A stretch of DNA of 64,000 nucleotides from an uncultured archaeon (GTDB lineage Archaea; Thermoproteota; Bathyarchaeia; Bathyarchaeales; Bathycorpusculaceae), in the NCBI GenBank assembly GCA_963782915.1, contig CAWALK010000024.1:1-64000 (forward strand). Direction: 5' to 3'. Within the stretch, counting starts at the first letter, position 1. Each line of letters opens with the position of its first letter. Below, one piece after another: positions 1 to 64,000 of the stretch. The notes beneath the pieces are model-generated. The model was given only the letters and a program-made list of their open reading frames with translations. It made no database searches and was not told the DNA's origin. A program made the translations under genes and the position numbers.

Positions 1-792
1 TACCAGCGAAACCGCTGGGTCGCCGCGCAGGAAGGTCGTCCTCACAAGCCGCCGCAGCCGGGGACCGAGATCACGACCAGGGACAAGCGCGTGATCGTGG
101 TTGGTGGCGGCGACACCGGCATGGACTGCATCTCGAACTCCCACCGCGAGGGCGCTCGCAGCGTCGTGATGCTCGACGTCTACGCGGAGCTCTCGGCCAA
201 TGGCGCCGATCCTCGGCACCCTTGGCCGCTCCCGCCCAAGCGCACGCCCACGACCTATGCGCTCGAGGAGGGCGGCAGACGTCGCTGGGGGACCGAGGTC
301 ACCGGTTTCGGCGGCAAGGATGGCGCGGTCAGTCACGTGTATGCGCGGCAGGTGACCGGAACCTCATCTCGCGATCTGACGCCCGTTCCGGGCAGCGAAT
401 TCGTGCTCGAAGCGGATGTCGTCCTGATCGCGATCGGATTCCAGCGTCCCGAGCACGATGGGCTCGTCGAGCAGGTGGGGCTGGATCTCGACCACCGCGG
501 CAACATTCGAACGCAACAGACGTACCGGACGTCGGCGAAGGGCGTGTACGCCTGCGGCGACGCGCGGCTCGGCCAGTCGCTGGTCGTCACCGCGATCGCC
601 GAGGGACGCAAATGTGCCCGGATCGTCAATCAGGACCTCGGCGGCAGCGCGATGGACGCCGACCGAGAGAAGCTCGCGATCGGAGCGTGGAGCGGCGAGC
701 CCGATCGGACGCTGCGCCACGAGGCGGAAGCGGCCGGTACCGTCAGGCCCGGGGAGGAATTCTTCAGCGGCCCGGGCACCCGCGCACGCTGA
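1..792 (+). CDS. gltD: glutamate synthase small subunit, 5'-truncated by window edge
   Basis: Frame open from base 1; VIVVGGGDTGMDC, DVVLIAIGF and GVYACGD..GQSLVVTAIAEGR motifs typical of GltD. Confidence 0.88.
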   Translation, partial: YQRNRWVAAQEGRPHKPPQPGTEITTRDKRVIVVGGGDTGMDCISNSHREGARSVVMLDVYAELSANGADPRHPWPLPPKRTPTTYALEEGGRRRWGTEVTGFGGKDGAVSHVYARQVTGTSSRDLTPVPGSEFVLEADVVLIAIGFQRPEHDGLVEQVGLDLDHRGNIRTQQTYRTSAKGVYACGDARLGQSLVVTAIAEGRKCARIVNQDLGGSAMDADREKLAIGAWSGEPDRTLRHEAEAAGTVRPGEEFFSGPGTRAR

Positions 793-925
793 GAAATCCG
801 ATCGTCAGCTCGGAGATCTGACGGGAGAATTCCCTCACCACGTCTCCGGGCTGCTACGTTAACAATGAGTCCGGGCACGTCTCTGCGCGGTCGAGTGGGC
901 GTTAGGAGAACTATTTAGGTTTACT

Positions 926-1024
926 GAGAGCTTGGGGCGGGGAAACTCGCCCTGTCGGTCAGGGAACTGCGCCCCCACTTCCCTGACTCTCCGGGGGGGC
1001 CCAGATGGATCTGGGTCCCCCGGG
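926..1024 (+). ncRNA. candidate structured small RNA (three hairpins, the last terminator-like)
   Basis: GGGCGGG-GAAA-CTCGCCC (935-952, GNRA loop); GTCAGGGAA/TTCCCTGAC (958-987, C-rich loop); long GC hairpin 991-1024. Confidence 0.4.
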
Positions 1025-1033
1025 TCTACCTAA

Positions 1034-1193
1034 GGGCCCGTCGATAAATGAGTTGCGGTCTGAGGCGCCCGATGAGCGTCGCGGATGCTTCGTCCTCGGG
1101 GCTTGACGCAGCGCTGCTGCGCCTGCGCCCCTGCGTCCTCGCCCCGCTCGCTCCTCGGACCCCTCATTCCCACACCTTATTTATCGACGAACC
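1034..1193. mobile_element. MITE-like non-autonomous element
   Basis: Imperfect terminal inverted repeats GGCCCGTCGATAAATGAG (1035-1052) and CTTATTTATCGACGAACC (1176-1193), 15/18 match; TAA on both sides (1031-33, 1194-96). Confidence 0.55.
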
Positions 1194-1275
1194 TAATCTA
1201 AGGGCCGGCAGGATGCCGGCGCGTGGAGTCTGCAGCGGCGATCACGCGGTCTCCCGGACTCGAGCAGTGGTGATC

Positions 1276-1315
1276 GCCGCCGCCCAGAGCCGGATGCCGC
1301 CGCCCAGAGCCGGAT
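1276..1315. repeat. 20-bp tandem duplication
   Basis: GCCGCCGCCCAGAGCCGGAT x2. Confidence 0.85.
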
Positions 1316-1351
1316 GCGGTTGCAGCGTTCAGGGGTCGGTCGGCGTGCCGG

Positions 1352-2386
1352 GTGTGCGACCGTTTGCTCATGGCAGTCCTCGCCGTCGCGACTCCAAACG
1401 CGCAGCACAGCCACCATCACGCCACAGTCGGCAGCACGATCAGCCACCTGCTGGACTCGATCGGCAAGTTCTTCTCGCAGCTGGCCAACCTTGCGTGGGT
1501 CCCGCTGCTGGTCGGGCTCGCGTTCTATTCGCTCTATCTGCTGCTCCGCTCGCGAGCCCTATTCAACGCCGTCCGCGCGGCGTATCCGGACGAAGAGGTG
1601 CGCTGGCGCGACGTCTGGGGCGCCTACATGGTGGGCTACGCGGTCAACAACGTGTTCCCGCTGGGCGGCGGAAACATCGCTCAGCTGTTCCTGACCCGGG
1701 TCGCGATCCTGCGCAGCAGCTACCCGACGGTGGCCGCGGCGCTTTCGACAGGAGTCGTGTTCGACTGGTTCATGGGCGTGCTGGTGATGGCGTTCGCCTT
1801 CACCCAGGGAGTGTTTCCCAAGCCTCCCGACTTCTCGAAGCTGCCCGCGTTCGACATCAGCTTCTTTGCCTCGCACATGCGGTTCACGCTCTTCGTTCTG
1901 ACGGTGCTCGGCGTGGGCTTCATGATCGCATTCGCGCTCCTGTCGGCTCGTGTGCGCGCGTTCTGGGCACGGGTGCGCCAGGGGTTCACGATCCTGCGCG
2001 ACCGTCGCCGCTACGGCCGGGAGATGGCCAGCTGGCAGTTCGCGAGCTGGATCGCCCGGTTCGGCGCGTATTGGGCGCTCCTCGACGCGTTTCACATCGG
2101 CGGCTCGGTGCGCAACGCGTTGCTGGTACTGGGTGTCCAGGTGGTCGCCTCCGTGTTCCCATTCACCCCCGGAGGGGCCGGGGTCCAGCAGGCACTGCTG
2201 CTGACGATCTTCGCCAACAACCCCGATGTCGCTGCGTTCTCGGTCGGCCAGCAGGTCGTCACCGCCGTGCTCAGCTCAGCGCTCGGCTTCGCGGCGCTCG
2301 TGCTGATCTTCCGCTTCAAGAGCTTCCGCGAGGTGATCGAGCGGGGGCGCGAGCACCGTCGCGGCGAGGCGATGGTGGCCGGCTGA
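1352..2386 (+). CDS. lysylphosphatidylglycerol synthase TM / flippase-like (UPF0104) membrane protein
   Basis: Multi-TM protein with GYAVNNVFP.GGG and PFTPGGAGV motifs; true start may be ATG 1370. Confidence 0.75.
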   Translation: MCDRLLMAVLAVATPNAQHSHHHATVGSTISHLLDSIGKFFSQLANLAWVPLLVGLAFYSLYLLLRSRALFNAVRAAYPDEEVRWRDVWGAYMVGYAVNNVFPLGGGNIAQLFLTRVAILRSSYPTVAAALSTGVVFDWFMGVLVMAFAFTQGVFPKPPDFSKLPAFDISFFASHMRFTLFVLTVLGVGFMIAFALLSARVRAFWARVRQGFTILRDRRRYGREMASWQFASWIARFGAYWALLDAFHIGGSVRNALLVLGVQVVASVFPFTPGGAGVQQALLLTIFANNPDVAAFSVGQQVVTAVLSSALGFAALVLIFRFKSFREVIERGREHRRGEAMVAG

Positions 2387-2408
2387 GGCCATCGGGGTTC
2401 GCGCGCGC

Positions 2409-2709
2409 CGGTACTTCGACGACTACGTCGATCACTTCGGTTTCCGCGAGAAGATCACGTTCGAGACGGGCGTCGAGCACGCCGAGCGAGGGGAGGACGG
2501 CGTCTGGGATCTGACGTTCGACTCCGGCGAACGCGAAGATGTTCAAGCGCTACGTCGCCTCCAAGCGCCACACGATGCAGGTCGATTTTGACAACTACCT
2601 GTACGACCTGCGCAAGGAGCTGAAGGCCGGAGCAGCCCGAGCCCGGGCCGCGGGGTTCGGCCTAACGGTGGCGCCACGTGCGGGTGTCGCCGACCCCGCC
2701 GCCGTCTGA
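2409..2709 (+). pseudogene. flavin-containing monooxygenase remnant with a large internal deletion
   Basis: My translation: YFDDYVDHFGFREKITFETGVEHAERGEDGVWDLT, joined out of frame to the C-terminal KRYVASKRHTMQVDFDNYLYDLRKELKAG...stop; no start or FAD motif. Confidence 0.65.
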
Positions 2710-2714
2710 CCCAG

Positions 2715-3365
2715 GTGGCGGTTGCAGGAGGACAGCGCGCGATCAGGCAGCCGATGCCGACAGGCGGAAAGCGAGCCATGACGAAGGCGCAGAACCGCGC
2801 CGCGATCCACGACGCCGCGCGCGAGGTGTTCGCCGAGCTCGGGTACGACGCCGCCGGCGTGCGCGATGTGATCCGCCGGACCGATCTGGCCTCGGGCACC
2901 TTCTACAACTATTTCCCCGACAAGGAGTCGGTGTTCCGCGCAGTGCTCGACCTCAGCGCCCAGGACGTGCGACGCCGGCTGCGCGCTGTCCGAGGCAACG
3001 CCCGCACATGGGAATCGTTTGTCGGCGACGCATATCGCGCCTGGTTCGAATTCCTCGTCGAGGACGAGCTGATGTTCGAGCTGATGCAGCGAAACGCCGG
3101 ACCGATCCGGGCGCTGTTCGGCGACCCGATCCTCGGCGCCGGGATCGACGAGCTGCTCGACGATCTTCAAGCCGCGATCGCGCGCGGCGACCTGCCGCCG
3201 CTGGACGCCGACTACATGGCCGGCGCGATGGCCGGCGTCGCGCTCGAGCTGGGCGTGCGCATGGCTGAGCGCGAGCCCGCCGACGTCGACGGCGCGGCGC
3301 GTTTCGCGACGGAGCTCTTTCCGGGCGGGATCGCCCGGCTCGGCGAGACGTCTCAGGCGCTCTGA
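2715..3365 (+). CDS. TetR/AcrR family regulator
   Basis: N-terminal HTH AAREVFAELGYDAAGVRDVIRRTDLASGTFYNYFPDKE. Confidence 0.92.
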   Translation: MAVAGGQRAIRQPMPTGGKRAMTKAQNRAAIHDAAREVFAELGYDAAGVRDVIRRTDLASGTFYNYFPDKESVFRAVLDLSAQDVRRRLRAVRGNARTWESFVGDAYRAWFEFLVEDELMFELMQRNAGPIRALFGDPILGAGIDELLDDLQAAIARGDLPPLDADYMAGAMAGVALELGVRMAEREPADVDGAARFATELFPGGIARLGETSQAL

Positions 3366-3709
3366 GCGGGGCTCCTCGCGGTGCCTGCCCTGAGCTGGGA
3401 GGCGCGCATCCGCAGCAGCTCGATCAGCTCAGCCCCGCGATGAAACGGATCTGCGATCGGCGCTCCGCCGTCGAGCGGCAGCGCCGCGCGCAGCCGCCCG
3501 TCGACCTCCGCGACGAGCGCCGGACCCAGCGGAGCGCCGGCCGCGTCGAGCTCCGCCAGCAGCTCCAGGCGATCCGCGTCCGCCGCCGACGCATACCGAA
3601 GCGTGACCCGCGTGACCGGCGTGTCGCCGCTGTCAACTCGAGCGCGTTTCGCGGTCTCCTGGAGATCTCGATTGTGCTCACGGGCGGCGAGGAAGCTGAG
3701 ACTCAGCAT
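3353..3709 (-). CDS. hypothetical protein
   Basis: Plausible high-GC ORF (LVAEVDGRLRAAL..ADPF), divergent from the CGNR gene. Confidence 0.65.
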   Translation of the reverse strand: MLSLSFLAAREHNRDLQETAKRARVDSGDTPVTRVTLRYASAADADRLELLAELDAAGAPLGPALVAEVDGRLRAALPLDGGAPIADPFHRGAELIELLRMRASQLRAGTARSPAQSA

Positions 3710-3785
3710 GGCGGTTCCTTTCGGCGCTGGTAACCATCAAAACTATATAGACAGTTGCGTAACCGGTCAAGTAAGATTGTCGGTG

Positions 3786-4349
3786 ATGAGCAAGAAGGAA
3801 CAGGCGCCCGGGGAGCTCGAGCTGGTCCGCGCGTTCGTGAACACTGTCGATATCGAGGAGGGCGAAGAGGAGCTCCACAGCGCCGGCGCTCTGGCGGCCT
3901 GGCTCGCCGAGCACGGCCTCGCCACGAGCGACGTGCGTGCGACTCCCGGCGATCTCCGGCACGCGACCGAGCTGCGCGAGGCGCTCCGCGCGGTCCTGCT
4001 CGCGCACAACGGCGGGCCGCCGGCGCCCGCCGCTGCGTGCGCGACTCTCGATGCCGGCGCGCGCCGCGCGCGCGTGCGGCTTCGATTTGACAAAGGCGCC
4101 ACGGGGGCCCTCGAGCCCGAGGCCGCCGGAGTGGACGGTGCGCTCGGACGGCTGTTGGCGATCGTTCACGCTGCCATCGCCCAGGGAACCTGGGAGCGGC
4201 TGAAGGCCTGCCGCGAGCACACGTGCGAGTGGGCGTTCTACGACCACACCAAGAACCGCTCCGGCTCCTGGTGCAACATGCAGGTCTGCGGCAACCGAGC
4301 CAAGGCCCGCGCCTACCGCGAGCGTCAAGCCGCGCCCGGCAGTGCGTGA
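3786..4349 (+). CDS. ABATE/CGNR zinc-finger protein
   Basis: FVNT motif and C-terminal C-x4-C..FYDHTKNRSGSWCNMQVCGNRAKARAYR. Confidence 0.92.
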   Translation: MSKKEQAPGELELVRAFVNTVDIEEGEEELHSAGALAAWLAEHGLATSDVRATPGDLRHATELREALRAVLLAHNGGPPAPAAACATLDAGARRARVRLRFDKGATGALEPEAAGVDGALGRLLAIVHAAIAQGTWERLKACREHTCEWAFYDHTKNRSGSWCNMQVCGNRAKARAYRERQAAPGSA

Positions 4350-4414
4350 CCAACCGCCCTCGTGACGCCGGCCTCTCGGCTTGCGCGAGGGCATGCGAGG
4401 ATTTGTCGCCTGAG

Positions 4415-5416
4415 ATGCCCACCTTCTGCCGCCACAACCGGCTGATCCAGAACTGCCCGATCTGCTCGCGCGAGCAGGCGGTCGACCTTCGCCCGATCGT
4501 CTCGTCGAGCGCTCCCCGCTCGAGCCTGCCACGAACCGGCACGCCACGCACGAGCCATCCCTCGGGCTCCGCGTCTCGTTCGGCCGGCGGCGCGAGGAGC
4601 GCGAGCGGGCTGCGCGTGCGGCGACTTGCCCGGGGCGCGGACGACGGCTATCAATCCCGGCTCGTTCCGGGGCTGAGATCGAGCGCCGAGGCCGAGAACC
4701 TGGCGCAGGAGCTGGCATTTGCAGCCGGCCGTCTCGCGCGGCTTCAGCAGGACCCGCCGGGCCTCTACGGGGACGTGGCGGCCGGCGAAGGCGATCTCGA
4801 GGAGCGCACGTGGCTCGCGTTCCTGATCGCCTACATCTGTCCGCTCGAAGGCGAGGACCCGTTCAGCGGCGTCAGCGGCGCCATGACCACGTGGGCCTCC
4901 GGCGACGCGCCGGCGCTCGAAGAGATCGCGCTGGGTCCCCGCAGCGCTCATGACCCCGCCCGCGGAACGCGCACGATCGACGCGTACCGAGCCTGGGCGC
5001 TGCGCGCCGGCTCGCAGGCGGCCGCGTTCACCGCCGAAAGCGCGTGGAGCGCGGAGCGGCGGTTCGCGCGGGTGTTCGAGCGGCTGGCTCTGCCCGGCCT
5101 TCACCGCGACGCGCGGTTCGACCTGCTCGTCACGCTCGGGCGCCTGGGAGTGTACGACCTGCGCCCGGACGCCCTGCAGTTAGGGGGGGAGAACGAGGTC
5201 ACGGTGGCCGCCAAGCGCGCCCTGGGGATCGGCGACTCGCTGCTGCTCGAGCGTCGAGCGGCCGAGCTCGCCGACGCGTGCGCCCTGCCGCTCGAGGCGC
5301 TCGACGTCGGCTTCCACAACTGGGGACGAGGCGCACGTGCGACCTTGGGCCTCGGGGCCGGGGCCGAGCCGGATGCCGCCGCGCTGGAGTCGGCCCGCAG
5401 GGCGCTGGCCTTGTAG
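4415..5416 (+). CDS. hypothetical protein, possible aGPT-Pplase3-like domain, with N-terminal C-x-H..CxxC motif
   Basis: MPTFCRHNRLIQNCPICS start; ERTWLAFL and F.RVFERL..PGLHRDARFDLLVTLGRLG resemble the aGPT-Pplase3 signature (from recall). Confidence 0.55.
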   Translation: MPTFCRHNRLIQNCPICSREQAVDLRPIVSSSAPRSSLPRTGTPRTSHPSGSASRSAGGARSASGLRVRRLARGADDGYQSRLVPGLRSSAEAENLAQELAFAAGRLARLQQDPPGLYGDVAAGEGDLEERTWLAFLIAYICPLEGEDPFSGVSGAMTTWASGDAPALEEIALGPRSAHDPARGTRTIDAYRAWALRAGSQAAAFTAESAWSAERRFARVFERLALPGLHRDARFDLLVTLGRLGVYDLRPDALQLGGENEVTVAAKRALGIGDSLLLERRAAELADACALPLEALDVGFHNWGRGARATLGLGAGAEPDAAALESARRALAL

Positions 5417-5844
5417 GCCGGCCGGTGCGAAACTTCGGTTTCTCCCGCGGGTTCCGGCCCCCGGAGCTGTTTCTGCCGGAGCCGGGAGGTGGCGATGCGC
5501 CGTTGGTTCGTCCCGAACCTTTCAGTCGCATCGGTGCCGGCGATCGGCGCGGGAGCCGTGGCGCTGCCGAGCGCCGCAGCCGCGACACCCGTTTCCCGCT
5601 TGTTCGTGTGCCCGCTCGCATCGAGCGGTCGGCAAACCGCTCCGTCCGGGCGATCTCCTACCTTCTGCGGCGTCCGAATCCACGAGCCGGAGCCGCAATG
5701 TCACTCTGCTTCATCGAACCGCAGAACGCCATCCGGGTCATCGCCGACTCGGTCGGGCGTGAGGCGCGTCGCCAGATACTCGGAGAAGTCGTGCGCGCGT
5801 GGGTCGACGAGATCCCAGAGTCCGAGCTCGAGTCCCACTACATG

Positions 5845-6600
5845 AATGTACTTTGCAATGGGCATATTCTTGAAACACTTCCCTTAAACAAGGCTTATGA
5901 AGAAACCCATGAGGGAGCAATTCTCCTACATCAAGGCGAAACTTACCGCTCACTAGAGCTGGATGTCAACAATTTGACGGCAACGGTTCGCCAAGAGAGT
6001 ACCAACTATTATACTGAAACCCAAAAAACCGTCGAAGTAGCAATCAAGAAAACGTTGGAGGAAACCCAAAAAGACCTTAAAACTGCTTTGGGCGAATTAA
6101 CAATCACTGAAAATTATCCTTCATATGTAGTAAAATCCAGCGATGTAGTCATCAAAAAACATATGCTTGATTTGCCCTCTTCATCTTTCTCAACGGTGGG
6201 GTTATGGTTTACTGTTCCTGAACAGATCAGAGAAGAAATAGAAGATAAAAGCTTGAATTTTGATGGTGGCTTGCATGCTCTTGAACATGCCATTATTGCG
6301 ATGGCACCAATGTTTGCAATGTGTGACCGATGGGATATAGGCGGAATGTCAACAGCCCTACATGTGGACACAGGGAAACCAACGATCTTTATTTATGATG
6401 GTTTTGAGGGTGGAATTGGTATTTCGGAAAACCTCTATTCAAACATAAAACCGTTACTGGAAAAAACGCTCGAGTTGATTGAAACCTGTGAATGCAAGGA
6501 AGGTTGCCCATCATGCATTTACTCGCCTAAATGTGGAAACGGTAACGAACCATTGGATAAAAAGGCAGCATACATAATCTTGCAACGTCTGATTAAATGA
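5845..6600 (+). CDS. DEAD/DEAH helicase C-terminus with DUF1998 (Hrq1/MrfA/YprA family), 5'-truncated at the junction
   Basis: GLHALEHA, IFIYDGFEGGIG and CECKEGCPSCIYSPKC motifs. Confidence 0.9.
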   Translation, partial: NVLCNGHILETLPLNKAYEETHEGAILLHQGETYRSLELDVNNLTATVRQESTNYYTETQKTVEVAIKKTLEETQKDLKTALGELTITENYPSYVVKSSDVVIKKHMLDLPSSSFSTVGLWFTVPEQIREEIEDKSLNFDGGLHALEHAIIAMAPMFAMCDRWDIGGMSTALHVDTGKPTIFIYDGFEGGIGISENLYSNIKPLLEKTLELIETCECKEGCPSCIYSPKCGNGNEPLDKKAAYIILQRLIK

Positions 6601-6657
6601 CTCCCGAGAACATTTCATAAGCTAAGGAAATCAGTTTTTTTGACTTAGGACTTTATC

Positions 6658-6673
6658 GCGGGGTGCCCAAGCG
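6658..6673 (+). other. tRNA 5'-end-like fragment (Leu/Ser-like)
   Basis: GCGGGGTGCCCAAGCG resembles the acceptor and D-arm start of archaeal tRNA-Leu/Ser; no rest of the cloverleaf. Confidence 0.35.
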
Positions 6674-6680
6674 CGAAGTA

Positions 6681-7127
6681 TTAACCAAGTTTTCCCGCTT
6701 GGCTTTCGGAGCAGTGGGGATTATGGCATTGAAGGCACCATCGGGGATAACTTGGGCAGATTTCTTTTTTCTTAAAACCCCAATTCTTTCTTAACACCTC
6801 AGCGTCTGCCTCTATGTTTTTGGTTCTGCTTTTAGTTTTTGCGTGCCCGAGGTAGGCGTGGGCTATTTCGTGTGCTATTAAAGACTCTGAATCGGTTCGC
6901 TTCAAAATTATCATGCAAGGCTTGCTTAATTCTTTGACTTCCAAGGTCTGACTTTGACCTGCATGGAAAGAAACATTCTCCAAAGTAAACCGATAAACCT
7001 CTTCAGGGAGCCTAGCTAAAGTATTTACAAGTCGTGTATAGAGGGGATTCCATCTTTGAGCACGACGAATAAACTCATCAATATCACTTCTACACTCAAC
7101 CTCATGCGGGTCTCTTTTTTTCACCAA
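6681..7127 (-). CDS. small HEXXH zinc metallopeptidase-like protein (IrrE/ImmA-like), Cys-rich tail
   Basis: IAHEIAHAYLGH followed by IEADA; C-terminal C..C..C..C. Confidence 0.65.
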   Translation of the reverse strand: MVKKRDPHEVECRSDIDEFIRRAQRWNPLYTRLVNTLARLPEEVYRFTLENVSFHAGQSQTLEVKELSKPCMIILKRTDSESLIAHEIAHAYLGHAKTKSRTKNIEADAEVLRKNWGFKKKEICPSYPRWCLQCHNPHCSESQAGKLG

Positions 7128-7300
7128 GCTACCTCAGACAACCTTAAGCGCAGTTAATTACATCAGCGACAGACTCTTTCAATACCATGTTCTCGCCAAT
7201 AACCATTTACCAAACGCGCACCTATTGTGGATAAAAACATGTTTTGGGTACTCAAGACAGATTAAGAAGAACAAAGTGCTATATGATTTAGGCGAATATT

Positions 7301-7453
7301 TTGCGTAAACAAAATTATACAGAAGGAAAAACATCAGCCGCACCAAACAAAGGCAGTATAGCAAAAAAAGCAAATGCTGCCAATAGTGCGAGGCAGAAAC
7401 AAGCTAATGCCAATCGTTCGAAGCAGGCTCAAGCAGACAATTCAAAGAAGTAA
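7301..7453 (+). CDS. small basic low-complexity protein (50 aa, not in ORF track)
   Basis: TTG start after AGGCGA; MRKQNYTEGKTSAAPNKGSIAKKANAANSARQKQANANRSKQAQADNSKK. Confidence 0.45.
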   Translation: MRKQNYTEGKTSAAPNKGSIAKKANAANSARQKQANANRSKQAQADNSKK

Positions 7454-7830
7454 ATACTTCTAAAATTGGTTTGAAGGCGTAGCTTGAAAATGCTGTAATG
7501 AGACGTTATTCGTTTTAGGCTAAAGCTGCTTTTATTTCAATGTTTATTCTTATTTATCTTTTAACTTGCAGGCGTATCCAAATCGTTATTTTTTCAATTA
7601 TTCATATTTCCAGTATAATCTGAGGATACTGGTCCATATGGAAAAAAGAACTTTGGTTCATGAAAGGCAGTTATTTCTGCGATGAGATTAACGAAAGAGG
7701 ATTTTTCAGGTGATCTCCACTGGATAGAGAGTTTAGATGTACTAAATCGAATATTGAACATTCAGTTTATGAAGTGAAAGTCGCAAGCCATAAAAATCAT
7801 TTTAGAGATTCCTCCAAGCAAGTGAATAAA

Positions 7831-8169
7831 ATGGACTTCTGCCCAAAATGCGGATCGATGCTACAAACAACAAAAAAAGACTCTTCTATAGCTATATGCC
7901 CAAAATGCAAGTACCAAAAACCAACAGAACATAAAGAACCCAACAAAAAAATAAGCCTACGACTCAGCAAAGCAGCGGAAATCGCAGTTATAGACCAAAA
8001 CAAAGAAGCATCGCTTAGGCAGCTTTCGACAATTCATATGGTTTGCGAAACATGCGGAAATACTGAAAGTGAAACTTGGACCGTTGAAGCAGCAGATGAG
8101 ACTATCCATGCGTCGATTACGTTTTTTAGATGCACAAAATGTAAAACTACTAAACGGGAATCAGGTTAA
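7831..8169 (+). CDS. transcription factor S (TFS/RpoM)-like paralog
   Basis: MDFCPKCGSML..CPKC N-ribbon; CETC..ADE..FFRCTKC C-ribbon. Confidence 0.8.
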   Translation: MDFCPKCGSMLQTTKKDSSIAICPKCKYQKPTEHKEPNKKISLRLSKAAEIAVIDQNKEASLRQLSTIHMVCETCGNTESETWTVEAADETIHASITFFRCTKCKTTKRESG

Positions 8170-8375
8170 CTCAACCAAGTTGCTACGACTAATTATATTT
8201 AGAAAAATAAAAGGGCTTTTTTGACACTAAAAACTTCAACTAATAGTATTTCAATAACCTGGAAAAATAGAATTCCTACGTCCCTCATCCCAGCAAAAAA
8301 CTTGGACCATGAGGGCATAGCGATAACGGAATCTTTTCGATGAATTTATTAAGTCTCTGTCAGGCGCAACCTAAA

Positions 8376-8594
8376 CTATACTTCGTTGTAGGAGTTGCAC
8401 TTTGGACACTTTAGTACAACGTTCTTAAATTTGCCTTCAACTATGGTTTCGCCGATTTTTGCTCCGCAGTTGCCGCACAGATATGTAGTTTCGCCGTTTT
8501 TGCTTTTTATTACTGGCAAAGTTTTAGATGCGTAGACAGTTTGGGTTTTGCTTGGTTCGGGTATAACTTTTAGTTTTCTATTCATTTTATCCAC
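8376..8594 (-). CDS. small Zn-ribbon protein
   Basis: CGNC..CPKC..N pair. Confidence 0.65.
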   Translation of the reverse strand: MDKMNRKLKVIPEPSKTQTVYASKTLPVIKSKNGETTYLCGNCGAKIGETIVEGKFKNVVLKCPKCNSYNEV

Positions 8595-8806
8595 TTACTT
8601 CGGTTTTTATTGGTTTGACTTGGATTAAAAGTTTATTGCTTGTCGATCCTAAGCGCAGAACCTTTTCAGCATTTGCCTCTGTAAACCTGCAACCATATAA
8701 TCTTACCCAAATTATTTAAGTCAACACAACACTAACTTTCCATACACTATAGGCATTTATCTATGGTCGGGAGTTAACTACTTGCCATATCAAGGGATGC
8801 AAAAAC

Positions 8807-9925
8807 ATGAATAAAAAACTCTTCTCAGGTATCGTTATAGCACTATTCTTTCTCTCCGTTATAATCGTTCCACAAATAGCCTATTGCCAAACAGCAACTC
8901 CGTCTGATGGAACGACAACAGAGCCAACACCCACAGAAACAGCAGGGCAAGGGAGCCCCCTGGACTTGTTACTCATCGGTGGAATCATAGCGGCAGTGGC
9001 AGTTGTTGGAGTCGTAGCTGCGTTTGTCTTAGTTAAAAAACGGAAAGTGAGTGAAAAAAGCCTAAGAAAATATTCATCCCCTAACTTCCAAGATTGGGTT
9101 ATCAAAAGATTCAATGGCAAACCAAGCGACCCATCTACAGGAATAAGTGGGTTCACCCAGGGAGGGCAACCCCTTTTGATTAAACAATCAGATGTCACCT
9201 TAGCTGAGGTGTCAGACTTTGTTAATGTATTAGCTAAGGGAAGGGCGCAGAAGGGTACGATTGTTGCTTTCAATTTTGACAAAGATACCATTGAGGGAAG
9301 AGTAGACGCTTTGGATAAGGGAATTGAGCTTCAAATGTTGCGCATAACCGAACTATTGAACAAACGCTATGCTGATAGAATAAATAAAACGGCAGGTGCA
9401 CAGGTTACCTTTGAAGCGTCTTCACAGTCGTACATAACGGAAGCTCCAGTAGCAATGGCGCAGACAGAAACATTTGAAAGAACTCCAAATCTGCATCCGA
9501 GAGAAGGCGTGAAACCTCTGATCTTCATATCCAACAGCAACACGAAGGTAACTGAACAAGTGAAGAAAATGTTAGAGTTCCTTCATTACGACTATGTTAT
9601 GGGTGACAAAGAAGAAACAGCCGTGCCAATTTCAGACAGCAAATTTGGGTTAATGAAAGGCTGCGATTGCGCAATAATAAACATCGCTGCAGCTGAACAA
9701 GAACGAAGATACAGCGGAATCTACATCCTTAACCCAAATGTCCTCTCAGAAATCGATGCAGCATACCTAAAATATAACACTCAGGTTGTTTTGCTGGTTG
9801 AGAAAAAAGTGGATTTGCCCGCAAATCTTAAGGGTCTAAAAAGAATCGACTACGACAGTGATGATCTGTCTTTTAATGCTGCGATGGATTTGGAGAAGGC
9901 GTTGGCGGACTTTAAGAAATTTTGA
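8807..9925 (+). CDS. membrane-anchored protein with Mrr-like nuclease fold and C-terminal TIR-like (CAP12-type) domain
   Basis: Signal peptide, T/P linker, TM + KKRK, FQDWVI..KQS..KGTIVAFNF, then IFISN..CDCAII..NVLSEI..LLVEK.V.LP.NL.GL. Confidence 0.7.
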   Translation: MNKKLFSGIVIALFFLSVIIVPQIAYCQTATPSDGTTTEPTPTETAGQGSPLDLLLIGGIIAAVAVVGVVAAFVLVKKRKVSEKSLRKYSSPNFQDWVIKRFNGKPSDPSTGISGFTQGGQPLLIKQSDVTLAEVSDFVNVLAKGRAQKGTIVAFNFDKDTIEGRVDALDKGIELQMLRITELLNKRYADRINKTAGAQVTFEASSQSYITEAPVAMAQTETFERTPNLHPREGVKPLIFISNSNTKVTEQVKKMLEFLHYDYVMGDKEETAVPISDSKFGLMKGCDCAIINIAAAEQERRYSGIYILNPNVLSEIDAAYLKYNTQVVLLVEKKVDLPANLKGLKRIDYDSDDLSFNAAMDLEKALADFKKF

Positions 9926-9961
9926 TATCGAGTTATCTAAAGCAAGTTTTTGGCTTTTTGA

Positions 9962-9986
9962 GGGGGTTCGAATCCCACCCTCCACA
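9962..9986 (+). other. tRNA 3'-end fragment (T-arm + acceptor strand, Leu-like), att-like remnant
   Basis: GGGGG-TTCGAAT-CCCAC-CCTCCAC-A; no 5' half adjacent. Confidence 0.6.
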
Positions 9987-10052
9987 ACTTAACTTCCAAG
10001 CAATAAAAAAGTAACAACATACTTTTATAGCAACTTTTCATACATCCCATCT

Positions 10053-12001
10053 ATGCCACACTTACGCCGAGTTGCCATAATTACTACCGTTCTGGTTCTT
10101 GCTGTGGCAGTCTTGCTATCCTCGTTCTACATCTCACAACTTACCCAGCCCCCAGCCCCCGTCAGCGCCTCTGATTTGGCAGCCCTCACCTACTACACTG
10201 AACAGTACCCTCCATACAACTATCAAGAAAACGGTACACTCAAAGGCGTCTCCGTTGATTTGCTGGGGGCAATCACAGAGAAAATGGGCTACAAAGCAAC
10301 ACCAGAGCAAGTGCATTTGGCTCCTTGGACAGAAGGCTACCAAGCAACATTAACCCAGAATAGCACTGTGCTTTTTTCTACTGTACGATTGCCTGAACGA
10401 GAAGCGTCTTTCAAATGGGTTGGTCCAATCGCCACCTACAAGTATGTGCTTTTTACTGGATGGGATAAAGCGATTAGTATCAATAGCACCGCGGATTTGG
10501 GGAATTATCGAATCGGAGTAATCGCCGATGACGCCGCTATTCCACAACTTATAGCAGTCGGTGTGGACAGAAGCCAATTAGTGGAGGAAACAAACGCAAC
10601 AGCTCTTATCGGAAAACTTGCGCATGGCGACATAGACCTATGGTGTTATCCCGAAGAAGTCGGCAGATTCCTCACCGAAGAGATAACAGGCAATTACTAC
10701 TCGTTCAACGTCGTTTACAGACTAGAAAACATTGACTTATACTATGCATTCAGCAAAGATATTACCCGATTCAACAGTGAACGCTTTCCAGCGGGCGCTT
10801 GATACCCTCAAAACAGAAAAAGACGCCACAGGATTTAGCACATATGACATGATTTTGGGGCAGTATATCCCAGCCATCGGGTTTGCCCATCTAAACTACT
10901 TGACTGAGGAATGGGCACCCTTCAACTATGCGAAAGACGGAACAGCAGGAGGCATCTCTGTTGAAATCTTGGAATCGATTTTTCGCCACTCAGGGGTAGA
11001 CCGTTCTGCCTCAGATGTCAAGATTGTTCCCCTTTCAGAGGGCTTCCAGCAGGCACAAAAAAACAGCAGCACCGTTCTCTTCTCCATCGTCCGCACGGCA
11101 GCACGTGAACCATACTACAAATGGGTTGGACCATTTACTAAAGCCAGCTTCGTTGTCTATTCAGCAGCCAATAGTAACATAACCATTGCCTCAGAGGCGG
11201 ATTTGAATAAGTACCGCATAGGCACTGTGAACGGCACCATAGAATATGATATGTTGATTGGCAAGAACGTAAAGGCATCCAATATTGTTGTGGGGTCAAT
11301 CCGACGGAGCTTCTGCAGATGCTAAGAGACGGCGGAATCGATTTGTGGGCTACTGGAGATTTTACGGGCATTATGAGATTAATATGGCAGGATTGGACAC
11401 AAAGGATTACAGCATTGTTTACAGCTTGGGTGAAAAAGAGTTCTACTTCATCTTCAGCAAAGATGTCCCCGATTTAGTAGTGGACGCGTTTGGGCATGCA
11501 CTTGAGACAGTTCGGAACCAGAAGGATGCACAGGGATTCAGCGAGTACGAGCGGATTATCTACCGCAACTTGGGAGTTAGCTATGCCCAGCCAAAATTCA
11601 CCAATGAAGCGGTGATGGCTCTTGTGGATAAAACCGCAGCTGCCATTGAGAAAAATGCAACAGACGCTTTCCTCCACATCAACGCTGGCGACTCACCTTA
11701 CAAAGACCCACAGAAACCAGGGCTCTACAGTTTTGTTTACGATACAAACGTGACTATGGTTGCCCATGCAGACAATATCTTGCTTGTAGGAGTCAATTTC
11801 AAGGGAAAAACCGATGTTACAGGTCAACCTTTCCGCGACTACATCATTGCAGGAGCATTAGAAAACCAGACGGGATGGGTTGATTATGTCTATAGTAATT
11901 CTGCCCAAACAAACCTGTACTATAAGACCACGTATTATCGGCTGGTTGTTGGTAGCGATGGGAACCGATATGTTGTGTGTAGTGGCAACTTCAAGAGTTA
12001 A
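10053..12001 (+). CDS. membrane-anchored double family-3 solute-binding domain + Cache domain protein (2 frameshifts)
   Basis: TEQYPPYNY / TEEWAPFNY, R..FKWVGP repeats; C-terminal YSFVYD..MVAH..GWVDY..K Cache-like; ORFs 10053-10802, 10732-11325 and 11285-12001 are collinear. Confidence 0.8.
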
Positions 12002-12085
12002 CGGTCCTCAATTCGTATTATGCCAACATTCTATTTCGGGTTTGTAACACAAATCCTAAAAGCAAGTCAGACAAATTTTTAAGCC

Positions 12086-12977
12086 ATGCAGAAAAGAAGC
12101 GTCGCTTTAGTAGCCCTATTCGGCGGCATAGCCATATTCCTAGTAAAACTATTAGCTTATTTTGTTTCTAACTCGGTGGCTTTACTCTCCGATGCACTTG
12201 AATCAATCGTTAACATTTTAGCTTCAGGGCTTATGCTATTTTCTGTTTGGCTATCCGCAAAACCCGCAGACGACAGCCATAATTATGGGCATCAAAAAGT
12301 CGAAGACATCTCCAGCATGCTAGAAGGCATCTTGATAATAATTGCAGCATTACTAATCGTGAACGCTGGAATAGGCAGACTGTTCTCTGAGGTTTTACCT
12401 ATCGAGATAAACCTAGCAATCGGCATCTCAATGATTGCCACAGCCATGAATGGAGGCATATCTTGGTACCTTGGTCGAGCGGCAAAAAAAAGTGGGTCAG
12501 CTGCCCTCGAAGGCGACGCTAAGCACCTACTATCAGATGTAATCTCTACAATAGGGGTCTGGATAGGTCTTTTCATTGTAGGCTTGACAGGTTGGGGCAT
12601 CATTGACCCTATTATGGCATTCATAGTTGCAGCTTTAATCGCCCGTATGGGCTTAGGTTTAGTTATAAAGTCCTCTTCAAGGCTGATGGATAACTCCTGC
12701 AAAGCTGAAGAAGCAAAAATACGTGAAATACTACTGCGACACAAATACCAATTCTTTGACTTTCCACGAATTAAAAACTCGAAGAAATGGCAATTTAGTT
12801 TTCTGTGAACTACATCTTTCGGTTGATGGTTCATTGAGTGTAGCTGAAGCGCACGAGTTAACTGATCACCTAGAGAACGAACTCAAAGAAGAATTACCTA
12901 ATGCAAACATGACTATCCATGTTGAGCCAAAACCAAATAATTCCCAAAAGCAACCCAACGTCCGAAAGGAAACATAA
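12086..12977 (+). CDS. cation diffusion facilitator (FieF-like) transporter (1 frameshift)
   Basis: SVALLSDALES, KPAD..H.YGH.K, DAKHLLSD, C-terminal IHVEP. Confidence 0.9.
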
Positions 12978-12992
12978 ACGTAATTTCGGTTG

Positions 12993-13430
12993 TTACGGGA
13001 CGACTACAACTGGAAATTTTGCCTTATGAATAATTCTTTCGCTTGTAGTACCCGTGAATGATTCACGCAGATTACTCTGTCCGCTGTGACCAATAACTGT
13101 AATATCAAAGTTTTTTGCGGTATCAATTATTTCGTTCACGGGATTTCCAGCCCTTACTATAGATGAAATCGTCAAGTTAGGCTTATTACCTTTAATATTA
13201 TCGACTATGTTAGCTATTTTCTTCTCACTTATTTTCTGCATATTAGTCAAATAGTTTTCTCCATAAACAACCGCTACTTCAGCGCCAGACATCCCGAATG
13301 GAATTTTGTTTTGATAGATGTTTATGATAGTAATAGATGCGCCCAATTTTTCTGCTAAATCTACAGCAAAATCTATCGCTCTATTTGCGTTTTCGGAAAA
13401 GTCAGTTGCGACTAATATTTTGTTGGTCAA
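12993..13430 (-). CDS. universal stress protein
   Basis: KILVATDFSE..G..G..GTTSERII..PVVVV. Confidence 0.9.
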   Translation of the reverse strand: MTNKILVATDFSENANRAIDFAVDLAEKLGASITIINIYQNKIPFGMSGAEVAVVYGENYLTNMQKISEKKIANIVDNIKGNKPNLTISSIVRAGNPVNEIIDTAKNFDITVIGHSGQSNLRESFTGTTSERIIHKAKFPVVVVP

Positions 13431-13589
13431 AAAATCATCTGGATGAATAGGAAGTTATGAATTTAATAAATTTTTTCTAATGTGCAATGTTGTGATAGAT
13501 ATTTATTTCTTAAAAAAAGAAAACACTCGGATAAGCAGTTTAACAAAGGATTCCAAAAAAAGGGGAAAAGGGATTTTTGTTTGCGCTGC

Positions 13590-16245
13590 TTATCGTCTTC
13601 GAATCATCAACGCCAGCACTGCGCCAACGATGATGATGACAATGATGATGGCTATGATTCCGGGTAGGAGATACTGGTCAACTGTCGATGTACCAGTTCC
13701 GGATGTTGCGGTAGGTGATGCGGCTGCTTGAGTTACGCCGATGGCTGTTTGTGCAAATGAGCTATAGTATGCGTGAGAGCCCTCGAATGTAGCATATACT
13801 GTGTATTTGCCAGTGATGTCTGGTGTCCATTCGAAGCTGAAGAATCCGTTTGCGTCAGCTGTTGTTGTACCGACTGTTCTGTAATTGCCGTTAGCGTCGA
13901 TGACGGAGATTGTTACAGGTACTCCGGTTGCATTAGTTGGGCGCTCAAATTGTTTGTAGACGTAGAGCATCCATTGGCTTTGGCTTTCATCAGATACTGC
14001 TGGGACACCGTTGGGGAAGCGTAGTTTTATTGATGTGTCTGCTGTGCCAGGAGAAGTATCAGTAACGTAACCAGTAATCATTACGCCACCATTCAACGCT
14101 GAAACTCCCGGTGTCGCTGTTATACTGGTTTGCGTTGCACCTTTGCCTATCGCATAGACCTGTAGATCATAAGTATCCAGAGTGGCGATGATGCTGTCAC
14201 CGATAATACCGTTACCACCCCAACGGGTTTCACGGAACATACCGTTGACACGGAAGATTTCTGCGCCAGTCGTTGCGTTAACACAAGCATATGGTCCGCC
14301 TCTTGGAATTGGGTTGTTAGCTGAGTGTTCTAAGTGTGCCGATGTAGATTTTGCCTGCTGCGATTAGGTCTATCCAGCCCCACCAGTTCTCGCCTGTGAC
14401 GGGTTCATTGTATGCGTCGGTTAAGTTGTAGGTCCATGAAACATTTCCGTTTGAAAGGTCATAGGCATACAAGATACCGGCTAAACCAACTGAGTAGAGT
14501 TTGCCATAAGCAAAGTACCAAGTGTGTTCAGCATTACCCCAACCGTACAAATCTAAGTAGTTCTCGGAAGCGGTAGCCCATAGATAAGACCCATCGACAA
14601 CGCTGAAGCCATAGTGGGTTGTTAGCTCTTTGTCGAATACTGCCATGACACCGTTACCGTATGTCGTATCATTAACGTAGTTAGTTGCGCCTGTGTAGTG
14701 GATTGTATTTGAGCCTGCGAGCCATTCAGCTGGTGCTGCCCAAACTTTGTCGTAGATTGGTGTTAATGATTGTGTGTTATTGCTTGCGGTGCGGGTTGTA
14801 GTTATGGAGTTAAGTGGTAGTGCCCATATGCGTACCATTGATTGGTTGTAATCCATGCCGACGATTCGGTTATTTGCATAGACTTTGATGGATGGTGAAC
14901 CTAATTCGGTTTTAACGGCTAAGTTTTTGGGTATGGTTACGTTCCATGAGTAGCATTTAGCTAGTGATCCGTTCAGAGCTCTTACTGTTGGGAAAGCTGA
15001 GTTTACTTGTTGACCAATCGGATTTGTTGGATTAGCAATGCTAACACCACTGCCGTTTAAGCCAAGTACACCGAAAGACCAACTGCCATAGGATGGTTGA
15101 CCAATGACGTCATTTTGTTGTCCTGCAAGTGTTGAGTTCCAAAGTGCCATCCAGCCGTTAACGTAGTCGATTTGGTAGATCAGAAATTCACCGCTTGGAC
15201 CATAGACTCTGACGCCGGAGGGGACATTGTAGTACATGTACTGGAATGAGCCATCAACAGGGCTGTATGCTGTGTAGTTGCTGCCAGTTACTGACCAGAG
15301 ATAATTGAATACACCGTTTACGTTGTAGCTGGCAAAGAACAAACTTTGGCCGAATGCCAACTGGGTGTTGTTAAGGTAGAAGAGTTTTTCACCGGTGTGT
15401 AGATCAATTGCTTGGATTCCGGGTATTCCTACCGTGGAGTATGTGCCCGCGGGTTGTGCGTTGTAGTATAGTACGCCGTTGAGGATTACTGCGCTTGAGA
15501 ATTTGCCTTCATATGCATCTCCTGCATACATTGCCGCTGGAACGCTGTCAGCATATAAGCCACCTGCCAATCCACCTGACGTATAGGGTTGAGCCCATAT
15601 AACGTGTGCAGTGTCTGGTGCATTGTCTTGGTATAGTGCTAAGGAGTTGTCTGGTCTTGCTACCCAGTTACCTGAGATGCTGTACCATTCTCTGAGCTGT
15701 GGGTCGATTGGACGACTCCAATATTCAGTTGGAAGAGAATGACTGGGGTATTGCGATTTTGTTGGTTCTTGGGTTACAACCAATGCGCTTGATTTGTTGC
15801 TTGGTAGCAGTATTGTGCCGGCTGTGATAGTTATGCCTCTTTCTGAGTCAAGGAACGTAATTGGGAAGGTTTGCTGTGGAACGTTTGTTGTTAAATTGTA
15901 GGTTCCTACTTGATCTGGCGTAAATGAAGTGTATGTCGAACCGGTTGAGTCAGTTGTGAATGGACCGAGGGTTTCAGTTGTACCATCTGGTTTTACGACA
16001 GTAATGGTGATACCTGACCAGCCATACGATGCTGAAGGCGCTGCCTGTGTAATACCAACTTTGAGCAGTGTTGACTCCCCAAGACCGATTGGATTGGGGA
16101 TAGAATCAGAAATTGCATAAGTCTGCATAGTTACTACTGCCTGTGCAGGTTGTATAGGTATAGATATAGCGATTGAAGAGGATACGAAAACTAATAGCAG
16201 AAGTATCGTAATTGCATATTTAGATTTTTGTTTTAAAAGTTGCAT
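13590..16245 (-). CDS. secreted PQQ-like beta-propeller surface protein, paralog 1 (1 frameshift near 14330)
   Basis: Signal peptide, LPTEYWSRPI, A.DL.TGE repeats, RFPNGVPAVSDESQSQWMLYVYKQ, C-terminal TM + RRR. Confidence 0.85.
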
Positions 16246-16275
16246 TTTTTGTTTTTTCCTTTCCTTTGTTTTTTA

Positions 16276-16383
16276 TTTGGGCAAGAAAGCGAAGAAAATG
16301 CTAGTCTGATTGAATAGCAAAACTAGAATTCTTTTGGGCTTGCTTGCCCAATAGATATAATTATCAACTTTCCCATTTATAAC
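16276..16383 (-). promoter_or_regulatory. TATA box plus 5'-UTR stem-loop of PQQ-like paralog 1
   Basis: TTATAAAT on minus strand (~16375-82); TTGGGCAAG/CTTGCCCAA stem (16277-16351); A-rich leader. Confidence 0.5.
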
Positions 16384-16664
16384 AGTTACTAAAATAGCAC
16401 ATTACTTTGCTTATCAAATAAAATAGCGGTAAAATATTAGAAAAGCGATAAAATCAGGCGTTCCTGTCAAGATTGATAAGGAGAAAAAAATGTTTTTACA
16501 ATTAGCTACCTTATTCTTTCATTTTTTGGATAAAAGTTTCCGTTTCAAAACCAGCGTGTTCTGAGTTGAGTTTCGGAAGAGTTTTGCTGGTTTCAAACAT
16601 ACGCCCGTTTAAGAGAACGGTTTTGGGAAAACAACTAAATAGTTGAAGAGTTCAATTTAGAGCC

Positions 16665-17351
16665 ATGACCTACATAAAGAAAAGCCACACTAAACTCTAT
16701 CTTGCAATCTTACTCATAGCAATAATCATTGTAGCTACCGGCGCAGTCGTCTATAGCACACTCTCAACTAAACAAGTTAAAGTAGGCGTAAATGTAGGCG
16801 ATACTTTCACCTATAGCATCAAAGGCATAGTAACCTTAACGGGACTTGACGCAACAATGTCTCCCGGCTTCGAAATCTTCAATCAGACTGACTACTACAA
16901 AGTTAGCATAACTGGGGTTAACAATACCCAAGTTTCTATGGATGTCGCTTGGAAATTCCTAAATGGAACAGAAATCACAACACCTCAAACTATCGATATT
17001 GCTACCGGAAATAAAACTACAGAATCCGGTTTCTGGGCTATTTATCCAGCTGACTTAAACATCGCCGATTTACTCCGACCTAAGGGTTTCGACGGAACAA
17101 TTGTTAACAATACATACACGGCCAAGTACTCCAGTGGAGACAGAAGTACATGCTTCTGGAAGATCGACAACGAATTCTACAATTACCAAGACCCTACACG
17201 GAGCACGCTTATGTACGATTACCGCAACATAGACTTTGACAGAGCCACAGGCATGTTGACTGCAATGAGCTGGTACCAATTCTTCAATAACCCAGAGAAG
17301 ACAGAGCAAATCGTCTACAAACTAGTAGATACATCGGTTTGGCAAATATAA
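16665..17351 (+). CDS. membrane-anchored hypothetical protein
   Basis: N-terminal TM, GV.VGD.F.Y motif, D..TG.L, many N-x-S/T sites. Confidence 0.75.
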   Translation: MTYIKKSHTKLYLAILLIAIIIVATGAVVYSTLSTKQVKVGVNVGDTFTYSIKGIVTLTGLDATMSPGFEIFNQTDYYKVSITGVNNTQVSMDVAWKFLNGTEITTPQTIDIATGNKTTESGFWAIYPADLNIADLLRPKGFDGTIVNNTYTAKYSSGDRSTCFWKIDNEFYNYQDPTRSTLMYDYRNIDFDRATGMLTAMSWYQFFNNPEKTEQIVYKLVDTSVWQI

Positions 17352-17526
17352 AAAACCACATCAATTACCCCTCTCTCTTTACTTAACCAAACATATTAGC
17401 ATAAAAATTGATTATTTTAACGCAAGAATTCAGGCAAATAAAAACTATTTTAAGTTTAAATTTTAATTTTTTGCATAGGGCAAGTATTTATAGCAATTTT
17501 TCTAAGAACTTAATAGGTGTTTTTTG

Positions 17527-17754
17527 ATGGAAAATAAAAATATGGCAATGAGTAAAGCTTCTGAATCGATGCAACGAACCGCTGAAACAATGGGTGACAC
17601 AATAGTTGCAGTGCTAGACAGACTTGCCGGTACACAATCAGATGTGAAACTAAGTTTCGAAGAGCTCACCCTCGACACAGGCGTTGTGAAAGCAACAATC
17701 AACGGCGCAATCGTTCTAGACGTTATTATGGCAAAGAAAGCACAAAGCGCCTAA
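17527..17754 (+). CDS. hypothetical protein
   Basis: ATG after AGGTG; co-oriented with the next gene. Confidence 0.7.
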   Translation: MENKNMAMSKASESMQRTAETMGDTIVAVLDRLAGTQSDVKLSFEELTLDTGVVKATINGAIVLDVIMAKKAQSA

Positions 17755-17777
17755 ACCCCCCTTTAAGGCGAACTACA

Positions 17778-18197
17778 GTGGAATTAACCACTTTGCTAGT
17801 TGAAACTATCAAATCGGGAAAAATCATCATCAGCCAAAACGAAAAAGAAGCCGTGGAAGTAAACGTTGCAGACAAGAAAATTGATGCAAACGTCAAGGAC
17901 AAGGAATTCATAAAAGAGATTGTTTCTAGCGCGCGTAAATCATCTACTAAGAAAGGTGTAGGCGAAAGCATTCACCGAGGTGTCGACACATTAAGAGAAG
18001 CCCGAAAGTCACAGCCGCTTGTAAAAGAGATAGTTGAAGACCTCTGCCGCGAAGGCGTAACCATAACGGTTTCCTATAAGGGCGACAGAGTCGTCACAGT
18101 GGGTTCCGAAGCGAACTCTAAGCTAACACGTTTAGTTACGGGAACAAAAGGGATTGAAATTAATAGTCCACGGAAACTGGCAGAAATGGGGATTTAA
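17778..18197 (+). CDS. hypothetical protein
   Basis: 139-aa ORF with normal composition. Confidence 0.7.
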   Translation: MELTTLLVETIKSGKIIISQNEKEAVEVNVADKKIDANVKDKEFIKEIVSSARKSSTKKGVGESIHRGVDTLREARKSQPLVKEIVEDLCREGVTITVSYKGDRVVTVGSEANSKLTRLVTGTKGIEINSPRKLAEMGI

Positions 18198-18238
18198 GAG
18201 CACAAACAACTAGGCCTGTGCGCGATAACCCAATTTTT

Positions 18239-20169
18239 CTATTTTTTGTTTTGTTTGGATTTTATGAGGGCTAATTTTCCGCCTGCAAGTACCTGCTGTT
18301 TTTCTATGCTGCTTAGGTTTAAGTTAACGTTGATTTTTGTACCCTTAGTCTTGTTTACGATGACTAAATTTTCCTTCAAGTCATCAACCTCAAGGTCTAA
18401 AGCATCCCCCATTTCTATGGCATCATAGTCTTTCTTGTCAGCAAAAGTCAAGGGTAATATACCGAAGTTAACGAGGTTAGCCATGTGTATTCTTGCAAAG
18501 GATTTAGCAACGATAGCTTTCACGCCCAAGATATTTGGGTGCGAGCGCTGCATGTTCTCTGCTGCTGCCTTGTCCATAGTTTTCGCCGCCAATTATGAAT
18601 CCGCCGCCCTTCTCTAAGGCTCTGCCTGCAAAGGTTTTGTCAACATGGCAGAAGGTGTAGGTGCTGATTTCTGGGATGTTACTGCGTAAGGACATGATTT
18701 CGCTGCCGCCGGGTATGATGTCGTCGGTGGTGATGTTGTCGCCTGTTTTTAGGAGGACGTCGCCTGAGAGTTTCTCGGGTAGGGGCGAGAATGTTGGTAG
18801 AGGTTTAATGTTTGGCCCCATAACGATTTTCTCTGATGCGCAGAAGCTTGGTTGAATAAACATCGCATCGCTTAACAGGAATTTGTCTGGCATCTGGATT
18901 TGGGGGAATTTGCCGAGTTTGCGTGGATCAGTAATTTTGCCGTTTAATGCTGCAGCAACTGCGGTTTCGGGGCTGACCAGATACACTTTTGCGTCTTGTG
19001 TTCCGCTTCGGCCTTTGAAGTTACGGTTGAAAGTTCTTAGTGATACGGCTTCTGTTGTTGGGGCTTGCCCGATGCCGATGCAGGGTCCACAAGAGTTCTC
19101 CAGGATTCTTGCGCCTGACTGGATGAATGGTTCCAGTTCGCCTGCAGCAGCCAAATTCGCCATGGCTTGACGTGAACCCGCTGATATGGTTAGGCTGGTG
19201 TTTTCATGGACTTTTTTGCCTTTGAGTAGTGCGGAGACGATTTTTAGGTCTCGCAGTGATGAGTTGGTGCAGCTGCCGATGCAGACTTGGTCGACTGGGG
19301 TGCCTTCGAGTTCCCATACGGTTTTGATGTTGTCTGGGCTGTGTGGCAACGCGATTAGGGGTTCGAGTTTTGAGAGGTCGATTTCGATTGTTTCGTCGTA
19401 TGTTGCGTCTTCGTCTGCTTTGAGTTCAACCCATTGCTCCACGCGTCCCTGAGCTGCAAAGAAAGCTTTGGTGATTTCGTCTGAGGGGAAAATGGAGGTG
19501 GTTGCGCCTGTTTCAGCGCCCATGTTGGTGATGGTTCCTCGTTCGGGTACGCTGAGGGTTTCTACGCCTGGGCCATAAGTATTCGAGGATTTTGTTTACT
19601 CCGCCTTTAACTGTTAAGATTTTGAGGACTTGGAGTATGACGTCTTTGGCGGATACGAAGGGTTGGAGTTTACCAGTTAGTTTTATGCCGACGATTTTGG
19701 GCATTTCAAGGTAGAATGGTTCTCCCGCCATGGCTGCTGCAACGTCTAAGCCTCCTGCGCCGATGGCGATTACGCCTGCTCCTCCTGCGGTTGGGGTGTG
19801 GCTGTCGCTGCCCAGTAGTGTGTAGCCGGGTCTGGCGAAGCGTTCAAGGAAGAGTTGGTGGCAGATGCCGTTGCCGGGTCTGCTAAAGATGACGCCGTAT
19901 TTAGCTGCGACGCCTTGGAGGTAGCGGTGGTCGTCTGCGTTGCGGAAATCGTTTTGGAGCATGTTGTGGTCGACGAAGCTGACGCTTAGTTGGGTTTTGA
20001 CTTTGGGGATGCCCATGGCTTCGAATTCTAAGTAGGCCATGGTGCCTGTGGAGTCCTGTGTTAGGGTGTGGTCGATTTTTAGGGCGATTTCTTGGCCTGC
20101 AACCATTTTACCTTCAACTATGTGCTTTGCGATTACTTTTTGGGCTATCGTCTGCTTAACCATGCTCAT
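18239..20169 (-). CDS. aconitate hydratase (2 frameshifts)
   Basis: [55 protein letters not shown]. Confidence 0.92.
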
Positions 20170-20320
20170 TCTTCCTCTTTTTGGGTGAGTTTGATTGTTG
20201 TTATACGCCAAATTGGATGGTGGCAAATTTTAAGTTTCTTATACTGTGTTGAAGGTTTAAAAGCTAATTTGCCAATAAAACAGAACCAGTGTCACCATAA
20301 TTGCCAAGAGGTATGCCCGA

Positions 20321-21089
20321 TTGTCGTTTAAAGGAAAAATGCAGGAAGCAGCAAAAAGCAAAAACTCACCCCTCGTCTTAGCACTTGACTTTCCGTTTGA
20401 ACCCGCCGAAAACCGCAACAACGTCCTAATCAAGGCACAGAAAATCCTCAAAGCCGTCCACCCCTACATCTGCTGCGGTAAAAATCAACCACCACCTCAC
20501 ATTGCCACTGGGCACCTTCGATGGCGTCCAGTTCCTCGTGGAACAAATCCGTGGACAAGGATTACTTGCGATTATGGATGCTAAAGTAAACGACATAGGA
20601 GCCACCAACCAAGTTATAGCCGAATACTACTTTGCAGCGGGTTTCGATGCTATCATCGCTAACCCGTTTGTCGGCTGGGAAGAAGGCATGAAGCCACTAT
20701 TCGACGTTTCTAAAAGACTCAACAGAGGCGTTATCTTACTGACTTATATGAGCCATAAAGGAGCAGCGGAGGGTTATGGCCAAATCATAGTTGACCCCTT
20801 CACTGGCGAACAGATTCCTCAATACGTGTCTTTCGCAAGGAAAGCTGTGCAGTGGGGTGCTGACGGAGTTGTTGTAGGTGCGACTCGTCCTGAGAAAATC
20901 GCTGAAGTTAAGCAGATTCTGGGGGATAAAGCAGCCATATATTCGCCTGGTGTTGGTGTTCAGGGTGGCAGTGCAGACGCTGCTATTAGAGCAGGCTCAG
21001 ATTACTTGATTGTTGGTAGAGAAATAACTATGGCCACTGATCCAGCGGAAGCTGCTCAGAAGCTGCTTTATTCAATAAAGAGAGTTTAG
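20321..21089 (+). CDS. pyrF: orotidine-5'-phosphate decarboxylase (1 frameshift)
   Basis: LVLALD, DAKVNDIGAT, SPGVGVQGG, LIVGR. Confidence 0.92.
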
Positions 21090-21096
21090 GGCGGTT

Positions 21097-21252
21097 TTAT
21101 CTTCCGCGTTTGTTTTCCCAGAGCTCTTTTTTGAGCAGGTCACGAACTGAGGAGCGGATGACGCTGCTTCTGCTTGGATACATGTTTGCTCGAACTAATT
21201 CGTCTAAGCCTTCGAGGTAGGCTTCTGGTAAAAGGACTGTTACTAGTTTCAT
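21097..21252 (-). CDS. ribbon-helix-helix (CopG/CdrS-like) regulator, 51 aa, not in ORF track
   Basis: MKLVTVLLPEAYLEGLDELVRANMYPSRSSVIRSSVRDLLKKELWENKRGR. Confidence 0.85.
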   Translation of the reverse strand: MKLVTVLLPEAYLEGLDELVRANMYPSRSSVIRSSVRDLLKKELWENKRGR

Positions 21253-21332
21253 TTTGATTTATCTCTCCCTTAAACTATGTTAGCCATATGTTATGTGGCA
21301 AATATAAGAGTTATCCGTTAAACGCTATCGAA

Positions 21333-22176
21333 TCATAAAGCTCGAAGTTGATTTAGTGTTCCTAGGTAAGTGCCATCTAAAAGATAAAGCTCCGATTCAT
21401 CAACGTCCACCGCTTCTGACCTCAGCACAGGTCCAATCAGTGCTTCTGCACCGATTTCTTTCCTTGGACGGGTTTCGTTTATGGGTCTGCCTCCTAAGAA
21501 GTCGTTGAAACTGGGCATAATATAGAGCTCCGAAGCTTTCAGTTTAATGTTGAAGTGTTTCTGGAGTGTTTCCTCGACTGAACCAACGATTTTTATTTTG
21601 CTCTTCGTCAGCAGAATCCTCGCCAGAACTTCGCTATCTATGTCTGCCCGCATCCAGACCTGCCGTGTCAACCTACACCCCGTCGGATCACGAAACACAA
21701 CCACAGGATGCATATGCCCCATAACCAACGTCTTACAGCCCAACAATGCAGGCGACGGCCATTTGTGCCCATGAAAAACCCCCACATCACCAATTACGGC
21801 GCCAGTCGCAGGCAGCAACTCAACGTTTTCGGGAAGAAGCGGCTCAAGGTTAGCGTCGTGATTTCCCCGCACAATAGATATCTTGCTTACATAAGGTTGC
21901 AGTTTCTTGAAAAACTCGGGAATATCATGCCATTCCCCAAATTCGCTTGATATCACCGTGTACTTGACATCGCCAAGGATAACCAGTGCGTCAGGTTTGT
22001 ACTCGGTGAGAATCGCAGTCAATTTGTTTAGGAGTTTGCCTGTTTGGCTTGGTATATGGATGCCTTTTTGTTGAAGCTCCATTTCCCAACCGATATGGGG
22101 ATCAGCGATAAGAAGCAGTCCTAGTTTTTTCGGTTTTCACTAATGCTACTGGATTTGGCAAGAGCAAACTAAACAT
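21333..22176 (-). CDS. metallophosphoesterase (1 frameshift near 22115)
   Basis: ADPHIG, LGDVK, RGNHD, HGH, GHMHP. Confidence 0.88.
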
Positions 22177-23001
22177 TGACTTTTACCAATCTCAAAATTT
22201 GTTTATGAAGCTCCATGTTGGCTGAAGCAACAAAATTCAGCGTCTGCTTTGGGTCTAAGGGCACGTTTATGGGTTGGTTGTTGGCGTCGGTGACTACTGC
22301 GCCTGCTTCTTTGGCGATGAGGAATCCTGCGGCGACGTCGGTGGTGCGGATTTTTCCCCTCAAATCGACAAAGGCGTCTGTTAAGCCGTTTGCGACGTAG
22401 CTAGATTTCTAGGGCGTTTGCGCCGAAGTGGCGGATATGTTTGCTTTTTTCGATTAGGGGTGTGACGTTTTGGATGACGAATTTGCCGTTGTATGAGTTG
22501 ATGTCTAAGCCGATTAGTGCGTCGTCTAGTGAGGTGGTTTTGGAGGTTTCTATTTTTTTGCCGTCGCGGTAGGCGCCTTCTCCTTTGAAGGCAGTGTAGG
22601 TTGCGTTATGGGGAAGGTCTGCTACCATGGCTGCATAGACGTCGGTGAGTTCGGGTTTGTTTGAGACTGCGATTGAGGCTGCGTAGAAGGGTAAGCCATG
22701 GGTTAGGTTGGTTGTGCCGTCGATTGGGTCAACGGTGACATAGCAGTTCTGTGGTGAGGTGCCGTATTTTTTGATGCCTGATTCTTCGCTGATTAACGTG
22801 AAAGATACGCTGTGCTGATTCAGTGTGTTTACGATGGCTGTTTCTGCGGCTAAATCTACGGGTTTCATCATGTCCCCGCCTGCGCCCATGCCCAAATTCG
22901 GCTGAGGCTCACGTATGGTTGCCAATAAGGGGTTTGATGGATTGTTGTATGTTGTTTTTGCATTCTGTTAGAATCTGTTGCCAGTCACTTGGGGTTTTCA
23001 T
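22169..23001 (-). CDS. inositol monophosphatase / FBPase family (2 frameshifts)
   Basis: LISEE, VDPIDGTTN, D.AAG.LI..EAG. Confidence 0.88.
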
Positions 23002-23084
23002 TGGTTAACCTTCAGTCACTTATTATTGGATTGTTCGGGTTGATAAAGGAATAACACATCGAGACAGCGTACAATTCTGCCTTG

Positions 23085-23226
23085 ATATAGGGGGAGGGGG
23101 TCCTTAGCAGAGCAACAACGGTTGCTATGTTGTCTTTTTCTCTATAAATAGAGGGGATAGGCTGTGGAGAGCAACAAAAGTCCAGAATTTGTTTCTATAT
23201 ATAAGGGAGGGGAGGTAGCTGCAAAG
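23085..23226 (+). repeat. three tandem copies of the TATA-G-rich-GAGCAA dispersed repeat
   Basis: ATATAGGGGGAGGGGG..GCAGAGCAACAAC; TATAAATAGAGGGG..GGAGAGCAACAA; TATATAAGGGAGGGGAGG..GCAAAG. Confidence 0.7.
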
Positions 23227-23329
23227 ACGTAGTGTGTATTCTAACATAGATTAAGTCAAAAAGCATAGCGCTTAGAAATTAAAACAAAAAAAGAAAAGGG
23301 TTTTGATTTTTGGTTTTGCGGTTGTTGTT

Positions 23330-25876
23330 TTAAGGTTTCTTCCTTAAGAGCAACAGTGCTAGGACTGCACCGACTATCACAATAGCGACTACTATGCCGA
23401 TTGTTGCTGGAACGAAGTATAGATCAGCCATTGATTGTGTTGGTGTTGCTAGTGGTGTTGCTGTTGCTGCTGCTGGGTCGACGACGAATGAGGTTTCATC
23501 GAATGATGCGTAGTATGCTTTGCTGCCAGCGAATGTAGCGATAACTGTGTATTTGCCAGTGATGTCTGGGCTCCAGCTATAGCTGTATTTGCCGGTTGAG
23601 TCACTTGTGGTTGTGCCAACGTGTCTGTAGTTGCCGTTTGCATCGATTACATCGACGGATACTTCAACACCAGATGCGTTTGTTGGACGCTCAAATTGTT
23701 TGTAGACATAGAGCATCCATTGGCTTTGGCTTTCGTCAGATACTGCTGCAACACCGTTGGGGAAGCGCATCTCAATTGAAGAGTCTGACATACCTGGTGA
23801 TACGTCAAGGACTGTTCCTTCAACTAGGACACTGCTGCCTTGAGTTGATACTTTTGGTGATGCAACTATTGATGTTTCTGATGGGCCTTTGCCGATTGCA
23901 TATACGCGTTGGTCATAGGTATCCATGGTTGCGATGATGCTGTCACCGATGATGCCGTTTCCACCCCATCTGGTTTGGCGGTACATACCGTTAACACGGA
24001 AAATTTCTGCTCCGTTTGATGCGTTAACAGCGATGTATGGTGCGCCTCTTGGAAGTGGGTTTTCTGCTGAGTGTTCTAGTGTGCCGATGTAGATTTTACC
24101 GTCTGCGATTAGGTCAATCCAGCCCCACCAGTTTTGACCGGTGACTGGTTCGCCATATACGTCAGTCATGTTGTATGTCCATGCAGTGTCGCCTGTTGTT
24201 AAGTCATAGGCATAAAGAATGCCAGCTACACCAACTGAGTAGAGTTTGCCATAGGCAAAGTACCAAGTGTGCTCTGCATTACCCCAACCATACATGTCCA
24301 GGTAGTTCTCGGATTCTGTTTGCCAGAGGTAAGATCCGGTTTCTACGCTGAAGCCATAGTGGGTTCTTAGTTCTTTATCCCAGATTGCAATGACTCCGCC
24401 TGCGACTTCGTTAGATGCGCCGACATAGTGTAGTGTGTTTGAGCCGTTAAGCCATTCAGATGGTGCTGCCCATGTTTTGTCGAAGAGTGCGGTTATTGAT
24501 TGTGGTGATGCTACTTTGGCTGTTAAGGTTGCAGTTATGCCACTGGTTGGTAGTGCCCAGACGCGTACTTGTGTTTGGTTGAAGAATACTGATACGACTC
24601 TATCTGGGTAGATCTTTAGGATTGGTGCGAAGAATGATGTGCCAGCTTGTAAGCCTTTGGGTATTGTGACGTTCCATGAGTAACAGTTAGCGGTGGATGC
24701 ATCGAATGTTTTTCCTTGAACTTGGCTGCCCCAACTACCATAGCTTGAAGTGCCGATAGCTGAGTTTTGTAGACCTGCGAGTGTTGAGTTCCAGAGTGCC
24801 ATCCAGCCATTGGTGTAGTCTATTTGGTAGAATAGAATTTCACCGCTTGGACCGAATGCTCTAACACCGGTAGTTGGTACGTTGTTGAATGTGAAACACC
24901 ATTTGCCATCGAATGGATCATAAGCGGTATATGTTGAGCCTGAGGTTGAGTATAGGTATGTGAAAACACCGTCGTAGTTGAAGCTGTCGAAATAGAATAC
25001 TTGACCGAATGCTAATGTAGTAGCGTTCTTTGTCCATAGTGTTTGGCCAGTGTGTAAGTCAACTGCAACTAGTAAGTCAGGTAGATTTATGTCATGTTGG
25101 TTGTAGTATAGGACACCGTTGAGTATGACCGAGTTTGCGAATTTGCCTTCGTATGCGTCACCTGTTTCGGATGTTGCTGGGACTTGACCTGGTCCTAGTA
25201 GACCGCCAGCCATGCCGCCGGTTGTCATATCCTGTGCCCATAGGGCGTGTGCGGTTTCTGGTGCATCGTCATTGAAGAGTGCTAAGGAGTTGTCTGGTCT
25301 TGCTACCCAGTTACCTGAGACGCTGTACCACTCTCTGAGCTGTGGGTCGATTGGGCGACTCCAGTATTCAGTTGGAAGAGAATGAGATGGGTACATTGGT
25401 GAGGTGTTTTCATGTACGAGGAAGGTGGATGTTGCTGTGCTTGCTTGGAATATGGTGCCTTTGAGAATCATAGCCATGCCTCTTTCCATGTCAAGGGTAT
25501 TTACTGGCATCTCTTGTTGTGGGAAGTTTGTCGTTATGGTGTATGTGCCAGTTTGTGTTGGTGTATACAGTGTATAAGTTGAGCCTGTTGAGTCTGTGGT
25601 GAATGGCCCTAATGTCTCAGTTGTTCCGTCTGGTCTAGTGACGGTAATGGTGATACCGGACCAGCCATAGGCTTGAGTGTTTAGTGCCTGTGAAATACCG
25701 ACTTTAAGCAGTGTTTCTTCGCCAAGACCCAATACGTTGGGGATGGCGTCGGATAATGCGTAGCTCTTCATTGTTGTTGCTGCCTGTGCTTCTGAATTCA
25801 TCAAGGGTACTGATGTTACAACTGACATCACAAAGACGGCTAATAGCGCCAATGCGAGTTTATTTGTGGTTTTCAT
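23330..25876 (-). CDS. secreted PQQ-like beta-propeller surface protein, paralog 2 (intact)
   Basis: 848 aa; same motifs as paralog 1; C-terminal TM + RKKP. Confidence 0.9.
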   Translation of the reverse strand: MKTTNKLALALLAVFVMSVVTSVPLMNSEAQAATTMKSYALSDAIPNVLGLGEETLLKVGISQALNTQAYGWSGITITVTRPDGTTETLGPFTTDSTGSTYTLYTPTQTGTYTITTNFPQQEMPVNTLDMERGMAMILKGTIFQASTATSTFLVHENTSPMYPSHSLPTEYWSRPIDPQLREWYSVSGNWVARPDNSLALFNDDAPETAHALWAQDMTTGGMAGGLLGPGQVPATSETGDAYEGKFANSVILNGVLYYNQHDINLPDLLVAVDLHTGQTLWTKNATTLAFGQVFYFDSFNYDGVFTYLYSTSGSTYTAYDPFDGKWCFTFNNVPTTGVRAFGPSGEILFYQIDYTNGWMALWNSTLAGLQNSAIGTSSYGSWGSQVQGKTFDASTANCYSWNVTIPKGLQAGTSFFAPILKIYPDRVVSVFFNQTQVRVWALPTSGITATLTAKVASPQSITALFDKTWAAPSEWLNGSNTLHYVGASNEVAGGVIAIWDKELRTHYGFSVETGSYLWQTESENYLDMYGWGNAEHTWYFAYGKLYSVGVAGILYAYDLTTGDTAWTYNMTDVYGEPVTGQNWWGWIDLIADGKIYIGTLEHSAENPLPRGAPYIAVNASNGAEIFRVNGMYRQTRWGGNGIIGDSIIATMDTYDQRVYAIGKGPSETSIVASPKVSTQGSSVLVEGTVLDVSPGMSDSSIEMRFPNGVAAVSDESQSQWMLYVYKQFERPTNASGVEVSVDVIDANGNYRHVGTTTSDSTGKYSYSWSPDITGKYTVIATFAGSKAYYASFDETSFVVDPAAATATPLATPTQSMADLYFVPATIGIVVAIVIVGAVLALLLLRKKP

Positions 25877-26435
25877 TTCTTTTATTTTCCTTTATTTTAT
25901 AAAGACAAGCGATATTTTTCAGGGATAGCGCTGTCTTAAGCCAGCTATTTGACTCGGTTTCTTTATAAGTTTTTAGTAAAAAACGGGGAACAAAAAAGAA
26001 ATTTACCATATCAACCCATGGAAAGGTATACCAAAAATATCTTCTTTTTTGAATACTTTAGGTTGCTAATATAAAGGAAAAATTAGTTTGGCGGGGGTAG
26101 GAATAAAATGCATAAAAAGGCAGTCGGCGCTGGAGAATTTTACGTTGGCAAAATTTTTAGCTCTATACAACAGAGAAGTAACGGAATGTTTGATGGCATA
26201 CCGCAAATCAGCTAAAATTTTCAACCGATAGTTAACTTGTAGTAGTTATCGAAAGGTAAAATAGGCTAAACAAGCCAGAGACGAAACGCACCAAATCTCT
26301 GAAAAACAGAACCAATCAACAAACAATAAAACCGCTAAAAACACTCAGTTGATGAGTTACGACAAATAAACGAATGCTTCTCTATAATCGATTAAAATTA
26401 AACAAAAGATAAAGAATAGAAGAAAAAAGCTATCC

Positions 26436-26666
26436 TTACTGGATTAACTCGATTCGGCGTTTACCGCGAGCCATCGAAGACGTCCGAACCTTACCGCTAA
26501 CCTCCAAATCAAGCAGCAACTCATTAAAGTCCTTAAAGCCCAAATCCTCATACTCATCCTTAAGCTGCTCAAAGAGGTCATCGTCAGTCATGTCGCCCTT
26601 CTTTTTCAGTACTTCCAATAGGTAAAAGAAAGCTGGGCGTGTTTTCCAAGTTTTAATCTGCGGCAT
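26436..26666 (-). CDS. small winged-helix protein downstream of cdc48
   Basis: LLEVLKKKGDMTDDDLFE..FNELLLDLEVSGKVR. Confidence 0.7.
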   Translation of the reverse strand: MPQIKTWKTRPAFFYLLEVLKKKGDMTDDDLFEQLKDEYEDLGFKDFNELLLDLEVSGKVRTSSMARGKRRIELIQ

Positions 26667-26683
26667 CAACGGTTTCCTTCTGT

Positions 26684-28888
26684 CTAAGCAACTGGTGTTT
26701 GTGGCTTTTGTACTTGTCGGATTTGCTGCATGAAGCTCTTGTACCATTTTTCCATGTCAGGCGATATGGATGGACCCATTTCTTTCATGGCATCCAAGAA
26801 ATCCTTCATCGTCACTTCGCGGCTGTTTACGTCTCGACGCAATGAGTGCATAGCTGCTTCGCGGCAGAGTGATTCGATGTCTGCACCGCTGTAGTATTTG
26901 GTAGATATTGTCAGCTGGTTTAAGTCCACGTCTTTGTTGATTGGCATGCCTTTGGTGTATAGTTTGAAGATTTGTAGGCGGCTCTTTTCGTCTGGTTCAG
27001 GTACGTAGATTAAGCGGTCGAATCTGCCTGGGCGGATAACTGCTTGGTCAACCATGTCTGGGCGGTTGGTTGCGGCGATGACTACGATGTCTTGGAGTGT
27101 GGTGATGCCGTCCATTTCGGTTAGGAGTTGGCTGATTACACGTTCGCTGACTCCGCTGTCACTCATGCCCATGCCTCTGCGTGGTGTTAAGGAGTCGATT
27201 TCGTCGAGGAATATCACTGCGGGTGCTGCCATGCGGGCTTTGCGGAAGACTTCGCGGATTGCTTTTTCGGATTCGCCGACCCATTTGCTGAAGACTTCGG
27301 GGCCTTTGATTGAGATGAAGTTGGATTCGCTCTCAGTTGCGACGGCTCGTGCAAGTAGGGTTTTGCCGCAGCCTGGTGGACCATACATTAGGATACCTTT
27401 TGGTGGACGAATACCCAATCGAGTGAACATTTCAGGGTTCTTGATGGGCCACTCTACTGCTTCTTTGAGGTGCTGTTTGACATCGTCTAATCCGCCTGCA
27501 TCATCCCAGTGTACGGTGGAGACTTCGATGTAGACTTCTCGCATTGCTGTTGGTGTTACTTCTTTGTATGCGCCTAAGAAGTCATCCATTGTGACTTCCA
27601 TCTTTTCTAGCACTGCTGGTGGGATGCGTTCTTCTTCAAGGTTAATCTGTGGCAGGTATCGGCGGAGTGCTTTCATGGCTGTTTCTCTGCCAAGAGCGGA
27701 GAGGTCTGCGCCTGTGTATCCATGGGTCATGCCTGAGAGTTTCTTGAGGTCAACGTCTAGACCTGTTTTTTGGTCTTCAGGAACGTCCACTCCGTGAAGC
27801 GGCATTCCGCGTGTATGGATTTGTAGGACTTCGTAACGACCTTTCTTGTCTGGGACGCTGATCTCGATTTCTCGGTCAAAGCGTCCTGGTCTACGCAGGG
27901 CTGGGTCTAATGCGCCTGGGCGGTTGGTTGCTCCGATGACGATTACGTTTCCTCTGCCTGATAAGCCATCCATGAGTGCAAGCAATTGGGCAACTACTCG
28001 TCTTTCGACTTCGCCTGTGACTTCTTCACGTTTCGGCGCGATTGCGTCGAGTTCGTCTACGAATATGATGCTTGGGGCGTTTTGTTGGGCTTGCTGGAAG
28101 ATTTCTCTTAGGCGTGCTTCTGATTCGCCGTAGAATTTGCTCATGATTTCTGGGCCGTTGATGCTGTAGAAGTTTGCTTCGGATTCGTTAGCGACTGCTC
28201 TGGCGAGGAGGGTTTTGCCGCAGCCTGGTGGACCATGTAGCAAGACGCCTTTTGGTGGTTCAATTCCGAGGCGCTGGAACAGTTCAGGGTGACGCAGTGG
28301 TAATTCGACCATTTCTCGGACGCGTTGGATTTCTACGCGGAGTCCACCGATGTCTTCGTAGGTTGTGCGCGGGAGGCCTTTGCCTTCTGGGGCAGGTTCG
28401 TTGAGTATAGTTACGCGGCTTTCGGTTGTGACTTTGATGATGCCATGGGGCCTTGTCTTGGAAACTGTGAATGGTATAGCGTGGCCTAGCATCATGACTA
28501 AGGTGGTGTCGCCTTCGACTAGTGTGCGTTCCATGAGACGGTTTTTAACGAAGTTTGTGAAATCTTCATCTACGTTTAGCCTCATGTCCACTGGCGCTAA
28601 AGTTAGTGCAAGAGCCGTTTTTACTTTGGCAGGCCGTACCACAACATATTCGTTGATGGCTACACCGCTGTTTTTGCGTGTAAAGCCGTCAATGCGGATG
28701 ATGTCGCGGTTTTGGTCTTCACTGTAAGCTGGCCAAGCAATGGCGCTTGTTGTGCGTTTGTTAACTATCTCGATTACGTCTCCAGCGCTGATGCCTAGTT
28801 TCTGCATTGTGCGTTGGTCTATGCGGGCGATTCCTCTGCCCACATCTCTTTGCCGTGCGTCTCCGACGCGTAATTGAACTTCGCTCAT
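26684..28888 (-). CDS. cdc48: CDC48/VCP AAA+ ATPase
   Basis: N-domain [11 protein letters not shown]; two GPPGCGKT Walker A motifs; RRPGRFD. Confidence 0.97.
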
Positions 28889-29027
28889 CGTGAAATTCTC
28901 CAAATAATATGCTGACTTAGGTGTGTTTGAAAAAGACGAGTAGGATATATAAACTTTAAAGCGTAGCACCAGAAACATTCAGGTGCTTGTTAAAAGAAGA
29001 ATTAAGGGATTTTAGGTTGAAAAGGGG

Positions 29028-29306
29028 TTAGTCGCGGCTTGTTCTGCGAATGTTGAAGGCTTCTGCTTGGCTCACGCCGGGTATTTTGGCGAGTGCAACT
29101 TCGAATTCTTCAACTAAACCCGATACGTCTTCTGGGAAGCGGACTTGAACAAGTAGCGCTTTAAGTCCGAAGGCAACTTCTTCTTCGCCCCAACCTTCAA
29201 TTGAGCTTGCTTTGGGGAGGATTGCTTTGATTTTTTCTTTTAGGGGGTCAAAGCTTGGAACTATGTCTTCGGGGAAAACTTTGTAGACTACAAGTATGGC
29301 TCCCAT
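29028..29306 (-). CDS. ef1b: translation elongation factor 1-beta
   Basis: KVFPED..EEEVAFGLKAL..IPGVSQAE; follows the Zn-ribbon gene, a conserved archaeal pair. Confidence 0.88.
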   Translation of the reverse strand: MGAILVVYKVFPEDIVPSFDPLKEKIKAILPKASSIEGWGEEEVAFGLKALLVQVRFPEDVSGLVEEFEVALAKIPGVSQAEAFNIRRTSRD

Positions 29307-29319
29307 TGGAATCGCCTTT

Positions 29320-29499
29320 TTATGGTCCTTGGAATCCGCATTTGGGGCATTTATAATGTCTGCCGAATTTGCGGCATTTGCCATCGCGTTTGATTTGGAT
29401 TTCGCCGCAGCTTGGGCAGAGATATTTTGTGGATTCGCTGCCTGGTGGGATTGGTTTACCGCAGCTTGTGCATGTGACTAATGACAGTTTTTCTGACAT
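29320..29499 (-). CDS. Zn-ribbon protein (DUF1610 / HVO_2753-like)
   Basis: CTSCG..CPSCG..CRK..YKCPKCGFQGP. Confidence 0.88.
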   Translation of the reverse strand: MSEKLSLVTCTSCGKPIPPGSESTKYLCPSCGEIQIKRDGKCRKFGRHYKCPKCGFQGP

Positions 29500-29611
29500 A
29501 ACTGTGACACTTCTGTGCCCGAAATATTGTTGGGGTTCCTTATATCTGCTATGCCTAGAAAACACGTTTAGCGGGCATAAAACGTAAATGGGTATCTTTT
29601 TTGGAGTCACA

Positions 29612-29663
29612 TTTTGATGCAGTACTATGTCGGAGATCGCTTGAGTGCTTGCAGAGACTGACA
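29612..29663 (+). ncRNA. C/D-box guide sRNA, probably targeting 23S rRNA
   Basis: C TTGATGC (29614-20), guide AGTACTATGT, D' CGGA, C'-like TTGAG, guide GTGCTTGCAGAG, D CTGA (29658-61); the two guide complements overlap into one contiguous target. Confidence 0.75.
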
Positions 29664-29822
29664 CCCCTCTAGTTATAGACTCAACAAACGCCTGATATCA
29701 AAAATCTGTAGGCAATGCCCGTTGGATTTGGAGAGTATTTTATTGACGATTGCAAGCGGATAGCTTTGGCTACTATGGGTTTGTGGAGAGCATTATCGGT
29801 TCTGAGGTTTCACAAGGGTTTT

Positions 29823-29858
29823 ATTGCTCTGCACTGACCCCCCTCCCCTTATATAAAG
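29823..29858 (-). repeat. TATA-G-rich-GAGCAA dispersed repeat
   Basis: rc TTTATATAAGGGGAGGGGGGTCAGTGCAGAGCAAT. Confidence 0.75.
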
Positions 29859-30087
29859 GCGAAATGTCTCGGGTTGAAAAAAGCTATTACGACCCATTTA
29901 CTTGAGCAATATCGCTTAATTTGCTAAAGTTTGAAGACAAAATGGCAAATTATAAGATACCAAAGCCCTAAATCTGTATTCTGTTTTCATACCGCTTAAA
30001 TGCAGATTTATATTATTTGTAAAGCGAAAAGGAATGCTCCAGGTTCAACTTGAAACGTTAGCGGTTGCTAGGACGGCTTAAACAGTA

Positions 30088-31785
30088 TTGAATAGCATAT
30101 ACGCCGTTTTCGCGATTGCAGCAACCCTAATCTGTACATTTCTAGCACTCTTCGTTTATTTTACCAACCGAAAAGGTGCTCTCAACCGCGTCTTCATATT
30201 CGCCATCGCATTCGGCGCCTACACCGCCTTCACTACCTTTATGGTAATTCAAGCAGAAAACCCCCAAACAGCATATTTCTGGAATAAAACGGGTTTTCTA
30301 TGGCCATTCTATCTAGCATCCATACTCCATTTTGCATTAGTTTTCACCAAAAACCGATTGACCCATAAGAGTAGATTCCTGTTGCTCTACGGTCCAGCCC
30401 TACTGTTTTCACTATTAGAATTAACTACTGACCAAATCTCAGGGTTACCCCAAAACACAGTATACGGCTACATCTTTTCAGGTTCAGATACACCATTTGC
30501 ATTTGTGGTTAGCCTTTGGTCCGCATCAATATCCCTTATTTCCGTTGCCCTATGCTTAAGATATCACCTAAAAACCACTGACTCAAACAAAAAGCAGCAA
30601 GCCCTGCTGGTCACAATAGCATTAGCATACCCTATTATCGCAAATGTCCTCTCGGAAGCAGCTTACAGCGTATTCGGCTGGTATATTCCCTATTATGGCG
30701 TCGGTGCCAACGCTATTCTTTGCGTCTTCATCGTTTACGCGATTTGGCGATATGACCTCTTTAACCTCAACCCCGCCATTGCAGCAGAAAATATCATTGC
30801 AACTATGCCTGACTCGTTTGTTTTAACTGATTCGAAGGGTCAAATCATCAGAATAAACCCAGCCCTAACAAATCTACTAGGCTACGAAGAAGAGGAGTTA
30901 GCAGGAAAAGGAATCGAAAAACTCTTAGAAGAGAAACAAAACGTAGAATACCTACACAATATTGGGCATATACAAGAAATCAAGAATCATGAAACAGTAA
31001 TTTTAGCGAAGAATGGTGTCTCAACGCCTGTTTCAATTTCTTCCTCACTTATCAAGAACAAAAAAGGAAAAAATATCGGCATTACCCTGATTATCCATGA
31101 CTTGACCAGACGAAAACAAGACGAAGAAAAAATAGTCAGAAACGAACGCTTTGCAGCCATCGGTGAACTCGCAGGTATGGTAAGCCATGACTTACGCAAT
31201 CCCCTTAGCAGCATGCAAGCAGCAACCTATTACCTCAAGAAAAAATCGGAAAACATGGATGAAACCTCTAAAGAGATGCTACAAGCGATCGAATCTAGCA
31301 TTCAATATTCCAACAAAATTGTTAGTGATCTTCTGGATTACTCTCGAGAGATAACTCTTGAGCTGGAAGAGACAAACGCTAAAAACCTAACAGAGAATGC
31401 GTTGGCAATAGTTGCGGTTCCCCAAAATATCAAAGTAAACAATCTAACCCAAGATGAACCCGCAGTATCAGTTGATAAAGTGAAGATTATCAGAGTTTTT
31501 GTTAACATTATCAAGAATGCTTTTGAGGCTATGCCCAACGGAGGCATCTTCACAATATCCAGCACTAAAGTAGAGAATGGGGTTGAGTTCAGTTTTATAG
31601 ATACAGGCACTGGGATGTCGAAGGAAACAATTGAAAAACTCTGGCGACCATCTGTTTACGACCAAAACCAAGGGCATGGGTTTTGGGTTACCCATCTGCA
31701 AACGCATTGTAGAGGCACATGGCGGTAAAATTCAAGTTAAAAGTGTATTGATGAAGGGTCTGTCTTTACAGTGTCCCTTCCCTAG
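30088..31785 (+). CDS. 7TM-PAS sensor histidine kinase (frameshifted near the 3' end)
   Basis: N-terminal TMs, PAS (INPA..LLGY), [23 protein letters not shown]; off-frame TTK..GMGFGL. Confidence 0.9.
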
Positions 31786-31874
31786 AGATAATTAATTTTA
31801 AAAACGTTAGAACTCGTCTTAATTCGCAAACCTCTTAAACCTGTTCCAAACCTAATCTAAGCTGTGGTGTCCTT

Positions 31875-32904
31875 TTGGGCGTAAACTTCAAAGACCTCAT
31901 ACCAAAAACCCCAGTAAAACTCGAAGACCTATCAGGCAAAATCATAGCCATAGACGCATACAACACCATCTACCAATTCCTAACCATAATCCGCCAACCA
32001 GACGGCACCCCACTCAAAAACAGCAAAGACCAAATCACCAGCCACCTAAGCGGACTCTTCTACCGCACAAGCAACCTCATAGAAATGGGCATAAAACCAA
32101 TCTATGTTTTCGACGGCAAATCGCCAGTCCTAAAATCTGCCGAGGTTGAGACGACGACGCCAAGTTAAGGTGGAAGCAGTCGTAAGCTACGCTAAAGCAG
32201 AAGCGAAGGGCGACACTGAAAAGATGCGGCAGTACGCACAGGTGGCAACAACCATGAAGCCATACATGGTACCTGAGAGCAAACAACTGCTGGATTTGAT
32301 GGGTTTGCCATGGATTCAGGCGCCAAGCGAAGGCGAAGCCCAAGCAGCCTACATGAACAAGAAAGGCGACGCAGATTTCTGTGCAAGCCAAGACTATGAC
32401 AGCTTGCTTTTTGGTGCACCCAAGCTGCTTAGAAACGTCACAATTTCAGGCAGACGAAGACGAGGGAAAGCCTTCATCGAAGTTGTCCCCGAAATTGTCG
32501 AGTTACGAAAGACACTTGGCGAATGCGAATTAACCTACGAACAACTTAATCGATGTAGGCATCTTGATCGGCACAGACTTCAACGACAGCATCAAAGGAT
32601 TGGGACCAAAAACTGCCCTCAAACTAATAAAACAATACGGCACCATCGAATGCGCGTTGCCTCACATCGAAAACGTTACTTACGGCGATAAAGTAGGGCA
32701 GATAAAAGAAATCTTTCTGCACCCAGAAGTTACCGACAACTACAAACTTGAATGGAAAGAACCCAATGAGCAGGGTTTGTTGGAGTTTTTGTGTAGCGAG
32801 AAAGAGTTCGGTGAAGAACGCATCAAAAAATCATTGAACGCATGACTGCGGGGTCAGTAAGAAGCAGAAAGGGAAAGGTTTCGTTAGAGAAATGGTTCGG
32901 CTAA
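31875..32904 (+). CDS. fen: flap endonuclease 1 (3 frameshifts)
   Basis: [49 protein letters not shown]-like SLEKWF. Confidence 0.95.
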
Positions 32905-32915
32905 AAAAGAAAAGG

Positions 32916-34745
32916 TTACTTTACTGTAACCGATTTCGCCAAGTTCCGTGGCATGTCAGGGTTTAAGCCCTTCTCAATCGCGGTATGGTACGCTAACAGT
33001 TGCAGTGGCACCGCATATGGGATAGGTGAGAGTATTGTTGGGATGCCTTTGGGTACTTCGATGTAGTCGTCGGCTAAGCTTTTGATTTCTTCGTCGTCTT
33101 CTTCTATGACTGCGATGATGTGTGCGCCTCGGGCTTTCATCTCCATGATGTTGCCGATTACGGTTCTGTGGGTGTCATCTTTGGGGCAAACGAACACGAC
33201 TGGGAAGCCGTCTTCGATTAGGCTGATTGGGCCATGTTTGCTTTCGCCTGCGGGGAACGCGATGGATGGGATGTAAGCGATTTCCATGAGTTTGAGTCTG
33301 CCTTCAAACGCGGTGGCGGTGCTTATGCCTCTGCCCAAGAAGAAGAACACTTTGGCGTCAACGTATTTTTTGGCGATCGCTTTAATTTTGTCTTCCTGTG
33401 TGGCTACGATGTATTCGACGTATTTGGGTAGTTCTTGGAGTTTTTCTTCTAAGAGGTCCATTTCGTCTTGGCTGATTTTTCCCCGTTTCTTTGAGAGTTT
33501 GAGCGCGAGTTGTGCTAGGACTGAGAGTTGGGAAGTGAAGGTTTTGGTTGCGGCGACGCCGATTTCTGGTCCTGCTTGGGTGCCGATGTAGACTCGGCTG
33601 ACTCGGGTGAGTGTGGAGCCGATGACGTTTGTTAAGCTCAAAACGGTTGCTGCACGTTGCTGGGCGCAGGTGACTGCTGCGATGGTATCTGCTGTTTCGC
33701 CGGATTGGCTAACTGCGAGGATGGTGCTGTCGATGTTTACTGATTTGCCGCATTGCTCCAGAAACTCTGACGCATAAACTGGGAAGGTTGGCAGGAACGC
33801 GAGTTTGCTGAACATGTAGGATGCTGCGAGACATGCATGGTAACTTGTTCCGCACGCTACTAGGAACACTTCGTTGGCGCGGTCCAAGAAGGTAGCAAGC
33901 AAATCCAAATAGTGATCCTGTATACGCAGGGTGTTGCGCAGGGTTTGGGGTTGCTCGTTGATTTCTTTAATCATGAAGTGCGGGTAACCCTGTTTAACCG
34001 CCATTTCAGCTGTCCATTCAATGGTGATTGGTTCCCGAGTGACTAGGCTGCCGTCACTGATTTTTTTGATTTCATATCCGTTAACAGTGAGGATAACGAG
34101 TTCACCGTTGTTAATCATAACAGCTTTGTTAGTTACATCGAGGAAGGCGGGTATGTCTGAAGCGCAGAAGACGCCGGTGTGGTTGATACCTAGAACCAGT
34201 GGGCTTTCGTTTCTTGCGCAGATGATTTTGTCCGGTTCACGGGTGGATATTATGGCGAAGGCGTAGGAACCTTCTACCCGTTTGAGGCTTTCCAGAACAG
34301 CCTGTTGAAGGGTTAATTGGGGGTTATGTTTCAGGGTTTCCTCGATGAGGTGTGGCATAACTTCTGTGTCGGTTTTTGAGACGAATGTGTGACCGAGGTT
34401 TATCAATTCGGCTTTTAGCTCAAGGAAGTTTTCGATGATGCCGTTGTGGACGACGACTATTTCGCCTTTGCAGTCGGTATGTGGGTGACTGTTAACTTTT
34501 AGGGGTGCACCATGGGTTGCCCAACGGGTGTGGCCGATGCCTATGCTGCCGGGCATGTCGTCGAGGTCTACGATTTTGTGGACTTCATCAATTTTACCTT
34601 GATCTTTTTTGATGAAAACTTTGCCGTCGCTTAGTGTGGCGATGCCCACTGAGTCATAGCCGCGGTACTCTAGATGTTTGAGAGAAGAATGAATTAGGGG
34701 AGCAGCGTTACCTTCTTTTAGAACACAACCGAATATTCCACACAT
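32916..34745 (-). CDS. glmS: glutamine-fructose-6-phosphate transaminase
   Basis: MCGIFG, GHTRWATHG, SQSGETADT, PRNLAKSVTV. Confidence 0.97.
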   Translation of the reverse strand: MCGIFGCVLKEGNAAPLIHSSLKHLEYRGYDSVGIATLSDGKVFIKKDQGKIDEVHKIVDLDDMPGSIGIGHTRWATHGAPLKVNSHPHTDCKGEIVVVHNGIIENFLELKAELINLGHTFVSKTDTEVMPHLIEETLKHNPQLTLQQAVLESLKRVEGSYAFAIISTREPDKIICARNESPLVLGINHTGVFCASDIPAFLDVTNKAVMINNGELVILTVNGYEIKKISDGSLVTREPITIEWTAEMAVKQGYPHFMIKEINEQPQTLRNTLRIQDHYLDLLATFLDRANEVFLVACGTSYHACLAASYMFSKLAFLPTFPVYASEFLEQCGKSVNIDSTILAVSQSGETADTIAAVTCAQQRAATVLSLTNVIGSTLTRVSRVYIGTQAGPEIGVAATKTFTSQLSVLAQLALKLSKKRGKISQDEMDLLEEKLQELPKYVEYIVATQEDKIKAIAKKYVDAKVFFFLGRGISTATAFEGRLKLMEIAYIPSIAFPAGESKHGPISLIEDGFPVVFVCPKDDTHRTVIGNIMEMKARGAHIIAVIEEDDEEIKSLADDYIEVPKGIPTILSPIPYAVPLQLLAYHTAIEKGLNPDMPRNLAKSVTVK

Positions 34746-34967
34746 ACCTTTTCGAAGCCTTCACTAAATTCTTATTCAGCATCCATGGGCTGAATATTGC
34801 ATATAAGGTTTTTTAATATTCAAGTTTGAGTGCTACAACTTTTTTGTTAGCTGTTACGCCTGATTTTGCAGTTATCCCCAGTATATACAGCAATTTTTTC
34901 CCGAAAATCCTCGACCGTTATAAATAAATTTTTTATACTACCTGCACAGTTAGAGCCTTGAATAGCC

Positions 34968-35930
34968 ATGGACAAAAAACTGCTCCTCCAAGACGACGGC
35001 AAAACCCAACAAGTAAAAGACATAGCCATTCTAACCGACGCTCAAAACCTAAAAATGATGCTTGGCAGCTTAAGCTGGAAAATCCTCACTATACTCTCCC
35101 AAAAAGAAATGTATCCCTTAGAAATCGCCAAGCAACTGGGCATGCATGAACAAAAAGTGTACTATCACATACGCAAATTAGCCAAAGCCGGAGCCATAAC
35201 CGTTGTCCGAGAAGAGAACAAGAAAGGTGCCACAGCAAAATACTACAAAACCGCTTCACCCGCGTTTGGTGTAGAATTTGCTTATGGCTACAGACCCATC
35301 CAGAACATGTGCATGCTTGGCATAAGCGATCAACTCCAAGAGTTCTTCAAAGAATTCATCCACGAAGGCACCTTCGACGGCAAAATCGTGGTTGGCAGCC
35401 CATTGGCACATGGACCCTTTAAAACCAGCGCCCGAGACGGCCACTATGCTGCGCATTTAGCGCTTTTTCTGGGGCAATTTGCCAAGATGCCCACCGAGTT
35501 TGCGGTGAAGCTGGACGTTGATGTTAAAGTTGAGAAGGAAGAGAAGAACAACCTCATCTTAGTCGGCGGCCCCGGAACTAATTTGTTAACGCAGGAAATC
35601 AACGAGTATTTGCCTATCAAATTTAATATGCAGTCCTCTGCGCAGGGTTTCTTGCTGGGTGGTTTATCCTCGCAGAAGACAGGGCAAAATTACACTTCAG
35701 ACGTTACGGGGTTGGTTGCGAAGATTGTGAATCCATGGGATAATTCCAAGCGGATCATCATTTTAGCAGGCAACAAGGCTGTGGGAACCAAAGCTTGCGT
35801 GATTGCCTTGACTAATTTCTGGAAAAAAACCCTTGAGAAATATAAAGGGGAAGATACCTTTGCAGTGGTCATTGTTGGTTTTGATTTAGATGGCGACGGC
35901 AAAGTTGATTCAATTGAGGTGCGCGAGTAA
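34968..35930 (+). CDS. ArsR-like HTH protein fused to an NLILVGGP-type domain
   Basis: EIAKQLG..Q.VYYHI.KL..AG; NLILVGGPGTN; DLDGDGKVD. Confidence 0.8.
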   Translation: MDKKLLLQDDGKTQQVKDIAILTDAQNLKMMLGSLSWKILTILSQKEMYPLEIAKQLGMHEQKVYYHIRKLAKAGAITVVREENKKGATAKYYKTASPAFGVEFAYGYRPIQNMCMLGISDQLQEFFKEFIHEGTFDGKIVVGSPLAHGPFKTSARDGHYAAHLALFLGQFAKMPTEFAVKLDVDVKVEKEEKNNLILVGGPGTNLLTQEINEYLPIKFNMQSSAQGFLLGGLSSQKTGQNYTSDVTGLVAKIVNPWDNSKRIIILAGNKAVGTKACVIALTNFWKKTLEKYKGEDTFAVVIVGFDLDGDGKVDSIEVRE

Positions 35931-35933
35931 ATA

Positions 35934-36368
35934 ATGGTGCCAAAAAAAATAGTTGAAGTCATTCATGCGTTTGGGCACCCGAACATTCGGTCAAGTCACC
36001 CAACCACACTTATGATCACCAAAGAAAGGCAGGTTACACAAAGAGGCGACTGTGTAGTAGCGGTGGATGCCGACAAATCAGTGGCGGATTTAAGCCCAGA
36101 ATTCAAGAAGGCCATGCGGCAGCCAAACGCTAAATTAACTATCCAGCTCGAAGTGGACGGTTTAGTGGGGCAAATAAACGCTTATGGCTCCCCCGAGTTG
36201 ACGCTAAACCATCCGAACGATTTGGTGATACGAACAAGCGAGTTCCTCTCAGATAGAACCTTAGCTGTAAAAGCGGACAAAGCTTCAGGTGACCTCTCAA
36301 AAGCAGTTGTGGAAAAACTAAAAAACCCAAAACAAAAGGTCACCTTAACTTTAACTGTGGAAGCCTAA
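35934..36368 (+). CDS. DUF371 protein
   Basis: GHPNI...HPTT..ITKE..T.RGDC. Confidence 0.88.
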   Translation: MVPKKIVEVIHAFGHPNIRSSHPTTLMITKERQVTQRGDCVVAVDADKSVADLSPEFKKAMRQPNAKLTIQLEVDGLVGQINAYGSPELTLNHPNDLVIRTSEFLSDRTLAVKADKASGDLSKAVVEKLKNPKQKVTLTLTVEA

Positions 36369-36371
36369 CAA

Positions 36372-36581
36372 TTAGGGCTGCGTTAATACCATATAGTAGG
36401 TTGTTAGGGCAGCGGCTGCGGTGAAGCACATTAAACCAGCCAACGTCACCACATTATTCGCCATTACCTGACCGATTGCAATCAAGGCTGCAAAGACAGC
36501 GTACAACGCAACTATAGCCAGCTTTAGCAGCAAGAGCTTTTTTCGGCTCTGTCCCTGCTGCTCCTCAGGTAGTTGTACCAT
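36372..36581 (-). CDS. small 2-TM membrane protein
   Basis: Start overlaps the PAP2 stop; two hydrophobic helices. Confidence 0.6.
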   Translation of the reverse strand: MVQLPEEQQGQSRKKLLLLKLAIVALYAVFAALIAIGQVMANNVVTLAGLMCFTAAAALTTYYMVLTQP

Positions 36582-37273
36582 TACTTTTCACCTACCTCTT
36601 GTAATATCGTTACCGCTGGGACGGCGCCATGCTTCTTGAGTTGCCAGTCCGCTAAAGATTCGATAACCAATACCGTTGCAGTTACAATGAACAATGCCAG
36701 GAAGGGCGCTGCAATGATATCGCTTAACCAATGAATATTCAGGTATAGCCTGTCAAGCGCCATCAAGACCCCCAAAACAGGCGTTATAATCGCGAAGAGC
36801 TTCAGCGAGGGCTTTTGGTTCTGGTAAGCGAAATAGGTCAACATACCCAAAAGCACCAAAATACTTGTCAAGTGCCCGCTTGGGAAAGAAAAGTCGCCCT
36901 CAGGAATGAGGCTGTTGAAGGGTCTTGGTGAAGCTACCGTTGTTTTGAGTATTTGAAGCAGAAGTGCGTCAGCAGCCATTGCGCCAAGTAGCATTAAGCC
37001 ATTTTTAGTTTCTTTTCTATAGAGAAAGTAACTTGCTACAGGCAGTGAGATGATAAGCAGTACAGTTGTGTCGAAGATGTTGAGTGCTTCTGCAGCCTGC
37101 GTTAAGTTTTGGCTCTGGATAGTTGTAATCCAAGAATTAAACCCTAAATTCACAGCTTCAAAGGAGCCTCTTGAGATGAGGATTCCAAGAAAGCAAAGCA
37201 GAGACAACAAGGCAACTGTAAGGAGAGTGTAGTTCTTTGTTAGTTTGCGTGGTTTTTGGTTATTGATACTCAT
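36581..37273 (-). CDS. PAP2 family phosphatase
   Basis: K..RP, SFPSGH, RLYL..HW.SD. Confidence 0.9.
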   Translation of the reverse strand: MSINNQKPRKLTKNYTLLTVALLSLLCFLGILISRGSFEAVNLGFNSWITTIQSQNLTQAAEALNIFDTTVLLIISLPVASYFLYRKETKNGLMLLGAMAADALLLQILKTTVASPRPFNSLIPEGDFSFPSGHLTSILVLLGMLTYFAYQNQKPSLKLFAIITPVLGVLMALDRLYLNIHWLSDIIAAPFLALFIVTATVLVIESLADWQLKKHGAVPAVTILQEVGEK

Positions 37274-37382
37274 TGGCTTTTCACGGTGTTACGAGATACC
37301 GTTAGCCGATTATAGCCCTACCATTAAGAGCTTGGACTCTAACAGTTAGAGTTGTAGAGACTAAATCTCGAACAGGGATTAT

Positions 37383-38453
37383 TTAGCGGATTGCTGCATC
37401 TAGAACAATCTGTGACTCAAACGGCGCAGTCTCCCGAATGCTCCTGGCAAGCAGAAAATACGCCACTGTTCTGCCATTCTGCTCAACCTTCTCTGTGAAG
37501 CGCTGTTTCAAGTTCTCAATTGTATCTGGCTGACGTACAAAACCATAGAAATGCACGACTCCACCCTCTGGCTTGATTGCGTTGCAGGCGGCATCCACAA
37601 AATCTATGGCTGTCTCAGGCAGGTTCATGATGACTCTGTCAGCTGTGCCTTTGAGTTTGCCAGCCGCGATTTCTCGGGCATCGGCACAAATCGGGAAAAC
37701 ATGGCTATCAACCCTGTTAACCCGCACATTCACCTTGAGCAACTCCACTGCGTCAGGGTTCAAATCAACAGCATACACTTTAGCCATCGGAGCCTTTTTG
37801 CCAATCAGCACCGAAAACGGCCCCACACCAGCAAACAAATCTGCCACAACCTCGCCCGATTGCACCAACCCAGCTACCCGTTCATGCTCATGGCTGAGTC
37901 GAGGGGAAAAGTACGCTTTGGCTATGTCAACGTAGTATTGGCAGCCGAATTCTTTGTGGATTGTTTGGGTTTTGTGTTCGCCTGCAATGAAGTCATAGTC
38001 CCGTACACGGAAAATACCGCTAATATCGCCTGCTTTAGCCAGAACTGTTTTAACGTTTTTTTGGGTGTGTAGAATTGCCTCGCCGATCTCGTTCTGGTAA
38101 GCTTTGAGTTTGGGTGGGATGTCGATTACGACTATGTCGCCTATGATGTCGAAGGCTTGAGGAACACTATCGAGCAATTCAGTGGGCAGTTTGTCTTGGA
38201 GTGCTTGGGTCAGGGTTTCTGGGGGAAGCTGTTTTTCGCTGAAAACAGCGGTGTAAACTGTGAATTTTGGTATCTGGCTTTTTAGAGTCGCTAACTCGAT
38301 GCCCATGGGTTCCCTAACCAAGGGAATGATGAGGTTGTCTTCTTCTCGTTGAATAACCAGTGATTTGTCGGCGAGCTCCATTTTGGTTGCTAAAGTTATG
38401 GTTTTTTCGCCTTGACTTTTCGGGACCTTGATGCAAACAGACGGTTTAGGCAT
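37383..38453 (-). CDS. trm5: tRNA (guanine37-N1)-methyltransferase Trm5
   Basis: FDIIGDI, YFSPRL..E, DLFAGVGPF, VIMNLP. Confidence 0.9.
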   Translation of the reverse strand: MPKPSVCIKVPKSQGEKTITLATKMELADKSLVIQREEDNLIIPLVREPMGIELATLKSQIPKFTVYTAVFSEKQLPPETLTQALQDKLPTELLDSVPQAFDIIGDIVVIDIPPKLKAYQNEIGEAILHTQKNVKTVLAKAGDISGIFRVRDYDFIAGEHKTQTIHKEFGCQYYVDIAKAYFSPRLSHEHERVAGLVQSGEVVADLFAGVGPFSVLIGKKAPMAKVYAVDLNPDAVELLKVNVRVNRVDSHVFPICADAREIAAGKLKGTADRVIMNLPETAIDFVDAACNAIKPEGGVVHFYGFVRQPDTIENLKQRFTEKVEQNGRTVAYFLLARSIRETAPFESQIVLDAAIR

Positions 38454-38459
38454 GAGTGT

Positions 38460-39495
38460 TCAGCTTTTCTCTATTCGATAGAGGTTGTTTACCTTTTCGA
38501 TGGTGAATTGGGCGTTTAACATTTTTTCCATGAGCCAAATGTTGGATTCTATGTGTTCAGAGATGGCTCGGGTGAGGAACGCGGATTTGCCCGTCGGCTA
38601 GTGCCATGTAGGGTATGAGCATGTCGGCGAGGTATTCATCCACCGTTGGTTTGGCGGATAGTTCGGTTATGAGGGTTTGGGCGGCTTGTTTGCCGACGTC
38701 TTCTGCCATTTTGCGGAGTTCACCGATGGAGTCGGCGCCAACGATTACGCCTGTGTCAGTTTCAGCCCACAATACGATGGAGCTGCCTTTCTGGATGGGG
38801 TTTGATTGGTCGTTTACGATTTGGATGTCTGCTTTGTAGCCATTTTGACCCAGAACGTTTTGGGCGCCTTTGGCTTGACGTTCAGCCACTTGCCTATCAG
38901 CCAAAAATGTGCAAACCGAGGCGCCCTTTATGGATTTGAGGGTGCCAAACTTTTCGAGCGCAAACGGTTTCATGTTGGGGTTTGGCTTCACAGTTAAGGT
39001 TGCTTCGCCCATGCCTTTGGGATAGTAACCGTATTTTTGAACGGTGATTTCCGCTGCAACGCCCATCTTGCTAAGAGTTGGCAGGAGCACGTTTCGCAGG
39101 TAGTTGATGGTTGGCGCGTGGGTGGTGTCTGTTCCGCCTTTTGCCACATGGACCTTCACTGGGGTTTGGGCGAATAGGCAGATGGGCAGTGTAGATAGGA
39201 ACAGCATTGGGATGCTTCCAGCTGTTTCAATAACAGCCTCTACATTGCCGCCTTTAATCTCACGGGGTGTAACCCAGAGTTCCCTTGAACCCAGCGATGC
39301 CCCTTTTACTTCTGCATTGCAGAGTTTAGCGGCTGTCAACACTGATTCGAGGTGCTGATGCTTCAACCCTGGCTGCGGGCGGTTCTGGCGAATGTTAGTG
39401 ATGTGCAGAGGCTGCCCTTTGATGGCGGCTATTGCTATGGATAAGCGCAGTATGGTGCCGCTTCCGCTTTTTTGGCTCCCATCAATCTCGATCAT
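38460..39495 (-). CDS. rtcA: RNA 3'-terminal phosphate cyclase (1 frameshift)
   Basis: IEIDGS..G.G.ILR, NIR.NR..PGL..QHL, GGTD, GYYPKG.G, VD.YLAD.L. Confidence 0.92.
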
Positions 39496-39620
39496 ATGGT
39501 TTCTTCTATAGCGGGACTGGCTAAAATATAGAATAGTTACTAGATCAATGGTACTGCCCAAAGTGGAGGACTCTTGGTGTCAATCATACGGTTGCTTAAG
39601 TCTTAAATATAGCTAATTCA

Positions 39621-39751
39621 GATATGGTTGTGGGGTGAAGAGCGCCTGTGATGCATGCCTTTGCGTCTCAACATTGGAGAAAGTGTTGAGTACTCGCATG
39701 CTTGAGTAGGAACAGTCTCACCCTTTAGCTTCTCCGACATGCAGCCATATC
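39621..39751 (+). ncRNA. candidate structured RNA with two possible pseudoknots
   Basis: 11-bp closing stem, nested stems, and two hairpin loops with complementary partners; G-U pairs favour the + strand. Confidence 0.55.
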
Positions 39752-39866
39752 CACAACCAGCCCACAACCCAAACCAGACGCTGAACCCAAACCAAAATTG
39801 CCAACTCAATCGATTGGTTGTTGTTGTGTATAGGGGCTTTTCGCCAACAACACACTGATAAAAAAC
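39752..39866 (+). repeat. ~115-bp dispersed element, homologous to 60790-60904 (-)
   Basis: CACAACC.GCC..CAACCCA then TGGTTGTTGTTG..AGGGG..CAACAAC at identical spacing in both copies. Confidence 0.6.
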
Positions 39867-40006
39867 AATTCACCTCCCACAAAATTATGCTATCAAGCGG
39901 CAAGCGTGCACCTAAAACATTCTTCGCCTAACAAACGCCCACCCCATCAGTTAACACCACAATGAATGCAGCCCTTAAACGTCGTAAACTATGCAGACGT
40001 TGAGCC

Positions 40007-40042
40007 TATAAATAAGGGAGGGGGTAGGTCGGCAGAGCAATA
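40007..40042 (+). repeat. TATA-G-rich-GAGCAA dispersed repeat
   Basis: TATAAATAAGGGAGGGGGTAGGTCGGCAGAGCAAT. Confidence 0.75.
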
Positions 40043-40150
40043 GTACCTAACACAAACAACCAATAAACACTGCTACAGAACATTTGGCTAAAAGCTGCAA
40101 ATAATTTATTAAGCGTCCGAGATTACTTAGCAGTTTAAGAGGGAGCCAAA

Positions 40151-40606
40151 GTGAGCAGTGACAAAGAAAAACTCAATCAACTTCTAGCTAAAGTCGAAGA
40201 AATCAATGCTACAATGAACAAGATGTCTGAGGAGTTGCGTTCGGTTTCTGCTTCTCTTAAGTCACTTGCTGTTGGGCAAATTACTCAGCCACCAACCGTC
40301 CATGTTACGGCTTCACCAAAGCCTGCCTCTGCACCCATCCATACACCCTCGCCACCTGCAGTTACGGCTCCAGCATCTGAGGGTTCAAAATTGAGGTCAC
40401 TAGATGACATCCGCATGTCGTTCCCAGAAGAACTCGAAGCACGCCTCAGCTTCGAAGAAAAAGGCGAATACATCATAATCAAACCCAAACAGTTCTTAGG
40501 CTCAGATAACTTCGCCAAAATCGCTGCAGCTTCACGGGGAATGGGCGGAGAATACATCAGTTTGGGCAAAGACTCGCATTTCAGGATACCCAAAAAGAAA
40601 GCCTAA
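40151..40606 (+). CDS. hypothetical protein (coiled coil, P/A linker, small C-terminal domain)
   Basis: FPEELE..L.F..I.P.QFLGS.NFAKI..GGEYIS.GK.SHFRIP. Confidence 0.75.
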   Translation: MSSDKEKLNQLLAKVEEINATMNKMSEELRSVSASLKSLAVGQITQPPTVHVTASPKPASAPIHTPSPPAVTAPASEGSKLRSLDDIRMSFPEELEARLSFEEKGEYIIIKPKQFLGSDNFAKIAAASRGMGGEYISLGKDSHFRIPKKKA

Positions 40607-41146
40607 ACTCATTTGATATGCTTGCCCAACGTCAGAAGCTTCATTTAGCACATGTGGCTGCGATTTAACTTCCGCCTTCTCAGAAGCCTTTGGCAACAGT
40701 ACGCTGATTATGTCCATTTCTAAATATTTGAATGATAAATTAAACATGCCCACGATGTGGTTGCATGCGTCTGCGCCTTCTTCGGATGGAATAACCAGAA
40801 TAGCTTTTTTGCCGCTTAACTTTTTAGATTCGATAAAAGGACGCAACCTGTCGAGCAGCAGCTTCATTTTGGCAGTGGGACCATACCAATATAGGGGTGT
40901 TCCGAAAACGATAACGTCGGCTTCTTCAAGTTTAGGATAAAGACTCTGCATGCCATCTTTTAGGACACATTGGAGGTTGCCTTTTTTGCATGCTCTACAA
41001 TCAACACATGGAGCAATATCAACACTGTAAAGATACACTTTTTCGGTCGCATGCTTGTTCTTGGCTGCACCTTCAAGAATAGCGCTGACAAGCAAGTCGG
41101 TGTTGCTGTCTTTTCGGGGGCTGCCCACTAAACCCAATATCTTCAT
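40532..41146 (-). CDS. flavodoxin-like NADPH-dependent FMN reductase / iron-sulfur flavoprotein
   Basis: GSPR..SNT, C..C..C..C, GTPLYW; true stop probably ~40609 (likely indel). Confidence 0.88.
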   Translation of the reverse strand: MKILGLVGSPRKDSNTDLLVSAILEGAAKNKHATEKVYLYSVDIAPCVDCRACKKGNLQCVLKDGMQSLYPKLEEADVIVFGTPLYWYGPTAKMKLLLDRLRPFIESKKLSGKKAILVIPSEEGADACNHIVGMFNLSFKYLEMDIISVLLPKASEKAEVKSQPHVLNEASDVGQAYQMSLGFLFGYPEMRVFAQTDVFSAHSP

Positions 41147-41184
41147 AATGCTTCTATAGTGTGGTTTCGGATTTTAATTTACCG

Positions 41185-41463
41185 TTAGTAAGCTATAGAG
41201 AAGTTTTGGAATTCTTCCTTGAATGGTTCCCAATCCACGGTTATATCTGTGACTGAGGCACCTTTTGGACCTTTTTTGCAAAATTCTACCACTGCCTTAA
41301 CCGCTTCTTCTTCACCCTCAAAAACAGCTTCCACACGGCCATCTTCTAAATTTTTAACCCAGCCCATGACCCCTTGGCTTTGAGCTTGTCTTTTCGTGTT
41401 TTGCCTAAAGAAAACGCCTTGAACTTTGCCGCTTACGAGTACGTGTGCTCTGGTTTTTGCCAT
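41185..41463 (-). CDS. acyP: acylphosphatase
   Basis: GKVQGVFFR, GWVKNL.DG.VE. Confidence 0.93.
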   Translation of the reverse strand: MAKTRAHVLVSGKVQGVFFRQNTKRQAQSQGVMGWVKNLEDGRVEAVFEGEEEAVKAVVEFCKKGPKGASVTDITVDWEPFKEEFQNFSIAY

Positions 41464-41489
41464 AATCAATCCGTTTATCTGAAGCTATT

Positions 41490-41961
41490 TTAATACATAC
41501 GTTTGGGCTTGATGTTTTCTCCAACGGACAAAAGAAAAAGCGCTGCCGTGGTTGGACCTATGCGTTCGAAGCAGTCGGCTAATGCTTTGGTGACTTTGGC
41601 ATAGTTGTCGGATTTGTCCAAGCTGTCTAGGTAGGCTTGGAAGGAGCCATATTGGCGCCTTATTTGCTGGAATTTCTTTGCGTTCTCGATTATGGCATGG
41701 ATTTTGTATTTGTTGCGGATTATACCCTTGTCGTTTAAGAGCTGTTTTACGTCGGTCGTCATTGAAGGCGGCTATGCGGTCAACGTTAAAGCCCAAGAAA
41801 GCTGTCTTTATAGTTGGCCATTTCTTTTCAACAACACTCCAATTTAAGCCAGTCTGGAAAATAATTCGGCACAAATTCTCAAAATATAAATCATCACTAG
41901 ACGGCCGCCTGTCACAATACCACCATGCAGGGTAATGCTCAGTTTGGTTCTGCCCCGACAT
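41490..41961 (-). CDS. DNA-3-methyladenine glycosylase I-like protein (1 frameshift)
   Basis: FQTGLNW..V.KK, GIIRN..KI.A, GPT.A..FL. Confidence 0.82.
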
Positions 41962-41977
41962 AGTTAACCTGCTTTAA

Positions 41978-42457
41978 TCAGTGCCCCCACACATCGATGT
42001 CTTCACCCACAGTATAGAGAAAAGTGCTCGCCGAAGGTGGCCCCAACCATTTAAAATTGTTAACAAGCGTCTTCACAGCTTTCGCATAATTGTCTGATTT
42101 GTCGATGCTGTCGAGGTATTTTTGGAATGAACCGTACTGTTTTTCGATGGCTGTGAAGGTTTGGGCGTTACGGATTATCGCTTTGATTTTGCCTCTGTTT
42201 CGGATTATGCCGCTGTCTTTCAGTAGGCATTCTACGTCTTCATCAGTGAAGCAAGCGACTTTTTGAATATCAAAATTTAGGAAGGCTTCTTTTATGGTGG
42301 ACCATTTCTTGTCAACTACTTGCCAGTTTAAGCCCGCTTGAAAAATTACTCGGCACATATTCTCAAAATACGCCGCATCGTTTGCGGGCCGTTTATTTCT
42401 GTACCACCAATCAGGCGGCTGCCAACTTTCATGTTCCTGCTGCATAGACGTTGCCAT
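41978..42457 (-). CDS. DNA-3-methyladenine glycosylase I-like protein
   Basis: FQAGLNW, IIRNRGKIKA, FKWLGP. Confidence 0.85.
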   Translation of the reverse strand: MATSMQQEHESWQPPDWWYRNKRPANDAAYFENMCRVIFQAGLNWQVVDKKWSTIKEAFLNFDIQKVACFTDEDVECLLKDSGIIRNRGKIKAIIRNAQTFTAIEKQYGSFQKYLDSIDKSDNYAKAVKTLVNNFKWLGPPSASTFLYTVGEDIDVWGH

Positions 42458-42629
42458 TGAAGCTCACTAAAGATTAGGGGTTTAGTGGCTTGATTTAAGC
42501 AGTTGTGGTAGCGCCGACACACCCACTGCCTGCTTTCACTTTCATCGACCCCTCTGCTGATTGGTAAAGTCGTTTCTGGAATTGCCTTAAAAGAGATTTC
42601 AACTGATTGAAAAGCCTGGTGAATATGGT

Positions 42630-42965
42630 ATGTTTAAGGGGAACTCTGGCAAACTCATGGTTTATACTTCAACGGGTCTTCCAAGCAAAGAACGCTTAGA
42701 ATCCGTACGAGACGCAGCCAAAGAAACAGCGAAACGGTTGAATCTGGATTTTGAAATTGTACGTTTCGAGCGATCAAGTACCCCAATATATGTTTACTAT
42801 GAAGAAAACGATGGGGAACCAATCCCACTCTACTGTGACGAAGGCAAAATTTCAGGTTATGAGGAAATAAGCAGTGCCTTGAGGCACATGATGTTTGTTT
42901 TGTCTTTCCATCCTAAGCATCTGGCGTTGGCTCAGATGCGGGGCGAATTGCTTAAACTTTCCTAA
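42630..42965 (+). CDS. hypothetical protein
   Basis: 111-aa ORF after GGTGA. Confidence 0.7.
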   Translation: MFKGNSGKLMVYTSTGLPSKERLESVRDAAKETAKRLNLDFEIVRFERSSTPIYVYYEENDGEPIPLYCDEGKISGYEEISSALRHMMFVLSFHPKHLALAQMRGELLKLS

Positions 42966-43275
42966 ACCTTATCGCTTGGTTCTCAAGCATAACCTCATAG
43001 ACTTGGTTAACATCAAAGGTTATGCCTAAACTGTCGTATTCATGCTCGGTTAGGAACAGTATGATTTTTGGCGTTGCCATCTGTTGGCGTTGCGGTAGAA
43101 ACGGCATTTGGGTTTGAAGCGCCTGCATGATATCCTGCGCCATCTTCGCTTCGTCGGATTGCGGCCTTACAATGTAGGGATTAACTTCGCGCTCTTCAAG
43201 CAGTTCGATTCTTTTTCCAAGGTTGCCATCTAAGTCGCGGGTGGATTCGATTTTGTTCACTCGTACGCGAAACAA
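42952..43275 (-). CDS. arcadin-1-like protein
   Basis: D..G...K.I..EE, PKIILFLTE.E...G...V...E..EN..I match recalled Pyrobaculum arcadin-1. Confidence 0.7.
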   Translation of the reverse strand: MFRVRVNKIESTRDLDGNLGKRIELLEEREVNPYIVRPQSDEAKMAQDIMQALQTQMPFLPQRQQMATPKIILFLTEHEYDSLGITFDVNQVYEVMLENQAIRFRKV

Positions 43276-43362
43276 GCGTTATACACTCCTGTTCATAAGG
43301 ATAAGATAGTCACAGATTTAAACTATTTACAGAAACCGCAAAGCCGCTACTTGCTGGGTGCT

Positions 43363-43932
43363 TCAGGGTTCGGGTTTGGCTTGTTTTTTCAGTTGGGCAA
43401 TCCTTGCATCGATGTCTGCTAAACGTTCCCTCATCGATTTCATGCCCTCTATGAGGTGCGTGCGTTGATGTTCAAGCTCTGGCAGAGCTATTTCGCAGTT
43501 TTTGTCTTCGAGAAAAGCGCTAAACGGTGAGGGCATGGGCATTTTAGCTGTTGTTTGTACGTTGAGTACTTCTCGGGCGAATTCGTTGAAGAGGCCGCTG
43601 ATGTTGGTGAATATTTCGCTTTGTTTTACGATGGCGTGTTTGAGGATGGCGTCGCCTGATTGGGTTGTTTTGTAGATTTTTAGGCGTCTGTTTTTTTGGG
43701 TTTCCCAGTGGCCTTTGATGTAGTCACATTTTTCCAGGTCTCGAAGGATGGGGTAGACGCCGCCTGCTGTGGGTTGCCAGAAGCCTTTGGTTCGGCTGTT
43801 GATTTCTTTCATGAGTTCGTAGCCGTGGGAGGGTTTTTTGTTGAGTAGCATTAGGACGCCCATGCGTATGTAGCCTTTTTGCGCTTCTTTCATCCAGTTT
43901 TGTGTGGTCTGGTCTTGGGTTTCAGGCTTCAT
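43363..43932 (-). CDS. PadR family regulator
   Basis: HGYEL..I..W.PT.G.VYP.L..LE..K.Y..T..G. Confidence 0.92.
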   Translation of the reverse strand: MKPETQDQTTQNWMKEAQKGYIRMGVLMLLNKKPSHGYELMKEINSRTKGFWQPTAGGVYPILRDLEKCDYIKGHWETQKNRRLKIYKTTQSGDAILKHAIVKQSEIFTNISGLFNEFAREVLNVQTTAKMPMPSPFSAFLEDKNCEIALPELEHQRTHLIEGMKSMRERLADIDARIAQLKKQAKPEP

Positions 43933-43979
43933 GGGTCTTTCGAACGTATAGTATCTATAGGTAATACTTATATTTTACC

Positions 43980-44004
43980 GCAATATATTGCAGTCAACAA
44001 TATA
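43980..44004. promoter_or_regulatory. putative PadR operator
   Basis: GCAATATATTGC palindrome overlapping TATATTG-N7-CAATATA between divergent padR and ABC genes. Confidence 0.4.
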
Positions 44005-44009
44005 CAAGA

Positions 44010-45053
44010 GTGGTCTCTACAATGGATAACGGTAACATAATCGAAGTAAAGAACTTGACCAAAACATTCGGTAAGTTCACAGCCGTAGATGACATCAGTT
44101 TTGAGGTAAAAAAAGGCGAAATCTTCGGCTTACTAGGCCCCAACGGCGCAGGCAAAAGCACCACACTACGCATGCTCTCCACGCTTTCACGGCCAACCAA
44201 GGGCACAGCCACCATCGGCGGCTATGACACAGTAAAGCATGACATGGAAGTCCGAAACTTAATCGGCATAGTCTCAGAAAAGATGATCATCTACAACCGC
44301 TTAACCGCAAGAGAAAACCTGCGGTTCTTCGGCAACCTATTCAACATCCCCAAAGACACCTTAAACAAAAGAATCGATGAATTACTCGATCTTGTCCAGT
44401 TAAACAAGTTCAAGGATGCTCAAGTGGGAACGTTCTCAACTGGCATGCGCCAAAGAATGAACGTTGTACGTGCATTGCTAAACATGCCGCAGGTGCTCTT
44501 CTTGGATGAACCAACCCTGGGCTTGGATCCCCAGTCTTCAGTGGAAATCCGCGAATTCGTAAGGAAACTCAACCAAGAACAAGGAACCACAGTCATCATA
44601 ACCACCCACATGATGCTTGACGCTGATTTACTCTGCGACCGCATAGCCATCGTTGACCACGGAAAAATCATCGCATTAGACACTTCCACTAATCTCAAAA
44701 AGATAATTTCAGGAGCAGACACCATGGTTGTAAAACTTGAAATCTCAAACCTAACGCCCGAAATGACAACAACCATAAAAGAACTCAAATGCGCAGACGC
44801 AGTAACCCAAGAAAACTCCACAACCCTACATGTTATCGTTCATGGTGGCGACGCCTTCGATAACATTGTCGATGCAGTCCGAAAGAAAGACGGAAAAATC
44901 ACATCAATGGCAAACCTGCAACCATCACTGGAAGACGTTTTCCTGCACATAACTGGGCACGAAGTCCGTGATAGCGCTGACCAAAAAATTCCCATGGTAG
45001 AGCAGGGACCTGGTAGAAGGTTTGGTGGCGGATCACAGAAGAGAGTAAGGTGA
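44010..45053 (+). CDS. ABC exporter ATP-binding protein (DrrA-like)
   Basis: GPNGAGKST, FSTGMRQR, FLDEPT.GLD, PSLEDVFL. Confidence 0.93.
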   Translation: MVSTMDNGNIIEVKNLTKTFGKFTAVDDISFEVKKGEIFGLLGPNGAGKSTTLRMLSTLSRPTKGTATIGGYDTVKHDMEVRNLIGIVSEKMIIYNRLTARENLRFFGNLFNIPKDTLNKRIDELLDLVQLNKFKDAQVGTFSTGMRQRMNVVRALLNMPQVLFLDEPTLGLDPQSSVEIREFVRKLNQEQGTTVIITTHMMLDADLLCDRIAIVDHGKIIALDTSTNLKKIISGADTMVVKLEISNLTPEMTTTIKELKCADAVTQENSTTLHVIVHGGDAFDNIVDAVRKKDGKITSMANLQPSLEDVFLHITGHEVRDSADQKIPMVEQGPGRRFGGGSQKRVR

Positions 45054-45059
45054 TAGAAC

Positions 45060-46243
45060 ATGACCGCAACTACTATTATTAAACACAGTTTCAGAATTGC
45101 ACAAAAAGACCTAACAGAGTTGTTCCGTAACAGATTGGGCTTAGTATTGCTTATCGTTATGCCACTGTTCATGATGGTTATGGTTGGCTTCATTTACCCA
45201 TCTAACGGCACGATAAATGATTTGCAAATTGGTGTTGTCAACCAAGACACAGGTTTCCAAGGGCATTTCGAGCCAAGTCAAGGTTTCTTGACGGGTCTGA
45301 ACCAAATCAACAATCAAACCCACATGCTCATAATGACCGATTTGAATAGCACAGTTGACCTTACCGATCAAGTGCAAAGAGGAGTGTTAGAAGGCGGCAT
45401 AGTTATTCCCGCCAACTTCTCGAGAGCATAATGTCTGGACAGCAAGGCACCATCATTGTAGTCAGTGACGAATCTAACCCGCAAATCTCTGCCACCATAC
45501 AAGGCGCATTAAAAGGCGTCTTTGGCGCAATGAGCACACAATTAGCCATACACAATGTAGCGCCGCTCAACGCAACCAACTCTTTGGCAGTCGTTCAACC
45601 CTACACCGTAAAAACCCAAGGCGTCGTCTCAGGTAACCCAAGCTACTTCGACTTCATCGCACCAGGCATCATGGCAATGACTGTTATGATGAGTGTCATG
45701 ACTGGTTTACCAGTAGCTATTTCACAAGAGAAAGAAATGGGCACAATGGACGGCATGATGGTTGCACCAGTAAACAGACTATCAATACTGTTGGGCAAGA
45801 CAATGGCACAGACAGGCAGAGGCTTAATCCAAGGTGTCATAATCTTGGCGTTGGCAATCGGCATATTCGGAGTCGCCATACAAGGAAGCATACTGCTCGT
45901 GTTCGCGCTACTACTGCTCGGAGTGTTTAGCTTCGTTGGATTGGGCATAGTAATCACATCGTTCACTAAAGACCAAGAAACCGCTCAGATGCTAATGATG
46001 ACACTGATGTTCCCAATGATGTTCCTCTCCGGAGTGTTCTTCCCGATACAGCAGATGCCCTGGTACATGCAGACAATATCGCATTTCCTGCCACTAACAT
46101 ACGCAGCTGATGCATTACGAAAAGTCATGGTACTAGGCGCAGGTGTCCCACAGATAACCAACGAACTCATAATCCTCATAGGCTTTGGCATAGTAATGAT
46201 TGCAATCGCTTTGCCAGTGTTCAAACGGATGATGACACGATAG
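45060..46243 (+). CDS. ABC-2 type permease (1 frameshift)
   Basis: EKE.GT, FLSGVFFP...MP, PLTY. Confidence 0.9.
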
Positions 46244-46253
46244 GAGAACCAAA

Positions 46254-46400
46254 ATGAGCACACTCTGTAACAAATGCCCCTTCTTTCAACTTGCCCCTCT
46301 TTTGAGGCGCAAAAACGCCCGCAAACGCTGCCGCATTGAACCACAACGTCAACTGCGCATCTATGAATGCAAAGATTACCCCAAAAAACAGCAAAAATAG
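46254..46400 (+). CDS. small Cys-rich basic protein (48 aa, not in ORF track)
   Basis: GGAG + ATG right after the permease; MSTLCNKCPFF..RCRI..YECKDY. Confidence 0.5.
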   Translation: MSTLCNKCPFFQLAPLLRRKNARKRCRIEPQRQLRIYECKDYPKKQQK

Positions 46401-46428
46401 CCTTTTTTTCTTTTTTTAGTTTTTTGCT

Positions 46429-46464
46429 TGTTGCTCTCAGCGGACCCCCCTCCCCTTACATAAA
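46429..46464 (-). repeat. TATA-G-rich-GAGCAA dispersed repeat
   Basis: rc TTTATGTAAGGGGAGGGGGGTCCGCTGAGAGCAACA. Confidence 0.75.
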
Positions 46465-46562
46465 GCCAAAATTATTGCTCTAAACGCTGTATAGGCTAGC
46501 GCCCCAATGGATTGCAAAAATGATAATACCCAGTTGCACCACATCCATGCAGGGAAACAGCA

Positions 46563-47105
46563 GTGTCCACCGCAAAACCCCAAAAAAGAAACAGAAAAAC
46601 CCTCGCCTTAATCGCAGCTTACATAGCTATCTTGGCGTTTGCAAGCATTCTAATTCCCTATGATCTCTGGTTCATCTTAGCCGCCTTCTTCGTAGCCAGC
46701 CTCATCATCCTTGTCTCTTGGATCAAAAAAGTTAACCCCCACAAAATACTGACCGCTTTCGTTGCTGCAAACATAGTTTTAGACATAATAGCCATAGTGA
46801 TTTGGGCTGGAGCGCCTGCTACGCAGTGGAGCATCTACCAGTTAGGATTCACAATCGTGGGCACGGAAGCAGCCATAGCCGCAGTGTTGTTTACTGTGGC
46901 ATTATTTGGGTTGTTGAAAAAGAAGAAATGGGCACCCTACCTCGCCCTCATCGTAACTATTAATCAGCGGGTGTTTGCGACCTACGTGTTCTTTCCGAGC
47001 ACCGCAATCGGAGTAACGCTAATTTGGAGTCTGATAATAATTTACTTTGCTTATAGCGACATAATCAAAAACCAAACACTAAACAAAACCAAAATAACCA
47101 CCTAA
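46563..47105 (+). CDS. multi-pass membrane hypothetical protein
   Basis: About six hydrophobic segments. Confidence 0.7.
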   Translation: MSTAKPQKRNRKTLALIAAYIAILAFASILIPYDLWFILAAFFVASLIILVSWIKKVNPHKILTAFVAANIVLDIIAIVIWAGAPATQWSIYQLGFTIVGTEAAIAAVLFTVALFGLLKKKKWAPYLALIVTINQRVFATYVFFPSTAIGVTLIWSLIIIYFAYSDIIKNQTLNKTKITT

Positions 47106-47145
47106 AAAATCCAAAAAAAAGAAGGATTGAGGGATAGCTTGTCGC

Positions 47146-47901
47146 TTATGTTGGCGGGGTTACTACTGTTACTTCGCGGACCAGTATTGTGCCGGAGGTT
47201 TCTGTTTGGCCGCCGATCCATGTGGGTATATTGATTCGGACCCATGCGGGAACATCGTAATGTGTTGTTGTGATTTTGAAGCCGCTCTGTAATGTGAAGG
47301 TTTCTTGGTGGTAGAAGCTGTCGGCGACTCCCCGGAACATCAATGCCATTGCGGGGACGGTTAGGTTTGTGCCGAAGACGGCCGGTGGAAGGTTGGTGAA
47401 GTCAAGGGCAACTGGCACGGTCAGATTAGCATTAAGCACAGTGTCTTCATCCCCATGGGCTGATTCTACCCATACATCTAGCTGGTTGTCGGCTACAATT
47501 TTGAAGTTATTGCGAATCACGGTTCCGTTTACTTCAAGATAGATTGCTGTGTTGTTCCAGACGGCTTTCATTTGGTCGACGGGTGGTTGGTCAAGAATTA
47601 TTGCCATGGGATTGTAGATGTTGAGCGAGGGAATCCACACATAGAAGAACAAAGCATCTGTGTAGTTACGAGTGGCATTGTAATCGTAGATTACAAGTCT
47701 TATGTCAGTGGGGCGACCAGCCAAAGCTCCGCCGCCCGGAGGCAAACTGACGATGACATTTCCAACCGTTGTCGAGGCAGGAGGCACATTTTGGTCTGTT
47801 GCAGGAGGAAAACGGGTGGCTAAAGCAGAATTCAGCGCTGCAGCCAATAGAGTGACAAGACAAAAAGATACAACGAATCCATAAAAAAGTTTTTTGTTCA
47901 T
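47146..47901 (-). CDS. secreted hypothetical protein
   Basis: MNKKL signal peptide; beta-rich; N-glycosylation sequons. Confidence 0.75.
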   Translation of the reverse strand: MNKKLFYGFVVSFCLVTLLAAALNSALATRFPPATDQNVPPASTTVGNVIVSLPPGGGALAGRPTDIRLVIYDYNATRNYTDALFFYVWIPSLNIYNPMAIILDQPPVDQMKAVWNNTAIYLEVNGTVIRNNFKIVADNQLDVWVESAHGDEDTVLNANLTVPVALDFTNLPPAVFGTNLTVPAMALMFRGVADSFYHQETFTLQSGFKITTTHYDVPAWVRINIPTWIGGQTETSGTILVREVTVVTPPT

Positions 47902-47999
47902 CGTTGTTCCCTGCTGTTGCAAGAGAACCATTAATTACATCAAATTCATATACAGTAGTCAGTCGAAAAAAATACGACTATACTTTTGGAGCAGAAACA

Positions 48000-48830
48000 A
48001 TGCCTCAGAACGGGGTTCTCCAAACATTGACCAATCTTGGGTTTGACCCTGTCGACGCCCAAGTATACCTCTTCTTGGCAAAGCAAGGGCTCCAAAAAGC
48101 AAGCACCATAACCCAAACCCTAACCTTAACCAAACAACAAATCTACCCGAGCTTAAAGCGGCTCCAACACAGAGGCATCGTTATCTCCACCCTTGAGCAT
48201 CCCGCACGCTTTACAGCCATACCATTTGAGCAAGTGCTTGATTTATTCATTAAATCGCGAATAGAAGAAGCCCAAAGTATTCAACAAAGAAAAAAAGAAA
48301 TACTTTCCAGCTGGCAATCTTGCCAGACTCAACAACCCGACGACACCTCCAAATTTGCCGTTATAGCAGGCCAAAAGAATGTGTACGCCAGAATTCGACA
48401 GATAATGCAACAAGCAACTAGAAGCATAGCGATTATTTCGCCAGTTTGGGATTTGATTCGCGCAGACCAATTCGGCGTCTTTAGCCACATAAGTTGTGGG
48501 TTAAACCAGAGGCGGATTAGCGTTCGTTTTTTGACAGAAGTTTCTTCCGAGAACATAGCTGTATTGAAAACTTTGCTTGCGGTAATAGACAGCGAAAGAT
48601 TTATTGCGGAAGGAAAGACACTGCAAGCGGGGTTGGGTTTGTTTCCTAAAATGGTGCTGCAAGATAACGATCAAGCCATGTTCTTCATCAACGGCAAGGC
48701 TGGAGAGCAGTTTGAAGCTTGTTTTTGGACAAATTGCGACTCTTTAGTTTTTGCGTTCAAGGGTATGTTTGATGCATTTTGGAGCAAGGGAACAGACATC
48801 CGTAGCAGAATGTGGGAACTGGAAGTTTAA
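48000..48830 (+). CDS. TrmB family regulator
   Basis: L..LGF...AQVYLFL..IY.SLK.L...G.V..P.RF.A.P. Confidence 0.85.
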   Translation: MPQNGVLQTLTNLGFDPVDAQVYLFLAKQGLQKASTITQTLTLTKQQIYPSLKRLQHRGIVISTLEHPARFTAIPFEQVLDLFIKSRIEEAQSIQQRKKEILSSWQSCQTQQPDDTSKFAVIAGQKNVYARIRQIMQQATRSIAIISPVWDLIRADQFGVFSHISCGLNQRRISVRFLTEVSSENIAVLKTLLAVIDSERFIAEGKTLQAGLGLFPKMVLQDNDQAMFFINGKAGEQFEACFWTNCDSLVFAFKGMFDAFWSKGTDIRSRMWELEV

Positions 48831-48880
48831 AGCCGATTTGTTGGCAGAATTCATGTTAATACACTGCTAATCAACTAAAC

Positions 48881-48926
48881 CGATGATGCGACATGTTTTA
48901 GCTGAGTATGAGACTAGACACTGATA
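48881..48926 (+). ncRNA. C/D-box guide sRNA
   Basis: C ATGATGC (48883-89), guide GACATGTTTTAG, D' CTGA (48902-05), C' ATGAGA, D CTGA (48921-24); TATA-like GTTAATAC upstream. Confidence 0.7.
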
Positions 48927-49083
48927 GAACGTAACTAAAATATTCTTATCGCAAATGTAACCAGTTGAGCGTTCTAACAAGGGGCTATGGAATTAGAGTT
49001 TAACAACGGCTATTTTTTTAATTAATCCAGTTACGGTTTTATATGCAACAAAGAGCATACAACTGGAAAAGAAGAGATTACTC

Positions 49084-50526
49084 ATGTCTGATACTGGGGT
49101 AACCGTAAAGAAAAACGTCGACTTTAGCGAATGGTACGTTGAAGTTGTCCTAAAAGCAGAATTAGCCGATTACGCGCCTGTCAAGGGCTGCATGATCATC
49201 CGCCCAGACGCCTACGCTGTTTGGGAAAAAATCCAGGAAGTAGTAAACCAAAAAATCAAAGCAACAGGTCATAGAAACGCCTATTTCCCAATGTTCATCC
49301 CCGAAGCATTCCTCAAAAAAGAGGCAGAACACTTTGCTGGGTTCACTCCCGAAGTCGCGTGGATCACACAGGGCGGCGACACCCCACTAGACGAGAAATT
49401 GGCGGTGCGTCCAACCAGCGAAACCATCATGTACAGCATGTACAGCAAATGGATTAGAAGCTGGAGAGACCTACCACTCAAAATCAACCAATGGTGCAAC
49501 ATCGTACGATGGGAAACCAAAGCCACCAAACTCTTCTTGCGCACCCGAGAATTTCTCTGGCAGGAAGGCCACACAGCACACGCAACCGCCGAAGAAGCAG
49601 AAGCTGAAGTTATGTGGGCACTCAACATGTACAAAGATGTTGTAGAAAACTACCTTGCCATCCCAGTAGTTTTGGGCACGAAGAGCGAGAGTGAAAAATT
49701 TGCAGGCGCCAACTACACCACAGCACTCGAATCCATCATGCCCGACGGCAAAGCCCTCCAAATGGGAACAAGCCACAATCTTGGGCAGCACTTCGCCAAG
49801 GTCTTTGACGTAAAATACATCGGCGAAGACAAAGTTGACCACTTCGTCTGGCAAACCAGTTGGGGCATCACCACACGCCTCATCGGAGCCATGATTATGG
49901 TTCACGGAGACGACAAGGGTTTGGTTATGCCGCCTAAAGTTGCGCCAACACAGGTTGTCATCGTCCCTATCCCATTCAAAGGCTTAGAAGCAGAAGCTAT
50001 CGCAGCTAAAACTAAAGAAATCGAAGCCACACTCAAAGCCAGAGGCATCAGCGTAATCCTCGACGACCGCCAAGAATACACGCCAGGCTGGAAATTCCAC
50101 CAATGGGAACTCAAAGGCATCCCAATCCGCATCGAACTCGGCCCAAGAGACCTCAAAGGCAGCCAAGTAGTCATGGTCAGACGCGACACCGGAGTAAAAA
50201 CACCAGTTGCCAACGCAGACATCCCCGCAACCGTCGATAAACTGCTCCAAGACATACAGGATAACCTACTAGCTAAAGCCAAAGCCATCCTCGCAGACAA
50301 AACCACCCTCGTAGCAAACTACGACGAATTCAAACAGGTGGTTGAGGGCAAAGGCGGCTTTATAAAAGCAGCATGGTGCAATAATCCTGAATGCGAAGCC
50401 AAAATTAAAGACCAAACAGGCGCAACCATCCGAGTACGGCCATTCCAAAAGGAAGAGGCAAAAACCGGCTGTGTCTATTGTGGTAAGGAAGCTAAAGAAG
50501 TAGTTTACTTCGCACGCTCCTACTAA
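49084..50526 (+). CDS. proS: proline--tRNA ligase (archaeal/eukaryotic type)
   Basis: RPTSET, FLRTREFLWQEGHT, QTSWG, C-terminal FARSY. Confidence 0.97.
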   Translation: MSDTGVTVKKNVDFSEWYVEVVLKAELADYAPVKGCMIIRPDAYAVWEKIQEVVNQKIKATGHRNAYFPMFIPEAFLKKEAEHFAGFTPEVAWITQGGDTPLDEKLAVRPTSETIMYSMYSKWIRSWRDLPLKINQWCNIVRWETKATKLFLRTREFLWQEGHTAHATAEEAEAEVMWALNMYKDVVENYLAIPVVLGTKSESEKFAGANYTTALESIMPDGKALQMGTSHNLGQHFAKVFDVKYIGEDKVDHFVWQTSWGITTRLIGAMIMVHGDDKGLVMPPKVAPTQVVIVPIPFKGLEAEAIAAKTKEIEATLKARGISVILDDRQEYTPGWKFHQWELKGIPIRIELGPRDLKGSQVVMVRRDTGVKTPVANADIPATVDKLLQDIQDNLLAKAKAILADKTTLVANYDEFKQVVEGKGGFIKAAWCNNPECEAKIKDQTGATIRVRPFQKEEAKTGCVYCGKEAKEVVYFARSY

Positions 50527-50649
50527 ACCAACCTTTTCTTAATTTTTCTTTTTTATGTCTCGAGGTTCAATAGCGGGCATGCTACATGTTTCATATAAGG
50601 AATGTTTATTTTTTGGGCTAGCAAGTGTTCTGGATACAGGTGAGGGCAT

Positions 50650-51855
50650 CTGACAAACGTTAAAGTAACCAAACGCGCGAGCAACATCGAATATGCAATA
50701 CGCGACGTCATAGTCCATACACAAGACCTCATTAAGAATGGACGAAAAATCTATTACCTAAACATCGGCGACCCCGCCGCATTTGACTATAAAACTCCAA
50801 CTTACGTCAAAGCAGCCCTCTGCAAAGCAATCGAAGAGGACAACAACTATTATTCACCCTCAGAAGGCCGTCCTGAGCTTCGAGAGGCGATTGTTAAAAA
50901 AGAAAAGAGAGTTAACGGCGTAGACATAACCGCCGACAAAGTACTCATAACAGAAGGCATCTCCGAAGGCATCGAGATGCTCCTGGCGGGAATAGTTGAA
51001 AAAGGCGACGAAATCCTATTCCCAGGCCCAACCTATTCACCCTACATCGCCTACACTAAATTCTTCGAAGGCACCCCAGTCGCATATGAAACCATCGAGA
51101 AAGAAGGCTGGGTACCCAACATCGACGATTTACGCAACAAAATCTCACCCAAAACCAAAGCCATCGTAATCACTAACCCCAACAACCCAACCGGCAGCGT
51201 GTATAGCGAAAAATACCTCAAAGAAATAATCGACATCGCAGGCGAAAACAACCTCCCAATCATCAGCGACGAAATCTACGACCAACTAACCTACGAAAAA
51301 CCATTCGTCAGCACCGCAGCACTCACAAACGACGTGCCAATAATTGGCTTAAACGGCTTCTCCAAAGTCTACCAAATGACCGGCTGGCGATTGGGCTACA
51401 TGTACTTTAAAGGCCAAGGCAAAATACTCGACGACCTCAAAATGGGCGTAGAGAAGCAATGCCGCATCCGACTCTGCGCCAACACACCAGTCCAAATCGC
51501 AGGAGCCGCAGCACTCAACGGTCCACAAGGCTTCGTAAAAGGCATCGTAGAGAAGCTTAAGCAACGCCGCGACTACGCCTACAAACGCCTAAACGAAATC
51601 GAAGGCGTCTCCACCACCAAGCCTGAAGGCGCATTCTACATTTTCCCAAAAATCGAAGACGTCGGCGAAGGCAAACGCTGGAAAAACGACTTGGAATTCG
51701 TTATTCAGCTCCTCAAAGAAACAGGCGTCCTAATCGTTAACGGCTCAGGCTTCGATCCAGTGTATGGCAAAGACCACGTCCAGAATCGTGTTTTTGCCTC
51801 CGATTGAGGAATTGGAGCAGGCGTTTGATGCGATGGAAGAGTTCATGAAGAATAA
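50650..51855 (+). CDS. class I PLP aminotransferase (Ala/Asp-like), probable CTG start, 3' frameshift
   Basis: IEYAIRDV, LNIGDP, NPNNPTG, SDEIY, SKVY..TGWRLG; frame open to CTG 50650 after AGGTGAGG. Confidence 0.88.
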
Positions 51856-51942
51856 AGAGGAAAAGCAAAGCCGCAGCCATGTTGGTTACGGCTAAAACCC
51901 TTAATTCATTATTTTTATGAAAAATAAAGAAAAGAAGAAAGT

Positions 51943-52828
51943 TTAGATTTTTGTGCCGTTAGCTGGGTCAGAAATTACATTCTTAAACTCAGCCATCAGC
52001 TTCTTGGTCACTGGACCAGGCTTGCCTGTGCCGACTACGCGTTTGTTGACTTCGCGGATGGGAACAACTTCCATGGCGGTGCCTGTGAAGAATGCTTCAT
52101 CAGCAGTGAATAGCATATATGCTGTCAAGTTGGCGACTGTGACTTTGAGTTTGAGTTTCTCGCAGAGTTTTATGACTGCGTCGGAGGTGATGCCTTCAAG
52201 TGCTCCTGTGCTGCTTGGCGGTGTGAGGATTTCACCGTTTTTGACGATGAAGACGTTTTCGCCGACTCCTTCTGCGATGCAGCCGTTCTGTTCAAGGCAT
52301 ATTGCTTCGTCTGCGCCGCATGCGTTGGCTTCGATTTTTCCAAGTATGCTGTTGAGGTAATTGAGTGATTTGACTTCGCTTGTGGTTGCATCCACGGGGT
52401 TTCTGCGAACCCAAGTAATCAGTGCGGTGACGCCTGTTTCTGATGCGTTACCTGCTTTGATGTTGATGGTGTCTGTGATGATGATAACGCTTGCTTTGGG
52501 GCATTTACGAGGGTCTAAGCCTAAGTCGCCGACTCCTCTGGAAACGACTAAGCGGATGTAGCTGTCCTTCATGTTGTTCTTGCGTAAGGGATTCAACTAC
52601 GGCTGCTACCATTTCCTCTTTAGTTAAGGGAATGTTTAGCATTATGGCATGTGCGCCACGGTATAGGCGGTCAACGTGTTCTTTGAGCTTGAAGACGACG
52701 CCGTTGTAGGCACGGATTCCTTCGAACACGCCGTCACCATAGAGGAAACCGTGGTCATAGACAGAGATTTTAGCCTGAGACTTCGGGTAATATGCACCGT
52801 CTATGTAGATTTGCAATTCGTTAGTCAT
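51943..52828 (-). CDS. ilvE: branched-chain amino acid aminotransferase (1 frameshift)
   Basis: [40 protein letters not shown]. Confidence 0.93.
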
Positions 52829-52922
52829 TTGTTTATTCCTTCTTGGATGCGCTTTTCATATTGTCCAATGATTTGATAAGGTTTACCCCAGTGATACATA
52901 TTTTTCATTTATGCACACTTTA

Positions 52923-54832
52923 TTAACCGTGGAACTGGGGACGCTTGGAGAGGTACAGTGGCAGCGGCAGAGCTTTAAACGGTTTACCAGCGATTTTCTC
53001 GGAGACTTTTGCGATGAGTTGCTCGGCGGTGAGGGTTTCCTGTTTGCCCTTCTCTTCACGGACACGAACCGATAGGGTGCCTGACTCGATTTCTTTGTCG
53101 CCTACAACGATGATGTAGGGAACCCATTCCTGTTCAGCTTCCCGGATCTTCTTTTGCAGAGTTGAGGAGGAATCGTCGATGTCTACACGGATGTTATGAG
53201 CAGCGATTTGCTGGGCGAGGGCTTCGAGTTTGTCGAGGAATTTGTCGGAAATCGGAATCAAACGTACCTGAGTGGGTGAGAGCCAGAGAGGCAGCATGGG
53301 TGCTTTGCCCGTCATTTGTTCACGGTAAGCCTTCTCCAAGAGCGCATAGATGTCTCGTTCGAGTGCGCCGCTTGGGCTACAGTGCAAGATAAGCGGGTAC
53401 TGTTTTTCGCCTTTCTCATCAACGAAAGTAATCTCATAGCGTTTGGCGTTTTCAACATCAATTTGGTCAGTTGATTAGAGCTGCAGCTTTGTCTTGGTTA
53501 TCCACAAAGTTAAGGTCCCATTTCAAAGCGAAGTAGAAGAAGCGTTCATTCCACACTTCAGCTAAGAAGGGTTTACCGAATTTCTGTGTAATGCTTGCGA
53601 TGAAGTCCTTGTTTTCGGCATAGAAGTCTTTGGTGAAGCGCATGGCGATTTCGTAGTCGTCTTTGACTAAGCCAATGTCTTCGAGTACGCTGATGCATAG
53701 GTCGAAGCGTATCATGAATTCTTTTTTGGCTTGTTCGAGGTCAGCGCAGAAGGCGTGGCAGTCTGGCATAGTGAATGCGCGAAGACGTTTTAAGCCGACG
53801 ACTTCGCCGCTTTTCTCCCGTCGGAAGCTGTAGCGGGTTAATTCGTAGAGTTTAACTGGCATCTGCTTGTAGCTGAATTGTGCGTCGTGTGCCATGAGGA
53901 ACTGGCCAAAGCACGCGGCGAATCGTAGGAAGAGTTCTTTGTCTTCTGATTTGAGGACGTATTGGCGTGCTGGGAAACGGTTCAGGTAACTTGCGAGGCT
54001 GGGGTGGTGGAAGTCATACATGATTGGAGTTTCAACTTCCATACCGCCATATTGAGCAACACGAAGACTCACGTATTGTTCGAGGAGCGATTTTATCATG
54101 CGTCCTTTGGGGTACCAGCGGATGTTGCCTGGGTCACTGCCTGGTTCATAATCGGCAATTTCAAGGCGCTTCATCAATGGCACATGAGGCGGCATTTGGG
54201 TGACTGCGCGGGTTTTTTTGATTTCGTATTGGCTGAATTTTTGGAGGTTTGATTTTCCCTTAAACTTGTAATCTTCAATGGGAACTAAGGAGCCGTCAAC
54301 TTCGAGGATGTGCCAGTAGGATTTCATGGTGTCTTCGGCTTTCAGTGCTGCGGAGACTGGTTCTTCTTCTTTTTTGGCTTCACATGGAGCGCCAGGTTGC
54401 TGCCACAGTTGCTGCTTGTGCTGTTGGGGCGTAGCTGCGGGCTTGCTCAGCCAACGGGTGACCTTTGATGGAGATGGTGAATTGTTTGTTCCAGCCGAAT
54501 GGTGCACGGAAGGTTTCTATGCCTTTTGTTTTGGCGTAGGCTTCCATGTCTTTGATGATTGCGAGTGCCTGTGATGGTTGGGAGAGGTTGCTGCTTAGGT
54601 GCGCGAATGGGTAGATGAGGATTCGGTTAGCTTTGAGTTTACCCAAAAATGCGCGTACGTCATCGATGGCTTTCTGTGCCATGGCGCTGTTGTCGCCTTC
54701 TTCGATGGCGGTGAATAAAACTACAACGTCTTCTACGCGGCTTTCTTCTTTGGCTGCTTCTTCAGCTATGTTGATTTCTTTTTCGATTGGTTTGAAAACT
54801 ATAAAGTTAGAATGTAACTGTAAAATACGCAT
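52923..54832 (-). CDS. thrS: threonine--tRNA ligase, archaeal type (2 frameshifts)
   Basis: [46 protein letters not shown]. Confidence 0.95.
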
Positions 54833-54847
54833 GGACTTTATGCCTCT

Positions 54848-55054
54848 TTAGCCGTAGCGCCATTTGTCAAGGGTCTTATCTTTCTTGGTTTTCTTCTTGA
54901 ATTCCTTGTAGTGCTCTTTGCAGATGTATGCGCGTTTCTCTGCAGTGTTAACACTTAGTCCTGCAGCTTTGCATTTGTCAGTTGTTATTGAACGGGCTGC
55001 TTCATTCTTGCAACCTGATACGTTGCATGTTACGCCTTTATCGATACGACCCAA
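54848..55054 (-). CDS. small conserved Zn-binding protein
   Basis: TTG start; GRIDKG..C.V.GC...A.RS..Y.C..HYKE.KK. Confidence 0.75.
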   Translation of the reverse strand: MGRIDKGVTCNVSGCKNEAARSITTDKCKAAGLSVNTAEKRAYICKEHYKEFKKKTKKDKTLDKWRYG

Positions 55055-55097
55055 ACAAGTCACGCTCACTTTACTATTTTATTACGCTATATTGTTA

Positions 55098-56057
55098 CTA
55101 TTGCTTAAGTTCCTTTTCATACAGTACGTTAGCTCTCCGATAAATCTCTTCTTTTTTCCCGAAGTAAGTTGGCCCAATAGACTCAACAACCAACGAAGCA
55201 GCAGCGGAGCCAACGGCTGCACACCAAAGCGACTCCTTCTGGCGAATGTATTCTGTTAAGAAGCCACCGATAAAAACGTCTCCTGCGCCAGTGGGATCAA
55301 CGAGCACTTCTGAGGGGCAAGCTGCAACATTGTATTGTGCGCCTTCTACAGATAGCACGGAGCCTTTTTCGCCCATGGTTACGATGACTGTTTCTACGCC
55401 TACATCATGGATTGCCCTTATTGCATGTTTAAGGTCTGATTCTCCTGTTAGGGCAAAAATTTCGTGTTGTGAGGACTTGTAAATGTTGATGAGGCTGAAT
55501 ATGTTGTTGTCTACTTCGGCGGCGTTTTCGAATACATGTCCGTGTTCGTCAAAGCTTCGTGTTAATCCTTGGGGGTCAAGTGATAGGATGTCAGCGGATT
55601 GTTTGAGTTGTTCAGCTACTTCATAGGGGATTTCGTTAGCGATGGGTGCTAGATGAATGGCTTTAGCATGGAAGTCTTTAGGCAAATCTTCCAGGGTTAG
55701 AGGTAAGCCTTTGCTTTTGAGTTTGAGAGTTCTGTCGATGAAGCCCTCTGTATAGGTTAATTCGAAACCTGTAGTTGGCTCATCGAGGTGTCGGGTGACT
55801 CCTGAGATGTCGATGCCTTCCTGCTCCAGCCACCATAGGTATGCTTGGGGAAAATTTGCGCCGACTCTAGAAATGACACTGGCGGATGCATCCAAGTTTT
55901 TTGCGGCAAACGAAGTGTATGTTGTTGCGCCGCCTAAAACTACGAACGGTGATTTTCGGGTAGGCAATACTAATGTGTCAACTGAGAAGTGTCCTACCAC
56001 TGCTACATCGAAGCTTGTTGCCGCCATCTCTCTAATCCATGTTTGAATATTAGGCAT
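55098..56057 (-). CDS. PfkB family carbohydrate kinase
   Basis: GG...Y, LDPQG, VT.G.KG, DPTGAGD.F.GG. Confidence 0.9.
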   Translation of the reverse strand: MPNIQTWIREMAATSFDVAVVGHFSVDTLVLPTRKSPFVVLGGATTYTSFAAKNLDASASVISRVGANFPQAYLWWLEQEGIDISGVTRHLDEPTTGFELTYTEGFIDRTLKLKSKGLPLTLEDLPKDFHAKAIHLAPIANEIPYEVAEQLKQSADILSLDPQGLTRSFDEHGHVFENAAEVDNNIFSLINIYKSSQHEIFALTGESDLKHAIRAIHDVGVETVIVTMGEKGSVLSVEGAQYNVAACPSEVLVDPTGAGDVFIGGFLTEYIRQKESLWCAAVGSAAASLVVESIGPTYFGKKEEIYRRANVLYEKELKQ

Positions 56058-56135
56058 GTCCTATATAGAATTAGCCTATCACAGAGAAACACGATTAATT
56101 TGTTCTAGAATCTTTTTGAGGCTTAAAGAATTTTT

Positions 56136-56236
56136 ATGGTGGTATGCTGAGGCCCTGGAGAACGGAGAATTGCAACCTTTGATCACGAACATGTACTAAT
56201 CTGAAAGTGCAAACCAGAGCCTTCTCAGCCCACCAT
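56136..56236 (-). ncRNA. free-standing RNA closed by a canonical bulge-helix-bulge motif (predicted circular RNA precursor)
   Basis: AUGGUGG-GCUG-[AGA]-AGGCUCUGG...CCAGGGCCU-CAGC-[AUA]-CCACCAU. Confidence 0.7.
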
Positions 56237-56292
56237 TTTATCTTTCGATATTAACAAAAAAGGGAAAGGGATTGTTGTTTGATTTTGCGTGT

Positions 56293-58897
56293 TTACTTTT
56301 TGCGTTGCATCAGCATGTTTAACACGCCGACGATGATGATGACGACGATTATTGCTGCGACTCCTGGTAGGAAGTATTGGTCAGCGACGCTTGCTGGTGC
56401 TGCTGTTGGTGCTGCGGTTGCTTGTGGTGCTGCTGCGACTGTGAATGATGATACTGCCTCAGATGGCCAGTATGATTCACTGCCGCCGTATGAAGCGTAT
56501 ACGATATAGTCACCTGTGATGTCTGGGCTCCATGTGTAGGTGAAGTATCCTTCTGTTGTGCTTGTGGTTTGTCCGATGGTTCGGTAGTTGCCGTTTGCGT
56601 CAACAACGCTCAATGTCACTGGGACACCAGATGCGTTTGTTGGCTTTGGTTGTTGCATGTACACGTATGCCATCCATTCGGTTTGGCTTGCATCAGAGAC
56701 GCATCCAACTCCGTTGGGGAAACGTGCTGATCTGTCAGAGTCTGTTGTGCCTGCGGAAATGTCTGTGATAGTGCCGCTGAGGACTAAGGATTTGCCTGAG
56801 TCGACGCTTGTTTGTGGTGCACTAAGGGTGGTTTGTGTTGGGCCTTTGCCGTAGGTGTAGATTTGGCAGTCGTAGCTGTTCCATGCGACTAGGTATCCGT
56901 CTGCGATTGCGCTTGGTTCTCGACCGTAGTAGCCGAGTCCGCTCCAGACTAATTGGCCGTTGGTGCAGTTTATGGCTAGTTTGTGTGCATCAGAGAAGAT
57001 TGGTGGGTCATACATGCGACCTTCTGAGAGGAACAGTTTGCCATCAGCTATGCTATGTGACCCGAAGTGCCATATTGGATAGACACCGTATGGTGTGTTG
57101 TATCCTGCTTCTCGGGGCATATAGGTCCAGTTGAGGGTTCCACTTGCTAAGTTGATTGCATTTACGTATCCACCGAAGTCCCAAATGTATGCTAAACCAT
57201 ATGCAATGGCTCCGCCTCTTGAGAGGGTGCTCAATGCGCTGCCGACTAATTGTACTCCTGAGCCGACTTGTGCACCTGTGTTTATGTTGTAGACGTATGC
57301 TGTGTTGGTGTCTTTGTCTTGTTCAACGTAGTAACCGTCGCCTGCACAGAGGACGCTGACTTCATGGTAGATTGGGGTTGTTCTGTTAACTGGGCCCCAT
57401 ATTACTGCGCCTGTTCGTGCGTTCATGCCGACTTCGATTTCTGATGAGTTCACCGAATTCGGATGCGAAGGTTGCCATAGTTTGACCGTAAGATCTCAGA
57501 ACTATTACGTTGTTGGTTCTTGCTGCAATGTTTAGTTGTGGGTTTTTGAGTGTAGCTGTTACGCTGCTTAGGTCAGTAATGTTGACTCCGTTGATGGTTG
57601 CTGGAATCGGTTTTGACCATTGGTAACCACGAGTGTAGTTGATGTTGCCTGATGGGCGGATTGTTGAGCCACCTGATGGACCTGCTAAGCAGAGAGTTGA
57701 ATTCCACATTGTCAAAGTGAGGTTTGGATATGTGCCGTTTATTGTGTGAATATAGACTGCGCCTTGTGTGCTTTCATCGTCTGTTTCAACTAAGCCTGAG
57801 GCTACTGTGTTAGGAACGCTTGTGATGTTGGCAATGAAGTATCCAGTCATTGGGTCATAGAGATGCCATACGTTATAGGCAGTTGCGCCTGTGCCGACGC
57901 TTGGACCGATTGCAACTAGGAACGCTTGTGTTCCGTATTCCTGTATAGTGTGGAATTGCATGTTCCAACCGTAGACTAATGTATCGTTGGTTTCTTTTGT
58001 CCAGAGTGTTTGTCCTGTGCGTAAATCAACTGCTGCCCAACCTGGGGTTCCGCCTGGACTTGTGACTGTTGTTGGTACGTTGGGGTATAGTTTGTAGTAG
58101 ATAATGCCGTTCATGATGATGGGTTCGAATTGTCTGTACAGAATTGAGGTTGAGGTGTACTGGCTTTCTTGGTCGCCGCTGATTGGACCGCCAACTTGTC
58201 CACCGAAGGCTGTTGGCTTAACCCACATAATGTGAGCTGAGTTTGGCGCTTCAGTGTATGGGTTGAAGTTGTTACCAGTTGCGTCGTAGCCGCCGGTGTC
58301 AGTGAAAGACGGTTTGCCAAGACCCCACCAGTTACCGCCAAGCTGTGACCAGAGATAGTTGGTTGCATAGATTGGACGCGACCAGTATTCTGTAGGAAGC
58401 GGAACTAATGGTTTACCTTGGATTTGGTCTTGTTGTACTGCAAAGGTGATTGCTTCGCTCTGGGTTGGAAGGATATTGTATGTGAGTGTTACGCCTGAAC
58501 TTGTGCCGCTGATTGTTTGTCCTTTGTAAAATGCTTGTACCGTGTAGTTGCCGGTTGTGTCGGGGGTGAATTCGATTCCGCCGACTCCGCCGGTTGTGTC
58601 GCTGACGTATGGTCCGAGGGTTGTGTTTGTTCCGTCTGGTTTAACGATGTTGAGGGATAATCCTGTGTATGTGCTGGCTCCGCCGGATGAGCCGACGATT
58701 GGGATTGGTTTAGTGAAGAATAGGCTGATGTAGACGACTTGTCCTACGCCCGTTGGGTTTGGTTCAGCGTAGACTTTCAGGTATACTGGCATGTCTGACG
58801 CTGCTGCCGCGGGTGCGATTTGCGATATTTGTATCATCGTGGGGATTGTTAATACGACTAAAAGAATCATCGCTATCAAAGTTTTTGTCTTTTGCAT
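56293..58897 (-). CDS. secreted PQQ-like beta-propeller surface protein, paralog 3 (1 frameshift near 57445)
   Basis: PNP.GVGQ, LPTEYWSRPI, AVDLRTGQTLW, RFPNGV..VSD.SQ..WM.YVYMQ, C-terminal TM + RKK. Confidence 0.87.
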
Positions 58898-59053
58898 TTT
58901 TTTCTTTCTCCTCATAATTAGGAAGCGAAAATGCTTCCTTCCTCTTTTTCATCTGGTTCTGCTAATAAAACCGCGCAGCAACACTGCGTTGTGACAACCC
59001 TTAAATTCTCCAGACCCCATCAGGGTGCAACTATTTATAAGGAGATAAGTGGA

Positions 59054-59866
59054 TTGCCAATTCAAGAAGAAGGAATTCGACTTCTAACACAAATGGGATT
59101 CACTGAAGCACAAGCAAAACTATACTTAGCCCTTATCATTACGGGAAAAACAGACGTTAAAACCCTCGCTAAGCAGGCAGTTGTTCCCCGACAAGCAGTT
59201 TACAGGACGCTTGGGGAATTGCATGAAAAAGGAATTGTTGAACGCATAATCTCTTTGCCACAAGAATACAAGGCGATTCCCCTGCAAGACGGCTTAGAAA
59301 TTATGATTGCTGAAAAAGCAAACGACTACACAAAAATTTTGGAACAAGCCAAAGAGTTTTTGTTTAAATTTGAAGCGCAGCAAGAGCAACTGATTTTCGA
59401 AAATGATTATAATATCTCCATCGTTGAAGGAAAAGAGACGATAGTTAAAAGAACCAAAAACATCACCGATAACCTCCAACACAACGTTTGTCTCTGCAGC
59501 ACCGCGCAACGTTGGATTCATATGAATCTTGAAATTATAGAAAACGTCAAAGAAGCATTAGGCAGAGGAGTTAAGTACCACATGGTTTTAGAGAATTCGA
59601 ACGGTGAAATCTGTTTTCCAAAAGAATTCAAACCCATGCTGTCACATCCAAACTATGAGGTAAGGATGGTGCGCAATAAACTAAAAATAAACGCTGCAAT
59701 CTTCGACGATAAAGAAGCCAGCTTCAGCTTCTACCCATCCAAATCCCTCTCCGAATCACCCATGATATGGACAAATCACCCCAGTTTACTGGTAGGATTC
59801 CAAGACCATTTTACGAATGTTTGGCGTGATAGCGAAAAAGTAGATATGAAAGATAAATTCAAGTAA
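59054..59866 (+). CDS. TrmB family regulator
   Basis: MGFT..QAKLYLAL..VPRQ.VYRTL.EL..KGIV..P..Y.AIP; divergent from paralog 3. Confidence 0.88.
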   Translation: MPIQEEGIRLLTQMGFTEAQAKLYLALIITGKTDVKTLAKQAVVPRQAVYRTLGELHEKGIVERIISLPQEYKAIPLQDGLEIMIAEKANDYTKILEQAKEFLFKFEAQQEQLIFENDYNISIVEGKETIVKRTKNITDNLQHNVCLCSTAQRWIHMNLEIIENVKEALGRGVKYHMVLENSNGEICFPKEFKPMLSHPNYEVRMVRNKLKINAAIFDDKEASFSFYPSKSLSESPMIWTNHPSLLVGFQDHFTNVWRDSEKVDMKDKFK

Positions 59867-59914
59867 ACAAGAAACGCCCAGAAAGTTAATTAATCCATAA
59901 ACCCCCAAAAAGTT

Positions 59915-59979
59915 GGCTATGGCATTAGCCGTGGCAGTCGCCAGAACCGCAACCAAAACTGGATGCTGATAATGCCTAC
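59915..59979 (+). promoter_or_regulatory. fluoride (crcB-motif) riboswitch
   Basis: P1 GGCTA/TAGCC around TGGCAT; AACCGC..GCTGATAATGCCTAC with GGCAT/ATGCC pseudoknot; directly upstream of crcB. Confidence 0.9.
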
Positions 59980-60003
59980 CAATTAGAATGGATGGTAGAT
60001 GGT

Positions 60004-60396
60004 TTGAAGTGGCTAGAATTTGCGTTATTAGCGGTTGGCGCGGTTGTTGGAGCCTTACTTGCGGTATCGACTTGTGGAGTCCCCTGTTGCAATTTATGGG
60101 TTGCCAGTGAACGTTTTAATCGTTAACGTTTTAGGCAGCTTTATTTTAGGCTTATTCTCGATGTTGTCGGTTGGTTTCAATTTGGATTCCCAGTACTCGC
60201 CTGTCTAGTTGCAGTGGGTTTCTGCGGTTCCTTCACCACCATGTCCTCATTCGCGCTGGAAACTACTAATTTGCTTGAGGCAAACCGTTTTACACTGTTG
60301 GCACTTAACATTCTAGCGAACGTGGGCTTATCGCTCGGAGCCATAATTGGCGGTAGAGCGGTGGGTAACGTTTTATTGGAGAGGGTTGTGCGTTGA
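60004..60396 (+). CDS. crcB: fluoride channel Fluc/CrcB (frameshifted)
   Basis: GAVVGAL.RY, VNVLGSFILG, GFCGSFTTMSSF across frames. Confidence 0.9.
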
Positions 60397-60704
60397 AGCA
60401 GAAAATGTGGCAACTTATAATTCGCATTAAGAAGAATGATGAAGTCGGCGGCAAACGCTTAGAGAAGCTCATCATGGATTGCCTGATGAAGGCGCATATT
60501 GAAGGTGCAACGGTTTGGACTGGCGTAGACGGCTTTGGCAAACGAGGCAAATCCACCCTGCATCTGGAGGGTGTGTCTGTTAATATGCCACTGATAATTG
60601 AAGTGGTCGATAGCCAAGAGAAGTTGGAACCGCTGCTTCCTGAACTTAAATTGATTGTTGGCGATAACGGATTGGTAACCATCCAAGAAACCTATGTTAT
60701 CTAA
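60393..60704 (+). CDS. DUF190 (PII-like) protein
   Basis: GATV..G..GFG..P..IEVVD..GLVT; usual crcB partner. Confidence 0.9.
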   Translation: MKQKMWQLIIRIKKNDEVGGKRLEKLIMDCLMKAHIEGATVWTGVDGFGKRGKSTLHLEGVSVNMPLIIEVVDSQEKLEPLLPELKLIVGDNGLVTIQETYVI

Positions 60705-60789
60705 GTATTTCGATGTTGAAAACCACGCGACCTTTCGACAGTTGCTGGCACACCCTTGATCGGTAGATCAAAATTTGGGTGGATATCTG

Positions 60790-60904
60790 CTTTTTCTATA
60801 TTGGTTGTTGCCGTGGACCCCTCTTATTTCAACAACAACCAGCGGCGTATGCAGGCGATTGCTTTTGATGGCAAGAGACGGTGTTGGGTTGCAGGCGGGT
60901 TGTG
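60790..60904 (-). repeat. ~115-bp dispersed element, homologous to 39752-39866 (+)
   Basis: rc CACAACCCGCCTGCAACCCA..TGGTTGTTGTTGAAATAAGAGGGGTCCACGGCAACAAC. Confidence 0.6.
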
Positions 60905-60960
60905 CAAACTGCCACAAGTTGAACGAATTCTGTATTAAAGCCTCTACCTACCTCAGAGAC

Positions 60961-61048
60961 ACCTCCCCCTCCCTTATTTAAAGGACAAAAAGCCAACATA
61001 GATTAAGCGTTTGTTGCTCTGCACAGACCCCCTACCCTCTATATAAAA
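60961..61048 (-). repeat. two copies of the TATA-G-rich-GAGCAA repeat
   Basis: rc TTTATATAGAGGGTAGGGGGTCTGTGCAGAGCAACA and TTTAAATAAGGGAGGGGGAGG. Confidence 0.7.
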
Positions 61049-61091
61049 CAAAAAGCATCAAAATTACAGCTAACTTAGGTGTCACTCAGGA

Positions 61092-62027
61092 TTAGCCAAC
61101 TTCAAGCCAAACCGACTTAACCTTCTCTGCTGAAACGCAACCACAAAAACCAACACAGCCACAACAACCAAATAGGATAACAAAGGCAACTATCGACCAG
61201 TCTAACCCAATAGGGTTCTCAGTCACTGTATTCGGTTGCATGGGTGTCGCTGTTGGGCTCTGAGAAGGAGAAACTGATTCAGCAGGTATTGGAGTAGGGA
61301 AGGTATTCTGAGGCTCAGTGGAGTTTTGAGGCGTAAATACGGGCACAGTTGCCGACGGGGCTAAGTACTGGTCCGTTGAGGGTGAATAGGGATCGTTGGG
61401 TGTCGGAGGATCACTGACCACTACGGTTTGCGTGTTGCTCCAATCGCCGAATTCACCCGCAAAATAGTACCACTTGTCATCAGGTTGAATTTGACCAGAA
61501 ATAACCTGCACTTGAACGTCAAGCGTCGCCCCCTTTGGAACCCGCCAAGCCCCGGGAATCGTTATTTCACTGTAGGTATTCGCCGTTTGATTGGGAAAGC
61601 AGGTGCAGGAGGTCTCTTGTCGAGTGGAACGAATAGTCCGCCATAAGTGTTTGTAGTCCAACCATTCTCGGCAAATGGGTAATAGTCCCACTGAGATTCT
61701 GTCCCGTAAATCGCCTTTACTCTGAAGTTAAAGAAAACGCCAGATATGTTACCGCTTTGCTGTGGCGGAGAAGGGTAAGCCTGATTTTTGATGGTGAACT
61801 GTATGGAGCGGTTGTCAATGGTATATCCTTGTTGTAAAACTATGGTTTTTCCCGTGTACTGGTCGGTGCCATAGGTGGAGGGTACGTCATAGTTGAGGTT
61901 TAGGTATTTGGCGGTGAATTCTGGGGCAGACGGTTTAGCCATTGCAGATGACTATTTGAGTAGAGAGTAAACTTGACGCTACTAAGAAGATAAGGAGAAA
62001 AGAGCAACTCTTCTTAGTAGCTGTCAT
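61092..62027 (-). CDS. secreted membrane-anchored hypothetical protein (several frameshifts)
   Basis: Signal peptide, KPS.PEFT..D.YTG..N.SI...IKNQ, G..GDWSNTQT, P/T linker, C-terminal TM. Confidence 0.7.
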
Positions 62028-62158
62028 AATTAAGGTTGGATTGGGCTGTGAATTAAAGGGTTCTTGTATAGGTTTCTTGACTAAGGCTTGTCTACAAATG
62101 TGGACTAAACTGTAAAGATAATTGTTTAAATAGGAAAATTAGGGGTTGGAAAGAAATT

Positions 62159-62524
62159 TTATTGGAGCAGCAAAATTGCTTTTGCCAAATCGCCTTCAGC
62201 TTCGATAAGCGCTTCTTTTGCTTTATCTAAGCTTTTGCCTGTTTGGTCCGCGACAAGCTGTACGTCTTCTTCGGTGAATGCTGGCTTAGCAGGTGCACCC
62301 AATGCGCCTCGGGCTGATGGGGCTTGTTCGCTGACTTGTCCGCCGATGACTTGATACATTTTCTGTCCCTGAACACCCAAAATCGCCACTTCAGGTTCAT
62401 CAATAACTATGTCTTTGGTTGCAGTTCGAATGATGACTTGCTGGACATCTTCAACGCTGTCCATGTTCATGCCCATGCGTTGCATCATGCGTTTTTGCTC
62501 TCGGGGATTCATGCGTTTATGCAT
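62159..62524 (-). CDS. nac: nascent polypeptide-associated complex protein
   Basis: NPRE.KRMMQRMG, EEDV.LVA.QTG, GDLAKAILLL. Confidence 0.93.
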   Translation of the reverse strand: MHKRMNPREQKRMMQRMGMNMDSVEDVQQVIIRTATKDIVIDEPEVAILGVQGQKMYQVIGGQVSEQAPSARGALGAPAKPAFTEEDVQLVADQTGKSLDKAKEALIEAEGDLAKAILLLQ

Positions 62525-62568
62525 ACTGTTCTACCTTTAACCTTATTCTGCGTTAGAAGTTGATATAC

Positions 62569-63036
62569 TTAACTTTCTTTGGTGCCGTGTCTGGTCTTAA
62601 CGGCGGCGCCGGTTTTGAAAGCCCTGATTTCGCCGCTGCTAAGCAGGGTGCGTCCGACTGCTAAGACTTGGTGGTCTTCGTCTATGGCGATGACTTCGTC
62701 TTTTGCGCCGACTTCATCATCAACTTTAACGACGTGTACTGCGAAGACGTCTCCGCCTTTTGCGATGTAGGAGGCTACTTCGTTTTTGACGGTGACGAAG
62801 CATTTAGCTTCAGGAATATTCTGTGCCATGCACTCCGCAGCTTTGAGGCTCAAAGATAGCAATCCGTCGGTTGGGCGCAGTGTGGCTAGGCGTTCGCCGT
62901 TTAGGTTAATGTAGCGTATTCTGCCTGTACGGGGCGACAGCTGAATAGTGATGTCTTCTGGGAACAGTTTTGCGCCTACGCCTTTGCCGAATTGGTAATC
63001 TGCAATGCTTCTTACGCGGTCTTTTGCATTCTCCAT
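62569..63036 (-). CDS. PUA-domain protein (ArcTGT C-terminal-like)
   Basis: IADYQFG.G, TG.IR, G.DVFA.HV, G.AVK.R. Confidence 0.85.
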   Translation of the reverse strand: MENAKDRVRSIADYQFGKGVGAKLFPEDITIQLSPRTGRIRYINLNGERLATLRPTDGLLSLSLKAAECMAQNIPEAKCFVTVKNEVASYIAKGGDVFAVHVVKVDDEVGAKDEVIAIDEDHQVLAVGRTLLSSGEIRAFKTGAAVKTRHGTKES

Positions 63037-63122
63037 GGCTCAATCATACCGTAACTTTTTAGTTGATTCGACAAGTATAAACAGTACAACATTATAAAGT
63101 CACTGAAAGGTGTACAGTTAAT

Positions 63123-63653
63123 ATGCGATGCGAAGTTTGCGGTAGAAAAATACATTCTGACCCTGTACGAGCAAATATTGAAGGCGCAAAATTAACCGTT
63201 TGCGTAGAATGCTCCAAACACGGCAAAGTCATCTATGAAGATGCCCCTACGCAGCAGTCCAGTCCTAGCCCAACTAAATCGTATGCGCATATTCCAGTTA
63301 TCATGAGAAAACCGCCTGTTGCCCAAGTGCAGATAAGCCAAGAAGTCGTCGAAGACTACGCATCCAAAATCCGTGTAGCAAGAGAGAAACTGGGTTTATC
63401 ACATGAGGATCTTGGCAAAAAAATTAACGAGAAAGCCTCCTTACTAAGACACGTCGAAACAGGCAAAATGGCTCCTAACAATCAACTTGCAAACAAACTG
63501 GAGCATGTTCTAAAAATCAAGTTGATGGTTCAGATTGAAAACGAAAAAGCTACAGCTACTCCAACAAAGCCCGCTGAAGGGTTAACTTTGGGGGACCTCA
63601 TCGACATGAGTAAAACAGATGAGGAGGCGCCCACTAAACGAAAGCGATCTTAG
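63123..63653 (+). CDS. archaeal multiprotein bridging factor aMBF1
   Basis: CEVCG..IEGA...VC..C Zn ribbon + Cro HTH + LTLGD. Confidence 0.92.
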   Translation: MRCEVCGRKIHSDPVRANIEGAKLTVCVECSKHGKVIYEDAPTQQSSPSPTKSYAHIPVIMRKPPVAQVQISQEVVEDYASKIRVAREKLGLSHEDLGKKINEKASLLRHVETGKMAPNNQLANKLEHVLKIKLMVQIENEKATATPTKPAEGLTLGDLIDMSKTDEEAPTKRKRS

Positions 63654-64000
63654 TCCAGCGTAGACTTAACCGTGAAGAATCCACTTTACCTGAGCTGGAG
63701 AGTTTAGCCGAAACAGCCGGCTACCTCGTCGTCGGCAAAATGGAGCAGACAAGACTCCCCGATTCACGTTACCAAATTGGCGCAGGCAAAGTTGAAGAAC
63801 TCGCCAGAATGGCTGAAGAGTTAGGCGCTGAAAAAATAATTTTTGACAATACCCTTCGCACGCTGCAAACCTACAATTTGGCGAAAGCGACGAAGGTAGA
63901 AGTTATTGACCGCTTCCAGCTTATTCTTGGAGCTTTTCAGGAAACGCGCCACCACAACTGAAGCGCAAATGCAAATCCAACTTGCCACCCTCCAAAACGA
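63641..64000 (+). CDS. hflX: GTPase HflX, 3'-truncated by window edge (start uncertain)
   Basis: EL..LAETAGY, IG.GKVEEL, IFDN.L...Q.YNL, VIDR.QLIL, EA..QI.LA.L. Confidence 0.9.

Follow-up and report, generated by a model that had tools for sequence, protein, structure and literature searches.

A predicted membrane-anchored Bathyarchaeia protein combining a degenerate Mrr-like nuclease fold with a TIR-like domain

Results

The window, a 64,000-nucleotide stretch of DNA from an uncultured soil archaeon of the class Bathyarchaeia, carries on its forward strand a gene whose product runs in order through a hydrophobic leader, a Thr/Pro-rich stub, a membrane helix, an Mrr-like fold, a linker, and a TIR-like domain of the PF10137 type. 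The features of the gene are as follows.

8807..9925, forward strand: the whole gene, 372 codons and a stop (protein P0001; open reading frame list and translation)
8807..8887, forward strand: residues 1-27, N-terminal hydrophobic leader, MNKK and a hydrophobic core ending in AYC (hydropathy; model helix 3-25)
8888..8962, forward strand: residues 28-52, short Thr/Pro-rich acidic outer stub (sequence, pI 4.05)
8963..9046, forward strand: residues 53-80, comprising the membrane helix (53-76) and, directly after it, the stop-transfer cluster KKRK (77-80) (hydropathy up to 2.83; model helix 54-77)
9047..9406, forward strand: residues 81-200, Mrr-like PD-(D/E)xK fold whose active site is degenerate, including a C-terminal helix 186-197 (model, fold matches)
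9146..9148, forward strand: codon of Ser114 at the nuclease-Asp position (GIDG to GISG; alignment)
9176..9184, forward strand: codons of Leu124-Ile125-Lys126 at the Mrr Q-x-K position (alignment)
9407..9508, forward strand: residues 201-234, disordered acidic linker (pLDDT about 40)
9509..9922, forward strand: residues 235-372, TIR-like domain (PF10137, CAP12/PycTIR type; Pfam, VIA-align, Foldseek)
9749..9751, forward strand: codon of Glu315 (NVLSEI), candidate catalytic Glu on helix C (alignment)

A homologue search with the 372-residue query returned 179 protein matches at E ≤ 1e-3, and the 120 of these that are listed, which supply the denominator of every orthologue count below, are 58-91% identical to the query and nearly all full-length. 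This number of homologues at this level of identity excludes a chance open reading frame, and 8807-9925 is a real gene. The first-pass annotation of this DNA expected a restriction-endonuclease (REase) fold and a TIR-like fold, and both were recovered, from Pfam matches in relatives and from structure searches of the models; for each of the two, homologues, Pfam, and AlphaFold models of high confidence point the same way. The TIR domain (0.80) and the REase fold (0.72) have a higher mean pairwise identity among the orthologues than the stub (0.47) and the linker (0.37), the latter being 29-49 residues long in the 120 listed orthologues. The REase domain is therefore still under constraint. Direct scans of the query against PADLOC and NCBIfam models gave nothing useful, with no PADLOC model matched, and a predicted homodimer of residues 80-372 (score 0.06, mark 0.42) speaks neither for nor against self-binding.

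Kyte-Doolittle windows detect two hydrophobic segments, at residues ~5-27 and 53-76, with the Thr/Pro-rich stretch QTATPSDGTTTEPTPTETAGQGSPL between them. These agree with the leader and the membrane helix proposed earlier: AlphaFold places a helix at residues 3-25, and the KKRK that had been noticed after the second segment occupies residues 77-80. Cys27 is conserved, and Gln28, directly after the leader, is found in at least 95% of the 120 listed orthologues. The leader could be either a signal peptide or the first membrane helix of a two-helix hairpin. Under the cleaved-leader and the hairpin topology alike the Mrr-like and TIR domains are cytoplasmic, because of the N-terminal KK and the KKRK that follows helix 2. 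When the profile of a family alignment (A2) was compared with PDB sequences it matched only single-pass receptor membrane segments, non-significantly (E 0.66 and above). The outer stub is modeled with a pLDDT of about 47-58, and the query has no ligand-binding ectodomain of the Toll-like-receptor type, its outer part consisting of 25 low-complexity residues of low model confidence.

The middle domain is basic (pI 9.9), and a model of residues 80-201 has a pLDDT of 95.7. It adopts a restriction-endonuclease-like α/β fold: with VIA-align, 14 of its top 15 matches are PD-(D/E)xK nucleases or REase-fold proteins (Z 6.3-9.5), the remaining one being an RNA polymerase subunit. The best of these are AF1548 (Z 9.5), the FokI cleavage domain (Z 9.0), and BspD6I (Z 8.9), followed by NucS (Z 8.2), AspBHI and LlaBIII (both Z 8.1), and EcoT38I (Z 8.0), while Foldseek gave weak matches to REase folds with a best E of 2.6e-3. 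A Pfam scan of the query found no match to Mrr_cat (PF04471) at E ≤ 10. This model does match, at E ≤ 1, in 16 of 34 free-standing membrane-anchored relatives (best E 1.8e-5), and the similarity of these relatives to the query reaches E 5.9e-28. Nine of these 34 also have weak matches to the NACHT-associated inactive REase 1 model (PF22722; best E 0.0077), and an ESM Atlas look-up of the middle domain pointed to Mrr_cat and NA-iREase1 clusters at 0.86-0.88, which serve as leads only.

The motifs that the first-pass annotation had read are found at residues 112-115 (GISG), 124-126 (LIK), and 311-316 (NVLSEI). The query has neither the catalytic Asp nor the (Q/E)-x-K of an active site, with Ser114 and Leu124-Ile-Lys126 in their places. 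Across the 120 listed orthologues residue 114 is N in 69, S in 23, T in 20, and D in 8, and position 126 is K in 52, V in 26, I in 17, L in 9, R in 9, and another residue in 7. In the free-standing relatives, by comparison, the nuclease Asp is kept in 33 of 34, and the Q-x-K site has its K in 25 of 34 with a leading Q in 7 of 34. We consequently regard the middle domain as an inactive derivative of an Mrr nuclease, the Asp being present in only 8 and the Lys in 52 of the 120. The earlier description of a "dead nuclease", made for the one protein, is thereby strengthened for the whole family, and nuclease inactivation is tied to TIR fusion. Glu83, Asp108, Gln127, Ser128, and Asp129 remain conserved in the TIR-fused family.

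For the C-terminal domain, hmmscan matched PF10137 to the query over profile positions 2-118 of 119 with E 1.4e-4 and 22.3 bits, below the 24.7-bit cut-off, and a six-frame search of the genome scored the same model at 25.3 bits, above it. All 58 wider relatives of the domain match PF10137 (best E 1.6e-21), and by PADLOC model 52 of them match PDC-S35, 33 a CBASS TIR effector, and 13 PycTIR. Alignment A2, with 133 rows (79 orthologues and 54 single-domain relatives), has 35 rows that match a TIR effector model and 26 that match PDC-S35. Residues 235-372 are modeled with a pLDDT of about 90, and the protein ends 22 residues past the last TIR strand of the model. The modeled domain is closest in structure to bacterial TIR-STING (7un8_A, Z 13.7, rmsd 3.0, 124 residues aligned; 9lmq_A, Z 12.8; Foldseek E 1e-5), followed in VIA-align by the RPS4 TIR (Z 11.8), the CMP N-glycosidase MilB (Z 11.3), and 2'-deoxyribosyltransferases (Z 10.7). 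It has the flavodoxin-like TIR fold by a modest margin, since other flavodoxin-like folds reach Z of about 10-11.

Glu315, which motif spacing makes a candidate equivalent of the catalytic Glu, is invariant at its counterpart position across 58 cytosolic relatives, and a non-significant alignment (E 1.4) pairs it with the Glu in the PycTIR (8jsj) sequence NVHLEFG. That was the only PDB sequence reached by the relatives' profile (A4), which found nothing at E ≤ 1. In the 120 listed orthologues the column holds E in 106, A in 12, T in 1, and a gap in 1, the Ala proteins forming one subgroup. The earlier reading of a TIR domain that keeps its Glu thus stands for the fold and for the query and 106 of the 120 orthologues, but not for the 13 in which the Glu is Ala or Thr. 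Because the domain is otherwise conserved in those proteins, NAD+ cleavage would not be universal in the family.

Of 60 other genomes of the same genus, 17 have an intact copy and 2 a broken one; in roughly two thirds of the genus genomes covered by the search the gene was not found. In a search of 300 genomes from the class no full-length copy turned up beyond the genus, and 16 genomes representing other families of the order yielded none either. The gene sits at differing loci between genomes, and in three genomes the flanking block is present without it. In the genomes sampled, it is a patchy, solitary accessory gene of one Bathyarchaeia genus. The high identity between orthologues had suggested a housekeeping gene, which this patchy distribution rules out, and the housekeeping-like conservation that the first-pass annotation had said would speak against its proposal is not seen.

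The 8 loci examined share no conserved neighbor and include no clear defence island. Of 81 neighboring proteins from these loci compared with PADLOC, two matched, one a truncated DruE-like helicase end and the other a generic oxidoreductase, and 106 neighbors scanned in Pfam are mostly metabolic. The earlier remark that no cyclase, ThsA, or Argonaute lies nearby holds among the neighbors in the PADLOC scan. In the genome as a whole, which is 93.5% complete, there was no match to Piwi, and the best SMODS score was 18.4 bits, below the cut-off. Two nearby genes were considered as partners and rejected. A divergent 72-residue zinc-ribbon gene (8376-8594, minus strand) is next to the TIR gene in just a single other genome, G010; it occurs in 17 of the 60 genus genomes, many of them without the TIR gene, and where both occur in G012, G022, and G341 it is on another contig or distant. 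A 228-residue downstream gene (16665-17351) adjoins an orthologue in G005, but genomes that lack the TIR gene have it too, which makes the association positional only.

Discussion

We tentatively propose, with a confidence that comes close to even, that the protein is a single-protein immune sensor and effector of the abortive-infection type, in which the dead nuclease domain would bind invading nucleic acid at the membrane and trigger the TIR domain. In this mechanism, the protein would sit in the cell membrane by its anchor and expose both domains to the cytoplasm, and the basic REase-like domain, having lost its cutting residues, would act as a binding module. Its proposed ligand is nucleic acid at the inner membrane face, such as entering viral or plasmid DNA; the fold and charge of the modeled domain suggest this binding. 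Several copies bound on one ligand could bring the C-terminal TIR domains into a cluster, where they would turn active, as in TIR-STING, TIR-SAVED, and SPARTA. Active TIR domains would then break down NAD+ or a related nucleotide, halting the infected cell.

Several observations bear on this proposal. Counting for it are the folds, the links to defence-type TIR families, the nuclease inactivation tied to the TIR fusion, the continued constraint on the dead, basic domain, the conserved Glu, the accessory distribution, the lack of a partner, and the existence of an Mrr-TIR precedent. Counting against it are the lack of a defence island and of a PADLOC match of the query, the PF10137 score that straddles its cut-off, the loss of the Glu in 13 of 120 listed orthologues, and the sharing of the TIR fold with enzymes of the nucleoside-hydrolase type (MilB and the deoxyribosyltransferases).

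The same protein could instead serve a nucleotide- or DNA-associated physiology at the membrane, hydrolyzing nucleotides or nucleosides or acting in DNA tethering, uptake, or regulation, with its TIR-like domain a nucleoside-hydrolase-type enzyme or a nucleotide-binding module. Such a role would suit the mostly metabolic neighborhoods devoid of known defence genes, the structural matches to MilB (Z 11.3) and 2'-deoxyribosyltransferases (Z 10.7), a Glu that 13 of 120 listed orthologues dispense with, and the high mean pairwise identity of both domains (0.72-0.80). However, the gene was not found in some two thirds of the genus genomes covered and is broken in two, is limited to one genus in our samples, and changes locus, and both its nearest sequence families (defence-type TIR models) and its best structural match (an immune TIR) lead back to immunity; we judge a non-defence role to be rather unlikely. 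A TIR domain that produces a signal, as in Thoeris, would make an ADP-ribose-derived messenger that switches on an effector whose gene lies at another place in the genome. The Thoeris systems known so far are operons, whereas the 8 loci have no conserved adjoining effector and neither of the two PADLOC matches among 81 neighbors is such an effector; the nearest characterized PF10137-type TIRs, TIR-STING and PycTIR, are themselves effectors. The query does keep the Glu, and the available part of a systematic Thoeris survey includes PF10137 among the TIR Pfam types screened as possible signal producers (bioRxiv 10.64898/2025.12.03.692087), but on balance we find signal production improbable.

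The remaining alternatives place the sensor outside the cell or the effector in the middle of the protein. The first-pass annotation called the protein receptor-like, and an outer part that sensed a signal or a virion and, by way of the membrane helix, passed it on to the TIR domain, in the fashion of a Toll-like receptor, would match the type-I receptor topology and the relatives P0121 and P0122, which at the position of the stub have 130-240 extra, Ig-like outer residues ahead of this cytosolic module. The query and most orthologues do not bear out sensing from outside, since in them the outer part is a poorly conserved, low-complexity stub (median 22 residues, mean pairwise identity 0.47 in the 120 listed) of low model confidence and the conserved parts are cytosolic, making this account quite improbable. 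Some PD-(D/E)xK enzymes take catalytic residues from other positions, and the five residues from Glu83 to Asp129 that stay conserved in the fused family might in the same way give a working nuclease effector with a non-canonical site, regulated by the TIR-like domain or using it as a sensor. Against this, the sites that the free-standing relatives keep vary freely in the TIR-fused proteins, with N/S/T/D at the first and K/V/I/L/R at the second, as is typical of a relaxed catalytic site; we give a working nuclease very little credence.

TIR domains are immune executioners common to bacteria, plants, and animals, and the systems that use them differ in how they are switched on. If our proposal of a membrane-bound immune sensor and effector is right, a membrane-tethered dead REase fold that serves as the switch would be a new pairing of sensor and TIR domain, found in a class of uncultured and ecologically abundant archaea whose antiviral biology is, to our knowledge, almost unknown. 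In the literature within reach (subscription journals and preprint supplements lay outside it), we found no description of this architecture. The active-looking free-standing relatives and the inactivated TIR-fused orthologues together would provide a natural example of an effector domain recycled as a sensor, and their comparison brings to light a predicted and undescribed family of membrane-anchored Mrr-like nucleases. A broader picture is also conceivable, if rather unlikely in full: the TIR executioner could guard an archaeal entry gate, tethered at the inner membrane by a dead REase domain that recognizes entering viral DNA and that derives from the undescribed, still-active membrane-anchored Mrr-like nucleases with extracellular zinc fingers, the two together forming a membrane DNA-surveillance layer in Bathyarchaeia. 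Were the gene not an immune gene, a strongly conserved membrane-bound TIR-like enzyme would still be informative for the TIR/nucleoside-hydrolase superfamily.

Comparison with known systems

The nearest fold to the TIR-like domain is that of the CBASS effector TIR-STING (SfSTING, 7UN8 and 9LMQ; Z 13.7 and 12.8), and the Pycsar effector PycTIR (8JSJ) is of the PF10137 type, as is the query, relatives of whose domain match the PycTIR model. The likeness is that of a sensor fused to a TIR domain that is expected to act on oligomerization. In TIR-STING and PycTIR, however, the sensor is a cyclic-nucleotide receptor, whereas in the query it would be a dead REase fold located N-terminal of the TIR domain. 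The query also differs from them in being membrane-anchored and archaeal, with no cyclase gene nearby and SMODS below its cut-off genome-wide, and its family shows no significant sequence similarity to the solved TIR-STING and PycTIR chains. It is thus not a CBASS or Pycsar effector of the known kind. The nearest sequence relatives of its TIR domain outside the orthologues are PDC-S35-type cytosolic proteins of ~365 residues, up to 49% identical over residues ~221-371. Their N-terminal part, unlike that of the query, is soluble and of unknown family, falling into unnamed clusters in the ESM Atlas look-up; the query itself matches no PDC-S35 model, and we take PDC-S35 to be a computational defence candidate only.

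In domain order the query resembles the Mrr-TIR-APAZ proteins of a SPARTA subclade of short prokaryotic Argonaute systems, which, in the part of the report available, have an Mrr-type domain followed by a TIR domain in one polypeptide (Koopal et al, 2022; PMC9097488). Those proteins continue into APAZ and work with a short Argonaute partner, whereas the query ends with its TIR domain, in a genome with no Piwi match. Their TIR domain is annotated as IPR000157 rather than PF10137, and they have no membrane anchor. Mrr-type defence nuclease domains, such as those of the Type ISP enzyme LlaBIII (4XQK, Z 8.1) and Avs4 (8DGF, Z 6.3), have the fold of the middle domain in common, but in these proteins the domain is an active effector, and the query has neither a STAND NTPase nor a helicase. 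PF22722 resembles the query in concept, a dead REase being put to use as sensor or adaptor. The likeness to animal Toll-like and IL-1 receptors is one of topology only, in the leader, single membrane helix, and cytoplasmic TIR fold; the query has no ligand-binding ectodomain, an additional cytosolic REase fold, and a TIR domain of another subtype, and there is no evidence of common descent.

Closest to the N-terminal half of the query is the free-standing module of Bathyarchaeia, of which we found no description in the literature and which has a paralogue in the same genome (G000:C3:34684-35214). It consists of a DnaJ-type zinc-finger or Ig-like outer domain, a membrane helix, KKR, and an Mrr-like domain, and is 31-54% identical to query residues ~29-188, sharing the membrane helix, the basic cluster, and the REase fold. 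Unlike the query it has real outer domains, mostly intact Asp and Lys positions (33 and 25 of 34), and no TIR domain. The N-terminal half of the query probably derives from this module.

Architecture and membrane topology

The TIR gene is real, and the first-pass description of its segments and motifs was confirmed as a whole, with GISG at residues 112–115, LIK at 124–126 and NVLSEI at 311–316, as quoted there.

8807–9925, + strand: TIR gene, intact ORF of 372 codons

Hydropathy places two hydrophobic segments at residues ~5–27 and ~53–76, the second followed directly by KKRK, and the AlphaFold model has helices at residues 3–25 and 54–77. A 25-residue acidic, Thr/Pro-rich stretch separates the segments. 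The full-length model has a mean pLDDT of 83.8, with ~97 at residues 81–200 and ~90 at 235–372, and is disordered in the stub between the hydrophobic segments and in the linker (residues 201–234). The N terminus could be either a cleaved leader or a two-helix hairpin, and under either topology all of the protein beyond residue 77 is cytoplasmic. The product is matched by 179 database proteins at E ≤ 1e-3, with 58–91% identity among the 120 matches listed, nearly all in full-length alignments. Source names accompany only a few matches; most read Bathyarchaeota or Bathyarchaeia, and three are bacterial names attached to metagenome bins. An exhaustive representative search found the protein to be modular: residues ~29–188 and ~225–371 recur separately.

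A nuclease fold that has lost its nuclease residues

Residues ~29–188 recur without the TIR domain at the C terminus of membrane proteins whose outer part is a real domain: zinc fingers of the DnaJ-type CXXCXGXG kind in some, Ig-like domains in others. These free-standing relatives occur in several genera of Bathyarchaeia; of 34, 16 give an Mrr_cat hit at E ≤ 1 (best 1.8e-5) and nine a hit to NACHT-associated inactive REase 1 (best E 0.0077). Modelled by itself, the middle domain reaches a pLDDT of 95.7. Its top structural matches are AF1548 (Z 9.5), the FokI cleavage domain (9.0) and BspD6I (8.9), followed by NucS (8.2), AspBHI and LlaBIII (8.1) and EcoT38I (8.0). PD-(D/E)xK nucleases or REase-fold proteins account for 14 of the top 15, the other being an RNA polymerase subunit; Foldseek by itself is weak here (best E 2.6e-3). 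The source genome also encodes a paralogue of this kind:

L002 888–1953 (source-genome contig C3, 34161–35226): Mrr-like paralogue, membrane-anchored module with GIDG...SIKQ kept

An extracellular DnaJ-type CXXCXGXG zinc-finger domain precedes its Mrr-like module. The paralogue is read as two overlapping ORFs (L002 888–1445 and 1336–1953), and its relatives P0149 and P0164 are single proteins.

In the alignment of the 120 listed full-length orthologues, the nuclease Asp column (Ser114 in the query) holds N in 69, S in 23, T in 20 and D in only 8, and the Lys column (Lys126) holds K in 52, V in 26, I in 17, L and R in 9 each and other residues in 7, while the flanking Gly112, Thr117, Pro122, Gln127 and Ser128 are nearly invariant. 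In contrast, the free-standing relatives keep Asp in 33/34 and Lys in 25/34, with the Mrr-type Q-x-K in 7/34. By this contrast, the nuclease domain is predicted to be inactivated in the TIR-fused proteins. Mean pairwise identity among the listed orthologues is 0.72 in the REase fold and 0.80 in the TIR domain, compared with 0.47 in the stub and 0.37 in the linker, so that the dead domain is, as judged from the alignment, under strong constraint. It is also basic (pI 9.9, vs 5.2 for the TIR domain). Residue loss, constraint and charge together are what would be expected if a catalytic domain had been taken over as a binding module.

The TIR-like domain

The sole Pfam match of the query is PF10137 (CAP12/PycTIR TIR), at 22.3 bits in hmmscan and 25.3 bits in a six-frame genome search, below and above the 24.7-bit cut-off, respectively. 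Residues ~225–371 recur in ~365-residue cytosolic proteins with a different N terminus, all 58 of which match PF10137 (best E 1.6e-21). In PADLOC, 52 of these 58 match the candidate system PDC-S35, 33 a CBASS TIR effector model and 13 PycTIR; the query itself matches no PADLOC model. The best structural match of the TIR part is TIR-STING (7un8_A, Z 13.7, rmsd 3.0 over 124 aligned residues; 9lmq_A, Z 12.8; Foldseek E 1e-5), followed by further TIRs and flavodoxin-like folds at Z ~10–12. The nucleoside hydrolase MilB scores Z 11.3. Given the models and family matches of both cytosolic domains, therefore, the Mrr-like nuclease fold and the TIR fold proposed in the first-pass annotation both stand, and its interpretation is supported to that extent.

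All 58 cytosolic relatives keep the candidate catalytic Glu315, as do 106 of the 120 listed orthologues; Ala replaces it in 12 and Thr in one (P0053, P0063, P0089, P0100, P0101, P0103, P0105, P0108, P0112, P0115, P0118, P0119 and P0120). The remainder of the TIR domain is conserved in these 13. The nuclease columns read Thr and Lys in nine of the 12 Ala315 proteins, which points to a single lineage whose chemistry may have been changed or lost.

A second TIR-like gene lies elsewhere in the source genome:

L023 1117–1950 (source-genome contig C12, match at 41294–41659, E 7.8e-22): PF10137 TIR-like gene, 277 aa

It is a more canonical PF10137 match, has an N-terminal half without an identified family and adjoins a response-regulator receiver gene.

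Distribution and genomic context

The gene behaves as an accessory gene. Within the genus it is intact in 17 of 60 other species genomes and broken in two (an in-frame TGA in G020, a split near residue 194 in G348). With completeness set at ≥ 90% and contamination at ≤ 5%, a match at E ≤ 1e-40 is present in 16 of 38 genomes, the source genome and the two broken copies counted. The closed genomes G003 and G014 have no copy. A sample of 300 other genomes from across the class yielded three copies of full or nearly full length, each of them again from this genus; the G188 copy aligns only from residue 75. In 16 genomes from other families of the order the search gave no copy.

The gene occupies different loci between genomes. 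In the window, G005 and G007 it lies by a conserved block (a 228-aa protein, aconitase and OMP decarboxylase), separated from the 228-aa/aconitase genes by six, zero and two ORFs, respectively; G014, G001 and G013 have the block without the TIR gene. In the same genomes, flanking genes are 63–94% identical to those of the window and the TIR gene 62–66%. Window positions 9926–16664 form a variable slot, here with six ORFs (SBP/Cache, cation efflux, Usp and two surface-protein-like genes among them); the G014 slot has homologues of both surface-protein genes and no TIR gene.

No conserved neighbour was found across the loci compared, and no defence-island context at those examined. Neighbours are mostly metabolic (106 proteins scanned); two loci also have VapBC pairs, and two have integrase genes or fragments. 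Of 81 neighbours, PADLOC matched just two: a generic oxidoreductase and, in the window, the truncated end of a DruE-like helicase. Searches of the genome found nothing for Piwi and nothing above the cut-off for SMODS, in keeping with the earlier remark that no cyclase or Argonaute partner is nearby. A divergent zinc-ribbon gene was rejected as a partner: it adjoins the TIR gene in only one other genome and is common without it. In G005, a SLOG-cluster4/LOG-family gene (L018 7090–7668) lies upstream of the orthologue with a 106-aa ORF between, an arrangement not seen in other loci.

The window has further features of its own:

6681–7127, − strand: 148-aa ORF with a HEIAH metalloprotease-like motif and a C-terminal Cys/His cluster
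10053–12001, + strand: SBP_bac_3/Cache protein in three pieces, overlapping ORFs
12086–12977, + strand: cation-efflux gene in two pieces, overlapping ORFs
18239–20226, − strand: aconitase in three pieces; single 639–643-aa genes in G005 and G007

The split genes are either pseudogenes or assembly indel errors; the TIR gene is intact. At E ≤ 0.01, Pfam gives nothing for the 148-aa ORF, and a search of eleven loci in related genomes found no homologue. From contig position 1, where the window begins, to 5850, G+C is 62–79%, vs 36–49% beyond. The high-GC part has a TetR-type regulator and an aGPT-Pplase3-like ORF, and the switch near 5800–5850 falls within an ORF whose low-GC part is the helicase C-terminal end (MrfA Zn-binding domain, DruE-like). 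This switch is probably a chimeric assembly join rather than biology.

Proposed mechanism and alternatives

The best-supported reading, which we hold tentatively, is a one-gene immune sensor-effector. The dead, basic REase domain, tethered to the membrane, would bind a ligand, most plausibly foreign nucleic acid. Ligand would cluster the anchored molecules and bring their TIR domains together, and the assembled TIR would degrade NAD+ or a related nucleotide. Ligand-induced assemblies activate TIR in TIR-STING, TIR-SAVED and SPARTA. Against this reading we count the lack of defence-island context and of a PADLOC match for the query, as well as the Glu-less subgroup and a fold common to nucleoside hydrolases such as MilB.

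A non-immune role is an unlikely alternative, to be set beside these same points and beside the TIR-STING match and sporadic distribution. It is rather improbable that the TIR domain produces a signal instead of depleting a nucleotide; Glu315 is kept in most orthologues, and no conserved neighbour accompanies the gene. Slightly more doubtful still is sensing from the outside in; the query has outside the membrane a short, poorly conserved stub. That the middle domain is still an active nuclease seems very improbable beside the substitutions in its Asp and Lys columns. A small share of the probability is assigned to none of these readings.

Comparison with known systems

The defining features of Thoeris, CBASS/Pycsar and SPARTA were each looked for and not found, so we place the query outside all three. 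In the literature we found neither its architecture nor the membrane-anchored, free-standing Mrr-like family described, and excerpts of a systematic TIR survey (bioRxiv 10.64898/2025.12.03.692087) do not mention this architecture. Nearest in sequence to its TIR domain are the PDC-S35 candidates. In its proposed way of working, the query may be closest to the PF10137-type TIR effectors TIR-STING and PycTIR, but has neither the cyclic-nucleotide sensor nor the cyclase that go with these. Excerpts of PMC9097488 describe the Mrr-TIR-APAZ proteins of a SPARTA subclade, in which Mrr and then TIR are followed by APAZ, with an Argonaute partner; the query has the same Mrr-then-TIR order, but neither the APAZ domain nor an Argonaute. 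TIR effectors as such are already known, and what is new here is a putative one with a new candidate sensor and a membrane anchor, in archaea.

Follow-up and report, generated by a model that had tools for sequence, protein, structure and literature searches.

The bulged hairpin encoded on the minus strand of the window (the 64,000-nt stretch of contig from an uncultured archaeon that was analyzed here) is confirmed, on comparative grounds, as one member of a clade-restricted, multi-copy family of small-RNA genes of Bathyarchaeia. What might such an RNA do, and how might it be made? The reading that we tentatively prefer is that this gene-linked family encodes antisense small RNAs directed against the initiation region of surface-protein genes, and that these RNAs would be excised by EndA and circularized by RtcB. 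An earlier note on this DNA had taken the element for a free-standing singleton beside a pfkB gene. The bulge-helix-bulge (BHB) geometry described there and the lack of a known host have held up. The singleton status has not: the element is a diverged copy of a family tied to the 3' ends of surface-protein genes. Likewise, the pfkB neighborhood proved not to be the relevant context, and the antisense motif in the interior had been overlooked.

Fold and family of the element

As had been proposed for the minus strand, the sequence reads as a 7-bp outer helix, a 4-bp central helix, two 3-nt bulges, and a 9-bp inner helix (Table 1). RNAfold supports this fold, and it also recovers the interior rod that had been claimed, with its one-sided UUCUCCGUUCU loop. 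The 9 bp of the inner helix (AGGCUCUGG/CCAGGGCCU) include one U-G pair. The hairpin has a predicted energy of -36.9 kcal/mol vs. a shuffle mean of -25.2 (z -3.83), and 0 of 200 shuffles were as stable. A chance hairpin is ruled out by these shuffles together with the homologues described below; indeed, the hairpin is judged to be beyond chance mainly because more than 100 of the latter exist. For the window copy, the MFE structure adopts another register of equal energy, in which GCUGA/UCAGC form a helix of 5 bp, the bulge reads GAA, and the inner helix has 8 bp. Because U56150 can pair with either A56225 or A56222, the canonical 4-bp register is possible and not uniquely favored.

Table 1. 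Features of the window copy and of the adjoining surface-protein gene
Feature	Positions	Strand	Remarks
Whole element, hBHBh'-closed structured small RNA, family member	56136..56236	-	70.8 bits with model R1
Outer helix, 5' strand AUGGUGG	56230..56236	-	family-invariant: last two G only
Outer helix, 3' strand CCACCAU	56136..56142	-	pairs with 56236-56230
Central 4-bp helix, 5' strand GCUG	56226..56229	-	family-invariant
Central 4-bp helix, 3' strand CAGC	56146..56149	-	family-invariant
5' bulge AGA, 3 nt	56223..56225	-	in the family A, G/A, A/U; fixed length
3' bulge AUA, 3 nt	56143..56145	-	in the family AAA in ~100/104; fixed length
Inner helix, 5' strand AGGCUCUGG	56214..56222	-	7/9 pairs with double changes family-wide
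Inner helix, 3' strand CCAGGGCCU	56150..56158	-	pairs with 56222-56214
Interior with degenerate anti-start and anti-Shine-Dalgarno module	56159..56213	-	window copy compared with family
Interior module piece UUGCAA	56175-56170	-	window copy
Interior module piece UUCUCC	56169-56164	-	window copy
Interior module piece CUCC	56160-56157	-	window copy
C/U-rich block CCCUUUCCCUUUUUUG	56255..56270	-	between stop codon and element
Surface gene, 3' part, 386 aa	56293..57453	-	PQQ-like/Ig-like; C-terminal membrane anchor ...YFLPGVAAIIVVIIIVGVLNMLMQRKK at the stop
Surface gene, 5' part, 509 aa	57386..58915	-	other frame, overlaps 3' part

A covariance model found 19 matches in the window's own genome, 16 of them strong, and 104 distinct copies in 92 Bathyarchaeia loci. 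A pattern search gave at least 115 matches, nearly all in records titled Bathyarchaeota or Bathyarchaeia. Ca. Bathyarchaeum tardum is among the carriers, with L077 and L090 on CP122380.1. Conservation of the BHB in relatives, a check that had been named in the earlier note, is strict: both bulges are 3 nt long in every one of the 104 distinct copies, and the columns of the bulges and the central helix are free of indels. Pairing reaches 99.8% in the central helix and 94% in the inner helix, where seven of the nine pairs show double changes. None of 500 shuffles reached the observed covariation score, and the paired fraction was 84.8%, compared with 32–54% in slid controls. Since G-U pairs exceed A-C combinations in the inner helix (55 vs. 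23), the RNA strand as given here is favored over its complement. The central helix and the A residues of the bulges are invariant, and thus they lend no covariation support. Further, because EndA recognizes shape, it does not explain the invariance of their sequence; another reader of this conserved motif is possible. The 3' trailer is not conserved; 51 of 101 copies have a run of at least five U residues in the 90 nt that follow.

Does the element belong to a known class of RNA? ARAGORN found no tRNA genes in the window and thus no sign of a tRNA, a tRNA intron, or a split tRNA, and no tRNA-clan Rfam family matched the element at E values up to 10. No Rfam family reached the gathering threshold there, and the matches at E up to 10 were at chance level (E 2.5–8.7, 6–17 bits). 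These searches agree with the claim that the element has no tRNA or rRNA host and belongs to no known family. The guide-RNA families in Rfam (C/D, H/ACA) gave no match to the element. C/D guide RNAs have the box consensus sequences RUGAUGA and CUGA; neither these nor ACA boxes occur in the family consensus. The supposition that the RNA is undescribed also stands, in that no description was found in the literature searched.

Several other identities were considered and set aside. A small ORF from the AUG that often precedes the GGG was ruled out by inspection, as the frames differ (AUGGGC-UGA vs. AUGGGG-CUG) and the interior contains indels. A gene start on the opposite strand was ruled out as well: ORFs read from the complementary AUG have a median length of 12 aa, and only 3 of 56 reach 50 aa. 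The GAA after GCUGA had suggested an archaeal SECIS, but the two positions concerned are variable (G/A, A/U), and so this identity was rejected; in addition, the upstream ORFs are full-length without read-through. Judged by eye, a K-turn was set aside (no tandem G-A follows either bulge), and the hammerhead-like CUGANGA does not fit.

Linkage to a family of surface-protein genes

Seventy-three of 96 copies lie 21–97 nt (median 65) past the stop codon of an ORF on the same strand, and 70 of those 73 ORFs encode a hydrophobic, basic C-terminus. The associated protein, of ~850–930 aa, is a membrane-anchored beta-propeller surface protein with weak PQQ/BamB-like and Ig-like matches only (Pfam, NCBIfam). 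In the window's own genome, this protein family is expanded to about 30 ORFs or fragments. The upstream ORF is on the same strand in 84 of 95 cases (84:11). The neighbors named in the earlier note are indeed a PQQ/Ig-like anchored protein upstream and a PfkB kinase downstream (PF00294, E 3.5e-34); however, the orientation of the downstream gene is random family-wide (45 same-strand vs. 44 opposite), and a 5' regulator of the downstream gene, here pfkB, was therefore ruled out. Among 151 genomes of the class, with 24 candidates per genome scored, the RNA was found in 17 of the 22 that have the protein and in 0 of the 129 that lack it. The five protein-positive genomes without an RNA match may be misses, because only those 24 candidates were scored in each. 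Twenty-three of the 96 copies stand alone, with no preceding family gene (e.g., C20:75603 and C5:21781).

The window's surface gene is split into two overlapping parts in different frames (Table 1); either a frameshift, a pseudogene, or an error in the assembly would explain the split. A distance of 62 nt separates the gene's stop codon from the invariant G-G. The window copy itself is diverged and, sitting behind a frameshifted gene, may be decaying.

Between the stop codon and the element lies a conserved C-rich block followed by a U6-7 tract. Archaeal transcription usually terminates at signals of this kind. Because this tract falls between gene and RNA, their co-transcription is uncertain. 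The C/U-rich block is conserved in the gene-linked copies and absent from the stand-alone ones; it is probably the oligo-U terminator of the surface gene, part of a promoter for the small RNA, or both. In the gene-linked copies, this C4-U6 block is held at a fairly fixed 25–33 nt from the GGG. The tRNA promoters of the window's own genome look different (GAAA-nc-TTAAATA).

Could the element act as DNA rather than as RNA? A MITE, or a recombination site of the integron attC type that marks gene cassettes, would share its conserved inverted-repeat-like ends, its middle of variable length, and its bulged hairpin, and would comport with its placement just 3' of ORFs, sometimes in tandem units of gene plus element. 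Yet the 84:11 orientation relative to the upstream gene and the fixed spacing fit transposon insertion poorly, and a single protein family is linked where diverse cassettes would be expected. The compensatory changes, with G-U in excess over A-C, also speak against a DNA-level element, as does a conserved interior that is antisense to the gene family's start region (see below). The own genome holds three weak tyrosine-recombinase matches, none adjoining any copy (the nearest lies ~81 kb from a weak copy), and by eye the ends show no GTTRRRY box, a motif of such sites. We regard this explanation as scarcely credible.

Complementarity to surface-gene start regions

The conserved interior consists of a hairpin loop, UUUGCAUUU, followed by a single-stranded stretch, UCUUUUCUCCUU. 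Taken together, UUUGCAUUU and UCUUUUCUCCUU are the reverse complement of the initiation region of the surface genes, AAGGAGAAAAGAAAA-AUG-CAAA; start regions of the family's genes read AAAGGAGAAAAAGAAA-AUG. When 3226 ORFs were ranked as targets of a consensus-like copy from the own genome, family genes made up six of the ten best, with non-family genes accounting for the other four. The best predicted duplex of this copy extends over ~25 bp (-33.9 kcal/mol), and the best own-genome partner is a family gene that is located on a different contig and is not accompanied by an RNA copy. In all six tests with a reversed-sequence control, no family gene reached the top 30. At 80 other loci, family start regions paired better than non-family ones (median -14.8 vs. 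-11.7; Mann-Whitney p 1e-7), a difference that vanished with the reversed control at the same loci (p 0.8). The mean pairing energy was -16.9 kcal/mol for the real RNA, compared with -11.0 for the reversed control and -10.7 for shuffled targets. Moreover, RNA and target motifs shift together: GAGGAAUGAAC-AUG-AAAA pairs with UUUUCAU...UCAUUCCUUC at two related loci, one of them in the Ca. Bathyarchaeum tardum record.

This complementarity is uneven among copies. The three other copies that gave any signal had 2–4 family genes among their top 30 targets, and two copies, the window's included, had 0 of 30; the window copy shows no target preference. The UU[G/U]CA[U/A] motif is missing from 36 of 101 copies. 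Complementarity to the Shine-Dalgarno and start region beyond that expected from composition is thus found at the level of the family and not for the window copy. That purine-rich Shine-Dalgarno regions are common also counts against the antisense reading.

Is each RNA matched to its own upstream gene? Specificity of this kind was not borne out: the mean for own genes was -17.0 vs. -16.9 kcal/mol, and 2064 of 5000 permutations were as low. This result bears on the proposal of a cis-acting structure in the 3' UTR of the surface mRNA, which would pair with the message's own 5' initiation region, and so close the mRNA into a loop or silence its translation, would protect its 3' end, or would do both. 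Such a role would account for the fixed place of the element (median 65 nt past the stop codon, same strand), for its strict co-occurrence with the gene, and for strong own-gene duplexes such as those at L028 (-27.8 kcal/mol) and L054 (-26.0 kcal/mol). On the other hand, own genes are not preferred over other family genes, the C-rich block and U6-7 tract separate the stop codon from the element, 23 of 96 copies have no preceding family gene, and the strongest own-genome duplex involves a gene from a different contig, one that itself lacks an RNA copy. We consider a cis-acting structure improbable.

In the preferred antisense reading, transcription of the RNA would start at a promoter of its own or come from the surface gene by reading through the U-tract. 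Whether circular or linear, the RNA would then pair in trans with the Shine-Dalgarno-to-start region of family surface-protein mRNAs. Such pairing would block initiation and, in this way, couple translation of the paralogue family to its level of transcription. A bolder version, speculative and in our estimation unlikely, holds that EndA and RtcB would make one circular regulatory RNA per paralogue, with the circles masking the ribosome-binding sites and start codons of the other paralogues; the resulting cross-repression network would set the number or identity of the surface proteins translated.

Processing and relation to known systems

The window's own genome encodes one RtcB (PF01139) and two EndA paralogues (PF01974; 189 and 184 aa, in the regions C3:14491-14736 and C3:35259-35510), which we infer to form an (alpha-beta)2 enzyme. 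Its 16S processing stem is a canonical 3-4-3 BHB of different sequence. Bathyarchaeia are reported to make circular rRNA and to encode both EndA and RtcB (PMC12918454). The element presents the two opposed 3-nt bulges around a 4-bp helix that characterize an EndA substrate, with the alternative 5-bp register equally possible. On these grounds, the element is probably excised and circularized by EndA and RtcB; its transcription, cleavage, and circle are predictions from sequence. EndA would cut at both bulges and RtcB would join the ends, yielding a circular RNA of 80–110 nt. The window copy would give a circle running from 56223 down to 56144 (80 nt). At the predicted junction, ...CCUCAGCAA would be joined to AAGG... 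in the family and ...CAGCAU to AAGGCUCUGG... in the window copy; the exon joint matching the family circle would join GGGCUGAG to ACCC. Many copies carry just upstream a leader, AAUGGAGAAGAGAUAA, that resembles the target and can pair with the antisense motif. In the bolder, unlikely version given above, such a leader would be a built-in decoy, and excision would double as an activation step.

The same family and antisense role could be served by a linear RNA, the bulged stem being a stabilizing terminal helix or the site bound by a dedicated protein, with no circle formed; we hold this to be somewhat unlikely. The invariance of the central helix, the bulge A residues, and the flanking G-G/C-C suits such an RNA, as EndA's recognition of shape needs none of it. 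The outer helix is contiguous for 2 bp in 23, 3 bp in 31, and at least 4 bp in 47 of 101 copies; the 54 with only 2–3 bp are as expected if the transcript starts at the invariant GGG, and a TATA-like UUAAAAA stands ~19–26 nt upstream of that GGG in many copies. An alternative 5-bp central-helix register also fits equally well. A linear RNA would not, however, account for bulges of exactly 3 nt and a possible 4-bp helix in 104 of 104 copies, as in the own 16S BHB. Nor would it account for the extension of the outer helix with different sequences in several lineages: AUGGUGG/CCACCAU in the window, AACUGGG/CCCAGUU in other own-genome copies, and AAGAAAUGGG/CCCAUUUCUU in loci related to Ca. Bathyarchaeum tardum. 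Because of these lineage-specific extensions, the copies concerned need transcript sequence upstream of the GGG. The outer helix averages 4.1 bp, compared with 3.05 bp in a flank-swap control.

If excision and circularization are correct, archaea use their splicing endonuclease to make stable circular regulators; what would be novel is a whole gene family with a BHB motif in which the excised piece, not the joined exons, is the product. Bathyarchaeia, which are abundant and have hardly any cultivated members, would gain a first RNA regulator with a defined target set, and the shortness of both RNA and target, together with a recombinant enzyme, would make for a clean, testable system. Were the cross-repression network real, RNA would control how the cell surface varies in a lineage of uncultivated archaea. 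Even without the circle, a gene-linked family of RNAs complementary to start regions is a new, well-supported comparative finding and a candidate for Rfam.

How does this family compare with known systems? Integron attC sites and repetitive extragenic palindromes are bulged, imperfect hairpins with conserved ends, located just 3' of ORFs. The present element resembles them in all of these features, and it differs in its conserved antisense interior, its single linked gene family, and the lack of a recombinase nearby. Small RNAs of Methanosarcina and many bacterial ones, including those derived from 3'-UTRs, act in trans by masking ribosome-binding sites with C/U-rich motifs. The present family shares with them a single-stranded C/U-rich anti-Shine-Dalgarno stretch, a seed presented in a loop, and complementarity from the Shine-Dalgarno sequence to the start codon; unlike them, it is multi-copy and BHB-closed, with an RNA gene behind each paralogue of the target family.

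Parallels for the predicted processing exist among archaeal RNAs. The tRNA-Trp intron is a C/D box guide RNA that circularizes (PMC12558985). There, as predicted here, the segment that the BHB bounds has a function of its own as a small RNA and accumulates in circular form. That intron, however, has a tRNA host and guides methylation, whereas the present RNA has no such host, no C/D match in Rfam, and no C/D boxes by eye, and its predicted role is antisense pairing to mRNA start regions. Beyond tRNA and rRNA, one report names as known BHB introns only that of the cbf5 mRNA and one in a Haloferax 5' UTR (PMC7714728). The archaeal BHB substrates of EndA in this group are the cbf5 pre-mRNA intron, the 5'-UTR intron of Haloferax HVO_1309, and the permuted SRP RNA of Thermoproteus (PMC7714728, PMC4731332). 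In these cases and in ours, a 3-nt/4-bp/3-nt motif closes a segment that is neither tRNA nor rRNA, EndA and RtcB are encoded, and the excised piece is predicted to be circular. Those are single loci whose product is the joined exons; by contrast, the present family is repeated (13–16 copies in the own genome), its "exons" amount to a few non-coding nucleotides, and function is predicted to reside in the excised piece.

Conservation of a closing bulge-helix-bulge stem

The sequence at 56136-56236 matches exactly the bulge-helix-bulge (BHB) geometry, hBHBh', claimed for it in an earlier note on this DNA (Table). RNAfold assigned the element -36.9 kcal/mol (z -3.83), a stability reached by none of 200 shuffles; the complementary strand was less stable (-33.9 kcal/mol). 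The minimum-free-energy register, which has a central helix of 5 bp (GCUGA/UCAGC) and bulges out GAA, was isoenergetic with the canonical one. Because two conserved A residues vie for one U, folding permits the canonical register without proving it. No tRNA host was found, as the note had also held, and no known RNA family: ARAGORN detected no tRNA in the window, and Rfam returned no match to the element at the gathering threshold, with only chance-level hits at E values up to 10. The sole Rfam match in the window at that threshold was a fluoride riboswitch.

The element is not, as had been supposed, a singleton. BLAST-type searches of its own genome and 40 relatives matched the stem's 5' half in numerous places, and regular-expression scans recovered whole units whose ends (GGGCUGA-NN-AGG ... 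CCUCAGCAAACC(C)) are conserved and whose middle varies. A covariance model of the family, R1, trained on 19 copies, yielded 19 own-genome matches, including 16 strong ones; as contig C5 repeats part of contig C22, the strong matches represent about 13 distinct loci. Across 92 loci the model made 106 matches, 104 of them distinct. The window copy scored 70.8 bits, mid-range for the family; its peculiarities are the AUA 3' bulge and the long outer helix. Contig C5 is 32 kb long, and its match to C22 is near-exact: three RNA copies score equally and one 880-aa protein pair is 98.75% identical, reflecting either redundancy in the assembly or a large duplication of recent date. Both weak R1 matches on contig C20 lie within 2–8 kb of the 16S rRNA gene and may be either diverged members of the family or processing stems of rRNA.

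Table. Positions and components of the window copy and of other features discussed (contigs C5-C24 belong to the same genome)
Feature	Position	Strand	Size, sequence or score
Window element	56236..56136	minus	AUGGUGG-GCUG-AGA-AGGCUCUGG ... CCAGGGCCU-CAGC-AUA-CCACCAU
Outer helix, window copy		minus	7 bp; AUGGUGG/CCACCAU (long type)
Central helix, window copy		minus	4 bp; GCUG/CAGC
Bulges, window copy			two, 3 nt each, opposite strands; AGA and AUA
Inner helix, window copy			9 bp, one U-G pair; AGGCUCUGG/CCAGGGCCU
Predicted circle, window copy	56223 down to 56144	minus	80 nt
Upstream surface gene, part 1	57386-58915	minus	509 aa
Upstream surface gene, part 2	56293-57453	minus	386 aa; overlaps part 1, different frame
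Fluoride riboswitch (crcB motif, RF01734)	59906-59985	plus	39.4 bits vs. gathering score 34
Long outer helix, other own-genome copies			AACUGGG/CCCAGUU
Long outer helix, loci related to Ca. Bathyarchaeum tardum			AAGAAAUGGG/CCCAUUUCUU
Copy with consensus-like interior	C24:140413-140540
Tandem gene and RNA units	C24:136944-140540
16S rRNA gene	C20:380444-381932
Weak R1 match	C20:383530-383642	minus	E 0.007
Weak R1 match	C20:389898-389998	minus	E 0.003

When 185,579 species genomes were scanned for the pattern, at least 115 stretches matched; among the 80 matches listed, 72 were titled Bathyarchaeota or Bathyarchaeia, one Thermoproteota and seven otherwise, and two of the loci belonged to Ca. 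Bathyarchaeum tardum (CP122380.1). In a class-level sample, 17 of 151 genomes carried the RNA: 11 of 20 in family f1, four of six in f7 (including all four of genus g16), and one weak match among 33 in f24. A phylum-level sample gave three of 151, all in f1. With 24 candidates scored per genome under strict filters, these genome counts are lower bounds.

Pairs of the canonical structure were counted over the 104 distinct copies. The central helix was 99.8% paired and essentially invariant; the inner helix was 94% paired, with both sides changed at seven of nine pairs; and the outer helix began with two invariant G-C pairs and a covarying third (GC 52, AU 14, UA 5, GU 6), past which about half of the cells were paired. 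Overall, pairing was 84.8% vs. 32–54% with the partners slid, and the observed covariation score exceeded that of all 500 shuffles. Conservation of the BHB in relatives was borne out: bulge lengths were constant on both sides in every distinct copy, the 5' bulge reading A, then G/A, then A/U, and the 3' bulge AAA in about 100 of the 104. Among the mismatches and wobbles of the inner helix, G-U outnumbered A-C (55 vs. 23); this excess and the gene orientation described below assign the RNA to the upstream gene's strand. Judged from these alignments, a conserved, structured, RNA-level element on the surface gene's strand is established, closed by a 3-nt bulge, 4-bp helix and 3-nt bulge (3-4-3) invariant across the family.

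We infer that this element is transcribed, that the archaeal splicing endonuclease EndA would cut both bulges, and that the ligase RtcB would close the excised piece; for the window copy, the ends of the predicted circle lie at what we take to be the canonical BHB cleavage positions. The main rival holds that the small RNA is linear and that its bulged stem would serve as a protein site. It is favored by the invariance of the closing motif in sequence and by the shortness of the outer helix in most copies: among 101 copies, the contiguous helix measured 2 bp in 23, 3 bp in 31, at least 4 bp in 47 and at least 7 bp in 15. The mean was 4.1 bp vs. 3.05 bp with flanks swapped among copies, and the sequences of the longer helices differ by lineage.

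Linkage to one surface-protein family

The earlier note had set the element between a surface-protein gene and a pfkB kinase gene. Both neighbors were confirmed: a PfkB kinase gene lies downstream of the window copy, and the upstream, same-strand gene encodes a PQQ-like/Ig-like protein anchored to the membrane at its C-terminus. Across the family, 84 of 95 copies had a nearest upstream ORF of their own orientation. The nearest downstream ORF was same-strand in 45 copies and opposite in 44; the pfkB neighbor is therefore incidental. In 73 of the 96 copies with enough flank, the end of a same-strand ORF preceded the invariant GG by 21–97 nt (median 65, interquartile range 61–69). A C-terminal hydrophobic stretch followed by basic residues (typically ...YFVPAIAGLFVLIIIV...LRKRP*) was present in 70 of these 73 ORFs. 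The linked ORFs span 850–930 aa, with weak matches to PQQ/BamB-like beta-propellers and Ig-like domains; they matched no named family.

The protein family occurred in 22 of the 151 class genomes, including all 17 RNA-positive ones, and the RNA in none of the 129 protein-negative genomes. This co-occurrence covers seven genera in three families, in which related genomes are not independent. Such comparisons establish, at the level of gene content and position, a link between the RNA element and one surface-protein family. Within the own genome, BLAST relates 48 ORFs or fragments to this family, many of them frameshifted; such fragmentation is common among its paralogues and reflects pseudogenes or assembly consensus errors. 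The window copy, with its split surface gene, is possibly a unit in decay; alternatively, the split could stem from an error of assembly. Gene and RNA units are often tandem, two or three on one strand 3–4 kb apart (L030, L054, L055, L061, L067, L079, L091, L094 and one stretch of C24), resembling an array of paralogue cassettes.

Between stop codon and element, gene-linked copies carry an A-rich stretch and then CUUUCCCC-UUUUUU-AG; the C/U block is missing from stand-alone copies. An element acting only in cis, as part of the 3'-UTR, is a weakened explanation: the U-tract intervenes between gene and element, stand-alone copies exist, and own-gene specificity is absent (see below).

Complementarity of the interior to start regions

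The consensus interior comprises a hairpin with the loop UUUGCAUUU, carried by 65 of 101 copies, and after it a single-stranded tail, UCUUUUCUCCUUAA; the hairpin stem averaged 5.0 bp vs. 3.7 bp when arms were swapped among copies as a control. Start regions of the surface genes read AAAGGAGAAAAAGAAA-AUG, in many cases with CAA-A next, and AAAGGAGAAAAAGAAA-AUG-CAA-A is the exact reverse complement of this loop and tail. The start codon and the second codon lie opposite the loop, the spacer and the Shine-Dalgarno sequence opposite the tail.

Predicted sites were ranked among 3226 own-genome ORFs, with start codons assigned by rule. For the copy with a consensus-like interior, family genes made up six of the ten best sites; its best duplex (about 25 bp, -33.9 kcal/mol) was with a gene at C12:199035 that is not accompanied by an RNA copy. 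For three further copies, two to four family genes ranked among the 30 best sites. Two others had none there, among them the window copy, which showed no target preference and has a degenerate interior (UUGCAAUUCUCC...CUCC). Reversed-sequence controls had no family genes in six of six tests. At eighty loci in other genomes, family start regions (63 ORFs) paired with the local RNA at a median of -14.8 kcal/mol vs. -11.7 for non-family ORFs at these same loci (247; Mann-Whitney p 1e-7), a difference absent from the reversed control (p 0.8). Purine-rich Shine-Dalgarno regions are frequent in the own genome, and effect sizes are moderate outside the best examples.

For 31 RNA/own-gene pairs, the mean duplex energy was -16.9 kcal/mol over all start regions vs. 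-11.0 for reversed RNAs and -10.7 for shuffled targets. Own genes gave -17.0 and other genes -16.9, without own-gene preference (2064 of 5000 permutations were equally low); same-assembly genes other than the own gene gave -18.4 vs. -16.8 for different assemblies, a small effect. In L090 (Ca. Bathyarchaeum tardum) and the related L070, both partners have changed jointly: UUUUCAU...UCAUUCCUUC pairs with GAGGAAUGAAC-AUG-AAAA, and UCACC with the GGUGA type. By these energies and controls, antisense complementarity to the family's start region is established at the family level. We propose that the RNA would act in trans on family mRNAs, masking their ribosome-binding site and start codon.

Several side observations concern the interior and its flanks. 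Hairpin 1 of own-genome copies (e.g., L140:1501-1623 and L151:1937-2064) has a UUUGCAA loop on ACGAUG-UUUGCAAU-CAUCGU; own-genus RNAs have two loops complementary to (A/U)UGCAAA, and UUG is the start codon of several family genes there. In gene-linked copies the U-tract is often followed by a purine-rich leader, AAUGGAGAAGAGAUAA, about 5–20 nt before GGG (e.g., L056, L068, L083, L028, L094) and absent from own-genome copies. It resembles a ribosome-binding region; it is also complementary to the UCUUUUCUCC motif within the RNA itself, with a 10-bp complement noted by hand. Speculatively, such a target-mimicking leader might stay paired to the antisense motif up to its removal by excision, as a built-in decoy or pseudo start region.

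Two other identities were rejected. An opposite-strand gene starting at the complementary AUG would have a median ORF of 12 aa. A MITE or integron attC site is contradicted by the orientation, the single-family linkage, the conserved antisense interior and the lack of recombinases nearby.

Splicing machinery and known BHB RNAs

The own genome encodes one RtcB and two EndA-domain ORFs (189 and 184 aa), from which we infer the two-subunit enzyme type; a broad substrate range is ascribed to this type (PMC6379350). A 2026 paper describes circular rRNA, EndA and RtcB in Bathyarchaeia (PMC12918454). ARAGORN found just 24 tRNAs in this genome (93.5% complete), four of them intron-bearing, including a 78-nt intron in tRNA-Trp; the low count may reflect many non-canonical introns, possibly missed by the program.

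The long processing stem around the 16S rRNA gene has a 3-nt AAA bulge, a 4-bp CUCC/GGAG helix and a 3-nt CAA bulge on the other strand: its topology is that of the RNA family, but its sequence differs. Beyond tRNA and rRNA, BHB introns were known only in cbf5 and HVO_1309 according to PMC7714728; Thermoproteus SRP RNA is a further BHB case (PMC4731332). We found no description of the present RNA in the literature, in keeping with the claim that it was undescribed. As every ingredient has precedent, the feature is not categorically new; it would join two known kinds, the BHB-bounded RNAs and the small RNAs directed against ribosome-binding sites.
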